This document shows, piece by piece, positions 1-32,000 of a stretch of DNA of 32,000 nt. A program made the translations under genes and the position numbers. Numbering within the stretch: position 1 is the stretch's first letter; every line of letters starts with the position of its first letter. The notes beneath the pieces are model-generated. The model was given only the letters and a program-made list of their open reading frames with translations, did not search any database and was not told the DNA's origin. The stretch is from contig CP113000.1 of assembly GCA_026625185.1 (NCBI GenBank), positions 2,742,651 to 2,774,650 of the forward strand. Reading direction: 5' to 3'. This DNA comes from Thermodesulfobacteriota bacterium (GTDB lineage: Bacteria > Desulfobacterota > WTBG01 > JAGOGO01).

Positions 1-299
1 GGGAAAAAAAGCCAGTTTATAAACTGAGAAAGATTAAACGAATATTTTTTTGTTGTGGGATCATGATCTTCCTGAGTAATTTTTTCTATAATTCTTTGAG
101 CAAAATTCAGGTCGGGTATTGGGCCGGAAGGAATTGCTTGGAGTGAAAGTAATTTTTCTTTCTGGAGGATAAGGTCGGTTAAATTTTTTTTACAGCACTG
201 ACACCCCTCTAAATGAAACAAGAGGACTTTTAACTCTTTTTTTGAGAGCCCATCATCAAGATAGCCCGAAATCAACTCCTGGTATTCAATGCAATTCAT
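1..299 (-). CDS. anti-sigma factor, zf-HC2 type (N-terminal part; gene runs off the window start)
   Basis: It is absent from the ORF track because it stays open to the window edge. The ATG at 299-297 lies 10 nt downstream of the sigma gene stop. Hand translation gives MNCIEYQELISGYLDDGLSKKELKVLLFHLEGCQCCKKNL..., which carries the H-x3-C-x2-C motif of ECF anti-sigma factors. There is no stop down to position 3. Confidence 0.7.
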   Translation of the reverse strand, partial: MNCIEYQELISGYLDDGLSKKELKVLLFHLEGCQCCKKNLTDLILQKEKLLSLQAIPSGPIPDLNFAQRIIEKITQEDHDPTTKKYSFNLSQFINWLFF

Positions 300-309
300 A
301 GGTTCCTTT

Positions 310-888
310 CTACATAAAGGGTTCTAATTTTTCTTTTAAAAGGCGACGGGCATGAAAAAGCCGCGACCGGACAGTGCCCACTGGGCATTTTAATATTTCC
401 GCGATCTCTTCATAATTCATATCTTCAAATTCTCTCAAAAGAAGAATTGCTCGTAAGCGTTCGGGGAGCGAATCTAACGCCTCTCTCACTACAAAAGCTG
501 TTTCTTCAAGTAAAATATTGTTTTCTGGAGTTCCAAATTTATTATCGGGTAAGTTTCGAAAAAAATTATTTTCCTCAGACTCGGAATCCAGTGAAAAATG
601 ATTTCGCGCGTGCAGATAATTGATGCTGTTATTAATCGCGATCCTGCGAAGCCAGGTATAGAAAGATGAATTCCCTTTAAATGTTTTAATCGACCGAAAA
701 GCCCTTAAAAAGGTTTCCTGGGCTAATTCGGGCACGATATTTCTTTCCTTTGTAAAATTAAAAATGAGGTTAAAAATCTGCTTTTCATATTTAATAATCA
801 ACAGTTCAAAAGATTTCTTATTTCCTTTTTTGGTCTCTTCAAGCAGAACATCATCGCTTTTTTGCAAATTTTTTCTCTCTCCAACCAT
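310..888 (-). CDS. ECF (sigma-24/RpoE-like) RNA polymerase sigma factor
   Basis: Track ORF 310..891. It has region 2 (ETFLRAF...FYTWLRRIAINN) and a region 4 HTH (YEEIAEILKCPVGTVRSRLFHAR). The ATG at 888 is preferred over the TTG at 891. An anti-sigma gene follows immediately downstream. Confidence 0.9.
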   Translation of the reverse strand: MVGERKNLQKSDDVLLEETKKGNKKSFELLIIKYEKQIFNLIFNFTKERNIVPELAQETFLRAFRSIKTFKGNSSFYTWLRRIAINNSINYLHARNHFSLDSESEENNFFRNLPDNKFGTPENNILLEETAFVVREALDSLPERLRAILLLREFEDMNYEEIAEILKCPVGTVRSRLFHARRLLKEKLEPFM

Positions 889-906
889 CAAATAATACTT
901 TGATTT

Positions 907-933
907 TCAGACCATTAATATACGAAAAAGTTC
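907..933 (-). promoter_or_regulatory. candidate ECF-type autoregulated promoter (GAACTT-N16-TCTGA)
   Basis: The minus strand reads tGAACTT (933-928), then 16 nt, then TCTGA (911-907), about 18 nt upstream of the sigma ATG. This matches the RpoE-type -35/-10 pattern. The leader would be very short and has no clear SD. Confidence 0.35.
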
Positions 934-1073
934 AAAAACAACAATAAGATCTCAATTCGAGGTAACCGTTACTTAATTTTTAAAAATCATTATACTTCCC
1001 TTATAATTTTTTTCAAGGTTTCGGTTGATTTTAGGACAGTCCATCGAAAAGCTAACCATGATGCCTTATCAGA

Positions 1074-1712
1074 TTAAAGGCAACTTAAAAAAAATCTTTT
1101 TACTTCCTCTCCAATCTCACCTTCCCTTCCGAAAAAAAAATGATCTGATTGCGGCAGGATAACCTTCTTTTTTGATGAAAAAATTTTATCAAAGACGATT
1201 TCAAATTCTTTTTTGTTGCAAAAGGTATCATGGTCTCCCCTTACGAAGAGAATTGGTAAGGCATTATCGTGAAGAAAGTTAAAGTCATATAACCCACAGG
1301 GGGGCGCGATTCCGGCTACTGCCCGGAGAGCATTAATGGTGAGCGCTGCTTGCAATCCAACCCAGGCTCCGAAAGAATAGCCGACAAGAAATATGCGGTT
1401 TCGATCAACCTTGGCGTGGGAGCTTAAAAAATTAACGGCGGCAATAACATCATCAACCTCTCCTTTACCCTCATCGTATTTACCTTCGCTTAAAGTTACC
1501 CCACGAAAATTAAAACGGAGGATTAAAAATTCTTCCGTTTCTAAAGCTTCTTTTATTCCCAGGACAACGTTATTATTCATATCGCCCCCATAAAGCGGGT
1601 GGGGATGACAAATTATCACCCCGGGACACGAAGAAGATTTTTGAGGATGCGATAATACTCCTTCCAGGGTAATGCCGCCACTTTTGAAAAAAATATGTTC
1701 ATGATTAATCAT
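1074..1712 (-). CDS. alpha/beta hydrolase (COG2945-like)
   Basis: 212 aa. It has HPHPLYGGDMNN, RFNFRGV and the GYSFGA nucleophile elbow typical of the small alpha/beta hydrolase family. Confidence 0.8.
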   Translation of the reverse strand: MINHEHIFFKSGGITLEGVLSHPQKSSSCPGVIICHPHPLYGGDMNNNVVLGIKEALETEEFLILRFNFRGVTLSEGKYDEGKGEVDDVIAAVNFLSSHAKVDRNRIFLVGYSFGAWVGLQAALTINALRAVAGIAPPCGLYDFNFLHDNALPILFVRGDHDTFCNKKEFEIVFDKIFSSKKKVILPQSDHFFFGREGEIGEEVKRFFLSCL

Positions 1713-3187
1713 GAATATTCCAATACCTCAAGCTTTATTTTATTCACAACGCTTAAAATTTTTATTTGATCACTTAACTCTCCGATTACTAACCGGATAT
1801 GAGCGGCATCCGCAGGAAATTGGTTAAACGTCGGATCAATTGCTACCCATCGGCCCAGGTAAATTTCCGGCCAGGAGTGATAATAAAATTTGTCTTTAAG
1901 ATAGACTAGTCCCACGCATATCCGGGTGGGTATTCCTAACGAACGAGATAACGCGGTAAAAAGGGCGGTGTGTTCATTACAGTCGCCGACCTTGAGAGCA
2001 AGGACTTCGAGTGCGTTCGGGATGCTTAAGGTGGGCTTCTTTTTTATGGTGCTGAAGACCCACTGTAATAACTTGCGCGCGGTTGTTTCCGCGTCTCCAT
2101 TATCACGGGCGATATTCTTTGCCTGGGTGATAATCCGTTCATCCGTGCTTTGAATCAATGGCGTTGGTTGAAGATATTTTTTAAGATCACCGTCTCGGTA
2201 GGGCAATGAAAACGTTTCCCAGGACCCGGGCTCTTCTTGCCGGACTTTTAAAATATTACTCTGCCGGCTTTGCCGGCCTTCGTTGAGATCAAATCCATCC
2301 AAAGGAAGGTTAGTAATTCTAACCTCGAGAACCTTTACCGATCGCGCATTTTTGATGGAAACATTGACCGGAACAGCGTTCGCAAAGGCAAAATCCGGTT
2401 TTTCTTTTTTCATCCATTCACCGGATAACGCTTGTTCCTGAGTTTCTTTTATGAGCGTCAACCCGAGTAGACCTTCTTCTTTTAATACTTCACCGGCTTC
2501 CGAGACAAAGGCCAGGGTTTCAATTCCCTCAAATGACTCCTTTAATTTAAAAACAATTATTTCCTGGCCGGAGAAAAGAATCTTTTCTTTTCCTAAAACT
2601 TCAATAGTGATGTCACGGAAACTTAATGTGGAAGGGTCAAAAAAAGGCAGGATAAATCTTTTCCCTTTAACCAAACCCTTTTTAAGAATATAGGGTTTTA
2701 AGGTGTTCGAGAGAAAAGGAACGTCTTTTATTGGGAAAAACAATTGGGTTTTATTTTTCTCTGACACCATGATGAGATCAAGAGTTGTACCATTAACCAC
2801 TCCGTGAAGAGAAAATGTAATCCGGTCGGATAATAATGAAAAGTCAAATAACCTTAAAGAATAATCCTGGTTAACAACTGATTTTATTTTCGACTCGATT
2901 CGTTGTTTGGTGCCCAACATATTCAGGACCATCAATGAGTCTTCAAAAAATTCAAAACAATCCCCTGCCCGCCTGGTTTTCGTTGTTGAATAGCCCACCT
3001 TTTCACCCTTAAGGTAGATACCAAGCCACTCTTCGTGTTTTTCTAAGGCATCTACTCCGGTTGCATAACTAAGGTGATCGTCGATGGGCTTTAGATAGTT
3101 TTTCTGGATGAGCAGAACAACCATCACCAAGCAAAAAAAAAGGATAAGAAATTGAATTAACCGGCCCTTATTCATCTTTTCTAACAT
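1709..3187 (-). CDS. transglutaminase-like domain membrane protein
   Basis: 492 aa with an N-terminal TM helix. The C-terminal transglutaminase core is present (VGDCNEHTALF ... YYHSWPEIY ... AIDPT, a Cys-His-Asp arrangement). It overlaps the downstream hydrolase gene by 4 nt. Confidence 0.8.
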   Translation of the reverse strand: MLEKMNKGRLIQFLILFFCLVMVVLLIQKNYLKPIDDHLSYATGVDALEKHEEWLGIYLKGEKVGYSTTKTRRAGDCFEFFEDSLMVLNMLGTKQRIESKIKSVVNQDYSLRLFDFSLLSDRITFSLHGVVNGTTLDLIMVSEKNKTQLFFPIKDVPFLSNTLKPYILKKGLVKGKRFILPFFDPSTLSFRDITIEVLGKEKILFSGQEIIVFKLKESFEGIETLAFVSEAGEVLKEEGLLGLTLIKETQEQALSGEWMKKEKPDFAFANAVPVNVSIKNARSVKVLEVRITNLPLDGFDLNEGRQSRQSNILKVRQEEPGSWETFSLPYRDGDLKKYLQPTPLIQSTDERIITQAKNIARDNGDAETTARKLLQWVFSTIKKKPTLSIPNALEVLALKVGDCNEHTALFTALSRSLGIPTRICVGLVYLKDKFYYHSWPEIYLGRWVAIDPTFNQFPADAAHIRLVIGELSDQIKILSVVNKIKLEVLEYS

Positions 3188-3929
3188 CGTTTTGGAAAAT
3201 TTTTTTTTGTTTTAACCGGTTATGAAGAAGCTTTCTTACCTCCCCGGAAGGTAATACGACATAGTCGCCTGGCTTGAGGTTCCCAAGTGAGAACGGCCCA
3301 AAGGTTATTCGTTTTAGTTTTAGCACCGAATGCCCCACTGCAGAAAACATACGCTTGATAAGTTTATTTCTTCCTTCAGTGACCGTAACCCGTAGCCAGC
3401 TGTTGTTTTTTGTTTTACCAACCAAAACCACCTTGGCAGGGAATGTGATCCCGTCAGTGAGAAGAATGCCCATGCGAAGATTTTTAATTGTTATAAAATC
3501 CGGCACCCCTTTAACCTTGACCAAATAGGTGCGTGGAACACTGAAACTGGGATGCAGAAGCCTCTGAGCTAATTCGCCGTCATTGGTAAGAAGAAGCAGC
3601 CCTTCAGCGTCGAAATCGAGCCGGCCGACGGGAAATACCCTGACATGAACTTTTTTAAGAAGGTCGATGATTTTGGGCCTGTTTTGAGGATCATCAAGAC
3701 TGGTAATATAATTTAGTGGTTTGTTAAGAAGAATGTAAATTTTTTCTTTATTGGCCGTGATCAGTTTGCCGTTAACCCTGATCTTGTTTTTTTCGAAATC
3801 AGCCAGTGTTCCCAGTTTCGTGATGGTTCGGCCATCTACGCTTACCCTGCCCTCCTGGATAAGGTCTTCGGCTTTTCGACGGGAGGTAATGCCCGCTTCA
3901 GCGATAATTTTCTGTAATCTTTTTTTCAT
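3168..3929 (-). CDS. rluB: 23S rRNA pseudouridine synthase, RsuA/RluB family
   Basis: 253 aa. It has an N-terminal S4 domain (ITSRRKAEDLIQEGRVSVDG) and the catalytic motif VGRLDFDAEGLLLLTNDG. It lies directly downstream of scpB, as in many bacteria. Confidence 0.85.
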   Translation of the reverse strand: MKKRLQKIIAEAGITSRRKAEDLIQEGRVSVDGRTITKLGTLADFEKNKIRVNGKLITANKEKIYILLNKPLNYITSLDDPQNRPKIIDLLKKVHVRVFPVGRLDFDAEGLLLLTNDGELAQRLLHPSFSVPRTYLVKVKGVPDFITIKNLRMGILLTDGITFPAKVVLVGKTKNNSWLRVTVTEGRNKLIKRMFSAVGHSVLKLKRITFGPFSLGNLKPGDYVVLPSGEVRKLLHNRLKQKKIFQNDVRKDE

Positions 3930-3944
3930 CCGTGCGGCAAGACA

Positions 3945-4571
3945 TTACTGCTGATGGTCATCATCAGCAACAAGTGTTATCTCCTCAGGAGCAGAGGGCG
4001 TTTCTGGTTCCTCCTGAAGTTTTTGGGAGAATAGCGGCAACATCGTTGCATCTACCTGACTGATATCCTCCAAGGCGGGGAGGTCTTTTAAGGCCTTTAA
4101 GCCGAATATGGTTAAAAAATTCGGGGTCGTGCTGTAGATCAAAGGTTTGCCGGGCACATCCTTTTTCCCGACAATTTTTATCAGGTTTTTTTCCAAAAGC
4201 GCGCGCAGAATACCACCGGCATCAACCCCCCGCACATCTTCTATTTCCGCTCGGGTGATGGGTTGTTTATAAGCGATAATCGCCAGAGTTTCCAGCGTGG
4301 CCGGACTCAAACGCGCCGGACGGATTTTTTTGAATTTCTTGATCCAGGGAGAATATTCGGTTTTGGTGTAAAACTGGAAGCCACTGGCAACCTCCCGGAT
4401 CGCGAAACTGCGGTTTAAATCCTCATATTCTTTTTTGAGTTCCGCCATTATCTCCCGCAAATCCTTCACTGGAGTGTCAAGAAAAATTTCGTTTAGTTTT
4501 TCCAGCCTCATCGGAGTCTCAGTGGAAAAAAGCAGACTTTCCAGAATAAGCTTAATTTCTGTCCGTTCCAA
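3945..4571 (-). CDS. scpB: segregation and condensation protein B
   Basis: 208 aa with typical ScpB winged-helix repeats (LESLLF...PM..., LSPATLETLAIIAYKQPITRAEIEDVRGV). Confidence 0.85.
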   Translation of the reverse strand: MERTEIKLILESLLFSTETPMRLEKLNEIFLDTPVKDLREIMAELKKEYEDLNRSFAIREVASGFQFYTKTEYSPWIKKFKKIRPARLSPATLETLAIIAYKQPITRAEIEDVRGVDAGGILRALLEKNLIKIVGKKDVPGKPLIYSTTPNFLTIFGLKALKDLPALEDISQVDATMLPLFSQKLQEEPETPSAPEEITLVADDDHQQ

Positions 4572-4705
4572 TTATCAGACCTCCAGAATTAAAAGTGTTT
4601 GCCCTAAGAAAACAAATTCTTGGTTAAAAAAAAATTATAGTAAATTCTATTAAAAAACGAAACAAGAATCTCTGATTTTGAAATCAAAAAAGAAATGTGC
4701 AGTTA

Positions 4706-4721
4706 TTATAATTAATTATAA
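4706..4721. repeat. perfect 16-nt AT palindrome TTATAATTAATTATAA
   Basis: It is self-complementary by hand check and contains TATAAT on both strands. It sits in the AT-rich spacer upstream of scpB. Confidence 0.5.
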
Positions 4722-4738
4722 CACTTTTGGCCTGAATT

Positions 4739-4766
4739 CCACTCTTGAGAGGGGTCAGGGGTGTGT
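4739..4766 (-). repeat. partial inverted copy of dispersed hairpin repeat family 1
   Basis: CCACTCTTGAGAGGGGTCAGGGGTGTGT aligns to the reverse complement of 5927-5970 (CCCCTCTATGAAAGGGGTGTCAC...GACGGGGTGT) but lacks the inner hairpin. Confidence 0.4.
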
Positions 4767-4981
4767 CCTTCAAAAAATTGCTCCATAATTCCTACTTAGA
4801 AACCTTCCCCCTCGGATTTCGGAAAACTAGGATAAAAAAATTGACCGGCTTCTTCCCGCCTCTTTATCCCTTTCAAAGCGGTGACTTCCGCGCTTATTAT
4901 CGCATCATCGCTCAAAATGTAATCATTCTTCCTATCACCCATAAAAAAGATAGCGAAAGACTTTTGAAAACGTTGAAATAA
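4745..4981 (+). pseudogene. RelE/ParE-family toxin remnant (N-terminally truncated, no antitoxin gene)
   Basis: The C-terminal half, KKLTG..PLYPFQSGDFRAYYRIIAQNVIILPITHKKD, matches the RelE/ParE signature G-D-[FY]-R-x-x-Y-x-I...V-I-I-L-x-I-x-H-[RK]-K-D. The frame only opens at 4736, and the first residues are read out of a dispersed repeat copy. No upstream antitoxin ORF is present. Confidence 0.4.
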
Positions 4982-5055
4982 ACTATTTTTCTTTTCGTAA
5001 GCCTTGAGAAGCGTGACGAATTTAGGTTTTAATTTTCTTGTGTTATAATAACGTT

Positions 5056-5889
5056 ATGGATATTCCAAAGAGAAAACTGGGTAAAACCGGCGTGGAGGTT
5101 ACGATCCTGGGTCTGGGAGGAGAAGGTATCCTCCGGACTTACGGTTATGAAAAAGAAGCGTATGATTTGATCAATCGGGCCATTGATCTCGGGATCAACT
5201 ACTTTGAATCGGCGCGGGCCTATTCCGGAAGCGAATCCTATTACGGCAGGTCTTTGAGGGAGAGGAGAACGGAAATCTTTCTCACCAGCAAATCTCACGC
5301 GAGAAGCAAGCAAGGAGCTTTGCTTCATCTTCAGGAAACGCTCAGAAATATGAAGACCGACCACCTTGACCTGTGGCAAGTTCATGATGTGAGGACAGAG
5401 GAAGACGTGGAGGAGATCTTAGGTCCCTCTGGGGCCCTTGAAGCTTTTGTTGAAGCAAAGGGCAATGGTCTGGTCCGGTTTATCGGTGTGACCGGCCATC
5501 ATGATCCTCTCATCACCAAACAATGTCTTCACCAATTCGACTTCGATACGGTTCTGATTCCAATTAATCCGGCGGAACCGGCTTACAAAAGCTATTTGAC
5601 GGAAGTCATTCCTTTGGCGAATAATAAGGGAATGGGTATTGTCGGCATGAAGGTCTATTTTAGAGGATTAGCCGCTAAACTGCCGTGGTTTGAAACCATG
5701 GAGCCCTTTTTCCGTTTTGCCCTCTCTCAGCCGATAACGACCGCGGTCATTGGATGTGATGACCTGGAACAGGTTGAAGAGAATGTAAGGTTAGCAGGGT
5801 CATTCTCTCCCCTGACTGAAAAAGAGACTCAGGAGCTGATCAGGAAGGTCTCCCCCTTTGCGCGGGAGTTCATGTACTACAAACCCTGA
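5056..5889 (+). CDS. aldo/keto reductase
   Basis: Track ORF 5038..5889. The ATG at 5056 gives MDIPKRKLGKTGVEVTILGLGG, a typical AKR N-terminus, and DLWQVHD and GVTGH motifs are present. Confidence 0.85.
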   Translation: MDIPKRKLGKTGVEVTILGLGGEGILRTYGYEKEAYDLINRAIDLGINYFESARAYSGSESYYGRSLRERRTEIFLTSKSHARSKQGALLHLQETLRNMKTDHLDLWQVHDVRTEEDVEEILGPSGALEAFVEAKGNGLVRFIGVTGHHDPLITKQCLHQFDFDTVLIPINPAEPAYKSYLTEVIPLANNKGMGIVGMKVYFRGLAAKLPWFETMEPFFRFALSQPITTAVIGCDDLEQVEENVRLAGSFSPLTEKETQELIRKVSPFAREFMYYKP

Positions 5890-5926
5890 CCCGTCGGGTA
5901 AAAAGGAAAGGCTACTTTTATTATAT

Positions 5927-5970
5927 ACACCCCGTCACTTCGTGACACCCCTTTCATAGAGGGGATTTTC
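5927..5970 (+). repeat. dispersed hairpin repeat family 1, copy 1
   Basis: ACACCCCGTCACTTCGTGACACCCCTTTCATAGAGGGGATTTTC carries two hairpins: GTCAC/GTGAC (5934-5946) and CCCCT/AGGGG (5948-5964). It is about 75% identical to 19544-19584. Confidence 0.6.
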
Positions 5971-6648
5971 CTAAAAATTTAACAACCAGCGATTATCCTT
6001 CAACCACATCTCTGCTTGTTGGTAGTTCGGGAATAAAAGCCTGACTTTTTCCCGGAAGTTTCGTGAATGATTCCGCTCCTCAAGATGAACAAGTTCATGC
6101 ACAATCACGTAATCAACGATCTTCATCGGTGCCATGATCAAACGCCAGCTGAAATTTAGTGTCCCTTTCGGTTCGCAGGAACCCCAGCGTTTCCATGCGC
6201 CGGTAATACTAATCCTCTTAAAACTTAAGCCGGCCGTTTCCGCGTAAAGCCTGACCCGATCCTTGATTACTTCGTACGCTTGCTTTCGATACCATTGTTC
6301 AAAAAGCTGTTTCGCGTCAGATAAAAAGGATTCTGAAAACAAAAATTTCTTTTCATTAAAGACGATGGGTCGCGTGACATCTTGGATAACAAAAAGCGTG
6401 TGCCATTCACCCAGATACAAAAACCTTTCCCCGTCGACAAACTCCCGTTTGACTGACGGCCGAAAGGACTCTCGCGCCAGTTTCTGATGATGCAGTATCC
6501 ATTTTATTTTTTTTTGAACAAACGTGAATATGGTTTCTTCGGAAACTTTTTCCGGTGCCCGCACAATCAGACTCGCGTCCGGTGTAACCTGTAGCGCAAG
6601 TGTTCGGCGTTTTGATCGGATGATTTGTTTAATGAGTCCCTTATCCAT
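5971..6648 (-). CDS. YgjP-like (DUF45/M48-type) zinc metallopeptidase
   Basis: Track ORF 5971..6675; the start at Met10 (6648) is preferred. It has the HELVHLEERNHS zinc motif (HExxH) and a family-typical N-terminus (IIRSKRRTLALQVTPDASLIVRAP). Confidence 0.8.
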   Translation of the reverse strand: MDKGLIKQIIRSKRRTLALQVTPDASLIVRAPEKVSEETIFTFVQKKIKWILHHQKLARESFRPSVKREFVDGERFLYLGEWHTLFVIQDVTRPIVFNEKKFLFSESFLSDAKQLFEQWYRKQAYEVIKDRVRLYAETAGLSFKRISITGAWKRWGSCEPKGTLNFSWRLIMAPMKIVDYVIVHELVHLEERNHSRNFREKVRLLFPNYQQAEMWLKDNRWLLNF

Positions 6649-6693
6649 TGAAGCACCTTCTCGATCACCTGCCATACTATCTTTACTATGCAG

Positions 6694-7167
6694 TTATGGT
6701 AAACCACTACCCTTTCTCCCGCCCTTTTTCGTTTTATAAACCGCGCCCTTTTCCTTAACCTTAAAACCAATCTTTTTTTGAGAAGACTCCGGCGGTGTCT
6801 TCAGTTGACGGATTGCGTCAAAAACTTCTTTAAACTCGATATGAACCTGGGCCGCGCGTTTGCGTCGCAAGACACTGGAAAGCATAGCAACGCCTTGTTC
6901 GGTAAATGCATAGGGAGCTGGCGGTTGCAGATCACCCCAACTTGAGGTCACAATTTGCGACTTCAAGTTAGCAAGCTCTTGATTTGTAAGCTGAAACATA
7001 AAATCCTCCGGAAACCTTTCTATGTTTCGTTTAACAGCTTCTAACAAAACTTTTGGTTCGACCCCGTAAAGCTCTGCAAGCTCCGTGCTTAACATCACCT
7101 TCTGACCGCGAATCATCCGAATACGCTGTTCGACTTTCTTATCAGAGATAATCTTTCTTTCATCCAT
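6694..7167 (-). CDS. ORF6N (KilA-N-like) DNA-binding domain protein
   Basis: 157 aa. IRMIRGQKVMLSTELAELYGVEPKVLLEAVKRNIERFPEDFMFQLT matches the ORF6N domain pattern. Confidence 0.75.
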   Translation of the reverse strand: MDERKIISDKKVEQRIRMIRGQKVMLSTELAELYGVEPKVLLEAVKRNIERFPEDFMFQLTNQELANLKSQIVTSSWGDLQPPAPYAFTEQGVAMLSSVLRRKRAAQVHIEFKEVFDAIRQLKTPPESSQKKIGFKVKEKGAVYKTKKGGRKGSGLP

Positions 7168-7229
7168 AACGTGTTCTTACAATGAGATGAAATCATTTTC
7201 GATTAGAATAATTTTTTCCTGATTTAATA

Positions 7230-7273
7230 AATAAATTCAAAAAAAGTCAAGAGAAACCAGCTGAATAGCTCCA
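7230..7273 (+). repeat. dispersed repeat family 2, copy 1
   Basis: AATAAATTCAAAAAAAGTCAAGAGAAACCAGCTGAATAGCTCCA is about 80% identical to 10267-10312 in the same orientation. Confidence 0.6.
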
Positions 7274-7309
7274 GTGGGGATTTTTTCGGAAAAGTGATCC
7301 CCGAAAATG

Positions 7310-7801
7310 TTATTGGGGCGCAAGAAAAGATTTTTTTATCCTTTTTTTCTGCTCCTCTACTTTAAGCATCCAGTTTTGGTTTCCCTCCAGGTAGGTCCCT
7401 GCCAAAGAGTTGAATTCTTCGGCCTGACTGATGTTTCCTTTTTGGAGCCACGCCTCGGCAAGGTAATAGTAGTTCTGGCCGTTACCGGGGTTGAGGCTTA
7501 CTGCCCGCTCAAGCACTCTGATGGCATCGTCAACTTTTTTTCGTTTTAAAAGCTCTCGCCCCTGCTCGGTCATTTGTAAAGAAGCCATCGCGCGTGGACC
7601 GGGACGTTCCTCAGGTTCTTTTGGCGTTTCCGGTATAACTGCGGTTTCAGGTTTTGAGGGCGCAGGTGGTGAAGGCAAAGGCGCAGGAGAAGAAGGAGGA
7701 GCAGGAGCAGGCCGGGGACTTGTCATAGTACAGCCTATGGTTACCGACCCTATCGCCGCAAGTAAAATGATTAAAAAAAATTTAAAATTACTCAATGACA
7801 T
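7310..7801 (-). CDS. lipoprotein with Pro-rich linker and TPR domain
   Basis: 163 aa. It has a signal peptide ending ...GSVTIGC (lipobox-like), then a roughly 50-aa Pro/Ala/Ser-rich segment, then TPR-like repeats (AIRVLERAVSLNPGNGQNYYYLAEAWLQKGN). Its start overlaps the PBP1A stop by 14 nt. Confidence 0.65.
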   Translation of the reverse strand: MSLSNFKFFLIILLAAIGSVTIGCTMTSPRPAPAPPSSPAPLPSPPAPSKPETAVIPETPKEPEERPGPRAMASLQMTEQGRELLKRKKVDDAIRVLERAVSLNPGNGQNYYYLAEAWLQKGNISQAEEFNSLAGTYLEGNQNWMLKVEEQKKRIKKSFLAPQ

Positions 7802-10121
7802 CTTTCATTCCTTTCATAATTTTATCTAAAAGACCCATATGCCGGTGAACTGAACAATAATCCGCAGGTGCATTTTCTGCCAGGAAAAATTCTTCCCTTG
7901 GTTCCGGACAGACATCGGAAACAGCGATTTGCCCGCTTTCGGAACAAACAATGCGTTTTACCACCCCCGACGGCATCTTAAACCACTGCCCGGAAATATA
8001 TTCCGGTATGGAATTCACCAGTTCAGCCCAAATGGGCAGAGCAGCGGTTGCTCCTGCCACATGAATGGAATCGCCATTATCAAAGCCAACCCATACCAAT
8101 ACCAGGATATCCGGAGTATACCCCACAAACCAGGCGTCTTTATAATCATTGGTCGTGCCTGTTTTTCCCGCTACCGGAAACGTTACTCCCTTTGTTAAGA
8201 GAGAGCGAGCGGTGCCTTCCGTTATTACGCTTCGCAGCAGCGAGCTCATCAAAAAAGCTTTTGCCGGCGAAGTCACCCTTTTAATCGTCATTTGTCGCCG
8301 CTCCAAAACCTGACCTTTTTCATCAACCACTTCCTTTAGGGACAGCGGATGCGGAAGCACCCCGTCAGCGGCAAGAGCGCAGTAAGCACGGGCTAATTCT
8401 ATGGGTATGGTTTCAAACGCACCCAGCGCAAGCGACGGATAAGGCTTGACCGGAGTGGAAAACTGAAACGCTTTTGCCGTGTCGACAATCCGGGCCAAAC
8501 CGACTTGCATGGCCAGGTCAACAGTAGCAATGTTAAGGGACTTGGCCAGCGCCTTTCTTACGGTAATCCGTTCTTCTGAATCCGGCTCATAGTTTTGCGG
8601 TTTCCATTTTTTCCCATCAACCACATAGGTTTTAGGGGCATTGGATAAAATAGAAACCGGAGTAAATGAATCCAAAGCGCTCAAATAAACGAAGGGTTTA
8701 AAAGCGCTCCCCGGCTGGCGTCGGGACTGGGTGGTCCGGTTAAACTGGGTTTGATTGTAATTTCGGCCGCCAACCAGAGCCAGGATGTACCCCGTATTTG
8801 GCTGCATAACAATTAGTGCGCCCTGAAGCTTTTTTTCGGGTTCGGATCGACGGAGCTGGGGATAAGACTTTTCGAGGCGGGAAAGCCCGTTGGCAAGCGC
8901 CCGCTCTGCTGCAGCCTGAACCTGAGTATCCAGGGTGGTGTAAAGAGAAAGCCCGAGGTTGGATAAGGTCTCCGGTGGATAGAGGAGTTTAAGCTGATCG
9001 GCAAGGTAGTCAATGAAATAGGGAGCTTTATTGGCATAGACCATAAAGCCGGTTACCGTTACCGGCTTGGCGGAAGAAGTCTTAAGTTCCTGATCTGAGA
9101 TAAAACCCTGTTTAAACATGGCCTGCAATACCAGGTTTCTCCGCTCCTGACAGCGGTTTTTATCAGTATAAGGTGAATAGTAGTTCGGCGCCCGGATCAG
9201 TCCCGCTATCAAAGCCGATTCAGCCAATGAGAGTTCGCTCACCGGTTTGCTGAAGTAAAAATTTGAGGCTTCCCCCACGCCATTGATAGAGACCGAGCCT
9301 TTTTGTCCCAGATAGATTTCATTGAGATAGATTTCCAGGATTTCGTCCTTGGAATACCTGATCTCAATGTTGATGGAAATGAGAAGCTCTTTCACCTTTC
9401 GGGAAATGGTTTTCGCTGGAGTAAGAAAATAGTTTTTCGCCAACTGCTGGGTGATGGTAGAGCCTCCCTGACGTAATGCAAGGTGACGCATGTTGGTAAG
9501 CATAGCTCTCACTATTCCCAGGGGATCAACGCCGTGATGATGATAAAACCGATTATCCTCAGTCACGATTATGCCATCGATCAGGTACCGGGGAACCTGC
9601 TTGAGTGAAACTAGCTGCCGCTTCTCCCGCTCCGGGCCGAAGAAAGACATAATCTCTTCGGGTTCCAATTCCAGAATCGGCACCGGCTCACCCGTAGCCA
9701 GACGCGAGATCCCAATGATAATATTTTCAGAAAATTTGACCTGAACCGGGAATCCCTCCTGCTTTTGAGAAGGAATCTCGAAGTCATGTAGAAAAAGGGC
9801 AATTCCCGAACCTGAGGCACAAAACTCGCCTTTTTGCGTTGGGTTATGGGAGACCTTACGGTAGCCAAGACGATACAGTTTTGAAAAAAAAAGCTCCCGG
9901 TTTATGGTTTGTCCCGGATAGAGAACGGTAATGTCGGAAAAAACTTTCGAAGGAATACTCCAACGCCTTCCCGAAAACCGCTTCTCAATCTGGGAGGAAA
10001 GACTCCAGCAGTAAAGACACAAACCTATTACAAAAACAATGACCCCGGATACTGCGATCCAAAACAGCGTCCACCCGGATTTCTTCGCCATTCTTTTTTT
10101 TCTCTTAGCTATTTGGTCCAT
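7788..10121 (-). CDS. mrcA: bifunctional class A penicillin-binding protein (PBP1A family)
   Basis: 777 aa with an N-terminal TM anchor. Glycosyltransferase motifs (EDNRFYHHHGVD, RQGGSTITQQ) and transpeptidase motifs (SAFKP, KTGTT) are present. Confidence 0.9.
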   Translation of the reverse strand: MDQIAKRKKRMAKKSGWTLFWIAVSGVIVFVIGLCLYCWSLSSQIEKRFSGRRWSIPSKVFSDITVLYPGQTINRELFFSKLYRLGYRKVSHNPTQKGEFCASGSGIALFLHDFEIPSQKQEGFPVQVKFSENIIIGISRLATGEPVPILELEPEEIMSFFGPEREKRQLVSLKQVPRYLIDGIIVTEDNRFYHHHGVDPLGIVRAMLTNMRHLALRQGGSTITQQLAKNYFLTPAKTISRKVKELLISINIEIRYSKDEILEIYLNEIYLGQKGSVSINGVGEASNFYFSKPVSELSLAESALIAGLIRAPNYYSPYTDKNRCQERRNLVLQAMFKQGFISDQELKTSSAKPVTVTGFMVYANKAPYFIDYLADQLKLLYPPETLSNLGLSLYTTLDTQVQAAAERALANGLSRLEKSYPQLRRSEPEKKLQGALIVMQPNTGYILALVGGRNYNQTQFNRTTQSRRQPGSAFKPFVYLSALDSFTPVSILSNAPKTYVVDGKKWKPQNYEPDSEERITVRKALAKSLNIATVDLAMQVGLARIVDTAKAFQFSTPVKPYPSLALGAFETIPIELARAYCALAADGVLPHPLSLKEVVDEKGQVLERRQMTIKRVTSPAKAFLMSSLLRSVITEGTARSLLTKGVTFPVAGKTGTTNDYKDAWFVGYTPDILVLVWVGFDNGDSIHVAGATAALPIWAELVNSIPEYISGQWFKMPSGVVKRIVCSESGQIAVSDVCPEPREEFFLAENAPADYCSVHRHMGLLDKIMKGMKDVIE

Positions 10122-10266
10122 AAAAAAAAGAATCGCCGCAGAAAGTTTATCCGCGGTAATGTTAATAGTAAGTTATGAAAACTAAAAATCTTATTGGAAC
10201 GAGATGTTAAGGATATATTAAAACCTCCTTCTATTTTTTGTCAAATGCTCAGTTTGTTTTAAAAAG

Positions 10267-10312
10267 AATAAATTCTGCGAAAAAGTCAAGAAAAAACAAT
10301 TTGATAGCTCCA
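10267..10312 (+). repeat. dispersed repeat family 2, copy 2
   Basis: AATAAATTCTGCGAAAAAGTCAAGAAAAAACAATTTGATAGCTCCA. See 7230-7273. Confidence 0.6.
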
Positions 10313-10317
10313 TTAAT

Positions 10318-10346
10318 TTGACATATTTTATCTCTTTTTTTATACT
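10318..10346 (+). promoter_or_regulatory. sigma-70 type promoter TTGACA-17 nt-TATACT
   Basis: A perfect -35 (10318-10323), an exact 17-nt spacer and a 5/6 -10 (10341-10346). It points toward trpB2. Confidence 0.5.
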
Positions 10347-10352
10347 TAAAAA

Positions 10353-10618
10353 GTTGAAAATTAAAATAAGGTTTCTAATGATTCTTTTTTTTTACCTGAC
10401 AGGGTGTGCCACAGTTAGAAATGATTATTGAGGAAAATTAAAAAAGCCGTAAAAAGTTGAAAATCAGACGGCACAGTAAAAAAGTTCAGATGCAAGGCAC
10501 GCAAATCCGACGGAATGAGGCGTACTTACCTGTACGCCGCAATGACTGAGGTTGCAGCGCAACGCAGCAGATGGACTTTTTTTATGAAGCCGTCAAAGAA
10601 AAAGGAGGTCCCAGAATA
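10353..10618 (+). promoter_or_regulatory. long structured 5' leader of trpB2 (candidate cis-regulatory RNA)
   Basis: About 265 nt lie between the predicted TSS and the trpB2 ATG. The leader has 15-nt perfect direct repeats TAAAAAGTTGAAAAT (10347-10361, 10450-10464). It has a 7-bp hairpin GGCGTAC/GTACGCC (10519-10538) and a 5-bp hairpin GTTGC/GCAAC (10551-10563), followed by a T7 run (10576-10582). Confidence 0.3.
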
Positions 10619-11995
10619 ATGCAGGTAGAAACGGTAAATTTAAACCCCGACGAAATGCCTCGTCAATGGTACAACATCCTGGCGGACATCAAGATAAATC
10701 CACCACTCGGACCGGATGGAACACCTATCACCCCGGAGTCCCTTGCCCCCGTTTTTCCCATGAATCTGATCGAACAGGAGGTCAGCACCGAGAGATGGAT
10801 CGATATTCCTGAAGATGTCCTAAAGGTTTACAGCATCTGGCGGCCATCTCCTTTGGTCAGGGCCGTGGCTCTTGAAAAAGCCCTGGGAACCCCGGCACAC
10901 ATCTATTTCAAAAACGAAAGTGTCAGCCCCCCAGGCAGCCATAAACCCAATACATCAGTAGCACAGGTCTATTATAACAAGGTCTTCGGCATAAAAAAAC
11001 TCACCACCGAGACCGGGGCAGGACAATGGGGCGCCGCCCTGGCCTTTGCTTGCAGCCAGTTCGGTCTGGAATGCAAGATTTATATGGTGCGTATCAGTTA
11101 TGACCAGAAACCATATCGCAAAGCACAGATGCAGGTATGGGGCGGTGTGTGCGTCGCGAGTCCCAGCAATGAAACCAACGCGGGAAGAGCGATCCTTGAA
11201 AAGGACCCCACGACACCCGGAAGCCTGGGAATAGCTATCAGCGAAGCGGTCGAAGCCGCGGTCAGCGACCGAACCGGCAAGACACGTTATACCCTGGGCA
11301 GCGTGCTCAATCACGTTATGTTGCACCAGACCATCATTGGCCTTGAGGCCAAACTCCAGATGGAAAAGTTCGGAGAATATCCTGATGTTATTGTCGGCTG
11401 TGCCGGCGGCGGCAGCAATTTCGCCGGCCTTACCTTCCCCTTTGTCTATGACAAAATGCACGGTAAACAGATTGACATCTACCCGGTGGAACCTGCGGCG
11501 TGTCCCACCCTGACCAGGGGGGCCTTTGTCTATGATCATGGAGATACAGCCGGATATACGCCGTTGCTTGCTATGTACAGCCTTGGACATGACTTTGTGC
11601 CTCCTCCTGTCCATTCCGGCGGTTTACGTTATCACGGGATGGCCCCGACCGTCAGCCAACTTGCTTCTGAAGGCTTAATTACGCCGACGTCAGCCACCCA
11701 GGTTGAGGCATTTAAGGCAGGCACGATGTTTGCCAGAACCCTCGGGATTATCCCCGCCCCTGAGTCCAATCATGCCATTGCCCAGGTTATTAAGGAGGCT
11801 ATCAAAGCCAAGGAAACAGGCGAGAAAAAGGTTATCCTCTTCAATCTAAGCGGTCACGGCCTTCTTGATCTGGGTTCCTATGAAAAATATTTTGCAAACG
11901 AGCTTCAGGATTATGTCCTGGAGGATAGTGTCTTAAAGGATGCTGAAAAGATATTCGAGGCATTCCCGAAACCGAAGATACTTAAAAGTATTTAG
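10619..11995 (+). CDS. trpB: TrpB2-type tryptophan synthase beta subunit (stand-alone)
   Basis: Track ORF 10571..11995. The ATG at 10619 is preceded by AAAGGAGG. The length and the N-terminus ([11 protein letters not shown]) are those of the TrpB2 class, and a PLP-enzyme fold-type II pattern is present ([17 protein letters not shown]). No trpA lies adjacent. Confidence 0.9.
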
Positions 11996-12054
11996 CGATA
12001 AGCGTGTTACCAATAAAGAATAGCTTGCGTTTTCAACTATCAGGAGGTTTCACC

Positions 12055-12672
12055 ATGAAAAAAACTTTTTTCGCGGTTACTTTTTTTTTCATTCTCGCGG
12101 GGCTTGCTTCGTTTGCTCAAGCTGATCTGAATGTTTTTCTTAACGATCTCAATACGCAGGCTGCGTCCGACCCGCACGGCTACGACACCCGGTTAAGCAA
12201 TCAGTTTGGTATCCCTTTGTCAGAGGTCCATTCCATCGTCCATAAGGTTGGCTCTCCGGCTGACGCTTTTATGGTGCTTCAGCTCGGCCACATGACCGGG
12301 AGACCATTCGAAAAAGTTTATCCCACCTACAAAAAAAACCGAGGAAAGGGATGGGGAGTCATCGCCAAAGAACTCGGCATAAAACCAGGCTCGCCTGAAT
12401 TCCACGCTCTCAAACGCGGCGACCTTGTCTTCTCCGGTAAGCGGGGAGAAAAGGGATACCGGCATCATGAAGATAGTGATTGGGATAGGGATAAAGAGTG
12501 GGACAACGATAAAGACAAACATCATGGCAAACACGGAGATAACGACCTGGTTGAAGATACGGGGGTAGAAAAGGCAAAAGGTAAAGATAAAAATAAGGCT
12601 ATGGATAATAAGGTGATTATAGATTCGGAGGCAGGTAAAGGAAAGGGTAAGGGCAAGGGTAAAAACCCTTAG
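12055..12672 (+). CDS. secreted hypothetical protein with Asp/Lys-rich and (GK)n C-terminus
   Basis: The ATG at 12055 follows CAGGAGG. It has a signal peptide MKKTFFAVTFFFILAGLASFAQA. The tail is low-complexity (DKEWDNDKDKHHGKHGDND ... GKGKGKGKGKNP). I recognised no family. Confidence 0.6.
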   Translation: MKKTFFAVTFFFILAGLASFAQADLNVFLNDLNTQAASDPHGYDTRLSNQFGIPLSEVHSIVHKVGSPADAFMVLQLGHMTGRPFEKVYPTYKKNRGKGWGVIAKELGIKPGSPEFHALKRGDLVFSGKRGEKGYRHHEDSDWDRDKEWDNDKDKHHGKHGDNDLVEDTGVEKAKGKDKNKAMDNKVIIDSEAGKGKGKGKGKNP

Positions 12673-12681
12673 AAAACGTTT

Positions 12682-12697
12682 CGGTGAATATTCACCG
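12682..12697. repeat. perfect 16-nt palindrome CGGTGAATATTCACCG
   Basis: It is self-complementary and lies 10 nt after the stop at 12670-12672. No T-run follows, so it looks more like an operator than a terminator. Confidence 0.5.
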
Positions 12698-12901
12698 GCA
12701 CAAGGGGTCGATGAAAAAAAATGGCTAACCTCCTACGTTGATATTCGTCATCAGTTGCTTAAACACAATTCCAACCCATTCCTGAGGGAGACTATTTATC
12801 GGACACAATGCTTCAAGGACCAGATTGCTGCCGGTAACTGGCTACTGGATAAATTGCCGATCATTTCTTCACTGTGTGAGCGTTGCCTGATCGGAAAGGG
12901 A

Positions 12902-13657
12902 TTATATTCCCCCCTCAGGGGTTGAAACTTCCCCCCGCCGATAAATTCTGATGCTGCCGAATGCTTGGACCTGGAGAGCGCGAATTTTTTGGTTTTTAAT
13001 TAATTCGAGAAGCGCGACAAAGGTAACAATGATTTCAAATCGAGTAATGTAGCCGGAAAATAAATCCTCAAAAAGGATATGCTCCGCATCTCTTAATTTT
13101 TCCAGAATCTCAATCATTTTATCTTTGAGAGAAATTTTTTCCCGGGTGAAGTCAAGAAGCTTTTCCTGCGTTTCCACTTTTTTCAAAATTTCCCGCAAAG
13201 CCTCCATAAGATCAAAAAGACTTGCCTCGATGTCTTCACCCCCCTCCCCTTCTTCAATCTCCTCGTGCGCTGAACGCGCGAAAACATCTCTCCCCAGGAT
13301 TTCTTTGCTGCCGAGTTGTTCAGCGGCTTGTTTAAATTTCTGGTATTCCAGCAACCGCCGGACCAATTCATCCCGCGGGTCTTCGCCGGTTTTTTCCTCA
13401 GATAAATCCGTTTGCGAAGGAAGAAGGAGACGTGACTTTATATAAGCCAGAGTGGCAGCCATAACCAGATACTCGCTCGCGATATCAAGGTTAAGCTCTT
13501 GCATCAAATCCAGATATTCAAGGTACTGCGCAGTAATAAGCGCGATAGGGATATCGTAAATATCTACTTCATTGACCTTGATAAGATGAAGGAGAAGATC
13601 GAGCGGACCTTCAAACACGGGGAGATGAAATAAAAAACCTGGAGAAGTTTCTTCCAT
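12902..13657 (-). CDS. scpA: segregation and condensation protein A
   Basis: 251 aa with the typical ScpA N-terminus (FEGPLDLLLHLIKVNEVDIYDIPIALIT.QYL) and C-terminal winged helix. Confidence 0.9.
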   Translation of the reverse strand: MEETSPGFLFHLPVFEGPLDLLLHLIKVNEVDIYDIPIALITAQYLEYLDLMQELNLDIASEYLVMAATLAYIKSRLLLPSQTDLSEEKTGEDPRDELVRRLLEYQKFKQAAEQLGSKEILGRDVFARSAHEEIEEGEGGEDIEASLFDLMEALREILKKVETQEKLLDFTREKISLKDKMIEILEKLRDAEHILFEDLFSGYITRFEIIVTFVALLELIKNQKIRALQVQAFGSIRIYRRGEVSTPEGGI

Positions 13658-13661
13658 ATTG

Positions 13662-14648
13662 TCAGATTCCCATTGCCTCTCGGGCTTCCTTTAAATTCTG
13701 CCGGGCAATTCCTTGGGCTCGCTTATTTCCTTCAGCCAGAATTTCGTCAATCGCTTCCCGGTGCCGGGCATAGTATTCCCGCCGTTCTTGAATCGGGGCC
13801 AGAAATTCCACAAGATAAGGAGTAAGTTTCTTTTTGCATTCCACGCAGCCGATTTCAGCAACGCGGCAGTCGCGGTTAATAATAGCCACATCATCCGGAT
13901 GACTGTAAAGCTTATGAAGGGTATAAACATTGCAGATATCGGGATTTCCCGGGTCGGTCTTACGCTTCCGATTAGGGTCCGTGAACATCTGAGAGACCTT
14001 CTCCTTAATTATTTCCGGAGGATCGGAAAGAAAAAGAGCGTTGTTATATGATTTGCTCATTTTACGGCCGTCGATACCGAGAATTTTAGGAGTCTCGGTT
14101 AATAAAGCATCCGGGAGCGGAAAAATTTCCCGATAAAGAAAATTAAAGCGCCGGCCAATTTCTCGGGTAAGTTCCAGGTGGGGGACCTGATCGATCCCCA
14201 CTGGGACTTTGTGAGCTTTATAAATCAAAATATCCGCGGCTTGGAGAACCGGATACCCCAAGAACCCGTGGGTGTGAATGTCTTTATCTTTCAGCTCCTG
14301 CTCCTGTTCTTTATAGGTAGGGTTTCTTTCCAGCCAGGAAAGCGGCGTGATCATGGAAAGCAGGAGGTACAGTTCCGCGTGTTCCGGCAGGCTTGACTGG
14401 ATAAAAATGGTGCTCTTCGGAATTTGGATGCCCAACGCGAGCCAGTCAATTACCATATCATGAATGCTTTCCTTGATGATTTGGGGGTGCGCGTACTCGG
14501 TGGTTAACGCATGCCAATCGGCCACAAAATAAAAACATTCATAGGTATCCTGGAGGGAGCCCCAGTTTTTTAGGGCCCCATAATAATGCCCCAAATGAAG
14601 TTTTCCGGTCGGTCGCATTCCGCTGACTACTCTTTGCTTGCTGCTCAT
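13662..14648 (-). CDS. trpS: tryptophan--tRNA ligase
   Basis: 328 aa with class I signatures (GKLHLGHYYG as the HIGH region, and KMSKS). Confidence 0.95.
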   Translation of the reverse strand: MSSKQRVVSGMRPTGKLHLGHYYGALKNWGSLQDTYECFYFVADWHALTTEYAHPQIIKESIHDMVIDWLALGIQIPKSTIFIQSSLPEHAELYLLLSMITPLSWLERNPTYKEQEQELKDKDIHTHGFLGYPVLQAADILIYKAHKVPVGIDQVPHLELTREIGRRFNFLYREIFPLPDALLTETPKILGIDGRKMSKSYNNALFLSDPPEIIKEKVSQMFTDPNRKRKTDPGNPDICNVYTLHKLYSHPDDVAIINRDCRVAEIGCVECKKKLTPYLVEFLAPIQERREYYARHREAIDEILAEGNKRAQGIARQNLKEAREAMGI

Positions 14649-14671
14649 TTTCTTTTTCCTGTTTCGAATTA

Positions 14672-15373
14672 TTATCCTAAAAATAACATCGATAAAAAGG
14701 CCATTATTCCGTAAAGAAAGTTCATCACTTTAAAAGGATTGAGCATAATTAAAAAGATCACAATAAAAAATCCCAACGGCTCTATTTTCCCCAACGTTTG
14801 CGCCTGGTGATCCGGAAGAATGCCCATCATAACCCGTCCCCCGTCCAACGGAGGAATGGGAAGAAGGTTAAAAACAGCGAGGATCACGTTTATTTGCACA
14901 CTTTTAATAAGCATGAGGAGCAAGGGAACTAAAAACCAGGCCGCGATTCCGGCGCAAGCAAATGTCATCCCCTCCCTCATAATAAAGGGATAAAGATCAG
15001 GGCAGAGCCATAAGATAATTCGAAAAACAAGACCGCTCAGTAATGCTAAGGACAAGTTGATAACAGGACCGGACACCGCAACCAAGGCCATGCCTTTTTT
15101 AGGATCTTTAAAATATCGAGGGTTGACGGGCACTGGTTTGGCGTAACCGAAAAGTATCGGAACCTTAGTAATAATCAAAACCAGGGGGATGATAATGGTC
15201 CCCCAGAGGTCAATATGCCGGATCGGGTTGATGGTGAGACGGCCAAGCATGCGGGCGGTGGGATCCCCGAGCCGATAGGCAACAAAACCGTGCGCAGCCT
15301 CATGAAAGCATACCGCAAAAACGAGGGGCAAGGCCCAAATGGCAATACTCTGAATAATATTAGCATAATCCAT
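14672..15373 (-). CDS. site-2 protease family (M50) membrane metalloprotease
   Basis: 233 aa and polytopic. HEAAHGF (HExxH) sits in TM1 and NLLPIPPLDGG is the second metal-ligand motif. Confidence 0.85.
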   Translation of the reverse strand: MDYANIIQSIAIWALPLVFAVCFHEAAHGFVAYRLGDPTARMLGRLTINPIRHIDLWGTIIIPLVLIITKVPILFGYAKPVPVNPRYFKDPKKGMALVAVSGPVINLSLALLSGLVFRIILWLCPDLYPFIMREGMTFACAGIAAWFLVPLLLMLIKSVQINVILAVFNLLPIPPLDGGRVMMGILPDHQAQTLGKIEPLGFFIVIFLIMLNPFKVMNFLYGIMAFLSMLFLG

Positions 15374-15684
15374 AGATTTTTTTCATCCCCGGTTTTTGTA
15401 ATAACAAAAGGGAATGGGAAGTGTTTTCATTGCCTAAAGTTTGGATAAACGTGACCCTTTTTTAACAAAGACTAGCGCTAAAGTCAATCATAACCTGAGA
15501 AAATTTTATAAAATAATATAGTTAAGGAGAAGATTAAAAAAATTATTAAAAATAAGCTGGGTTATTTATAAGTACGGAGGAATTGGAAGTGCACCCTTAT
15601 GAGTGATTGAGCGATATAGAGTTATAGGGGGGTACATTTTATTAAAAGATTTAATTCTCGTAAAGTGAATACGATTGCGATTAT

Positions 15685-16323
15685 CTATTCAATGTTCCCT
15701 TTTCGCTCGCCGGTCATTTTAGAAAGCGGACGGCCTTTCAGATCGAGGAACCCGAGTTGCTGAAAACGCAGGAAGAGTTCCCGGCAAACCCAGGCATCCG
15801 TAGCGGCGTAAACGATTTGCTTCAATGTCAACCGGTGACTGGCCCAGTTGGAAGTGGAGGAGCCTTTGGTGATGCGAAATCCGAGCAGTTGTCCGGCCAG
15901 ACTGCGGAGGCCTGATTGTTTGATGCCTTGCTGCTTCGCCACGAGGCTCAGGTCAATGATGTTTTGAGGTTTAAACGGAAAAACCTTCTTGAGATTCAAA
16001 AAATCGTCAGCCAGCCCGATGCCTGCCTTGATAATAGCCGGATTTTCCAGCACTTCCGTCAACGCGTCGGAAAATTCCATCCGTTTCAACTGAAACAGAT
16101 ACGCCACTGATGCGGTGGCAATTTGTACCAGGCAAGGCAGATTAAATTGACCTTTGCGGAACGTGGGCTTCGTTTCCGTATCCAGGCCCACCACCTGTTC
16201 CCTGCGGATCACATGAAGCGCCCGCTTCAAGTCCTGAGCTGACGCGACCAGGCAAATCGTCCCCTCGTATTTCCGCACCGCCAACTGGCCGACTTCCTCT
16301 CGGGTCATGGTTTGGTATACCAT
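15685..16323 (-). CDS. 3'-5' exonuclease (DEDDy, RNase D/WRN-exo-like)
   Basis: 212 aa with ExoI VGLDTE, ExoII AGIGLADD and ExoIII YAATDAW. Confidence 0.8.
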   Translation of the reverse strand: MVYQTMTREEVGQLAVRKYEGTICLVASAQDLKRALHVIRREQVVGLDTETKPTFRKGQFNLPCLVQIATASVAYLFQLKRMEFSDALTEVLENPAIIKAGIGLADDFLNLKKVFPFKPQNIIDLSLVAKQQGIKQSGLRSLAGQLLGFRITKGSSTSNWASHRLTLKQIVYAATDAWVCRELFLRFQQLGFLDLKGRPLSKMTGERKGNIE

Positions 16324-16439
16324 GTTGAACTCCTCGTCTTAGTCCTTTTTCATAAAAATCTTGGTGCAATTTTTACAACGCTCGATTCCCGCACAATGAT
16401 GTGGTGTAACGCACCCGCACAGTATCACTCCGGCTTTCC

Positions 16440-16451
16440 TTGGCATGCCAA
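16440..16451. repeat. perfect 12-nt palindrome TTGGCATGCCAA with a nearby half-site repeat
   Basis: It is self-complementary. CATGCCAAT recurs at 16475-16483. It lies in the pdxH/exonuclease intergenic region upstream of the exonuclease gene. Confidence 0.4.
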
Positions 16452-16562
16452 TTACAATAGCCTACTGATAATAACATGCCAATCAACAAATCAATTCCTT
16501 CCCCATGGGACAACTTTTTCAAGGGTAAAGCTCATTTATTTCCTCAATCATGTCGTGACCCC

Positions 16563-17246
16563 TCAGGGTGCAAGAGAAACTTTCTCCCACGTGCCGTTAT
16601 TTAAAACATAGTGCTCCCTTTGATGAATCCAGTCGAACCTTCCTTCCCAGAATTCTATTTTTTCAGGGACCAGGCAATACCCGCCCCAAGAGTCCGGACA
16701 GGGGATGGTTTTTCCCTTATAACGACTCTTGATCTGATTCACCTTTTCCACCATTTCCTCCCTTCCGCGGATAATACTGCTCTGCGTGACTGCGGCCGAA
16801 GCAGCTTGGTTTTCCCGGTTGCGGGCTTTCCAGTAAGCCTCTGCCTCTTCACGGGAAAGCTTTAGGACCATGCCATCGATGCGGACTTGGCGCGGAGGAA
16901 AATGCCAGTAAAAAACCAAGACCGCCGACGGGTTGGCAGCCAACTCTTTCCCCTTTTTGCTTTCATAGTTTGTGTAAAAGGAAAACCCGCCTTGAGCAAT
17001 CCCCTTAAATAGAACGGATCTGGCGGCAGGCCTGTTTTCGGGTGTTACGGTTGCCAGGGTGGCAATGTCCGGCCAGAGGAGGTTTGACCAGGGAAAAACT
17101 GCCGACAGCAGCCGCCTGATAACCTGTACCCCCCATGAGATCACCCGTTTTTTCGAAAATAAGCCACTTCCACCCGTTTGGGCCTCCTCATACCATTTGA
17201 GAAATAGTGCTATGGGGTCCGGCGTTGCGGAATCATTCCTTTCCAC
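16563..17246 (-). CDS. pdxH: pyridoxamine 5'-phosphate oxidase
   Basis: 227 aa. It has FYTNYESKKGKELAANP, a RQVRIDG motif region and the C-terminal EFWEGR...R.HQR pattern typical of PdxH. It uses a GTG start after GAGGA. Confidence 0.9.
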   Translation of the reverse strand: MERNDSATPDPIALFLKWYEEAQTGGSGLFSKKRVISWGVQVIRRLLSAVFPWSNLLWPDIATLATVTPENRPAARSVLFKGIAQGGFSFYTNYESKKGKELAANPSAVLVFYWHFPPRQVRIDGMVLKLSREEAEAYWKARNRENQAASAAVTQSSIIRGREEMVEKVNQIKSRYKGKTIPCPDSWGGYCLVPEKIEFWEGRFDWIHQREHYVLNNGTWEKVSLAP

Positions 17247-17295
17247 ATTGTCCTCAATAAAACCTGATAAAGAACATTTACGGTGCTGTGATAAT

Positions 17296-17400
17296 TGCTA
17301 ACACGCGCCTATAACCCGCAAGCAACCAATGCCACAGACTGCCGGGCAAAACCAGTGAGCTTGCCCCGTGGTTCCTTGTCAGGTTGATTCGCGGTTAGCC
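17296..17400 (-). other. attC-like site A (105 nt) after the tautomerase ORF
   Basis: In minus sense it reads GGCTAAC (17400-17394) ... GTTAGCA (17302-17296). Hand-folded helices are GCTAAC/GTTAGC, CGCG/CGCG, ATAACC/GGTT(g)AT, CAAGcAACCA/TGGTTcCTTG and GGGCAA/TTGCCC. The boxes deviate by 1-2 nt from consensus. Confidence 0.6.
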
Positions 17401-17420
17401 CTTGCGTTGAGACAGTACAA

Positions 17421-17639
17421 CTACTGGCGTGCCCGCAGCTGCTTCACATCGTCGGTAGACAGCGTTTTGCCGCCCATTCCCCAGTCACCACTTTTAATTT
17501 CCTCAATGATGACGACCGTTTTTTCTCGCAGGTTTTCGCCCTCCAAAGTTACCATCGCTTCGGTGACCTTCTCGATCATCCGTTGTTTCTCGTCGCCCGA
17601 GAAAACGCCCTCAATCACTTTGATCGTTACTAGTGGCAT
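17421..17639 (-). CDS. 4-oxalocrotonate tautomerase family enzyme
   Basis: The ATG at 17639 follows AAGGAGGTGA. MPLVTIKV... has the catalytic Pro1. The 72-aa beta-alpha-beta monomer size is typical of 4-OT. Confidence 0.85.
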   Translation of the reverse strand: MPLVTIKVIEGVFSGDEKQRMIEKVTEAMVTLEGENLREKTVVIIEEIKSGDWGMGGKTLSTDDVKQLRARQ

Positions 17640-17685
17640 GTTGATCACCTCCTTTCTCGCGTTGAGATCAGTCAGTCTTTGAGAC

Positions 17686-17757
17686 GGCTAACGAAAAGCT
17701 CAGCCGCGCGCGACTGGCGGCACGCCGTAGCGCGTCGGCTGCAGCGCCATGTTAGGC
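17686..17757 (-). other. attC-like site B (72 nt) after the hydrolase ORF
   Basis: In minus sense it reads GCCTAAC (17757-17751) ... GTTAGCC (17692-17686). Helices are GCT/AGC, CAGCCG/CGGCTG, CGCGC/GCGCG and GGCG/CGCC, with single unpaired bases at 17742 and 17735 and a 3-nt loop. Confidence 0.7.
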
Positions 17758-17782
17758 GTCGCCTCCCCTTGCAAGCTTGCAC

Positions 17783-18565
17783 TCAGGCGAGGCTGCGTCG
17801 GATTTCTGCAACCACGTGGTCTGGGGCCGCGTGCACCGCGAGGTGGCCTTGTCCTTCGAGGATTCGAACCTCCGCTTTGCGCAACGCCGACTTGTATGCA
17901 CTCGCAATCTCCATCTGAAATTGGGGGCTGGCGCCACCAACGAGAAACGTAGTGGGGCAAGTGACATTGCGCAGCCTGCTCATGTCGAACTTCAAATTCA
18001 CTAGTGCTTCTAATTCCCTTGGTATTGTATTTGCCAGCGCGACACGCCTTGGCCACGCTGGAAGGGCGCGCATCTGAGCGATGTCCTCAGGCGCCACACT
18101 CAGAAGGATGGACAAGAAGCTGCACAGGGCCTCTTCATTCTTGCCTACCGCTAATAGAGGGAGCATCTCGTTTCGCAGTGCTTCGGGCCAATAGGGCAAT
18201 GCGCCGGGCAATGGTGGCTCGTACGCCACAATTCGCCGGACGTTTCGTGTCAGTAGGGCAGCCTCCAGCGCACAGAGAGCACCAAATGAGTGACCTACAA
18301 CGTCAACTGGCTCTCCGATGCTATCGATAAGCCCCGCAAGGTCGGAGAATTCCTTCTCTATCTCGTATTCCGGGTGGTCGCCACTATCTCCCCGCCCGCG
18401 ACGATCCATGCTCAGAACGCGGTGGGCGTTCGCGAGTGCCGGGACCACTGGCAACCAGGAAGTGGAGTCGACGCTAGTCCCATGCACAAGTATTAAGGGA
18501 CTGCCACTCCCGAATGGCGTGCAGCCGATCGCCGTGCCGTCACTCGCTCGGTATGAGATGGTCAT
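17783..18565 (-). CDS. alpha/beta hydrolase
   Basis: Track ORF 17783..18640. The ATG at 18565 follows AAGGAGA. It has HGTSVDSTSW (oxyanion region) and VVGHSFGA (nucleophile elbow). The gene is GC-rich; single 60-nt lines hand-count at 55% and 75% GC. Confidence 0.85.
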   Translation of the reverse strand: MTISYRASDGTAIGCTPFGSGSPLILVHGTSVDSTSWLPVVPALANAHRVLSMDRRGRGDSGDHPEYEIEKEFSDLAGLIDSIGEPVDVVGHSFGALCALEAALLTRNVRRIVAYEPPLPGALPYWPEALRNEMLPLLAVGKNEEALCSFLSILLSVAPEDIAQMRALPAWPRRVALANTIPRELEALVNLKFDMSRLRNVTCPTTFLVGGASPQFQMEIASAYKSALRKAEVRILEGQGHLAVHAAPDHVVAEIRRSLA

Positions 18566-18609
18566 ATCGTGTGTCTCCTTGAGATGTCTGGGAAGAAGCC
18601 GATCTCGAC

Positions 18610-18744
18610 GCCTAACGCTAAGCTGAGTGACGAGTGTCACTGAATCGCACTCGTTTACTCAAAAACTGTTTTGCACTACTCAAACTGACAACATGCCAGA
18701 AAAGCGTCCTGTGGCACTCGTTCAACTCCAGCGCGTTGTTAGAT
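18610..18744 (-). other. attC-like site C (135 nt) after the nuclease ORF
   Basis: In minus sense it reads ATCTAAC (18744-18738, 3 nt after the stop) ... GTTAGGC (18616-18610). CTAAC/GTTAG pair at the termini. A 15-bp helix joins 18622-18636 to 18715-18732, with three single-base bulges. Confidence 0.65.
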
Positions 18745-18747
18745 GAT

Positions 18748-19254
18748 TTATAAATCAATACCCAGTACGTATATAGGCACTTGAATCGCACTCTTAAAAT
18801 GGGGCAAGTAGCGAGTTACTTTTTCAAAGCTCAAGCTACCATCCCAGTTTTGTTTATATTCTTTGCTCATCTTTTTTTGAAATGCCCTTGTTGTAGTTAT
18901 ATAAACACCGACATCAATTTTATCTAAACCTGAATATGATGCAACCTGAAATTTCAGTATATCAATGCCAATGAACGAAGAATGACCGAACTCTACTTCA
19001 ACCCCGACTCGTCCCTTCATAAAATCCATCCTTGCAGAAGGGTCACCTTGTTCATCAAAAACCGCTGGCTGAGCCTCCCAACCTTGAGCCTGAAATAATT
19101 GATCCAATATCTCGTTAAATCTTGGTCTGGACAGTTCAGATATATTAATTGATGGATTAGTCAATATCTGCTCTATTTCTTGTTTTATTGCTAACTGGCT
19201 ATTTAATACCTGTTCAGCAAATCGAAAAGAAAATGTCTGCAAGCGAATGGTCAT
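18748..19254 (-). CDS. BglII/BstYI/BamHI-fold type II restriction endonuclease-like protein (no adjacent methyltransferase)
   Basis: 168 aa. From memory of BglII, VLNSQLAIKQEIEQIL resembles ILNPQLWKEIEETLL, and RMDFMKGRVGVEVEFG resembles DIDFGKRDTLVEVQFS (a D77-x8-E86-x-E88 catalytic pattern). VGVYITT...GSL...VPIYVLGI resembles VAIIITK...SSL...VPIRLVGL. The gene is AT-rich (one line hand-counts at 30% GC). Confidence 0.65.
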   Translation of the reverse strand: MTIRLQTFSFRFAEQVLNSQLAIKQEIEQILTNPSINISELSRPRFNEILDQLFQAQGWEAQPAVFDEQGDPSARMDFMKGRVGVEVEFGHSSFIGIDILKFQVASYSGLDKIDVGVYITTTRAFQKKMSKEYKQNWDGSLSFEKVTRYLPHFKSAIQVPIYVLGIDL

Positions 19255-19413
19255 ATTATTTTATTCCTTCATCTAACATTGATTATATGTATCTCGACTA
19301 AGAACCCAAACGACGCAAAAATTGCTATATAAGAAACTATAAAATACTTTATTTTTTGGTTCTAACTATTTATTATTTTTATTTAATCAAACTAAAGATC
19401 ACTTCTTCAGTTA

Positions 19414-19441
19414 TTGTCTTATACAGATCAATATAAGACAA
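19414..19441 (+). repeat. 10-bp inverted repeat TTGTCTTATA/TATAAGACAA followed by T6 (terminator-like on + strand)
   Basis: The stem is 19414-19423/19432-19441 with loop CAGATCAA, followed by CTTTTTTAT. No plus-strand gene lies upstream. Confidence 0.35.
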
Positions 19442-19483
19442 CTTTTTTATCAGCCATGCAAAGCCCACCGGGAACATCCTTCG

Positions 19484-19519
19484 GGTATTAAACAACGCAA
19501 AATCGGATTGTTTAATACC
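19484..19519. repeat. perfect 12-bp inverted repeat GGTATTAAACAA ... TTGTTTAATACC with 12-nt loop
   Basis: Hand-checked complementarity between 19484-19495 and 19508-19519. No flanking T-run on either strand. Confidence 0.6.
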
Positions 19520-19543
19520 TTAAAAACACAACCGGATTCTTAC

Positions 19544-19584
19544 ACACCCCGTCACCTTGTGAAACCCCCCTCAAGGGATTTGTC
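19544..19584 (+). repeat. dispersed hairpin repeat family 1, copy 2
   Basis: ACACCCCGTCACCTTGTGAAACCCCCCTCAAGGGATTTGTC aligns with 5927-5970 in the same orientation and keeps the potential for both hairpins. Confidence 0.6.
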
Positions 19585-19632
19585 TATATTCTTGGTTTTT
19601 GGGACATGTTGCAACATCCCCTACATTGGACC

Positions 19633-19678
19633 CAAAACAAAAAAAGGCCCATCGCCCTTAAATCCGGCGATTCGGCCT
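19633..19678 (-). terminator. rho-independent terminator downstream of the DHH-CBS-PAP gene
   Basis: In minus sense it reads AGGCC-GA-ATCGCC-(9-nt loop)-GGCGAT-G-GGCCT followed by TTTTTTTGTTTTG. The stem totals 11 bp (19645-19656/19666-19678). Confidence 0.6.
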
Positions 19679-19866
19679 TATATTGTATCTCATCAGTCAT
19701 TAAAATTCTTCCCACCAAAGACACCCTATTCCATTTTATCACTTATATTTTTTGGGGTTGATATTTTCTGTTTTTTTTAATACTAACCAATTAGAAAGTC
19801 AATAAAAAAAGAAATTGCTATTTTGTCATGCTTCGACAAGTTCACCATGCCAGATCTGGATTATTC

Positions 19867-22491
19867 TTATAGAAAATGCTGTTTAATGAAACTAATCTCG
19901 TCCTCCCGGGTTTTTATTTTTCCGTCCAAACGGGCCCTTAAAAGGCTCTGGAATGCCTGCTTGTATACCCTTCCGGGCGGAAGGCCCATTTTTTTTAAAT
20001 CTTCGCCAGTGAGGAGCGCTCCGGTAAACCGCAGGCGGGTTATATAATTTGAAATCGCCTTTTTTATGGATTGGTGAGAAGTATTCGCCATAAGGTAAAG
20101 CAAGGCTTCCACTGATAAACGGTTGAGAAGTTCGAAAATGGTGCTGTCTTTAAGGGATTTCTGTTCCTGAAGCTTTTTTAAAGTGCTTTTTGCCTGGCAA
20201 CGCTCTGCCAAAACCTTCTTGCTTTCTTTTTTGAGAAAAAAAAGTTTTCGGCTTAAATTTAAAAATTCTTCATCGTTTAAACCGTCAAACATTCCTAAAA
20301 AATAAACAAGCCATTTCCCCAAGGTTTCATTGAGAAACAAAAGCTCAAACCAGGTAAAAACTTCATTAATCGATTCCAGTAAGTCCATAAGACCCGAATC
20401 ATATTTAATCGCGGGGTGAAAAAATTTTAGGAGTTCGAAATCGGCCATCCGCTTGATAAGCGCCGGTGGATTATCTTCCTCTAATATAAGTTCCAATTCC
20501 CCGAAAATCCTGCTTCCCGATAAACGATGGGGGATGTCCATTTTTACGGCATTGCGGATTAAGTTGGCGGTTTCTTTGCTCAAACAAAAACCAAAGCGCT
20601 GTTCAAACCGCAAGGCCCGGAAGATGCGGGTTGGATCTTCAACAAAACTCAAACTGTGAATTACTTTAATGACCCGCTTTTTAATATCCCTCTGTCCGCC
20701 AAAAAAATCGATCATTTCACCGAAATGCCCAGGATTTAAACGAATCGCTAAGGTATTAATGGTAAAATCCCTTCGGTATAAGTCCTGATGAATGGAACTG
20801 AGTTCAACCTTCGGAAGTGCGGCCGGCGACTCATAGTATTCCCGACGTGCGGAAGCAACATCAATTTTGAATCCTTGAGGAGTTCTTATTTGAGCAGTGC
20901 CGAATTTGCGGTGGTATTTGGCAACAAAATTATCACGGGAAGATAAATATTTCGCGAATTTTATTCCTTCTCCCTCAATCACTAAATCAAGGTCTAAATT
21001 TTTTCGACGCAGCAACAGATCCCGCACAAAACCACCCACTGCAAATGCTTGAAAATTCATTTTTTCGGCAACGGTTCCTGCTTTTTCCATAAATTCCAGC
21101 ATCGAGCGCGGCAGCTGTTCTTCCATTAACGAAAGAAGCTTTTTCTCTTTTACTTGAGAAAGATCATAATCAAAACTGTACACCTTTTTCGTCAGTTCTC
21201 TTTGTCCGAGACTCAAAACCCGAAGCACATCAGTGCGGGTAATTACTCCTACTAACTTTCCCGCTTTGAGGATCGGCAAAAAACCTTGACTCTGTTCCAC
21301 GATAATTTTTTGGATTTCAGCCCAGGAGGTATACAGTTTGGCTTTAGAAAATTCGGTAACCATATAGTCTTTGACCAGCAGGTTCTCCAGGTTGTGAGAA
21401 ATTGCCTTCTCAATAACCGGCCGGGAAATAAGTCCGATCAGTTTGCCGTCGTCCATTACCGGCAACGTGCTTAATTGAAAGCGCGTTATGATTTCACCGG
21501 CCGCTTTGATCGGATCATGAGCGTTTATCGTGAGGACCGGGGAAGACATAATATCCCTGGCGGTTTTTAGGGGATTGGTTTCCCGTTTGAGGATCTGTTT
21601 GAGTTTTTCTTCAACCTGGGGTAGCGAACAGTTCTTGATGGTGGCGGAAGCAGCTGTCGGGTGCCCTCCCCCTCCAAATTCTTTCGCGATTTTACTTACG
21701 TCGACTTCGTTCAGCCGACTTCGGGCGACCACGTAAATCCGGTCATGCATCTCAGCCAAGGCAAAAAGCACATTGATATTTTCCATATCCCTGAGCTTAT
21801 GAACCAAAATAGCAAAATCGCTGATGTATTTGTCGGATGAAGCTTTCGCGATAACTACATCAATTCCGTTAATCGTGTGGACCGTGGCCGTATGAACCAG
21901 CTCGTAAAGAAGAGAAATCTGTTCAGCAGTTAGTTCTTTAGTCACCATATCAGAAACAATATTAAGGTTAGCCCCTTTTTTCAGAAGAAAGGCGGCAGCC
22001 AGAAAGTCTTCTTCGGTGGTTGAAGAAAAAGTGAGACTTCCGGTGTCCTCATAAATCCCCATCATCAATATGGTTGCTTCATCGGAAGTGATCTCGATAT
22101 TTTGTTCCTTAAGGATCTGACAAAGGATGGTCGTTGTAGCGCCGACTTCTTTTATCACTTCAACTGAGCCGGAAATGTCATTTTCTGAAGCCGGGTGGTG
22201 GTCGTAAATGTGGATATCTAATCCAGGCTTTTGCAAGATCTCTTTAAATTTTCCGATTCGGTCTTTTTGCCGAATATCCACTAAAATAAGCCGGGTGACT
22301 TTATTAAAGTCAATTTTTTTTATTCGCTCGGTTTGGAGAACGTAGATCGTGGATTGAAGAAAAAAATCCCGCAGCCCCTTCTCCTGTGAACCAGGGAAGG
22401 CGAGTAACGCATGGGGGTAAAGTTTTTTTGCCGCCATCATTGAAGCGACAGAATCAAAATCAGCATTAATATGGGTGGTAATAACTTCCAT
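19867..22491 (-). CDS. DHH/DHHA1 phosphoesterase - tandem CBS - poly(A) polymerase/CCA-adding nucleotidyltransferase fusion protein
   Basis: 874 aa. It has the DHH motifs (DFDSVAS, IYDHHP), the DHHA1 motif GGGGHPTAA and two CBS domains. The class II nucleotidyltransferase head is then present (VGGFVRDLLLRRKNLDLDLV, RDFTINTLA). Confidence 0.85.
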   Translation of the reverse strand: MEVITTHINADFDSVASMMAAKKLYPHALLAFPGSQEKGLRDFFLQSTIYVLQTERIKKIDFNKVTRLILVDIRQKDRIGKFKEILQKPGLDIHIYDHHPASENDISGSVEVIKEVGATTTILCQILKEQNIEITSDEATILMMGIYEDTGSLTFSSTTEEDFLAAAFLLKKGANLNIVSDMVTKELTAEQISLLYELVHTATVHTINGIDVVIAKASSDKYISDFAILVHKLRDMENINVLFALAEMHDRIYVVARSRLNEVDVSKIAKEFGGGGHPTAASATIKNCSLPQVEEKLKQILKRETNPLKTARDIMSSPVLTINAHDPIKAAGEIITRFQLSTLPVMDDGKLIGLISRPVIEKAISHNLENLLVKDYMVTEFSKAKLYTSWAEIQKIIVEQSQGFLPILKAGKLVGVITRTDVLRVLSLGQRELTKKVYSFDYDLSQVKEKKLLSLMEEQLPRSMLEFMEKAGTVAEKMNFQAFAVGGFVRDLLLRRKNLDLDLVIEGEGIKFAKYLSSRDNFVAKYHRKFGTAQIRTPQGFKIDVASARREYYESPAALPKVELSSIHQDLYRRDFTINTLAIRLNPGHFGEMIDFFGGQRDIKKRVIKVIHSLSFVEDPTRIFRALRFEQRFGFCLSKETANLIRNAVKMDIPHRLSGSRIFGELELILEEDNPPALIKRMADFELLKFFHPAIKYDSGLMDLLESINEVFTWFELLFLNETLGKWLVYFLGMFDGLNDEEFLNLSRKLFFLKKESKKVLAERCQAKSTLKKLQEQKSLKDSTIFELLNRLSVEALLYLMANTSHQSIKKAISNYITRLRFTGALLTGEDLKKMGLPPGRVYKQAFQSLLRARLDGKIKTREDEISFIKQHFL

Positions 22492-22498
22492 AACTGTT

Positions 22499-23413
22499 TT
22501 AAGCTCGTGGATGATACTGTTTATGGATCTTTTTTAATCGCTCTTGAGTGATGTGAGTATAAATTTGCGTGGTGGCAATATCAACATGACCAAGCATAAT
22601 CTGCACGCTTCTTAAATCAGCCCCCCGTTCTAAAAGATGCGTGGCAAAAGAATGGCGGAGCGTATGGGGCGATAATTTCTTATTGATGCCGGCTTTTAAA
22701 GCATACCGTTTAAGCATCTTCCAGAATCCTTCCCGGGAAAATTTTTTACCTGAGGGGTTTAAAAACAGGAATGGACTTGTCATTCCTTTCCTGTGCTTTT
22801 GCCGGGCGGTCGCAAGGTATTCCTTCAGATAATGTTTAGCCGTGTCTCCCAAAGGGATTATCCTTTCCTTTGAACCCTTGCCAAAAGCAATTATATATCC
22901 AACCTCCAAATTAATGCTCGTGAGTTTGAGGTTGACTAATTCCGAAACCCGAACTCCGGTTGCATACAGAAGTTCAAGCATGGTGCGATCACGAAGTCCT
23001 CTTATTGTTTTAACATCCGGCTGGGAGAGCAAAGAATCCACCTCAACGACATTTAAAACCGAGGGAAGGTTTGGCCGGATCTTCGGTGATTCGATGTTTA
23101 TAGAAGGGTCCACATCTAAATGACCTTCCTGCACTAAAAATTTAAAAAACGTCCGCACCGCGGAAAGATTTCTACCCGTGCTTTTGCTTGAAAGTCCTTG
23201 AGATTTAACCTCAACCAGAAAAGACATGATGTCTAAATTCGTTAGGTGAAATACTTCAGTGCGATTGTTTTTTTCAAGATAGGTGATAAATTTCTGCAAG
23301 TCCCGGCTGTAGCTTTCGATCGTGTTTTTAGAAAGGCCTTTTTCAACCATCAGATAATTTAAAAAATTATCAAGGTACGCATCCACTGAATTTTGAGAAG
23401 GGTGCTTTTTCAT
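22499..23413 (-). CDS. xerD: site-specific tyrosine recombinase XerD
   Basis: 304 aa. The N-terminus is XerD-like (LDNFLNYLMVEKGLSKNTIESYSRDLQKF). Catalytic R...HTLRHSFATHLL...LGHVDIATTQIYTH are present, and the protein ends YHPRA. Confidence 0.85.
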   Translation of the reverse strand: MKKHPSQNSVDAYLDNFLNYLMVEKGLSKNTIESYSRDLQKFITYLEKNNRTEVFHLTNLDIMSFLVEVKSQGLSSKSTGRNLSAVRTFFKFLVQEGHLDVDPSINIESPKIRPNLPSVLNVVEVDSLLSQPDVKTIRGLRDRTMLELLYATGVRVSELVNLKLTSINLEVGYIIAFGKGSKERIIPLGDTAKHYLKEYLATARQKHRKGMTSPFLFLNPSGKKFSREGFWKMLKRYALKAGINKKLSPHTLRHSFATHLLERGADLRSVQIMLGHVDIATTQIYTHITQERLKKIHKQYHPRA

Positions 23414-23416
23414 AAC

Positions 23417-24379
23417 TCAAATTTTTATTCCTAAGGCAATCTTCTCTTTTGTTTTGACCAGAGCGGTAATGAGCCAATTCACCGGAACATCGATGCCATG
23501 TTTTCGCGCGATTTCAACAATCGCTCCATTGATCGAATCAATTTCAGTTCGTTTTCGATGCTGGATATCGCGAAGCATAGAGGGGTAATGATCGTAGGTT
23601 GCCGGGATGAGGCGTTCAAAGAGATAATCAAGATACGCACCGGGAGTCGGCCAATCCAGTGTCACATTTTCTTTTTCGGAGACTTTAAAAAACTCCTGAA
23701 CTATACCGGCAATAAGCATCCGGCTTGATTCATGTTCTTTCAAAAAACCGTATTTTACTCCCAGGATCGCCCCCAATCCGTTTAAGGCGCTGTTATAAAG
23801 AACCTTTCCCCAGATATATTTATTAATTTCGCGCGTGGGAAGCGTGGGGATTCCCGCATCGGTTAAGATGTCTGCGACCTCCGTCACTTTTTGGTAATCT
23901 ATGCCATTTTCTACTCCTCCGATCATCACTTCTTCAGCGTAAACAGTAACCGACACTCTTCCGGGACGGTCAATTTCTGCTCCAAAAATCACTCTTCCCG
24001 CTATTGCCCATTTGGGGCCGATAATTTGGCACATCTTATCCAGATTACCCAAACCGTTTTGCAGGGAAAGTATCAGCATTGGATCGGCAAACGTTTCGTG
24101 AATGGCTTTAAGCATGTTCTCCGTATCGTAGGATTTAACCGTAAGAAGAACCAGGTCAAACGATTTCCCTTCTTTATTTTTCAGTTCTTCAAGATTTGTA
24201 TAACCCACCATATTCTTGATAAGGTGGTTTCCCCAAAGACCTTCGATAAAAAGACCGTGTCTTTTAATTTCTGAAACGTTTTGTTCCGGTCCCAAAAAAA
24301 CGACTCTATGGCCGGCTTTAGCTAAAAAGCCTCCGAAAACTAAACCGATCGAACCCGCGCCCAGAACTATAATCTTCAT
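23417..24379 (-). CDS. panE: 2-dehydropantoate 2-reductase (ketopantoate reductase, ApbA/PanE family)
   Basis: 320 aa with the Rossmann start MKIIVLGAGSIGLVFGGFLAKAGH. LQNGLGN and SMLRDI motifs are typical of PanE. Confidence 0.8.
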   Translation of the reverse strand: MKIIVLGAGSIGLVFGGFLAKAGHRVVFLGPEQNVSEIKRHGLFIEGLWGNHLIKNMVGYTNLEELKNKEGKSFDLVLLTVKSYDTENMLKAIHETFADPMLILSLQNGLGNLDKMCQIIGPKWAIAGRVIFGAEIDRPGRVSVTVYAEEVMIGGVENGIDYQKVTEVADILTDAGIPTLPTREINKYIWGKVLYNSALNGLGAILGVKYGFLKEHESSRMLIAGIVQEFFKVSEKENVTLDWPTPGAYLDYLFERLIPATYDHYPSMLRDIQHRKRTEIDSINGAIVEIARKHGIDVPVNWLITALVKTKEKIALGIKI

Positions 24380-24436
24380 AATCTAACCGGAAAAATGAGG
24401 TTAATATTTAAGAGCACCTCTAATAATTCCCAATCC

Positions 24437-24505
24437 GTCACTCCCGCAAAAGCGGGAGTCCGGTAATTTCGCTTGGTTTTGGATTCCTGCTTGCGCAGGA
24501 ATAAC
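24437..24505. repeat. inverted-repeat element made of two related hairpins
   Basis: ACTCCCGC-aaaa-GCGGGAGT (24440-24459) and ATTCCTGC-ttgc-GCAGGAAT (24483-24502). The second unit is a diverged inverted copy of the first. Track ORF 24473 (MVLDSCLRRNN...) is a read-through of it. Confidence 0.55.
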
Positions 24506-24563
24506 ATTTTTAGAGGTACTATTAAGTTATACTTTAAATTAGCAAGATATTCAACTGAAATTT

Positions 24564-25505
24564 TTAAAAAAAATTATGGTAAATTTTTTCAATTTGAACA
24601 AGATCGCTTTCCGACAATTCCCATTGTATCGCCTGGGCATTTTTTTCCACTTGTTCCCTATTTCGCGCTCCAACCAGAGCAGTCGTTACTCCGGCTTGCT
24701 GAATAAGCCAATTGAGCGCTACCTCTACTAATGGCTTCTTTTTTTCTTGAGCGATTTTCCGGATCGCTTCCACAAAACCGTAATGCCTCTTCCATTCTTG
24801 TTCATTATAAAATGGATAAAAAAAACGACGCGCGTCTTTTTTGGAAAACGTAGGCCGGTTTTTGTATTTCCCGGTCAATAACCCCCCGCCCAATGAACCA
24901 TAGGTCATAATTCCTACCCCGTTTTTATTACAGAATTCCATCAAATGATTTTTTTCAATCATTCGTTCTAACATAGAGTAGTGAGACTGAAGGCTTACCA
25001 CCGGAGCAACTCGCAGCGCTTTTTCCAATAAGGGCTGGTCAAAATTTGACACCCCGATATGGTTAATTTTTCCCTCTGATCGCATTTTGAGCATCTCTTC
25101 CAGGGTAGTTTCTATTGGAGTCATAGGATCAGGCCAGTGGCACTGATAGAGGTCAATGTAATCGATGCCTAAACGAAGAAGAGAATCTTCAAGTTCTTTC
25201 TGGATCCCTGAAGGGCTAAGGTCGTGAGCAAACCCACCCTCTTTTTTCCTCAAACCACATTTGGTGGCGATAAAAACTTTATCTCGGTTCCCTTTTATAG
25301 CTTTACCTACAATTTCCTCTGCATGTCCGTCTCCGTAAGCCGGCGCAGTGTCAATAAGGTTTATCCCTAATGCGATCGCTTTTTGTATGGAAGCGATTGA
25401 TTCATAGTCATCTACCTTGCCCCAGTTGTCCCCGCCCATCACCCACGTGCCGAGGGAAACAACGGAAACCTTAAGATTAGTAGAACCAAGAAGATCGTAT
25501 CTCAT
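24564..25505 (-). CDS. aldo/keto reductase
   Basis: 313 aa with MRYDLLGSTNLKVSVVSLGTWVMGG, IDTAPAYG and DLYQCHWPD. Confidence 0.85.
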   Translation of the reverse strand: MRYDLLGSTNLKVSVVSLGTWVMGGDNWGKVDDYESIASIQKAIALGINLIDTAPAYGDGHAEEIVGKAIKGNRDKVFIATKCGLRKKEGGFAHDLSPSGIQKELEDSLLRLGIDYIDLYQCHWPDPMTPIETTLEEMLKMRSEGKINHIGVSNFDQPLLEKALRVAPVVSLQSHYSMLERMIEKNHLMEFCNKNGVGIMTYGSLGGGLLTGKYKNRPTFSKKDARRFFYPFYNEQEWKRHYGFVEAIRKIAQEKKKPLVEVALNWLIQQAGVTTALVGARNREQVEKNAQAIQWELSESDLVQIEKIYHNFF

Positions 25506-25635
25506 TGACTTTTTAACCTTTCTTTTTCATTATTTAAGACGGTGATCAGGAGTCAATTTTTTGGATAACAAATAATTTTTAAAATTTATCAAATTTTATT
25601 TATAATTTATATAAAATTTACCCCGTCGACCTTTT

Positions 25636-26979
25636 ATGAACTCAGAATCATTCACTATTATTCTTATCAATCCCTGGATTTATGATTTTGCGGCGTATGA
25701 TTTTTGGGCCAAACCGCTCGGCTTTCTTTATCTGGCCGCCCTGTTAAGAAAAAATGGTTTCTCCCTCCATTATATTGATTGCCTTTCCACGGATTATTAT
25801 TCTTCACCCACAATATCCTGGCCCAGGCAGGAAAGCGGAAAAGGGAAATTTTTAAAGACAAAAGTTGAAAAGCCCGAGCCGCTCAAAGGTGTTCCCCGAA
25901 ATTACTGCCGGTATGGCATCCCATCTGAACTTTTTGATCAAAAGCTTTTGGAATTGCCTGAGCCTGACGTGATTTTAGTTACCTCAGGCATGACCTACTG
26001 GTATCAAGGGGTGGGCGAGGTCATCTTGCGCGCAAAAAAAATATTTCCCAAAATCCCGATTATTTTAGGGGGGACTTACGTTACGATTTGCACTGCGCAC
26101 GCGAAAAAAAAATCAGGAGCTGACTTTGTGATTCCCGCCCATGGTGAACTTGAGATACTTAAACTTGTGTCTGCACTTGCGGGGAAAGAGATTACTTTTA
26201 ATTCAACGCCCGAACTTCTTGATTCTCTCCCCTACCCTGCTTTTGATCTCTATACTAATTTACCCTATGTTTGTATCACAACTTCCCGAGGTTGTCCTTA
26301 TCACTGTGCTTACTGCGCTTCCAATCTTTTAGCCCCAAACTATACTTTCAGGGATCCAATCGCGGTCGGGGACGAAATCGAGTTTTGGTGGAAACACCAT
26401 GGGGTAACTAATTTCGCGTTTTATGATGATGCTCTTCTTTTCAATTCAGAAAAACGGTTGATACCGTTTATGAAAGAAATTATCCGTCGATCCATACCCG
26501 CGAACTTTCACACCCCCAATGGCATGCATCTCCGGGGCATGACTGAAGATATGGCCCGCCTTATGTTTTTATCCGGATTTAAAACCATCCGCTTTGGTCT
26601 GGAGACCGCAGATGAAAAACTTATGAAAAAAACCGGGGGTAAAACTACCCGGGCGGAATTTATCCAGGCAGTAAAATATCTTAAAAAAGCAGGCTTTCCC
26701 AAAGAAGAGATCGGGGTTTATCTTTTAGCCGGTCTTCCCGGACAACGGGCGGAAGAAGTTGAGGAAAGTATCACATTTGTCAGAGACTGCGGAGCGAGGC
26801 CTTATTTGGCCGAATATTCACCCATCCCCGGAACAATCCTTTGGGAAGAAGCGATCAAAGCCTCCCGGTTTGATTTGGTTAGTGAACCCTTATTTCACAA
26901 CAATTCCCTTTTCCCCTGCGAATGGGAAGGTTTTACCCGGAAGGACCTGCAGAGGCTAAAACTACTCGCTCGCTCATAA
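25636..26979 (+). CDS. B12-binding-domain radical SAM protein
   Basis: 447 aa. It has an N-terminal cobalamin-binding-like domain (ILINPW...) and the CxxxCxxC cluster TSRGCPYHCAYCAS. Confidence 0.85.
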   Translation: MNSESFTIILINPWIYDFAAYDFWAKPLGFLYLAALLRKNGFSLHYIDCLSTDYYSSPTISWPRQESGKGKFLKTKVEKPEPLKGVPRNYCRYGIPSELFDQKLLELPEPDVILVTSGMTYWYQGVGEVILRAKKIFPKIPIILGGTYVTICTAHAKKKSGADFVIPAHGELEILKLVSALAGKEITFNSTPELLDSLPYPAFDLYTNLPYVCITTSRGCPYHCAYCASNLLAPNYTFRDPIAVGDEIEFWWKHHGVTNFAFYDDALLFNSEKRLIPFMKEIIRRSIPANFHTPNGMHLRGMTEDMARLMFLSGFKTIRFGLETADEKLMKKTGGKTTRAEFIQAVKYLKKAGFPKEEIGVYLLAGLPGQRAEEVEESITFVRDCGARPYLAEYSPIPGTILWEEAIKASRFDLVSEPLFHNNSLFPCEWEGFTRKDLQRLKLLARS

Positions 26980-27093
26980 AAAATTATTGGTTAAAAAATT
27001 TTATTGCAATTATCGAAAAATTATTTTATCATTTTAAATAATTACTGCCTTACAGCTCTTTTTTTGAAACTCTTTCAAAATGAGGGGGACGGT

Positions 27094-27351
27094 ATGGAAG
27101 AAAAAGAAGTAGGAAGAGTTACGGATTATTTTGCTAAAATTAATGTGGCCGCACTCGAAATTACCGCTGAAGGTCTCCAGGCAGGAGATACCATTCACAT
27201 CAAAGGACACACCACCGACCTTCAGCAGACAGTTGATTCCATGCAAATCGAGAAAAACTCGGTGTCCATTGCCAAAAAGGGTGATATGGTCGGTATAAAA
27301 GTGAAAGACCGGGTCCGACCTCATGATACGGTTTTCAAGGTGATTCAATAA
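27094..27351 (+). CDS. small translation-elongation-factor-like (EF-Tu domain 2-like beta-barrel) protein
   Basis: The ATG at 27094 follows GAGGGGGA and gives 85 aa. VGRVTDYFAKINVAALEIT...LQAGDTIHIKGHTTD...SIAKKGDMVGIKV resembles the stand-alone EF-like barrel proteins. Confidence 0.6.
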   Translation: MEEKEVGRVTDYFAKINVAALEITAEGLQAGDTIHIKGHTTDLQQTVDSMQIEKNSVSIAKKGDMVGIKVKDRVRPHDTVFKVIQ

Positions 27352-27457
27352 ACTCCATCAAGATTTTTCATGTTAGCAAAGTAGACTTCCAGAAAGTGCA
27401 CGCCAGCTTGGGTTAAAGGTTATCGAGCTCTGTAACCATAACCCGAGGAGACAACCA

Positions 27458-27790
27458 GTGAAAAATTCGGGAATGACTTTTATAGGAATTCTTTTCTCCC
27501 TGTTGATCATCGCGCTACTCACAATAACGCTTATAAAAAATGTGGGGATTAATAATTCAGAAACTCCTGATTCAAAAAATGTCAGGGAGCCTATCGAAAA
27601 GGCAAAAGCGGTCGAGTGCAGGATTAAGGTTGAAGCGCTCAACAACGAGGTGAAAGTTTATAAAATGAGCCATGATGATTTCCCCTCATCTCTGGACGAG
27701 ATCGCAAGTGACACCACCTGTCCGGTCTCCGGCGTTCAGCTGGACTATAATCAAACTACCGGTAAAGTGCGCTGTCCCGAACACGGATAG
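27458..27790 (+). CDS. prepilin-like (type IV pilin/pseudopilin-type N-terminus) small protein, non-canonical
   Basis: The GTG at 27458 follows GAGGAG. The N-terminus is KNSG|MTFIGILFSLLIIALLTI, a class III signal-like sequence with Gly in place of the usual Glu5. The C-terminus is CPVSG...TGKVRCPEHG. The antisense track ORF 27373..27645 is discounted. Confidence 0.5.
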   Translation: MKNSGMTFIGILFSLLIIALLTITLIKNVGINNSETPDSKNVREPIEKAKAVECRIKVEALNNEVKVYKMSHDDFPSSLDEIASDTTCPVSGVQLDYNQTTGKVRCPEHG

Positions 27791-27908
27791 CGGTATCTAC
27801 CGCGTAGCAGTTGGCAAGCGCCTCTTTTTCCGATAAACCGGTTCTCCCCCCAGTCTGAAATCCCGACCTTTGCAAATCATAAAATGAATTTTATATCCGC
27901 TCACATTA

Positions 27909-28151
27909 TTAATCGTGTTCCGAATGGGTTTTTACCCCGTTAGAAAAACCCAGTTTGCCTTGTTTTTTCCTTTCTTTAGCTAAGGTCCAGATCAAACATT
28001 GGCTTCTAAACGTGCAATAAAGATTCGGGTCAAGACATTCACAGCATTCATTCGGTTTACGGCATTCACAACATTCCCGGCAAAAGCCGATCTGGTTCTT
28101 TTCGCAATACGCTGCCGCATCCTTTTCCGGGTGATATTTGCAATTCCTCAT
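27909..28151 (-). CDS. cysteine-rich B-box-type zinc-finger-like small protein
   Basis: 80 aa with 11 Cys plus His7 in the first 52 residues. The pattern is C4-x2-H7-x8-C16-x7-C24-x2-C27, followed by CC/CxC clusters. Confidence 0.55.
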   Translation of the reverse strand: MRNCKYHPEKDAAAYCEKNQIGFCRECCECRKPNECCECLDPNLYCTFRSQCLIWTLAKERKKQGKLGFSNGVKTHSEHD

Positions 28152-28198
28152 TAATGGGCAGAAAACGGTTTAAAGAAATACTTTGTGCCTGTTATGTT

Positions 28199-28684
28199 CT
28201 AACCAATCTTGTAACCGAACTTTCTTAAAAGTGCTTTTCGCTCTTCAATATCCTTTTCAGCTTCCACGCCCTTTGGAGAAAACCCGTCAATAACACCCAA
28301 CACTCCTCTTCCTTGTTCAGTTTGACCGATGATAACCTCCACCGGGTTAGCAGTTGCACAAAATATCCGACAAACCTCCTGACATCCTTTAATTGCATTG
28401 AGAACATTAATCGGAAAAATATCTTTCATTACGATTATAAAAGAATGGCCGGCAGCAATTTTAAGGGCATTATCTACTGCTACCGTGATCATTTCTTCAT
28501 CAGTGCCGGCTTTTCTTATCAAACAAGGACCGGACGACTCGCTAAAGGCCACCCCAAATTTTGGGCTGGGCGTTGATCCCATCATGATTTCGTATAAGTC
28601 CTCAATAGTCTTGATAAAATGGGCTTGACCTAAAATAATGTTGCAGCCTTCAGGAAAGGCTAACCTTTCAGTTTTTAGTTCCAT
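28199..28684 (-). CDS. adenosine-specific kinase family (PF04008-like) protein
   Basis: 161 aa. NIILGQAHFIKTIEDL, PINVLNAIK, CATANPVEVI, GRGVLGVIDG and LRKFGYK match my recollection of this family. Confidence 0.7.
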   Translation of the reverse strand: MELKTERLAFPEGCNIILGQAHFIKTIEDLYEIMMGSTPSPKFGVAFSESSGPCLIRKAGTDEEMITVAVDNALKIAAGHSFIIVMKDIFPINVLNAIKGCQEVCRIFCATANPVEVIIGQTEQGRGVLGVIDGFSPKGVEAEKDIEERKALLRKFGYKIG

Positions 28685-28870
28685 GGATTTCCTCCTTGAT
28701 TACTTTTGTTTGCCCAAAACCAATCATCGTATAAGGTTAATATAGGCGAGATGATAATTTTTTAGGGGATCTTTTGTCAAATCTTTAATAACAAACCGAA
28801 CATATTGACAATATTTTTTTCGGCATTTAGGAAAAAATTATTGCAAATGTATTTTAAAAAGCAATTGCGG

Positions 28871-30712
28871 TCAAGCGATAGCAGTTTCTTTTTCGGTCTC
28901 TTTACAAGCCGGAAGGATAATGGTAAAGGTTGTTCCCGCGCCCCAGGTGCTTTCGACCTTAATGTCTCCCCCATGGTCTTTTATAAAACCATAACAAACG
29001 GAAAGCCCGAGTCCTACATCTTTTACGTTATCTTTCGTGGTAAAAAAGGTATCAAAAATTCGATTGATATTTTCTTCTTTAATGCCGGTCCCGGTATCAG
29101 TAATCTCAACATAAATATTATCCCCTGCTCGCCAGGTTTTTACGGTCAGTGTTCCACCCTCAGACATAGCATAGTTCGCATTGGCAAACATGTTGAGAAA
29201 GACCTGGCGCAGCTGGTTCTTTGAGGCAAAGACCATACCCATGTTTTCGGTTAAGGCAGTAGAAATACGAATATCATTTTCTCGTAATTGTCTTTCCTGT
29301 AAAACAAGGATTTCATCAAGAACGATGTTAATATCCGTGGGTTGTTTTTCTTCCTGATCGGGTTTAGAAAAAGAGAGCATTTTACGAAGTAATTCGCTCA
29401 GCCGCACAGTTTCCGAGAGGGCCATCTCTAAAATTTTTCTTCTTTTGTTTTCGGGAGGAATTTCGGTTTTCATCAATTCCAAGGTGTTCATTATCCCGTA
29501 AAGCGGATTGTTCAACTCATGAGCGATTTGCGAAGTTAACCGCCCCATAGCGGCAAGTTTTTCTGACTGTAGCAACTGCTCCTGTGTTCTCCTGAGCTTT
29601 CGTTCCATCTCCAACCTTTCGGTAAGATCCACAAATATGCCTACCGAAGCAACTTCATTTCCTTTTTCATCATAAATAATCGCCGCCGAGAGGTTTCCGT
29701 CCACAACCGAACCATCTTGTCGAACGTGCACGCGTGGCAAAGATCGCAGTTTTCCAACCCCCCCATAGTCAGGACTCCGCATCATCTGCATAACTTTCTT
29801 GTCCATACCGGGAGGATAAATTTTTTCAATGTGCATCTTATTAATAACGTCTTCAGCTTTATATCTGAAAGTTTCTTCTGCGGCCTGATTCCAGATGATA
29901 ATAATCCCCTTTAGGTCAGCCGCCACGATGGCATTCGGCGAACTCTGAATAATCTTATTCAAAAATTCATGGGCGGCCTTAAGCTCCCTCTCCATTTTTT
30001 TTCTTTGCGTTTGGTCCACCATAATTCCTTCATAACCAAAAACATTCCCCTCCTGATCATAACGAACAAGGCTTGTAAGCTGGACAGCTATCGGGGCTCC
30101 ATTCTTACGTTTAAAGTCAACCTCATAATTGATTACCTGACCTTCCCGCTCGATCATTTCTTGGAATTTGAGACGGTCCTGAGGTTTGAGATAAAGATCT
30201 TTGGTAATATCAATCTTAAAAAACTCCTCCTTGTTTTCATAACCCAGCATAGTTAGGAGGGCTTTGTTGACATTTAAAAATTTTCCTTCCTTGCTGCTTA
30301 TGTATACCCCGCAACCCACGTTTTCAAATAAGCTTTTGTAATCCTCTTCTGAGGTCTTGATCTTCTCCTCTCGCTTTTTTCGCAGAGTAATATCACGACA
30401 AATACCAAGCTTAAATACGGTTCCATCCTGGTTTTTTAACGGCATTTCCAAAACATAATAGGTTTTATCAACCTTTGGGAGGTAGATCTCCCTCCGGATA
30501 GTGCTTCCGGCAAAAACTTCTTTTGATCGGCACCACGGGCATACCTCGTCACTTTGATTCAACGCAAAATAACATTTTTCTCCTTTTGCCTCCCCAAAAT
30601 CTTTAACCATGCTATCATTCATAAATTCAACAGTGTAATCATCGTTAATGACATAAACATTGTCCTGCATGGCTTGAAAAATGGAGATTATTTGACTGTT
30701 TTTTTCATTCAT
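28871..30712 (-). CDS. multi-PAS sensor histidine kinase (cytoplasmic; no adjacent response regulator)
   Basis: 613 aa with several PAS domains; the first carries C-x10-C-x2-C. The H-box is QIAHELNNPL and the HATPase motifs are DTGTGI and GLGLSVC. Confidence 0.9.
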   Translation of the reverse strand: MNEKNSQIISIFQAMQDNVYVINDDYTVEFMNDSMVKDFGEAKGEKCYFALNQSDEVCPWCRSKEVFAGSTIRREIYLPKVDKTYYVLEMPLKNQDGTVFKLGICRDITLRKKREEKIKTSEEDYKSLFENVGCGVYISSKEGKFLNVNKALLTMLGYENKEEFFKIDITKDLYLKPQDRLKFQEMIEREGQVINYEVDFKRKNGAPIAVQLTSLVRYDQEGNVFGYEGIMVDQTQRKKMERELKAAHEFLNKIIQSSPNAIVAADLKGIIIIWNQAAEETFRYKAEDVINKMHIEKIYPPGMDKKVMQMMRSPDYGGVGKLRSLPRVHVRQDGSVVDGNLSAAIIYDEKGNEVASVGIFVDLTERLEMERKLRRTQEQLLQSEKLAAMGRLTSQIAHELNNPLYGIMNTLELMKTEIPPENKRRKILEMALSETVRLSELLRKMLSFSKPDQEEKQPTDINIVLDEILVLQERQLRENDIRISTALTENMGMVFASKNQLRQVFLNMFANANYAMSEGGTLTVKTWRAGDNIYVEITDTGTGIKEENINRIFDTFFTTKDNVKDVGLGLSVCYGFIKDHGGDIKVESTWGAGTTFTIILPACKETEKETAIA

Positions 30713-30824
30713 TATCTATGCTCCTAAAAACAAGACTTTACGAAAAATAAACCCGATTAGAAAAATTTTACGCGGGGCATTTAACCTGTGTGAAAAACTG
30801 TTAGAATTTTTAAGTGCACCAGGT

Positions 30825-30888
30825 GCTTCTTCACTCTGTTAAATATTTGAGATCTAACAGAACAAGCGCGGCATTTCTAACGAGTTAA
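30825..30888 (+). repeat. dispersed structured repeat family 3, copy A
   Basis: CTTCTTCACTCTGTTAAATATTTGAGATCTAACAGAACAAGCGCGGCATTTCTAACGAGTTAAA has a 7-bp hairpin, 30834-30840/30854-30860. Confidence 0.65.
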
Positions 30889-31064
30889 ACAAGGCGCCGA
30901 TTGATAAACTAAATTCTACCATCTATTCTCTCAAAAAAAAAGGGCGAATGCGAAAACGATTTTCCCTTGTCTGTGTGTTCCCAGTAATGATAAAATAATT
31001 TTTAAAGATTTCTTTTATCTTTCTTTTATTAAAAGCAACAGCCCATAAATCGGATTAAGAAGAC

Positions 31065-31721
31065 TTGGAAGAAAAACCGTCCTTTGGTGGACTTCTTAAT
31101 AATCTTTTCTTTAACGCCCTAAAATTTTTAGGGTATAGGCTACTTAAAACATTTTTTTCCTTTGAAGCCGTCAACATCCACCAGGTACCCCCTACCGGTG
31201 CTTTTATTATCACCGCCAATCACTTCAGTTTTATGGATCCGCCTGTGCTTCAAGCTGCCTGTCCACGAAGGATTTACTTCCTGATGACCGAAAAATATTA
31301 CAACCCCATCTGGGTGCGCTGGTTTTTCAGGCTGATGCGGACTATACCACTTCGTGACAACACTGTTTACAATATTGGTCCAGTAAAAACCGGTTTAGAA
31401 ATTCTTAAGCGTGGTAACGTGATTGGTATATTTCCTGAGGGAGGTGTCAGTAAAACCGGTATCATTCAAGAAGGGCGACCAGGGACTCTGTTAATAGCTC
31501 AAAAATCCAATGTGTCGATACTTCCTGCTTTTATTTCGGGAACTTACCTGGCACTGCCCAAACACGCAAAGTTTTTCCGCAAGGCTAAAATAAAGGTTAT
31601 TTTCGGAAATCCAATAACGTATGAGGAGCTTGCGAGAGGGGTAAAAGGGAAAAAGGGATTAAAGGATGCAACCCAAAACCTGATTCAAAAAATCCGTGAT
31701 TTGTCCCAAAAAAATCAGTGA
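31065..31721 (+). CDS. plsC: 1-acyl-sn-glycerol-3-phosphate acyltransferase family (PlsC-like)
   Basis: 218 aa with a TTG start. It has the NHFSFMDP (HX4D) and FPEGG motifs. Confidence 0.8.
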   Translation: MEEKPSFGGLLNNLFFNALKFLGYRLLKTFFSFEAVNIHQVPPTGAFIITANHFSFMDPPVLQAACPRRIYFLMTEKYYNPIWVRWFFRLMRTIPLRDNTVYNIGPVKTGLEILKRGNVIGIFPEGGVSKTGIIQEGRPGTLLIAQKSNVSILPAFISGTYLALPKHAKFFRKAKIKVIFGNPITYEELARGVKGKKGLKDATQNLIQKIRDLSQKNQ

Positions 31722-31760
31722 ACCCAGTTAGAAGGATTTCACACTTAACCTTAACCCCGC

Positions 31761-31824
31761 TCTTCTTCACCCGTTTAAAAATTTGCTGCCTAACGGGGCA
31801 AGCAGGGCATTTCTAACGGGGTAA
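31761..31824 (+). repeat. dispersed structured repeat family 3, copy B
   Basis: CTTCTTCACCCGTTTAAAAATTTGCTGCCTAACGGGGCAAGCAGGGCATTTCTAACGGGGTAAA is about 77% identical to copy A. Its hairpin is 31769-31774/31791-31796. Confidence 0.65.
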
Positions 31825-31949
31825 ATTTTTTTCTGCAAACTCTTATTGACTCATTTTAAATACCGTGTAAACATTATTCATTAACGTTTTTTTTATTTTA
31901 ATAACCAAACCGGAATCTTGAAGTTTAAATTTGGTAATGAGAGAAAATT

Positions 31950-32000
31950 ATGTCGGTTGATATACATCAGGAAAAGCTGCTTATTCTCGACTTTGGCTCC
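31950..32000 (+). CDS. guaA: GMP synthase (glutamine-hydrolysing), first 17 codons
   Basis: MSVDIHQEKLLILDFGS matches the conserved GuaA N-terminus (ILILDFGSQY...). It is open to the window end. Confidence 0.7.
   Translation, partial: MSVDIHQEKLLILDFGS

Follow-up and report, generated by a model that had tools for sequence, protein, structure and literature searches.

A probable three-cassette CALIN in the chromosome of a Thermodesulfobacteriota bacterium

The window analysed here, a stretch of 32,000 nt taken from a metagenome-assembled genome (MAG) of a Thermodesulfobacteriota bacterium of the sulfate-reducer type, very probably contains a genuine, chromosomal array of three integron cassettes that is devoid of an integrase. 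Such an arrangement is known as a CALIN, a cluster of attC sites from which the integron integrase is missing (Cury et al. 2016, IntegronFinder; PMC4889954). CALINs are common and well described, and fewer than six attC sites are found in 83% of them (Cury et al.; PMC4889954). The element described here is a well-documented example of this already known kind and does not represent a new one, and our understanding of integrons is unchanged by it. What it adds is a clean case of a CALIN, validated by comparison and with base-pair-exact junctions, in a Thermodesulfobacteriota lineage that is uncultured, and it supports the view that integrase-less arrays join in the flux of cassettes and are not inert debris. 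The hydrolase, tautomerase and orphan BglII-like nuclease genes that it carries are accessory modules gained horizontally, and this matters both for surveys of environmental cassettes and for the annotation of this MAG.

The three units follow one another head to tail on the minus strand, and each consists of one ORF and then an attC site (Table 1). Their GC contents scatter around that of the window, which is 43.8%. As in other CALINs, at least two attC sites of the same orientation lie within 4 kb (attC1 and attC2 are 853 bp apart, and attC3 follows 286 bp beyond), one ORF precedes each site, and no IntI gene is found within 4 kb of the array or within the relaxed distance of 10 kb. The array is also small, its attC sites numbering fewer than six, and its cassettes are unrelated to antibiotic resistance. 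Nothing essential distinguishes it from described CALINs, apart from the extra evidence of turnover available here, namely an empty site, alternative cassettes and two distal units without an attC.

Table 1. Coordinates of the array, its attC sites and the neighbouring features in the window (box positions are read on the minus strand)
Feature	Position	Strand	Remarks
Whole variable island	15507-19864	minus	4.36 kb, bounded by the DHH-CBS-PAP and M50 peptidase genes
Left junction GTTAGAT	19271-19277	minus	G belongs to the recipient site; TTAGAT opens cassette 1
Cassette 1	18616-19276	minus	661 bp, 38.6% GC; ORF 18748-19254 and attC1
attC1	18610-18744	minus	135 nt; R'' ATCTAAC (18744-18738), R' GTTAGGC (18616-18610), long variable loop
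Cassette 2	17692-18615	minus	924 bp, 59.1% GC; ORF 17783-18565 and attC2
attC2	17686-17757	minus	72 nt, canonical; R'' GCCTAAC (17757-17751), 5-nt spacer, L stem, R' GTTAGCC (17692-17686)
Cassette 3	17302-17691	minus	390 bp, 52.6% GC; ORF 17421-17639 and attC3
attC3	17296-17400	minus	105 nt, atypical; R'' GGCTAAC (17400-17394), R' GTTAGCA (17302-17296)
pdxH unit	16563-17301	minus	Starts with TTAGCA (17301); pdxH ORF 16563-17246
3'-5' exonuclease gene	15685-16323	minus	PF01612 (Pfam); distal unit of the island
XerD	22499-23413	minus	Sole tyrosine recombinase in the window
Predicted intrinsic terminator	19643-19679	minus	About 190 nt past the DHH-CBS-PAP stop codon

The ORF of cassette 1 encodes a 168-aa nuclease of the BglII/BstYI type, which covers the full profile of Pfam PF09195 (E 7e-46) and also matches PADLOC REase_II (E 1e-9); no methyltransferase was called within about 10 kb of it. 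Cassette 2 codes for a 260-aa alpha/beta hydrolase (Pfam Abhydrolase_6, E 3e-24), and the product of cassette 3 is a 72-aa protein of the 4-oxalocrotonate tautomerase family (Pfam Tautomerase, E 2.5e-14). The pdxH product of the following unit scores 191 bits with NCBIfam TIGR00558, against a cutoff of 180.

An attC site is composed of R'' and R' boxes that pair with each other, an unpaired spacer, an L''/L' stem, extrahelical bases on the R''-L'' arm of the bottom strand and a variable loop, and it is recombined by the integron integrase as folded single-stranded DNA. Three such sites had been proposed in an earlier note made from the letters of the window, and all the boxes, distances and unit lengths quoted there were found to be correct when the minus strand was re-read. 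On this strand, the R'' box begins 3, 25 and 20 nt after the stop codon at sites 1, 2 and 3, respectively. The two boxes of one site mismatch at 2, 1 and 1 nt, and the AAC/GTT pairing is kept in all three sites. As the note had also claimed, every unit opens with 6 nt that complement its own downstream R'' box exactly, and this is true of three units out of three; TTAGAT at the start of cassette 1, for instance, is exactly complementary to ATCTAA of its R'' box. Measured against the consensus RYYYAAC/GTTRRRY, three boxes deviate, GGCTAAC and GTTAGCC by 1 nt each and GTTAGCA by 2 nt; the note had given two boxes. The box pairs alone are not significant, since loose RYYYAAC...GTTRRRY pairs at a distance of 50-150 nt occur 12 times in the window.

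Each of the three intervals had been folded by hand into a long imperfect hairpin. When they were folded as plus-strand ssDNA, the middle site, attC2, reached -32.2 kcal/mol (-26.2 for the minus strand) and clearly surpassed shuffled sequences (z -5.0), whereas attC1 (z -1.3) and attC3 (z -2.0) were not significantly more stable than their shuffled counterparts; for attC3 it is the minus strand that gives the better fold (-26.4 kcal/mol, vs. -19.4 for the plus strand). The two bases singled out earlier as unpaired in attC2, C17742 and T17735, lie on the plus (bottom) strand and proved to occupy model positions 16 and 23, which are the canonical extrahelical positions, and the bulged bases of attC1 are located at the same two positions. 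The significance of the sites rests on covariance-model matches and on junction comparisons, and not on the boxes or the hand folds.

For the covariance search we employed a small, home-made model (R1) of 15 attC sites from clinical class 1 integrons carried by 8 plasmids, which is distinct from the attc_4 model of IntegronFinder. R1 detected attC2 with 38.9 bits (E 7e-8) and attC1 with 22.9 bits (E 8e-4), in both cases over the full length, with exactly the ends listed in Table 1 and on the correct strand. The next best match in the window scored 9.4 bits, and 205 kb of unrelated loci, searched as a negative control, gave no matches at E<=1. With an enlarged attC model (R2) the score of attC1 was 41.7 bits, attC1 itself being among the sites included in R2. 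Two of the three proposed sites were thus recovered by the search, but attC3 was not recognised by either model: R1 gave 2.3 bits on the wrong strand, and R2, tried as a rescue of this site, still produced no match at E<=5. As a further negative control, model matches were absent from four of the loci fetched for comparison (L007, L008, L010 and L011; fetched loci are given here by their L numbers). In an alignment of 25 sites the R and L helices covary, with 84.7% of cells paired in comparison to 23-48% when the partner was slid, and double-sided changes were counted in 58 cells, a number that none of 500 shuffles reached. Rfam, which apparently has no attC family, returned nothing in the window at gathering thresholds and nothing in the island at E<=1.

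The two recovered sites resemble those of class 1 integrons (aadB, aadA1, blaVIM, aac(6')-Ib) in their 7-bp R boxes, 5-nt unpaired spacer, L stem of 3 + 6 bp, bulges at positions 16 and 23 and variable loop, and the GTTAGCC end of attC2 is the same as that of the aadB site. Beyond the boxes, however, the class 1 sites have no primary-sequence relationship to those described here, and on the bottom strand C and T are bulged, in contrast to G and T in the aligned aadA-type sites. A further difference concerns attC3, which does not fit the model and whose R boxes are extended by a 4-bp CGCG stem, so that the L stem and the bulged base are found about 6 nt further in than in canonical sites. The unpaired spacer, L''/L' stem, extrahelical bases and variable loop are all seen in attC1 and attC2, but not in attC3 when it is read in the canonical register.

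These structures could be regarded as ordinary terminators or REP-like palindromes located between unrelated accessory genes, with the boxes being coincidental. Such an explanation would be in line with the number of loose box pairs arising by chance in the window, with the unremarkable stability of sites 1 and 3, and with a terminator-like hairpin followed by a T-run that the terminator scan found inside attC2 (17716-17701), the only attC part it flagged. However, the terminator-like hits in the region do not exceed background (6 found vs. 4.9 expected), and while the GC-rich hairpin of a Rho-independent terminator leads directly into a T-run, the full structures of the sites end in GTTAGxx, with no T-run. 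Moreover, a model trained on clinical attCs alone matches two of the sites with exact ends and strand-specific bulges, all three unit starts are complementary to their own R'' boxes, and homology to other loci breaks exactly between G and TT at five different junctions. We thus consider the terminator or palindrome explanation to be effectively refuted.

Integron cassettes are discrete mobile units, usually consisting of one promoterless ORF and an attC, which are bounded between G and TT and occur in varied contexts. Cassettes 2 and 3 behave in just this way, being found elsewhere in metagenomes as discrete modules with different neighbours and with boundaries at the predicted points between G and TT. 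In metagenome contig L151, the homology to cassette 2 extends over exactly positions 18616-17690 of the window (95.8%) and different DNA is present on both sides, while the 5' junction of this cassette at GTTAGGC is also common to L149 and L150. A homologue of cassette 3 in L143 is aligned over exactly positions 17692-17303 (85%), and the attC3 hairpin is conserved in this copy; L144 has the ORF and 5'UTR alone in common with cassette 3 (17674-17400). For cassette 1 no second context was found among the loci compared, and homologues of its BglII-like ORF are not flanked by attC sites; the sole mark of this cassette as a putative mobile unit is its self-complementary ends.

While attC1 and attC2 are supported by the covariance model, attC3 is supported by the comparison of junctions. 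In L101, which belongs to a sister lineage, the homology to the window begins exactly at GTTAGCA, and an unrelated attC is fused to the same GTTAGCA-pdxH junction. Because a different attC is joined to the same GTTAGCA there, the 3' end of attC3 is a true junction. By comparison with other loci, both ends of attC3 are confirmed as recombination junctions despite the atypical architecture of the site.

The array contains a sharp jump in GC content, from 38.6% to 59.1%, and in one sample the assembly is interrupted on either side of the hydrolase ORF (L003, L099), as might be expected if GC-rich foreign fragments had been joined to an AT-rich chromosome during metagenomic assembly. However, independent assemblies (an NCBI MAG, several JGI metagenomes and a Logan SRA assembly) all gave this same arrangement, and it is present in at least nine contigs, some of them longer than 1 Mb and one longer than 3 Mb, with JGI 3300019861, JGI 3300040744 and SRR21915714 among the source samples; it is therefore not a chimera, an explanation to which we attach next to no probability. 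Thermodesulfobacteriota MAG GCA_029216075.1 is among the genomes in which the array is present.

A comparison of the locus in relatives, which the earlier note had recommended, revealed an empty locus in L007 and alternative cassettes and attCs at the same junctions elsewhere. L007 is the closest relative (91% identity in DHH-CBS-PAP) and has 141 bp in place of the island. At the same locus L009 instead carries a RAYT-type element and the gene of a membrane protein of 522 aa, along with an attC and the exonuclease gene. A weak R2 match in L009 (5744-5798) was discarded as probably spurious, as it overlaps an inverted repeat of the RAYT-type element.

The array had been placed between pdxH and the DHH-CBS-PAP gene. 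This position is correct, but pdxH does not form a true border, being itself a cassette-like unit of the same island, and the same applies to the exonuclease gene. In relatives, an attC lies directly before the exonuclease gene: different attCs in L009, L102, L103, L104, L105 and L111 have their ends some 45 nt upstream of the gene's start, and homology resumes right after GTTRRRY. At least five different attCs are fused to this same 5'UTR (L009, L102, L104, L105 and L111). Distant exonuclease homologues (40-45% identity) have no attC nearby, and the link between the exonuclease and attC sites is therefore confined to one clade. To judge by sequence, pdxH and the 3'-5' exonuclease gene resemble older cassettes whose attC has been lost and which are now fixed. 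As cassettes with an intact attC they were rejected, since neither an attC-like fold nor a model match was found in 16324-16562 or 15374-15684. One could go further and see the island, in place of a dead remnant, as a recurrent integrase-less cassette platform of this lineage with conserved ends, in which the exonuclease gene always stands directly after the last attC and cassettes are still exchanged, by a distant IntI or conceivably by a non-IntI enzyme such as the Xer system acting on folded DNA. Strains with diverged flanking DNA do share three identical cassettes, and the attCs at the same junctions differ among relatives, but we regard this reading as highly improbable.

In a complete integron, an intI gene that carries the IntI-specific insertion is accompanied by a Pc promoter and, next to it, an attI site, and the window holds no such set of intI, attI and Pc. 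The earlier statement that no IntI-type gene lies in the window was upheld by profile search and tblastn, which found none within the 12.7 kb available on one side of the array and the 17.3 kb on the other; XerD is the only tyrosine recombinase in these flanks. It scores 383 bits with TIGR02225 (cutoff 329.6) and 157 bits with the integron integrase model TIGR02249 (cutoff 265), and was rejected as an IntI because it exceeds the XerD cutoff and falls below that for IntI. In relatives without the array XerD also adjoins the DHH-CBS-PAP gene. A second recombinase beside DHH-CBS-PAP in Desulfarculaceae loci (L018 and similar) was considered as an IntI as well, and was found to be of the Xer type. 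The tblastn search with IntI1 detected no further integrase in the window, and no integrase is within reach of any of the related arrays fetched.

At the left end there are 589 nt of non-coding, AT-rich DNA (19278-19866, 34% GC), with no counterpart in any fetched locus except for a 41-nt stretch in L009. This DNA might be the leftover intI/attI region of a decayed sedentary chromosomal integron, a sub-variant of the CALIN explanation which differs from it in origin alone and which we find unlikely. Its non-coding, AT-rich character would agree with such an origin, and so would the fact that several related genomes have the array in one conserved position, with the ends of the island conserved. 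L110-type relatives carry longer arrays with content typical of sedentary integrons, such as the HicAB toxin-antitoxin genes. The loss of intI is also an accepted route to a CALIN (PMC4889954). However, a tblastn search of 19278-19866 with IntI1 and XerD gave no sign of a recombinase pseudogene (E<=1e-3), and the lack of an integrase in the related arrays likewise speaks against a remnant. Furthermore, the three attCs differ from one another in both length and sequence and the GC content of the cassettes varies widely, whereas the attCs of large sedentary integrons are homogeneous (PMC4889954). What the array has in common with sedentary integrons such as the Vibrio superintegron is its chromosomal location, cassette functions that are mostly unknown or accessory, and the toxin-antitoxin cassettes in the related L110 array; it differs from them in having no intI, attI or Pc platform, only three attC sites and no homogeneous family of attC repeats.

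Genomic 5'-GWT-3' sites are known targets for the insertion of cassettes by integrases, and there local promoters can express the cassettes and re-excision is possible (bioRxiv 10.1101/2022.09.11.507474). In a second sub-variant of the CALIN explanation, possible though doubtful, an integrase acting in trans inserted the cassettes at such a non-att (secondary, attG) site, and the array grew there. As in the secondary-site insertions of Loot et al., the first cassette abuts a plain GTT (GTTAGAT) and nothing resembling an attC or attI is found upstream of it (the fold of 130-200 nt has z +0.2, and the attC models gave no match), and expression of the cassettes would depend on a host promoter. 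The origin of the cassettes from disparate GC pools would also fit. On the other hand, the flanking motifs of attG sites come from work on IntI1 in E. coli and are not transferable to this host. Those insertions are single isolated cassettes (SALIN), in contrast to the multi-cassette array found here, and repeated insertion at one secondary site, as needed for an array of 3-5 units, is less parsimonious. Finally, the approximately 590 nt of extra non-coding DNA in the island is not explained by the insertion of cassettes.

Under the CALIN explanation that we prefer, each cassette would once have been a circle, which an IntI-type integrase inserted and can presumably excise again. The enzyme would act on the folded bottom strand of attC (the plus strand of the window) and would cut within AAC, the complement of GTT, between A and C. 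It may be encoded elsewhere in the genome, may have been supplied transiently by a mobile integron, or may have been lost. The cassettes are probably promoterless, and their transcription would start within the 589 nt of non-coding DNA, at some point downstream of the predicted terminator at 19643-19679, which would insulate them from read-through. The promoter scan gave nothing above background. A perfect TATAAT is located 5 nt before GTTAGAT, and it is accompanied by a poor -35 element.

As Rfam returned no match, we built our own attC covariance model. The class 1 attI1 end was confirmed by a plasmid search, and eight integron-bearing plasmids were fetched as the source of attC sites. Fifteen of these (qacF, aadB, blaVIM, aadA1, aac(6')-31, arr-3, dfrA27, aadA2, blaIMP-1, aac(6')-IIc, aac(6')-Ib, blaOXA-1, catB3, dfrA1 and aac(3)-Ia) were aligned to give model R1, which models just two helices, R (7 bp) and L (3 + 6 bp, its bulges kept unpaired), and was run over the entire window with filters off. 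R1 recognised attC2 (17686-17757, minus strand; 38.9 bits, E 7e-8) and attC1 (18610-18744, minus strand; 22.9 bits, E 8e-4), both full-length, on the cassette strand and with exactly the ends proposed in the earlier note; the next match in the window scored 9.4 bits (E 2.3). The unpaired bases of both sites fall at R1 positions 16 and 23, and in attC2 these are C17742 and T17735 of the plus (bottom) strand, the two bases picked out earlier by hand.

The third proposed site, attC3 (17296-17400), was not recognised by R1 (2.3 bits, on the wrong strand), because its R stem is extended by CGCG/CGCG with a bulged T and its spacer and L stem are shifted ~6 nt inwards. Its top strand is more stable than the bottom one (-26.4 vs -19.4 kcal/mol). 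A second model, R2, made from the 15 known sites and 10 newly found ones with attC3 left out, still gave no match to it at E<=5. The R and L helices covary across 25 aligned sites: 84.7% of cells in both helices were paired, against 23-48% with the partner slid, and the 58 double-sided changes were reached in none of 500 shuffles.

Coordinates of array boxes, genes and attC-exonuclease regions (window positions unless a comparison locus, L, is named)
Feature	Position	Strand	Basis or remark
Left junction GTTAGAT	19277-19271	-	sequence read
Site 1 boxes	ATCTAAC 18744-18738; GTTAGGC 18616-18610	-	sequence read; 3 nt past nuclease stop
Site 2 boxes	GCCTAAC 17757-17751; GTTAGCC 17692-17686	-	sequence read; 25 nt past hydrolase stop
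Site 3 boxes	GGCTAAC 17400-17394; GTTAGCA 17302-17296	-	sequence read; 20 nt past tautomerase stop
Tyrosine recombinase, XerD	22499-23413	-	above XerD equivalog cutoff, below integron-integrase cutoff
DHH-CBS-poly(A) polymerase (PAP) fusion	19867-22491	-	Pfam/NCBIfam
BglII/BstYI-type nuclease, 168 aa	18748-19254	-	PF09195, E 7e-46
Alpha/beta hydrolase	17783-18565	-	Pfam/NCBIfam
4-Oxalocrotonate tautomerase family protein	17421-17639	-	Pfam/NCBIfam
PdxH	16563-17246	-	Pfam/NCBIfam
3'-5' exonuclease domain protein	15685-16323	-	Pfam/NCBIfam
L009 attC, 59 nt	L009 7416-7474		
Regions with exonuclease gene directly after last array attC	L009 7416-7517; L102 223-325; L104 1437-1563; L105 2903-3011; L111 157-289; L110 945-8630		

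Twelve loose RYYYAAC...GTTRRRY pairs spaced 50-150 nt apart occur in the window, and box pairs by themselves would not be convincing as attC evidence. Re-reading of the minus strand reproduced every motif position, site interval (135, 72 and 105 nt) and unit length (661, 924 and 390 bp for the nuclease, hydrolase and tautomerase cassettes, 1 to 3) in the earlier note, as well as its central claim: in all three units the six opening bases (TTAGAT, TTAGGC, TTAGCC) match the complement of the unit's own downstream box exactly. Between the two boxes of one site there are 2, 1 and 1 mismatches. Of the three long hairpins folded by hand, clear excess stability on the plus strand was found only in site 2 (-32.2 kcal/mol, z -5.0 vs shuffled sequence), and sites 1 and 3 (z -1.3 and -2.0) are not clearly beyond shuffled sequence. 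Terminator and REP readings of the hairpins were rejected.

Cassette 2 recurs in contig L151, whose homology to the window (95.8%) is confined to 18616-17690, beginning at the G of GTTAGGC and ending at the attC2 R' box. L151 differs in upstream DNA, R' tail (GTTGGAC) and next gene, and carries an attC scoring 38.4 bits. L149 and L150 have the same 5' junction, the attC being lost to another insertion. The whole predicted cassette 3 aligns with L143 (window 17692-17303, 85%), long hairpin included, and L144 has only its ORF and 5'UTR in common. This 5'UTR (gtctcaaag.ttgactga.ctcaacg.gcgaaaggag) is conserved in three unrelated contexts (window 17640-17691, L143 2335-2387, L144 7966-8000) and, as it contains TTGACT, may be a cassette-internal promoter or translational leader. 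No second occurrence of cassette 1 as a module was found, and homologues of its ORF elsewhere had no attC flanks; the family gave 1794 hits (70-89% identity, 168-aa proteins, archaeal MAGs included). Its members are almost invariably 168 aa in Bacteria as well as in Archaea (MAGs of Asgard and Bathyarchaeota), a conservation that is unusually high for a restriction enzyme. No methyltransferase was called within ~10 kb of the window nuclease, which makes it an orphan.

Relatives provided both an empty site and different contents. The ancestral gene order is panE-xerD-DHH-CBS-PAP-M50-trpS, and in L007, the closest species representative (DHH protein 91% identity), only 141 bp separate the DHH gene from the M50 upstream region; thus, the window has an extra 4.36-kb island (19864-15507). 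At the same position L009 carries a different island, composed of a RAYT-type element with inverted repeats, a gene for a 522-aa membrane protein, an attC and the same exonuclease gene as the window. In L101 (PdxH 94%, exonuclease 93%) an unrelated attC lies upstream of pdxH and homology to the window starts exactly at GTTAGCA; the 3' end of the atypical attC3 is therefore a true recombination junction, and pdxH, too, is a cassette-like unit. No attC was found downstream of pdxH in the window. In the PdxH ORF, the Pfam and NCBIfam matches do not cover the N-terminal ~56 residues, which show an apparent ~30-residue insertion past the conserved N-terminal helix; the position of the start codon is uncertain.

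A metagenome scan with the exonuclease placed an attC ~45 nt upstream of the gene in L102, L103, L104, L105 and L111. At least five different attCs are joined to the same exonuclease 5'UTR, with homology setting in right after GTTRRRY, and in L110 the gene ends an array that has three or more strong attCs and whose cassettes encode GNAT, ParB-like and SEC-C proteins, glyoxalase and HicAB. The gene directly follows the last array attC in every close relative (78-93% identity); distant homologues (40-45%) lacked a neighbouring attC. The gene may be a cassette fixed long ago, or one conserved at array ends.

The absence of an IntI-type gene from the window, as claimed earlier, was confirmed. The window tyrosine recombinase scores above the XerD equivalog cutoff (383 vs 329.6 bits) but below that of the integron-integrase model (157 vs 265 bits), and was thus rejected as IntI; tblastn with IntI1 and the window XerD found no further recombinase in the window, its non-coding left end or related arrays. 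In Desulfarculaceae (L018, L020, L024, L026, L084) a second, XerC-like recombinase (324.8 bits vs cutoff 335) lies directly downstream of the DHH-CBS-PAP gene, so that xerD and xerC flank it.

A CALIN is defined as two or more attC sites that have no integron integrase in their neighbourhood (PMC4889954), and the region is one, in line with the initial reading. From established integron biology, the substrate of IntI would be the folded bottom strand of attC, recombined at AAC opposite GTT, and circular cassettes would therefore be inserted and excised between G and TT. The footprint of this chemistry is seen in cassette ends that are self-complementary, in module boundaries exact to the base, in interchangeable neighbours and in the empty site. 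The heterogeneous attCs and disparate GC contents (38.6%, 59.1% and 52.6% for cassettes 1 to 3 vs 43.8% for the window) point to cassettes from different pools. An array without integrase could have arisen because intI was lost, because an integrase acting in trans inserted cassettes at a secondary or attG site (bioRxiv 10.1101/2022.09.11.507474), or through rearrangement. The window was assigned to contig JARDUI010000012.1 of MAG GCA_029216075.1, whose proteins carry the name 'Thermodesulfobacteriota bacterium'. An assembly chimera, raised earlier as a possible objection, is excluded, since JGI and Logan contigs of other samples, some longer than 1 Mb, carry the array at 100% identity. As CALINs are frequent and well described, the array is a further example of an already known element; the atypical attC3, the recurrent exonuclease cap, the orphan BglII-like nuclease cassette and cassette identity across diverged strains are secondary extras worth noting, with no new system among them.

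The island left end (19765-19797, ATTGACTTTctaattGGTTAGTAttaaaaaaaa), also kept in L009 (4592-4632), is similar to DNA upstream of M50 that lies just beyond the right end (15462-15493, ATTGACTTTagcgctagtctttgTTAAAAAA; ~64% identity over 33 nt, manual count), which could reflect a duplicated promoter or target sequence, or chance. A GGGGACG(T/G)T... motif replaces attC2 past the hydrolase stop in L149 and L150 (equivalent to window 17778), follows the exonuclease stop in L104, L105 and L111, and forms the inverted repeats of the L009 RAYT-type element (~4650 and ~5720); the motif is a candidate terminus of an IS or MITE family inserting in or near cassette arrays. Some 190 nt past the DHH-CBS-PAP stop there is a strong intrinsic terminator (minus strand, 19679-19643), preceded by promoter-like TTGACT...TATTAA; a small ~100-nt transcript is possible at 19643-19760, a region with no Rfam match.

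The cassettes are identical across strains that are otherwise diverged. Compared with window 19220-16390, the strain variant L100 has 0 mismatches in the cassettes for ~2.1 kb (19174-17075), but its pdxH has diverged by 1.3% and the intergenic stretch that follows by ~20%. This pattern suggests that the cassettes were acquired recently or underwent a recombinational sweep.

Follow-up and report, generated by a model that had tools for sequence, protein, structure and literature searches.

The nuclease gene and its cassette array

The window, by which we mean the whole 32-kb stretch of DNA analyzed here, contains on its minus strand an open reading frame (ORF) of 168 aa (18748–19254) that encodes a nuclease-fold protein of the BglII/BstYI family (PF09195). 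In this Thermodesulfobacteriota genome it heads a row of three integron cassettes set between an A-adding tRNA nucleotidyltransferase gene and pdxH. An attC site was taken to be an R'' element (RYYYAAC) and an R' element (GTTRRRY) that together form an imperfect hairpin 3' of an ORF, and a cassette to be a segment that begins with TTRRRY complementary to the R'' of its own attC, marking excision or insertion at G|TT. Cassette 1 (661 bp; 18616–19276, minus strand) carries the nuclease ORF alone and extends from TTAGAT, directly after the G of an upstream GTTAGAT core, to the G of the R' core of its own attC. The upstream core (19271–19277, minus strand) sits 17 nt 5' of the ATG, where the cassette borders an AT-rich spacer, and is the exact reverse complement of the R'' element of cassette 1. 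The attC of this cassette (135 nt; 18610–18744, minus strand), with ATCTAAC at 18744 and GTTAGGC at 18616, is an imperfect hairpin in which both strands fold end to end. Cassette 2 (924 bp; 17692–18615, minus strand) carries an alpha/beta-hydrolase ORF (17783–18565) within a stretch of 55–57% GC; its 5' end, TTAGGC, complements its own R'' (GCCTAAC), and its attC (72 nt; 17686–17757, minus strand; GCCTAAC ... GTTAGCC) gives folding z values of −2.0 and −2.7. Cassette 3 (377 bp; 17315–17691, minus strand) holds an ORF of the 4-oxalocrotonate tautomerase family (17421–17639), begins with TTAGCC, which complements its own R'' (GGCTAAC), and ends in a 92-nt attC (17309–17400, minus strand; GGCTAAC ... 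GTTATAG) that is the last in the array and adjoins pdxH. Boundary complementarity is thus 7/7 in three consecutive cassettes (GTTAGAT/ATCTAAC, GTTAGGC/GCCTAAC, and GTTAGCC/GGCTAAC), and hairpin folding was seen for the attC sites of the array; the cassette location proposed in a first-pass annotation of the sequence is borne out.

The three attC sites lie within 1.5 kb and in the same orientation, and no integron integrase was found in the 32-kb window. A complete integron comprises intI, attI, and Pc, and a CALIN at least two neighboring attC sites with no integron integrase nearby; within the 32-kb window, the array is a CALIN and not a complete integron. The sole tyrosine recombinase of the window, a 304-aa protein (22499–23413, minus strand), proved on testing not to be an integron integrase but XerD (TIGR02225, 383 bits against a cut-off of 329.6); it scores 157 (cut-off 265) and 97 (cut-off 435) against the integron-integrase models. 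The AT-rich non-coding spacer 5' of the array (19278–19866) contains no integrase gene; it has a perfect 10-bp hairpin at about 19411–19440 and one weak sigma-70-like match (19563–19536), and no further attC or attI-like hairpin was found 5' of the first cassette (z = −0.17). A CTATAAC at 15627, the complement of the last R', might have marked where a fourth cassette ends, but this reading was dropped, as no GTT core or hairpin follows it; it is probably a chance 7-mer. Neither an Rfam family nor a tRNA was found in the window. The same 168-aa protein is encoded on nine contigs, and gene order is identical, as far as the contigs reach, in the copies compared, which come from an NCBI MAG, three JGI metagenomes, and one Logan SRA-run assembly. 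Because the protein recurs and gene order is kept across samples, the locus is not an assembly artifact.

Family membership, fold, and catalytic residues

The protein encoded by the 168-aa ORF belongs to the BglII/BstYI family and is complete. It matches Pfam PF09195 (Endonuc-BglII) with a score of 156.3 bits (cut-off 26; E = 7.4e-46), covering positions 2–163 of the 163 in the profile, and its only sequence match in the PDB at E < 0.001 is BstYI (E = 5.8e-8). An AlphaFold2 model of the protein (pLDDT 83, pTM 0.83) was compared with the PDB using Foldseek; at E < 0.1 the model superposes on BglII, BstYI, BamHI, and OkrAI only (TM 0.54–0.73), and the best 15 matches all belong to these four enzymes (E 6e-9 to 3e-6). 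The BglII/BamHI fold suggested by the first-pass annotation is therefore upheld by both the profile search and the structure prediction that had been proposed as checks. That annotation had also remarked on the shortness of the protein relative to BglII. The protein is indeed shorter than characterized relatives (168 aa vs. 194–223 aa), but it is not truncated, given a clade norm of 165–170 aa and a Pfam model of 163 positions.

The catalytic pattern claimed at first sight, D77-x8-E86-x-E88, is present in full: D77, E86, and E88 are all read from the ORF stretch ARMDFMKGRVGVEVEFGH. In the alignment to BstYI these residues lie opposite D119, E128, and Q130, and the metal-binding Asp and Glu of the family (D84/E93 in BglII, D119/E128 in BstYI) correspond to D77 and E86 in the window protein. 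The third catalytic residue, two positions past the Glu, is Q in BglII and BstYI and E in BamHI; with E88, the window copy has a BamHI-like D...E-x-E triad. PF09195 is the sole domain in the 168 aa, where neither a second domain nor a modification-reading module (SRA, DpnI winged helix) was found. An NCBIfam search with the protein gave no match, and PADLOC recovered it with its generic type II restriction endonuclease model (REase_II) only.

Distribution and conservation of the clade

The window protein belongs to a compact clade with a standard length of 165–170 aa. Members share 56–79% identity with the window protein, number in the thousands at near-identical length, and are spread over more than 20 bacterial and archaeal phyla; for 16 of 64 relatives, the nearest neighbor belongs to the other domain (Bacteria or Archaea). 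Carriers with closed genomes include Paenibacillus psychroresistens ML311-T8 (NZ_CP034235.1), a member of the Freyarchaeota (CP147778.1), one of the Thermoplasmata (OY970070.1), and one of the Fidelibacterota (CP070638.1); P. foliorum LMG 31456 is a second cultured carrier, and the assembly GCA_029216075.1 also carries the gene. The clade is virtually absent from viruses (one match in IMG/VR) and likewise from plasmids. Synonymous divergence is saturated in 1847 of 1892 pairs, while median dN is 0.26, and these sequence comparisons indicate strong purifying selection on the clade. The GC content of the gene spans 27–56% and follows host GC (r = 0.72). Disrupted copies are nonetheless frequent, at 19 of 78 (~24%).

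Among 64 intact relatives, D77 is kept in 63 and E86 in all, and both are invariant in a set of 40 (40/40). Several polar residues near them—K80, H91, D98, K101, and D114—are essentially invariant. Position 88 is far more variable (G in 34, E in 20, A in 7, Q in 2, C in 1). In known active enzymes, the third catalytic position is occupied by K, E, Q, or N (PMC4081073). The earlier description of the catalytic core as intact consequently holds for the window copy but does not extend to the clade, where position 88 is Gly or Ala in 41 of the 64 intact relatives; judging from these sequences, much of the clade may have changed or lost its catalytic activity.

It is conceivable that these proteins are catalytically weakened or inactive DNA-binding proteins, for example site-specific binders or regulators that have retained a restriction-enzyme fold. 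No known active enzyme carries Gly or Ala at this position (PMC4081073), the gene is tolerated without a methylase, and one relative (P0219) is fused to a response-regulator receiver domain, the one functional clue that fusion proteins offer. A pure binder, however, would not need D77, E86, and the near-invariant K80, H91, D98, K101, and D114; the window copy has E88; and the frequency of pseudogenization suggests that the gene carries a cost. We regard a purely DNA-binding role as very doubtful.

Gene neighborhoods of the clade

Within 3.5 kb of the nuclease gene, a DNA methyltransferase is found at 4 of 83 loci only (L018, L044, L051, and L077), and the gene is solitary in about 95%. The methyltransferases at L044 and L077 are self-contained Eco57I-like enzymes; that at L018 is an N4/N6 methyltransferase 1.4 kb from the nuclease gene. 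All-vs-all BLAST was used to look for partners among ORFs lying up to 3.5 kb away (70 aa or longer) or up to 700 nt away (30 aa or longer), and no neighbor of any size was conserved across loci; lineage-restricted clusters were all that emerged. DNA homology between loci stops at the ORF ends.

Cassette packaging is rare in the clade, with attC sites at 2 of 84 loci (L001 and L009), and the cassette setting is incidental to it. Boundary complementarity over all loci was found at 8 of 84, against a null rate of 7.8%, and pointed to nothing beyond L001 and L009. A looser whole-locus attC scan was discarded, having returned 18 real matches compared with 43 in shuffled sequences; its matches were kept only where boundary complementarity accompanied them, that is, at the same two loci.

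Small ORFs accompany the gene at a few loci: the L009 cassette also holds an ORF of 77 aa, and at two Thermoplasmatota loci (L018 and L047) a 57-aa AbrB-like ORF overlaps the start of the nuclease gene. Together with the commonness of toxin–antitoxin cassettes in integrons (PMC10661359), these ORFs would accord with a toxin of an addiction module that stabilizes the cassette array and is neutralized by a small neighboring antitoxin or controller. But no small partner is conserved across loci, and the window cassette has no second ORF, with only 17 nt between cassette start and ATG; an addiction role appears highly improbable.

Housekeeping genes, and not defense islands, surround many loci. 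Six Acidobacteria (Terriglobia) loci have neighboring genes in common, which suggests stable vertical inheritance there. Defense-type neighbors occur in a subset of loci, and include DpnI (three loci), SRA-domain and HNH-domain proteins (two to three neighbors each), Schlafen-like helicase/PDC-S41 (three loci), ShosA, SIR2, and Vsr.

These neighborhoods bear on whether the protein could be a domesticated cellular nuclease with a role outside defense, such as repair or the processing of a particular DNA structure. MutH and Vsr, which have restriction-enzyme folds, offer a comparison. Such a role would be consistent with the very strong purifying selection, with the movement of gene GC toward host GC, with the shared Terriglobia neighborhood and the many housekeeping neighbors, and with the near absence from viruses and plasmids. 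It sits poorly, however, with a patchy, cross-domain distribution that lacks phylum-wide conservation, with the disruption of about 24% of copies, and with the presence of the gene in integron cassettes and beside defense genes; nor was a conserved repair-pathway partner found at these loci. Domestication therefore seems quite unlikely.

Methyltransferases and recognition sites

The first-pass annotation had reported that no methyltransferase accompanies the nuclease in the 32 kb, and further searches agree: no DNA methyltransferase domain was found among the ORFs scanned in the 32-kb window (including Pfam matches over positions 8748–29254), and a scan for methyltransferase motifs in all stop-to-stop frames of the window returned one spurious antisense match only. 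The annotation had also counted at least four AGATCT sites. The sites are present, but the true total is seven, and the last of those listed lies at 30850–30855, one base from the position first given. Under-representation of AGATCT, RGATCY, and GGATCC had been put forward as a check. AGATCT occurs seven times in the window against 7.6 expected and is not avoided; RGATCY occurs 22 times against 32 expected. Across 624 kb of carrier flanks, the observed/expected ratio (O/E) is 0.83 for AGATCT and 0.71 for GGATCC, and no 4- or 6-bp palindrome is missing. GATC palindromes are mildly under-represented in carriers (O/E 0.71–0.93), though hosts whose copies are disrupted show this to no lesser degree.

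These results weigh on the most conventional account of the gene, in which its product is a type IIP restriction enzyme of the classical sort, with a GATC-core palindrome as its target like BglII and BstYI, and protection comes from a methyltransferase gene at another place in the genome. All characterized PF09195 members—BglII, BstYI, and R.Nph3I—cut GATC-core sites as type II enzymes (PMC10734518), and the window copy has the BamHI-like triad. Restriction and modification genes are unlinked in some cases (PMC4176335). The N4/N6 methyltransferase at L018 may also be counted on this side, and distant family members on plasmids can adjoin a methylase, as on Psychrobacillus pPB01. Against this account stand the solitary state of the gene at some 95% of the 83 loci, which are drawn from more than 20 phyla, and its transfer as a single-gene cassette, with homology that ends at the ORF, since a naive host would die if its unmodified DNA were cut. 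The mild GATC under-representation, which does not exceed that seen where the copies are disrupted, does not favor it either, and both the strong amino-acid conservation at saturated synonymous sites, atypical for restriction enzymes, and the variable third catalytic residue argue against it. We consider such an enzyme unlikely; that the protein is probably not a classical restriction enzyme, an option already raised in the first-pass annotation, agrees with the evidence.

Relation to known systems

The closest named relatives of the window protein are the type IIP enzymes of PF09195, namely BglII (AGATCT), BstYI (RGATCY), and R.Nph3I (RGATCY), with BamHI and OkrAI as structural relatives. It shares with BglII and BstYI the fold, the full-length PF09195 match, and the placement of the metal-binding Asp and Glu, and its E88 lies opposite Q130 of BstYI. 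Beyond its lesser length, it differs from the type IIP group in that no methyltransferase adjoins it in the window or in about 95% of relatives, and in that the third catalytic position of its clade is mostly Gly or Ala. The clade protein is also far more strongly conserved across bacteria and archaea than is general for restriction enzymes. The array, for its part, resembles CALINs as defined with IntegronFinder (PMC9024848), having three attC sites in one orientation and no IntI in 32 kb, but departs from the type case in comprising only three cassettes set between housekeeping genes.

It had been suggested that a solitary gene with a restriction-endonuclease fold would be unusual in an integron cassette. 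This does not hold, because solitary restriction endonucleases and cassette-borne restriction-like defense genes have already been published. Environmental cassettes encode restriction endonucleases among their anti-phage functions, within an enriched defense category (PMC10661359), and Brc142, a putative dimeric restriction endonuclease in a single-gene cassette, confers broad phage resistance (bioRxiv 10.1101/2024.07.02.601719). In genomes, solitary restriction endonucleases are common (731 in 2342 chromosomes; PMC4176335), and the same survey reports that most solitary genes are not remnants of complete systems that decayed recently (Oliveira et al., 2014). The window gene resembles these solitary genes in being a restriction endonuclease homolog without a nearby methylase; it differs from such scattered orphans in that a whole, tightly conserved clade in both prokaryotic domains is orphan. 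Like Brc142, it is predicted to encode a restriction-type nuclease, lies in a single-gene cassette, and lacks a methylase, and Brc142-type cassettes, too, have homologs outside integrons, without attC (bioRxiv 10.1101/2024.07.02.601719). The likeness is one of description and context, whereas the protection by Brc142 was demonstrated experimentally in Escherichia coli, Klebsiella pneumoniae, and Pseudomonas aeruginosa. Moreover, brc142 is, according to that paper, without mobile-integron context, and the window gene belongs to an array that lacks an integrase and lies on the chromosome of an uncultured sediment bacterium. A further comparison is with type IV and type IIM enzymes such as DpnI, stand-alone nucleases that lack a methyltransferase and are harmless to the unmodified host; unlike these, the window protein has no detected modification-reading domain, and any dependence on modification is something we infer.

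A nuclease that may spare unmodified host DNA

The explanation that we tentatively favor, and consider quite possible if short of probable, is that the gene encodes a nuclease that operates without a methylase, leaves unmodified host DNA intact, and probably serves as a single-gene defense. The protein would be a homodimeric, Mg2+-dependent DNA endonuclease in which D77 and E86 hold the metal; ordinary unmodified host DNA would be left uncut, and no dedicated methyltransferase would be needed. Independence from a methylase is suggested because the gene moves singly (as a 661-bp cassette here, and with homology that ends at the ORF elsewhere), because it is alone in about 95% of carrier genomes, and because all 4- and 6-bp palindromes are of normal abundance in carriers; a cutter of a short unmodified site would be lethal to any host that the gene newly entered. 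If unmodified host DNA is spared although the gene is solitary and mobile, its role would most likely be that of a single-gene defense nuclease with an invader-specific target, which could be modified DNA, in the manner of type IV or type IIM enzymes, or some other feature missing from the host chromosome.

We counted in favor of a methylase-independent nuclease the conservation of D77 and E86, the cassette status, the solitary state, the absence of site depletion, and purifying selection, and also the patchy cross-domain spread, frequent decay, defense neighbors in a subset of loci, and the precedent of Brc142. Counted against it were the Gly or Ala at position 88 in 41 of 64 relatives, the lack of a modification-reading domain, the housekeeping neighborhoods, the shared neighbors in Terriglobia, a PADLOC match that is generic only, and a methyltransferase search confined to the 32-kb window.

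A broader proposal, which we put forward as speculative and somewhat improbable, is that the clade of 165–170 aa constitutes a previously unrecognized class of BglII-fold nucleases that function without a methylase, pass between Bacteria and Archaea, and are sometimes packaged as an integron cassette. Such enzymes would have dispensed with the canonical third catalytic residue (Gly or Ala in place of K, E, Q, or N) and would recognize an invader-specific feature, for example modified GATC-type sites.

The window taken alone is ordinary: an annotated family member in a small integrase-less array, a context already known for restriction-like defense genes. It is the clade that may be of importance, being almost always without an adjoining methylase, under strong purifying selection yet often pseudogenized, and non-canonical at the third catalytic position. 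It represents a concrete case of a gene family common to both domains and occasionally packaged in cassettes with different attC sites. An active clade would illustrate how a type II restriction fold can operate safely in the absence of a modification partner, and would offer, in compact form, a candidate for a new specificity that is modification-dependent or unusual in some other way. Should the invader-specific reading prove true, the family would represent a novel immune nuclease encoded by one gene, and perhaps a novel reagent enzyme as well.

A compact predicted nuclease of the BglII family in an integron cassette

The ORF at 18748–19254 on the minus strand encodes a 168-aa protein with D77, E86, and E88 in ARMDFMKGRVGVEVEFGH, as the first-pass annotation had read it. 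Pfam assigns it to PF09195 (Endonuc-BglII; E = 7.4e-46, model positions 2–163 of 163), and NCBI already names it a "BglII/BstYI family type II restriction endonuclease"; no NCBIfam model matches it, and PADLOC recognizes it solely through a generic type II REase model. BstYI is the sole solved structure recovered at E < 0.001 by sequence search, with D119, E128, and Q130 aligned to D77, E86, and E88. An AlphaFold2 model built with 40 relatives as input (pLDDT 83, pTM 0.83) was matched by Foldseek to BglII, BstYI, BamHI, and OkrAI in the PDB (E 6e-9 to 3e-6, TM up to 0.73) and to nothing else there at E < 0.1. The profile match, the BstYI alignment, and the structural matches therefore confirm the BglII/BamHI fold that had been proposed from sequence. 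The protein is indeed shorter than BglII; its length, however, does not reflect truncation, as the Pfam model itself has 163 positions and close relatives are nearly all 165–170 aa.

The minus strand carries, in descending coordinates, genes for PanE, XerD, and an 874-aa A-adding tRNA nucleotidyltransferase, a 589-nt AT-rich spacer, and then the nuclease ORF, an alpha/beta hydrolase, a tautomerase, PdxH, a 3'-5' exonuclease, an M50 peptidase, TrpRS, and ScpA; all genes near the nuclease ORF share this strand. The 304-aa tyrosine recombinase was considered as an integron integrase and rejected, scoring 383 bits against XerD TIGR02225 (cut-off 329.6) and far below the cut-offs of integron-integrase models. 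Upstream of the array, the AT-rich spacer also holds a perfect 10-bp inverted repeat at 19411–19440 (GTTGTCTTAT, 8 nt, ATAAGACAAT; fold z = -2.7). Elsewhere in the window, scpB (3945–4571) and scpA (12902–13657), usually neighbors within one operon, lie ~8.3 kb apart, separated by, among others, PBP1, a PALP enzyme, a TPR protein, an aldo-keto reductase, and a YgjP-like (DUF45) metallopeptidase gene adjoining an ORF6N/KilA-N-type DNA-binding gene (5971–7167). The latter pairing is frequent in mobile or restriction-associated regions; no other R-M component lies near it.

Three attC-like sites, each an imperfect hairpin folding end to end, follow the nuclease (135 nt, ATCTAAC...GTTAGGC), hydrolase (72 nt, GCCTAAC...GTTAGCC), and tautomerase (92 nt, GGCTAAC...GTTATAG) ORFs on the minus strand. 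Excision and joining of integron cassettes take place between G and TT in the R' core, so that the six bases opening a cassette should complement R'' of its own attC. This complementarity is exact in all three cassettes (GTTAGAT/ATCTAAC, GTTAGGC/GCCTAAC, and GTTAGCC/GGCTAAC), and it is the decisive point for cassette status; 5 kb of the minus strand contain only three matches to GTTRRRY and four to RYYYAAC, and the GTTAGAT core precedes the nuclease ATG by 17 nt. The nuclease cassette (19276–18616, 661 bp) holds a single ORF, with no attC-like folding found upstream of it. The integron-cassette setting claimed earlier thus stands, but no integron integrase accompanies the array, which is therefore a three-cassette CALIN (a cluster of attC sites lacking an integrase, as defined via IntegronFinder; PMC9024848) between two housekeeping genes. 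Across the cassettes (17315–19276), GC is ~37% in the nuclease region and up to 55–57% in the hydrolase and tautomerase stretch, most of the contig's other 1-kb windows falling at 35–53%; this contrast suggests different donor origins. The nuclease protein is encoded on nine contigs, with the same gene order at the places shown across several samples, and the sharp GC changes are therefore not a chimeric join.

Distribution and conservation of the clade

Searching 5.8 billion proteins for homologs gave 1797 matches, of which the best 120 all belong to PF09195, are 70–89% identical, and with few exceptions measure exactly 168 aa. With each GTDB species represented by one genome, a scan recovered 78 loci from over 20 phyla, spanning bacteria (Desulfobacterota, Planctomycetota, Chloroflexota, Acidobacteriota, Bacillota, Bacteroidota, Verrucomicrobiota, Nitrospirota, Actinomycetota, Proteobacteria) and archaea (Freyarchaeota, Bathyarchaeia, Thermoplasmata/Methanomassiliicoccales, Halobacteria, Nitrososphaerota, Hadarchaeota). 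Several sit on closed chromosomes or on contigs some hundreds of kb long, and the nearest relative belongs to the other domain in 16 of 64 cases. Caution is due with taxon labels of short MAG contigs: L041:1-4953 and L042:4022-8974, from a Bathyarchaeia and a Dehalococcoidia MAG of the same study, are 99.98% identical over 4953 nt, explained either by conflicting binning or by DNA having passed between the domains very recently. PF09195 was bacterial only in a 2012 superfamily survey (PMC3424549), and our literature search found no paper on the present cross-domain orphan clade. Clustering the whole family at 50% identity gave 589 clusters, only 43 of them below 1e-30.

Gene GC spans 27–56%, tracks host GC (r = 0.72), and is on average ~8.5 points lower. 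Saturation of synonymous sites in 1847 of 1892 pairs, against a median dN of 0.26, shows that the protein is old and strongly constrained by purifying selection and has not simply spread recently. Such conservation would suit a domesticated cellular nuclease, an unlikely reading given the 19 frameshifted or truncated copies among the 78. Between loci, DNA similarity ends exactly at the ORF boundaries. Viruses and plasmids are virtually without the clade: IMG/VR yields one match, and among plasmids only a 56-aa fragment, carried by that of the BclI-producing strain, matches closely. This remnant (L092; [Bacillus] caldolyticus NEB414 plasmid pBcl1, NZ_CP025075.1, 636–806), annotated as a BglII/BstYI-family endonuclease, is 80% identical to clade residues 99–168.

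The metal-binding residues are retained, D77 and E86 being essentially invariant across the clade. Position 88, the counterpart of K in PD-(D/E)xK, E113 of BamHI, and Q95 of BglII, varies among 64 intact relatives (G in 34, E in 20, A in 7, Q in 2, C in 1), and the D77/E86/E88 motif is therefore right for the window copy but does not define the clade, where glycine or alanine predominates. According to reviews, active enzymes carry only K, E, Q, or N at the third catalytic position (PMC4081073). An inactive DNA binder would fit these substitutions, yet seems quite improbable beside the many further invariant polar residues (including K80, H91, D98, K101, and D114), one of which might take over the role of position 88.

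A predicted nuclease without a nearby methylase

The earlier reading that the 32-kb window lacks a methyltransferase holds: no ORF has a DNA methyltransferase domain, and a motif scan of all stop-to-stop frames gave no real match. With no cognate methylase, the locus lacks the defining feature of a type II R-M system. AGATCT sites are present, as had been reported from at least four positions (one of them a base off), and total seven against 7.6 expected; RGATCY occurs 22 times against 32. Neither site is avoided in the window. All 4- and 6-bp palindromes likewise occur in normal numbers in 624 kb of sequence from carriers (AGATCT O/E 0.83, GGATCC 0.71), with the same picture in hosts of disrupted copies.

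The clade is solitary almost everywhere. Its 125 immediate neighbors fall in 118 Pfam families, and an all-vs-all ORF comparison within 3.5 kb found no neighbor common to more than six loci; two six-locus clusters, drawn from one shared set of Acidobacteria (Terriglobia), point to local synteny. Only the window and L009 (5683–7605), an independent array in another bacterium, are integron cassettes; the L009 nuclease is 76% identical, its cassette also holds a 77-aa ORF, and its attC (73 nt, GCCCAAC...GTTAGGC) is unrelated to the 135-nt site. DNA methyltransferases occur within 3.5 kb at four loci, two of which (L044, L077) have Eco57I-like self-contained enzymes. A small-ORF search found lineage-restricted partners only. 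In the Thermoplasmatota loci L018 and L047, a 57-aa AbrB/SpoVT-like ORF (4831–5004 in each) overlaps the nuclease start codon, and in the archaeal L035, L062, and L073 a divergent AbrB-like ORF lies just upstream. These may be lineage-specific controllers or antitoxins; an addiction toxin, for which the latter would speak, is highly improbable with no such partner shared across the clade. A minority of loci have defense neighborhoods, with DpnI, SRA and HNH-domain proteins, Schlafen-like helicase/PDC-S41, ShosA, SIR2, or Vsr. Full-length genes of the DpnI family, which comprises methyl-GATC-dependent endonucleases, lie less than 2 kb from the nuclease homolog at three unrelated loci (L027, L047, L068; e.g., L047:2331-3119).

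The nuclease gene would move and persist on its own, in hosts with every short palindrome in their DNA, and the predicted enzyme could therefore not be one that cuts short unmodified sites unless every host provided an unlinked methylase. A classical restriction enzyme of that kind is unlikely given the solitary loci, even with characterized PF09195 enzymes that do have a methylase, such as R.Nph3I (PMC10734518). The most economical reading, advanced tentatively, is a methylase-independent endonuclease that may spare ordinary host DNA and act as a one-gene defense, its predicted target being modified DNA or another invader-specific feature.

The original observation was real and largely correctly read, but a lone restriction-fold gene in a cassette, flagged as unusual, is already known biology. 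Solitary REases have been recorded in large numbers (PMC4176335); restriction endonucleases figure among the anti-phage functions of environmental cassettes, an enriched defense category (PMC10661359); and Brc142, a single-gene phage-resistance cassette encoding a putative dimeric restriction endonuclease, protected three species against many phages, and homologs of such cassettes are known outside integrons too, lacking attC sites (bioRxiv 10.1101/2024.07.02.601719). Archaea also have integrons, through which genes can move across domains (PMC9668308). The remaining interest lies in the clade itself, a BglII-fold protein whose function is as yet predicted only, and which is ultra-conserved, cross-domain, and methylase-less, with a non-canonical third catalytic position.
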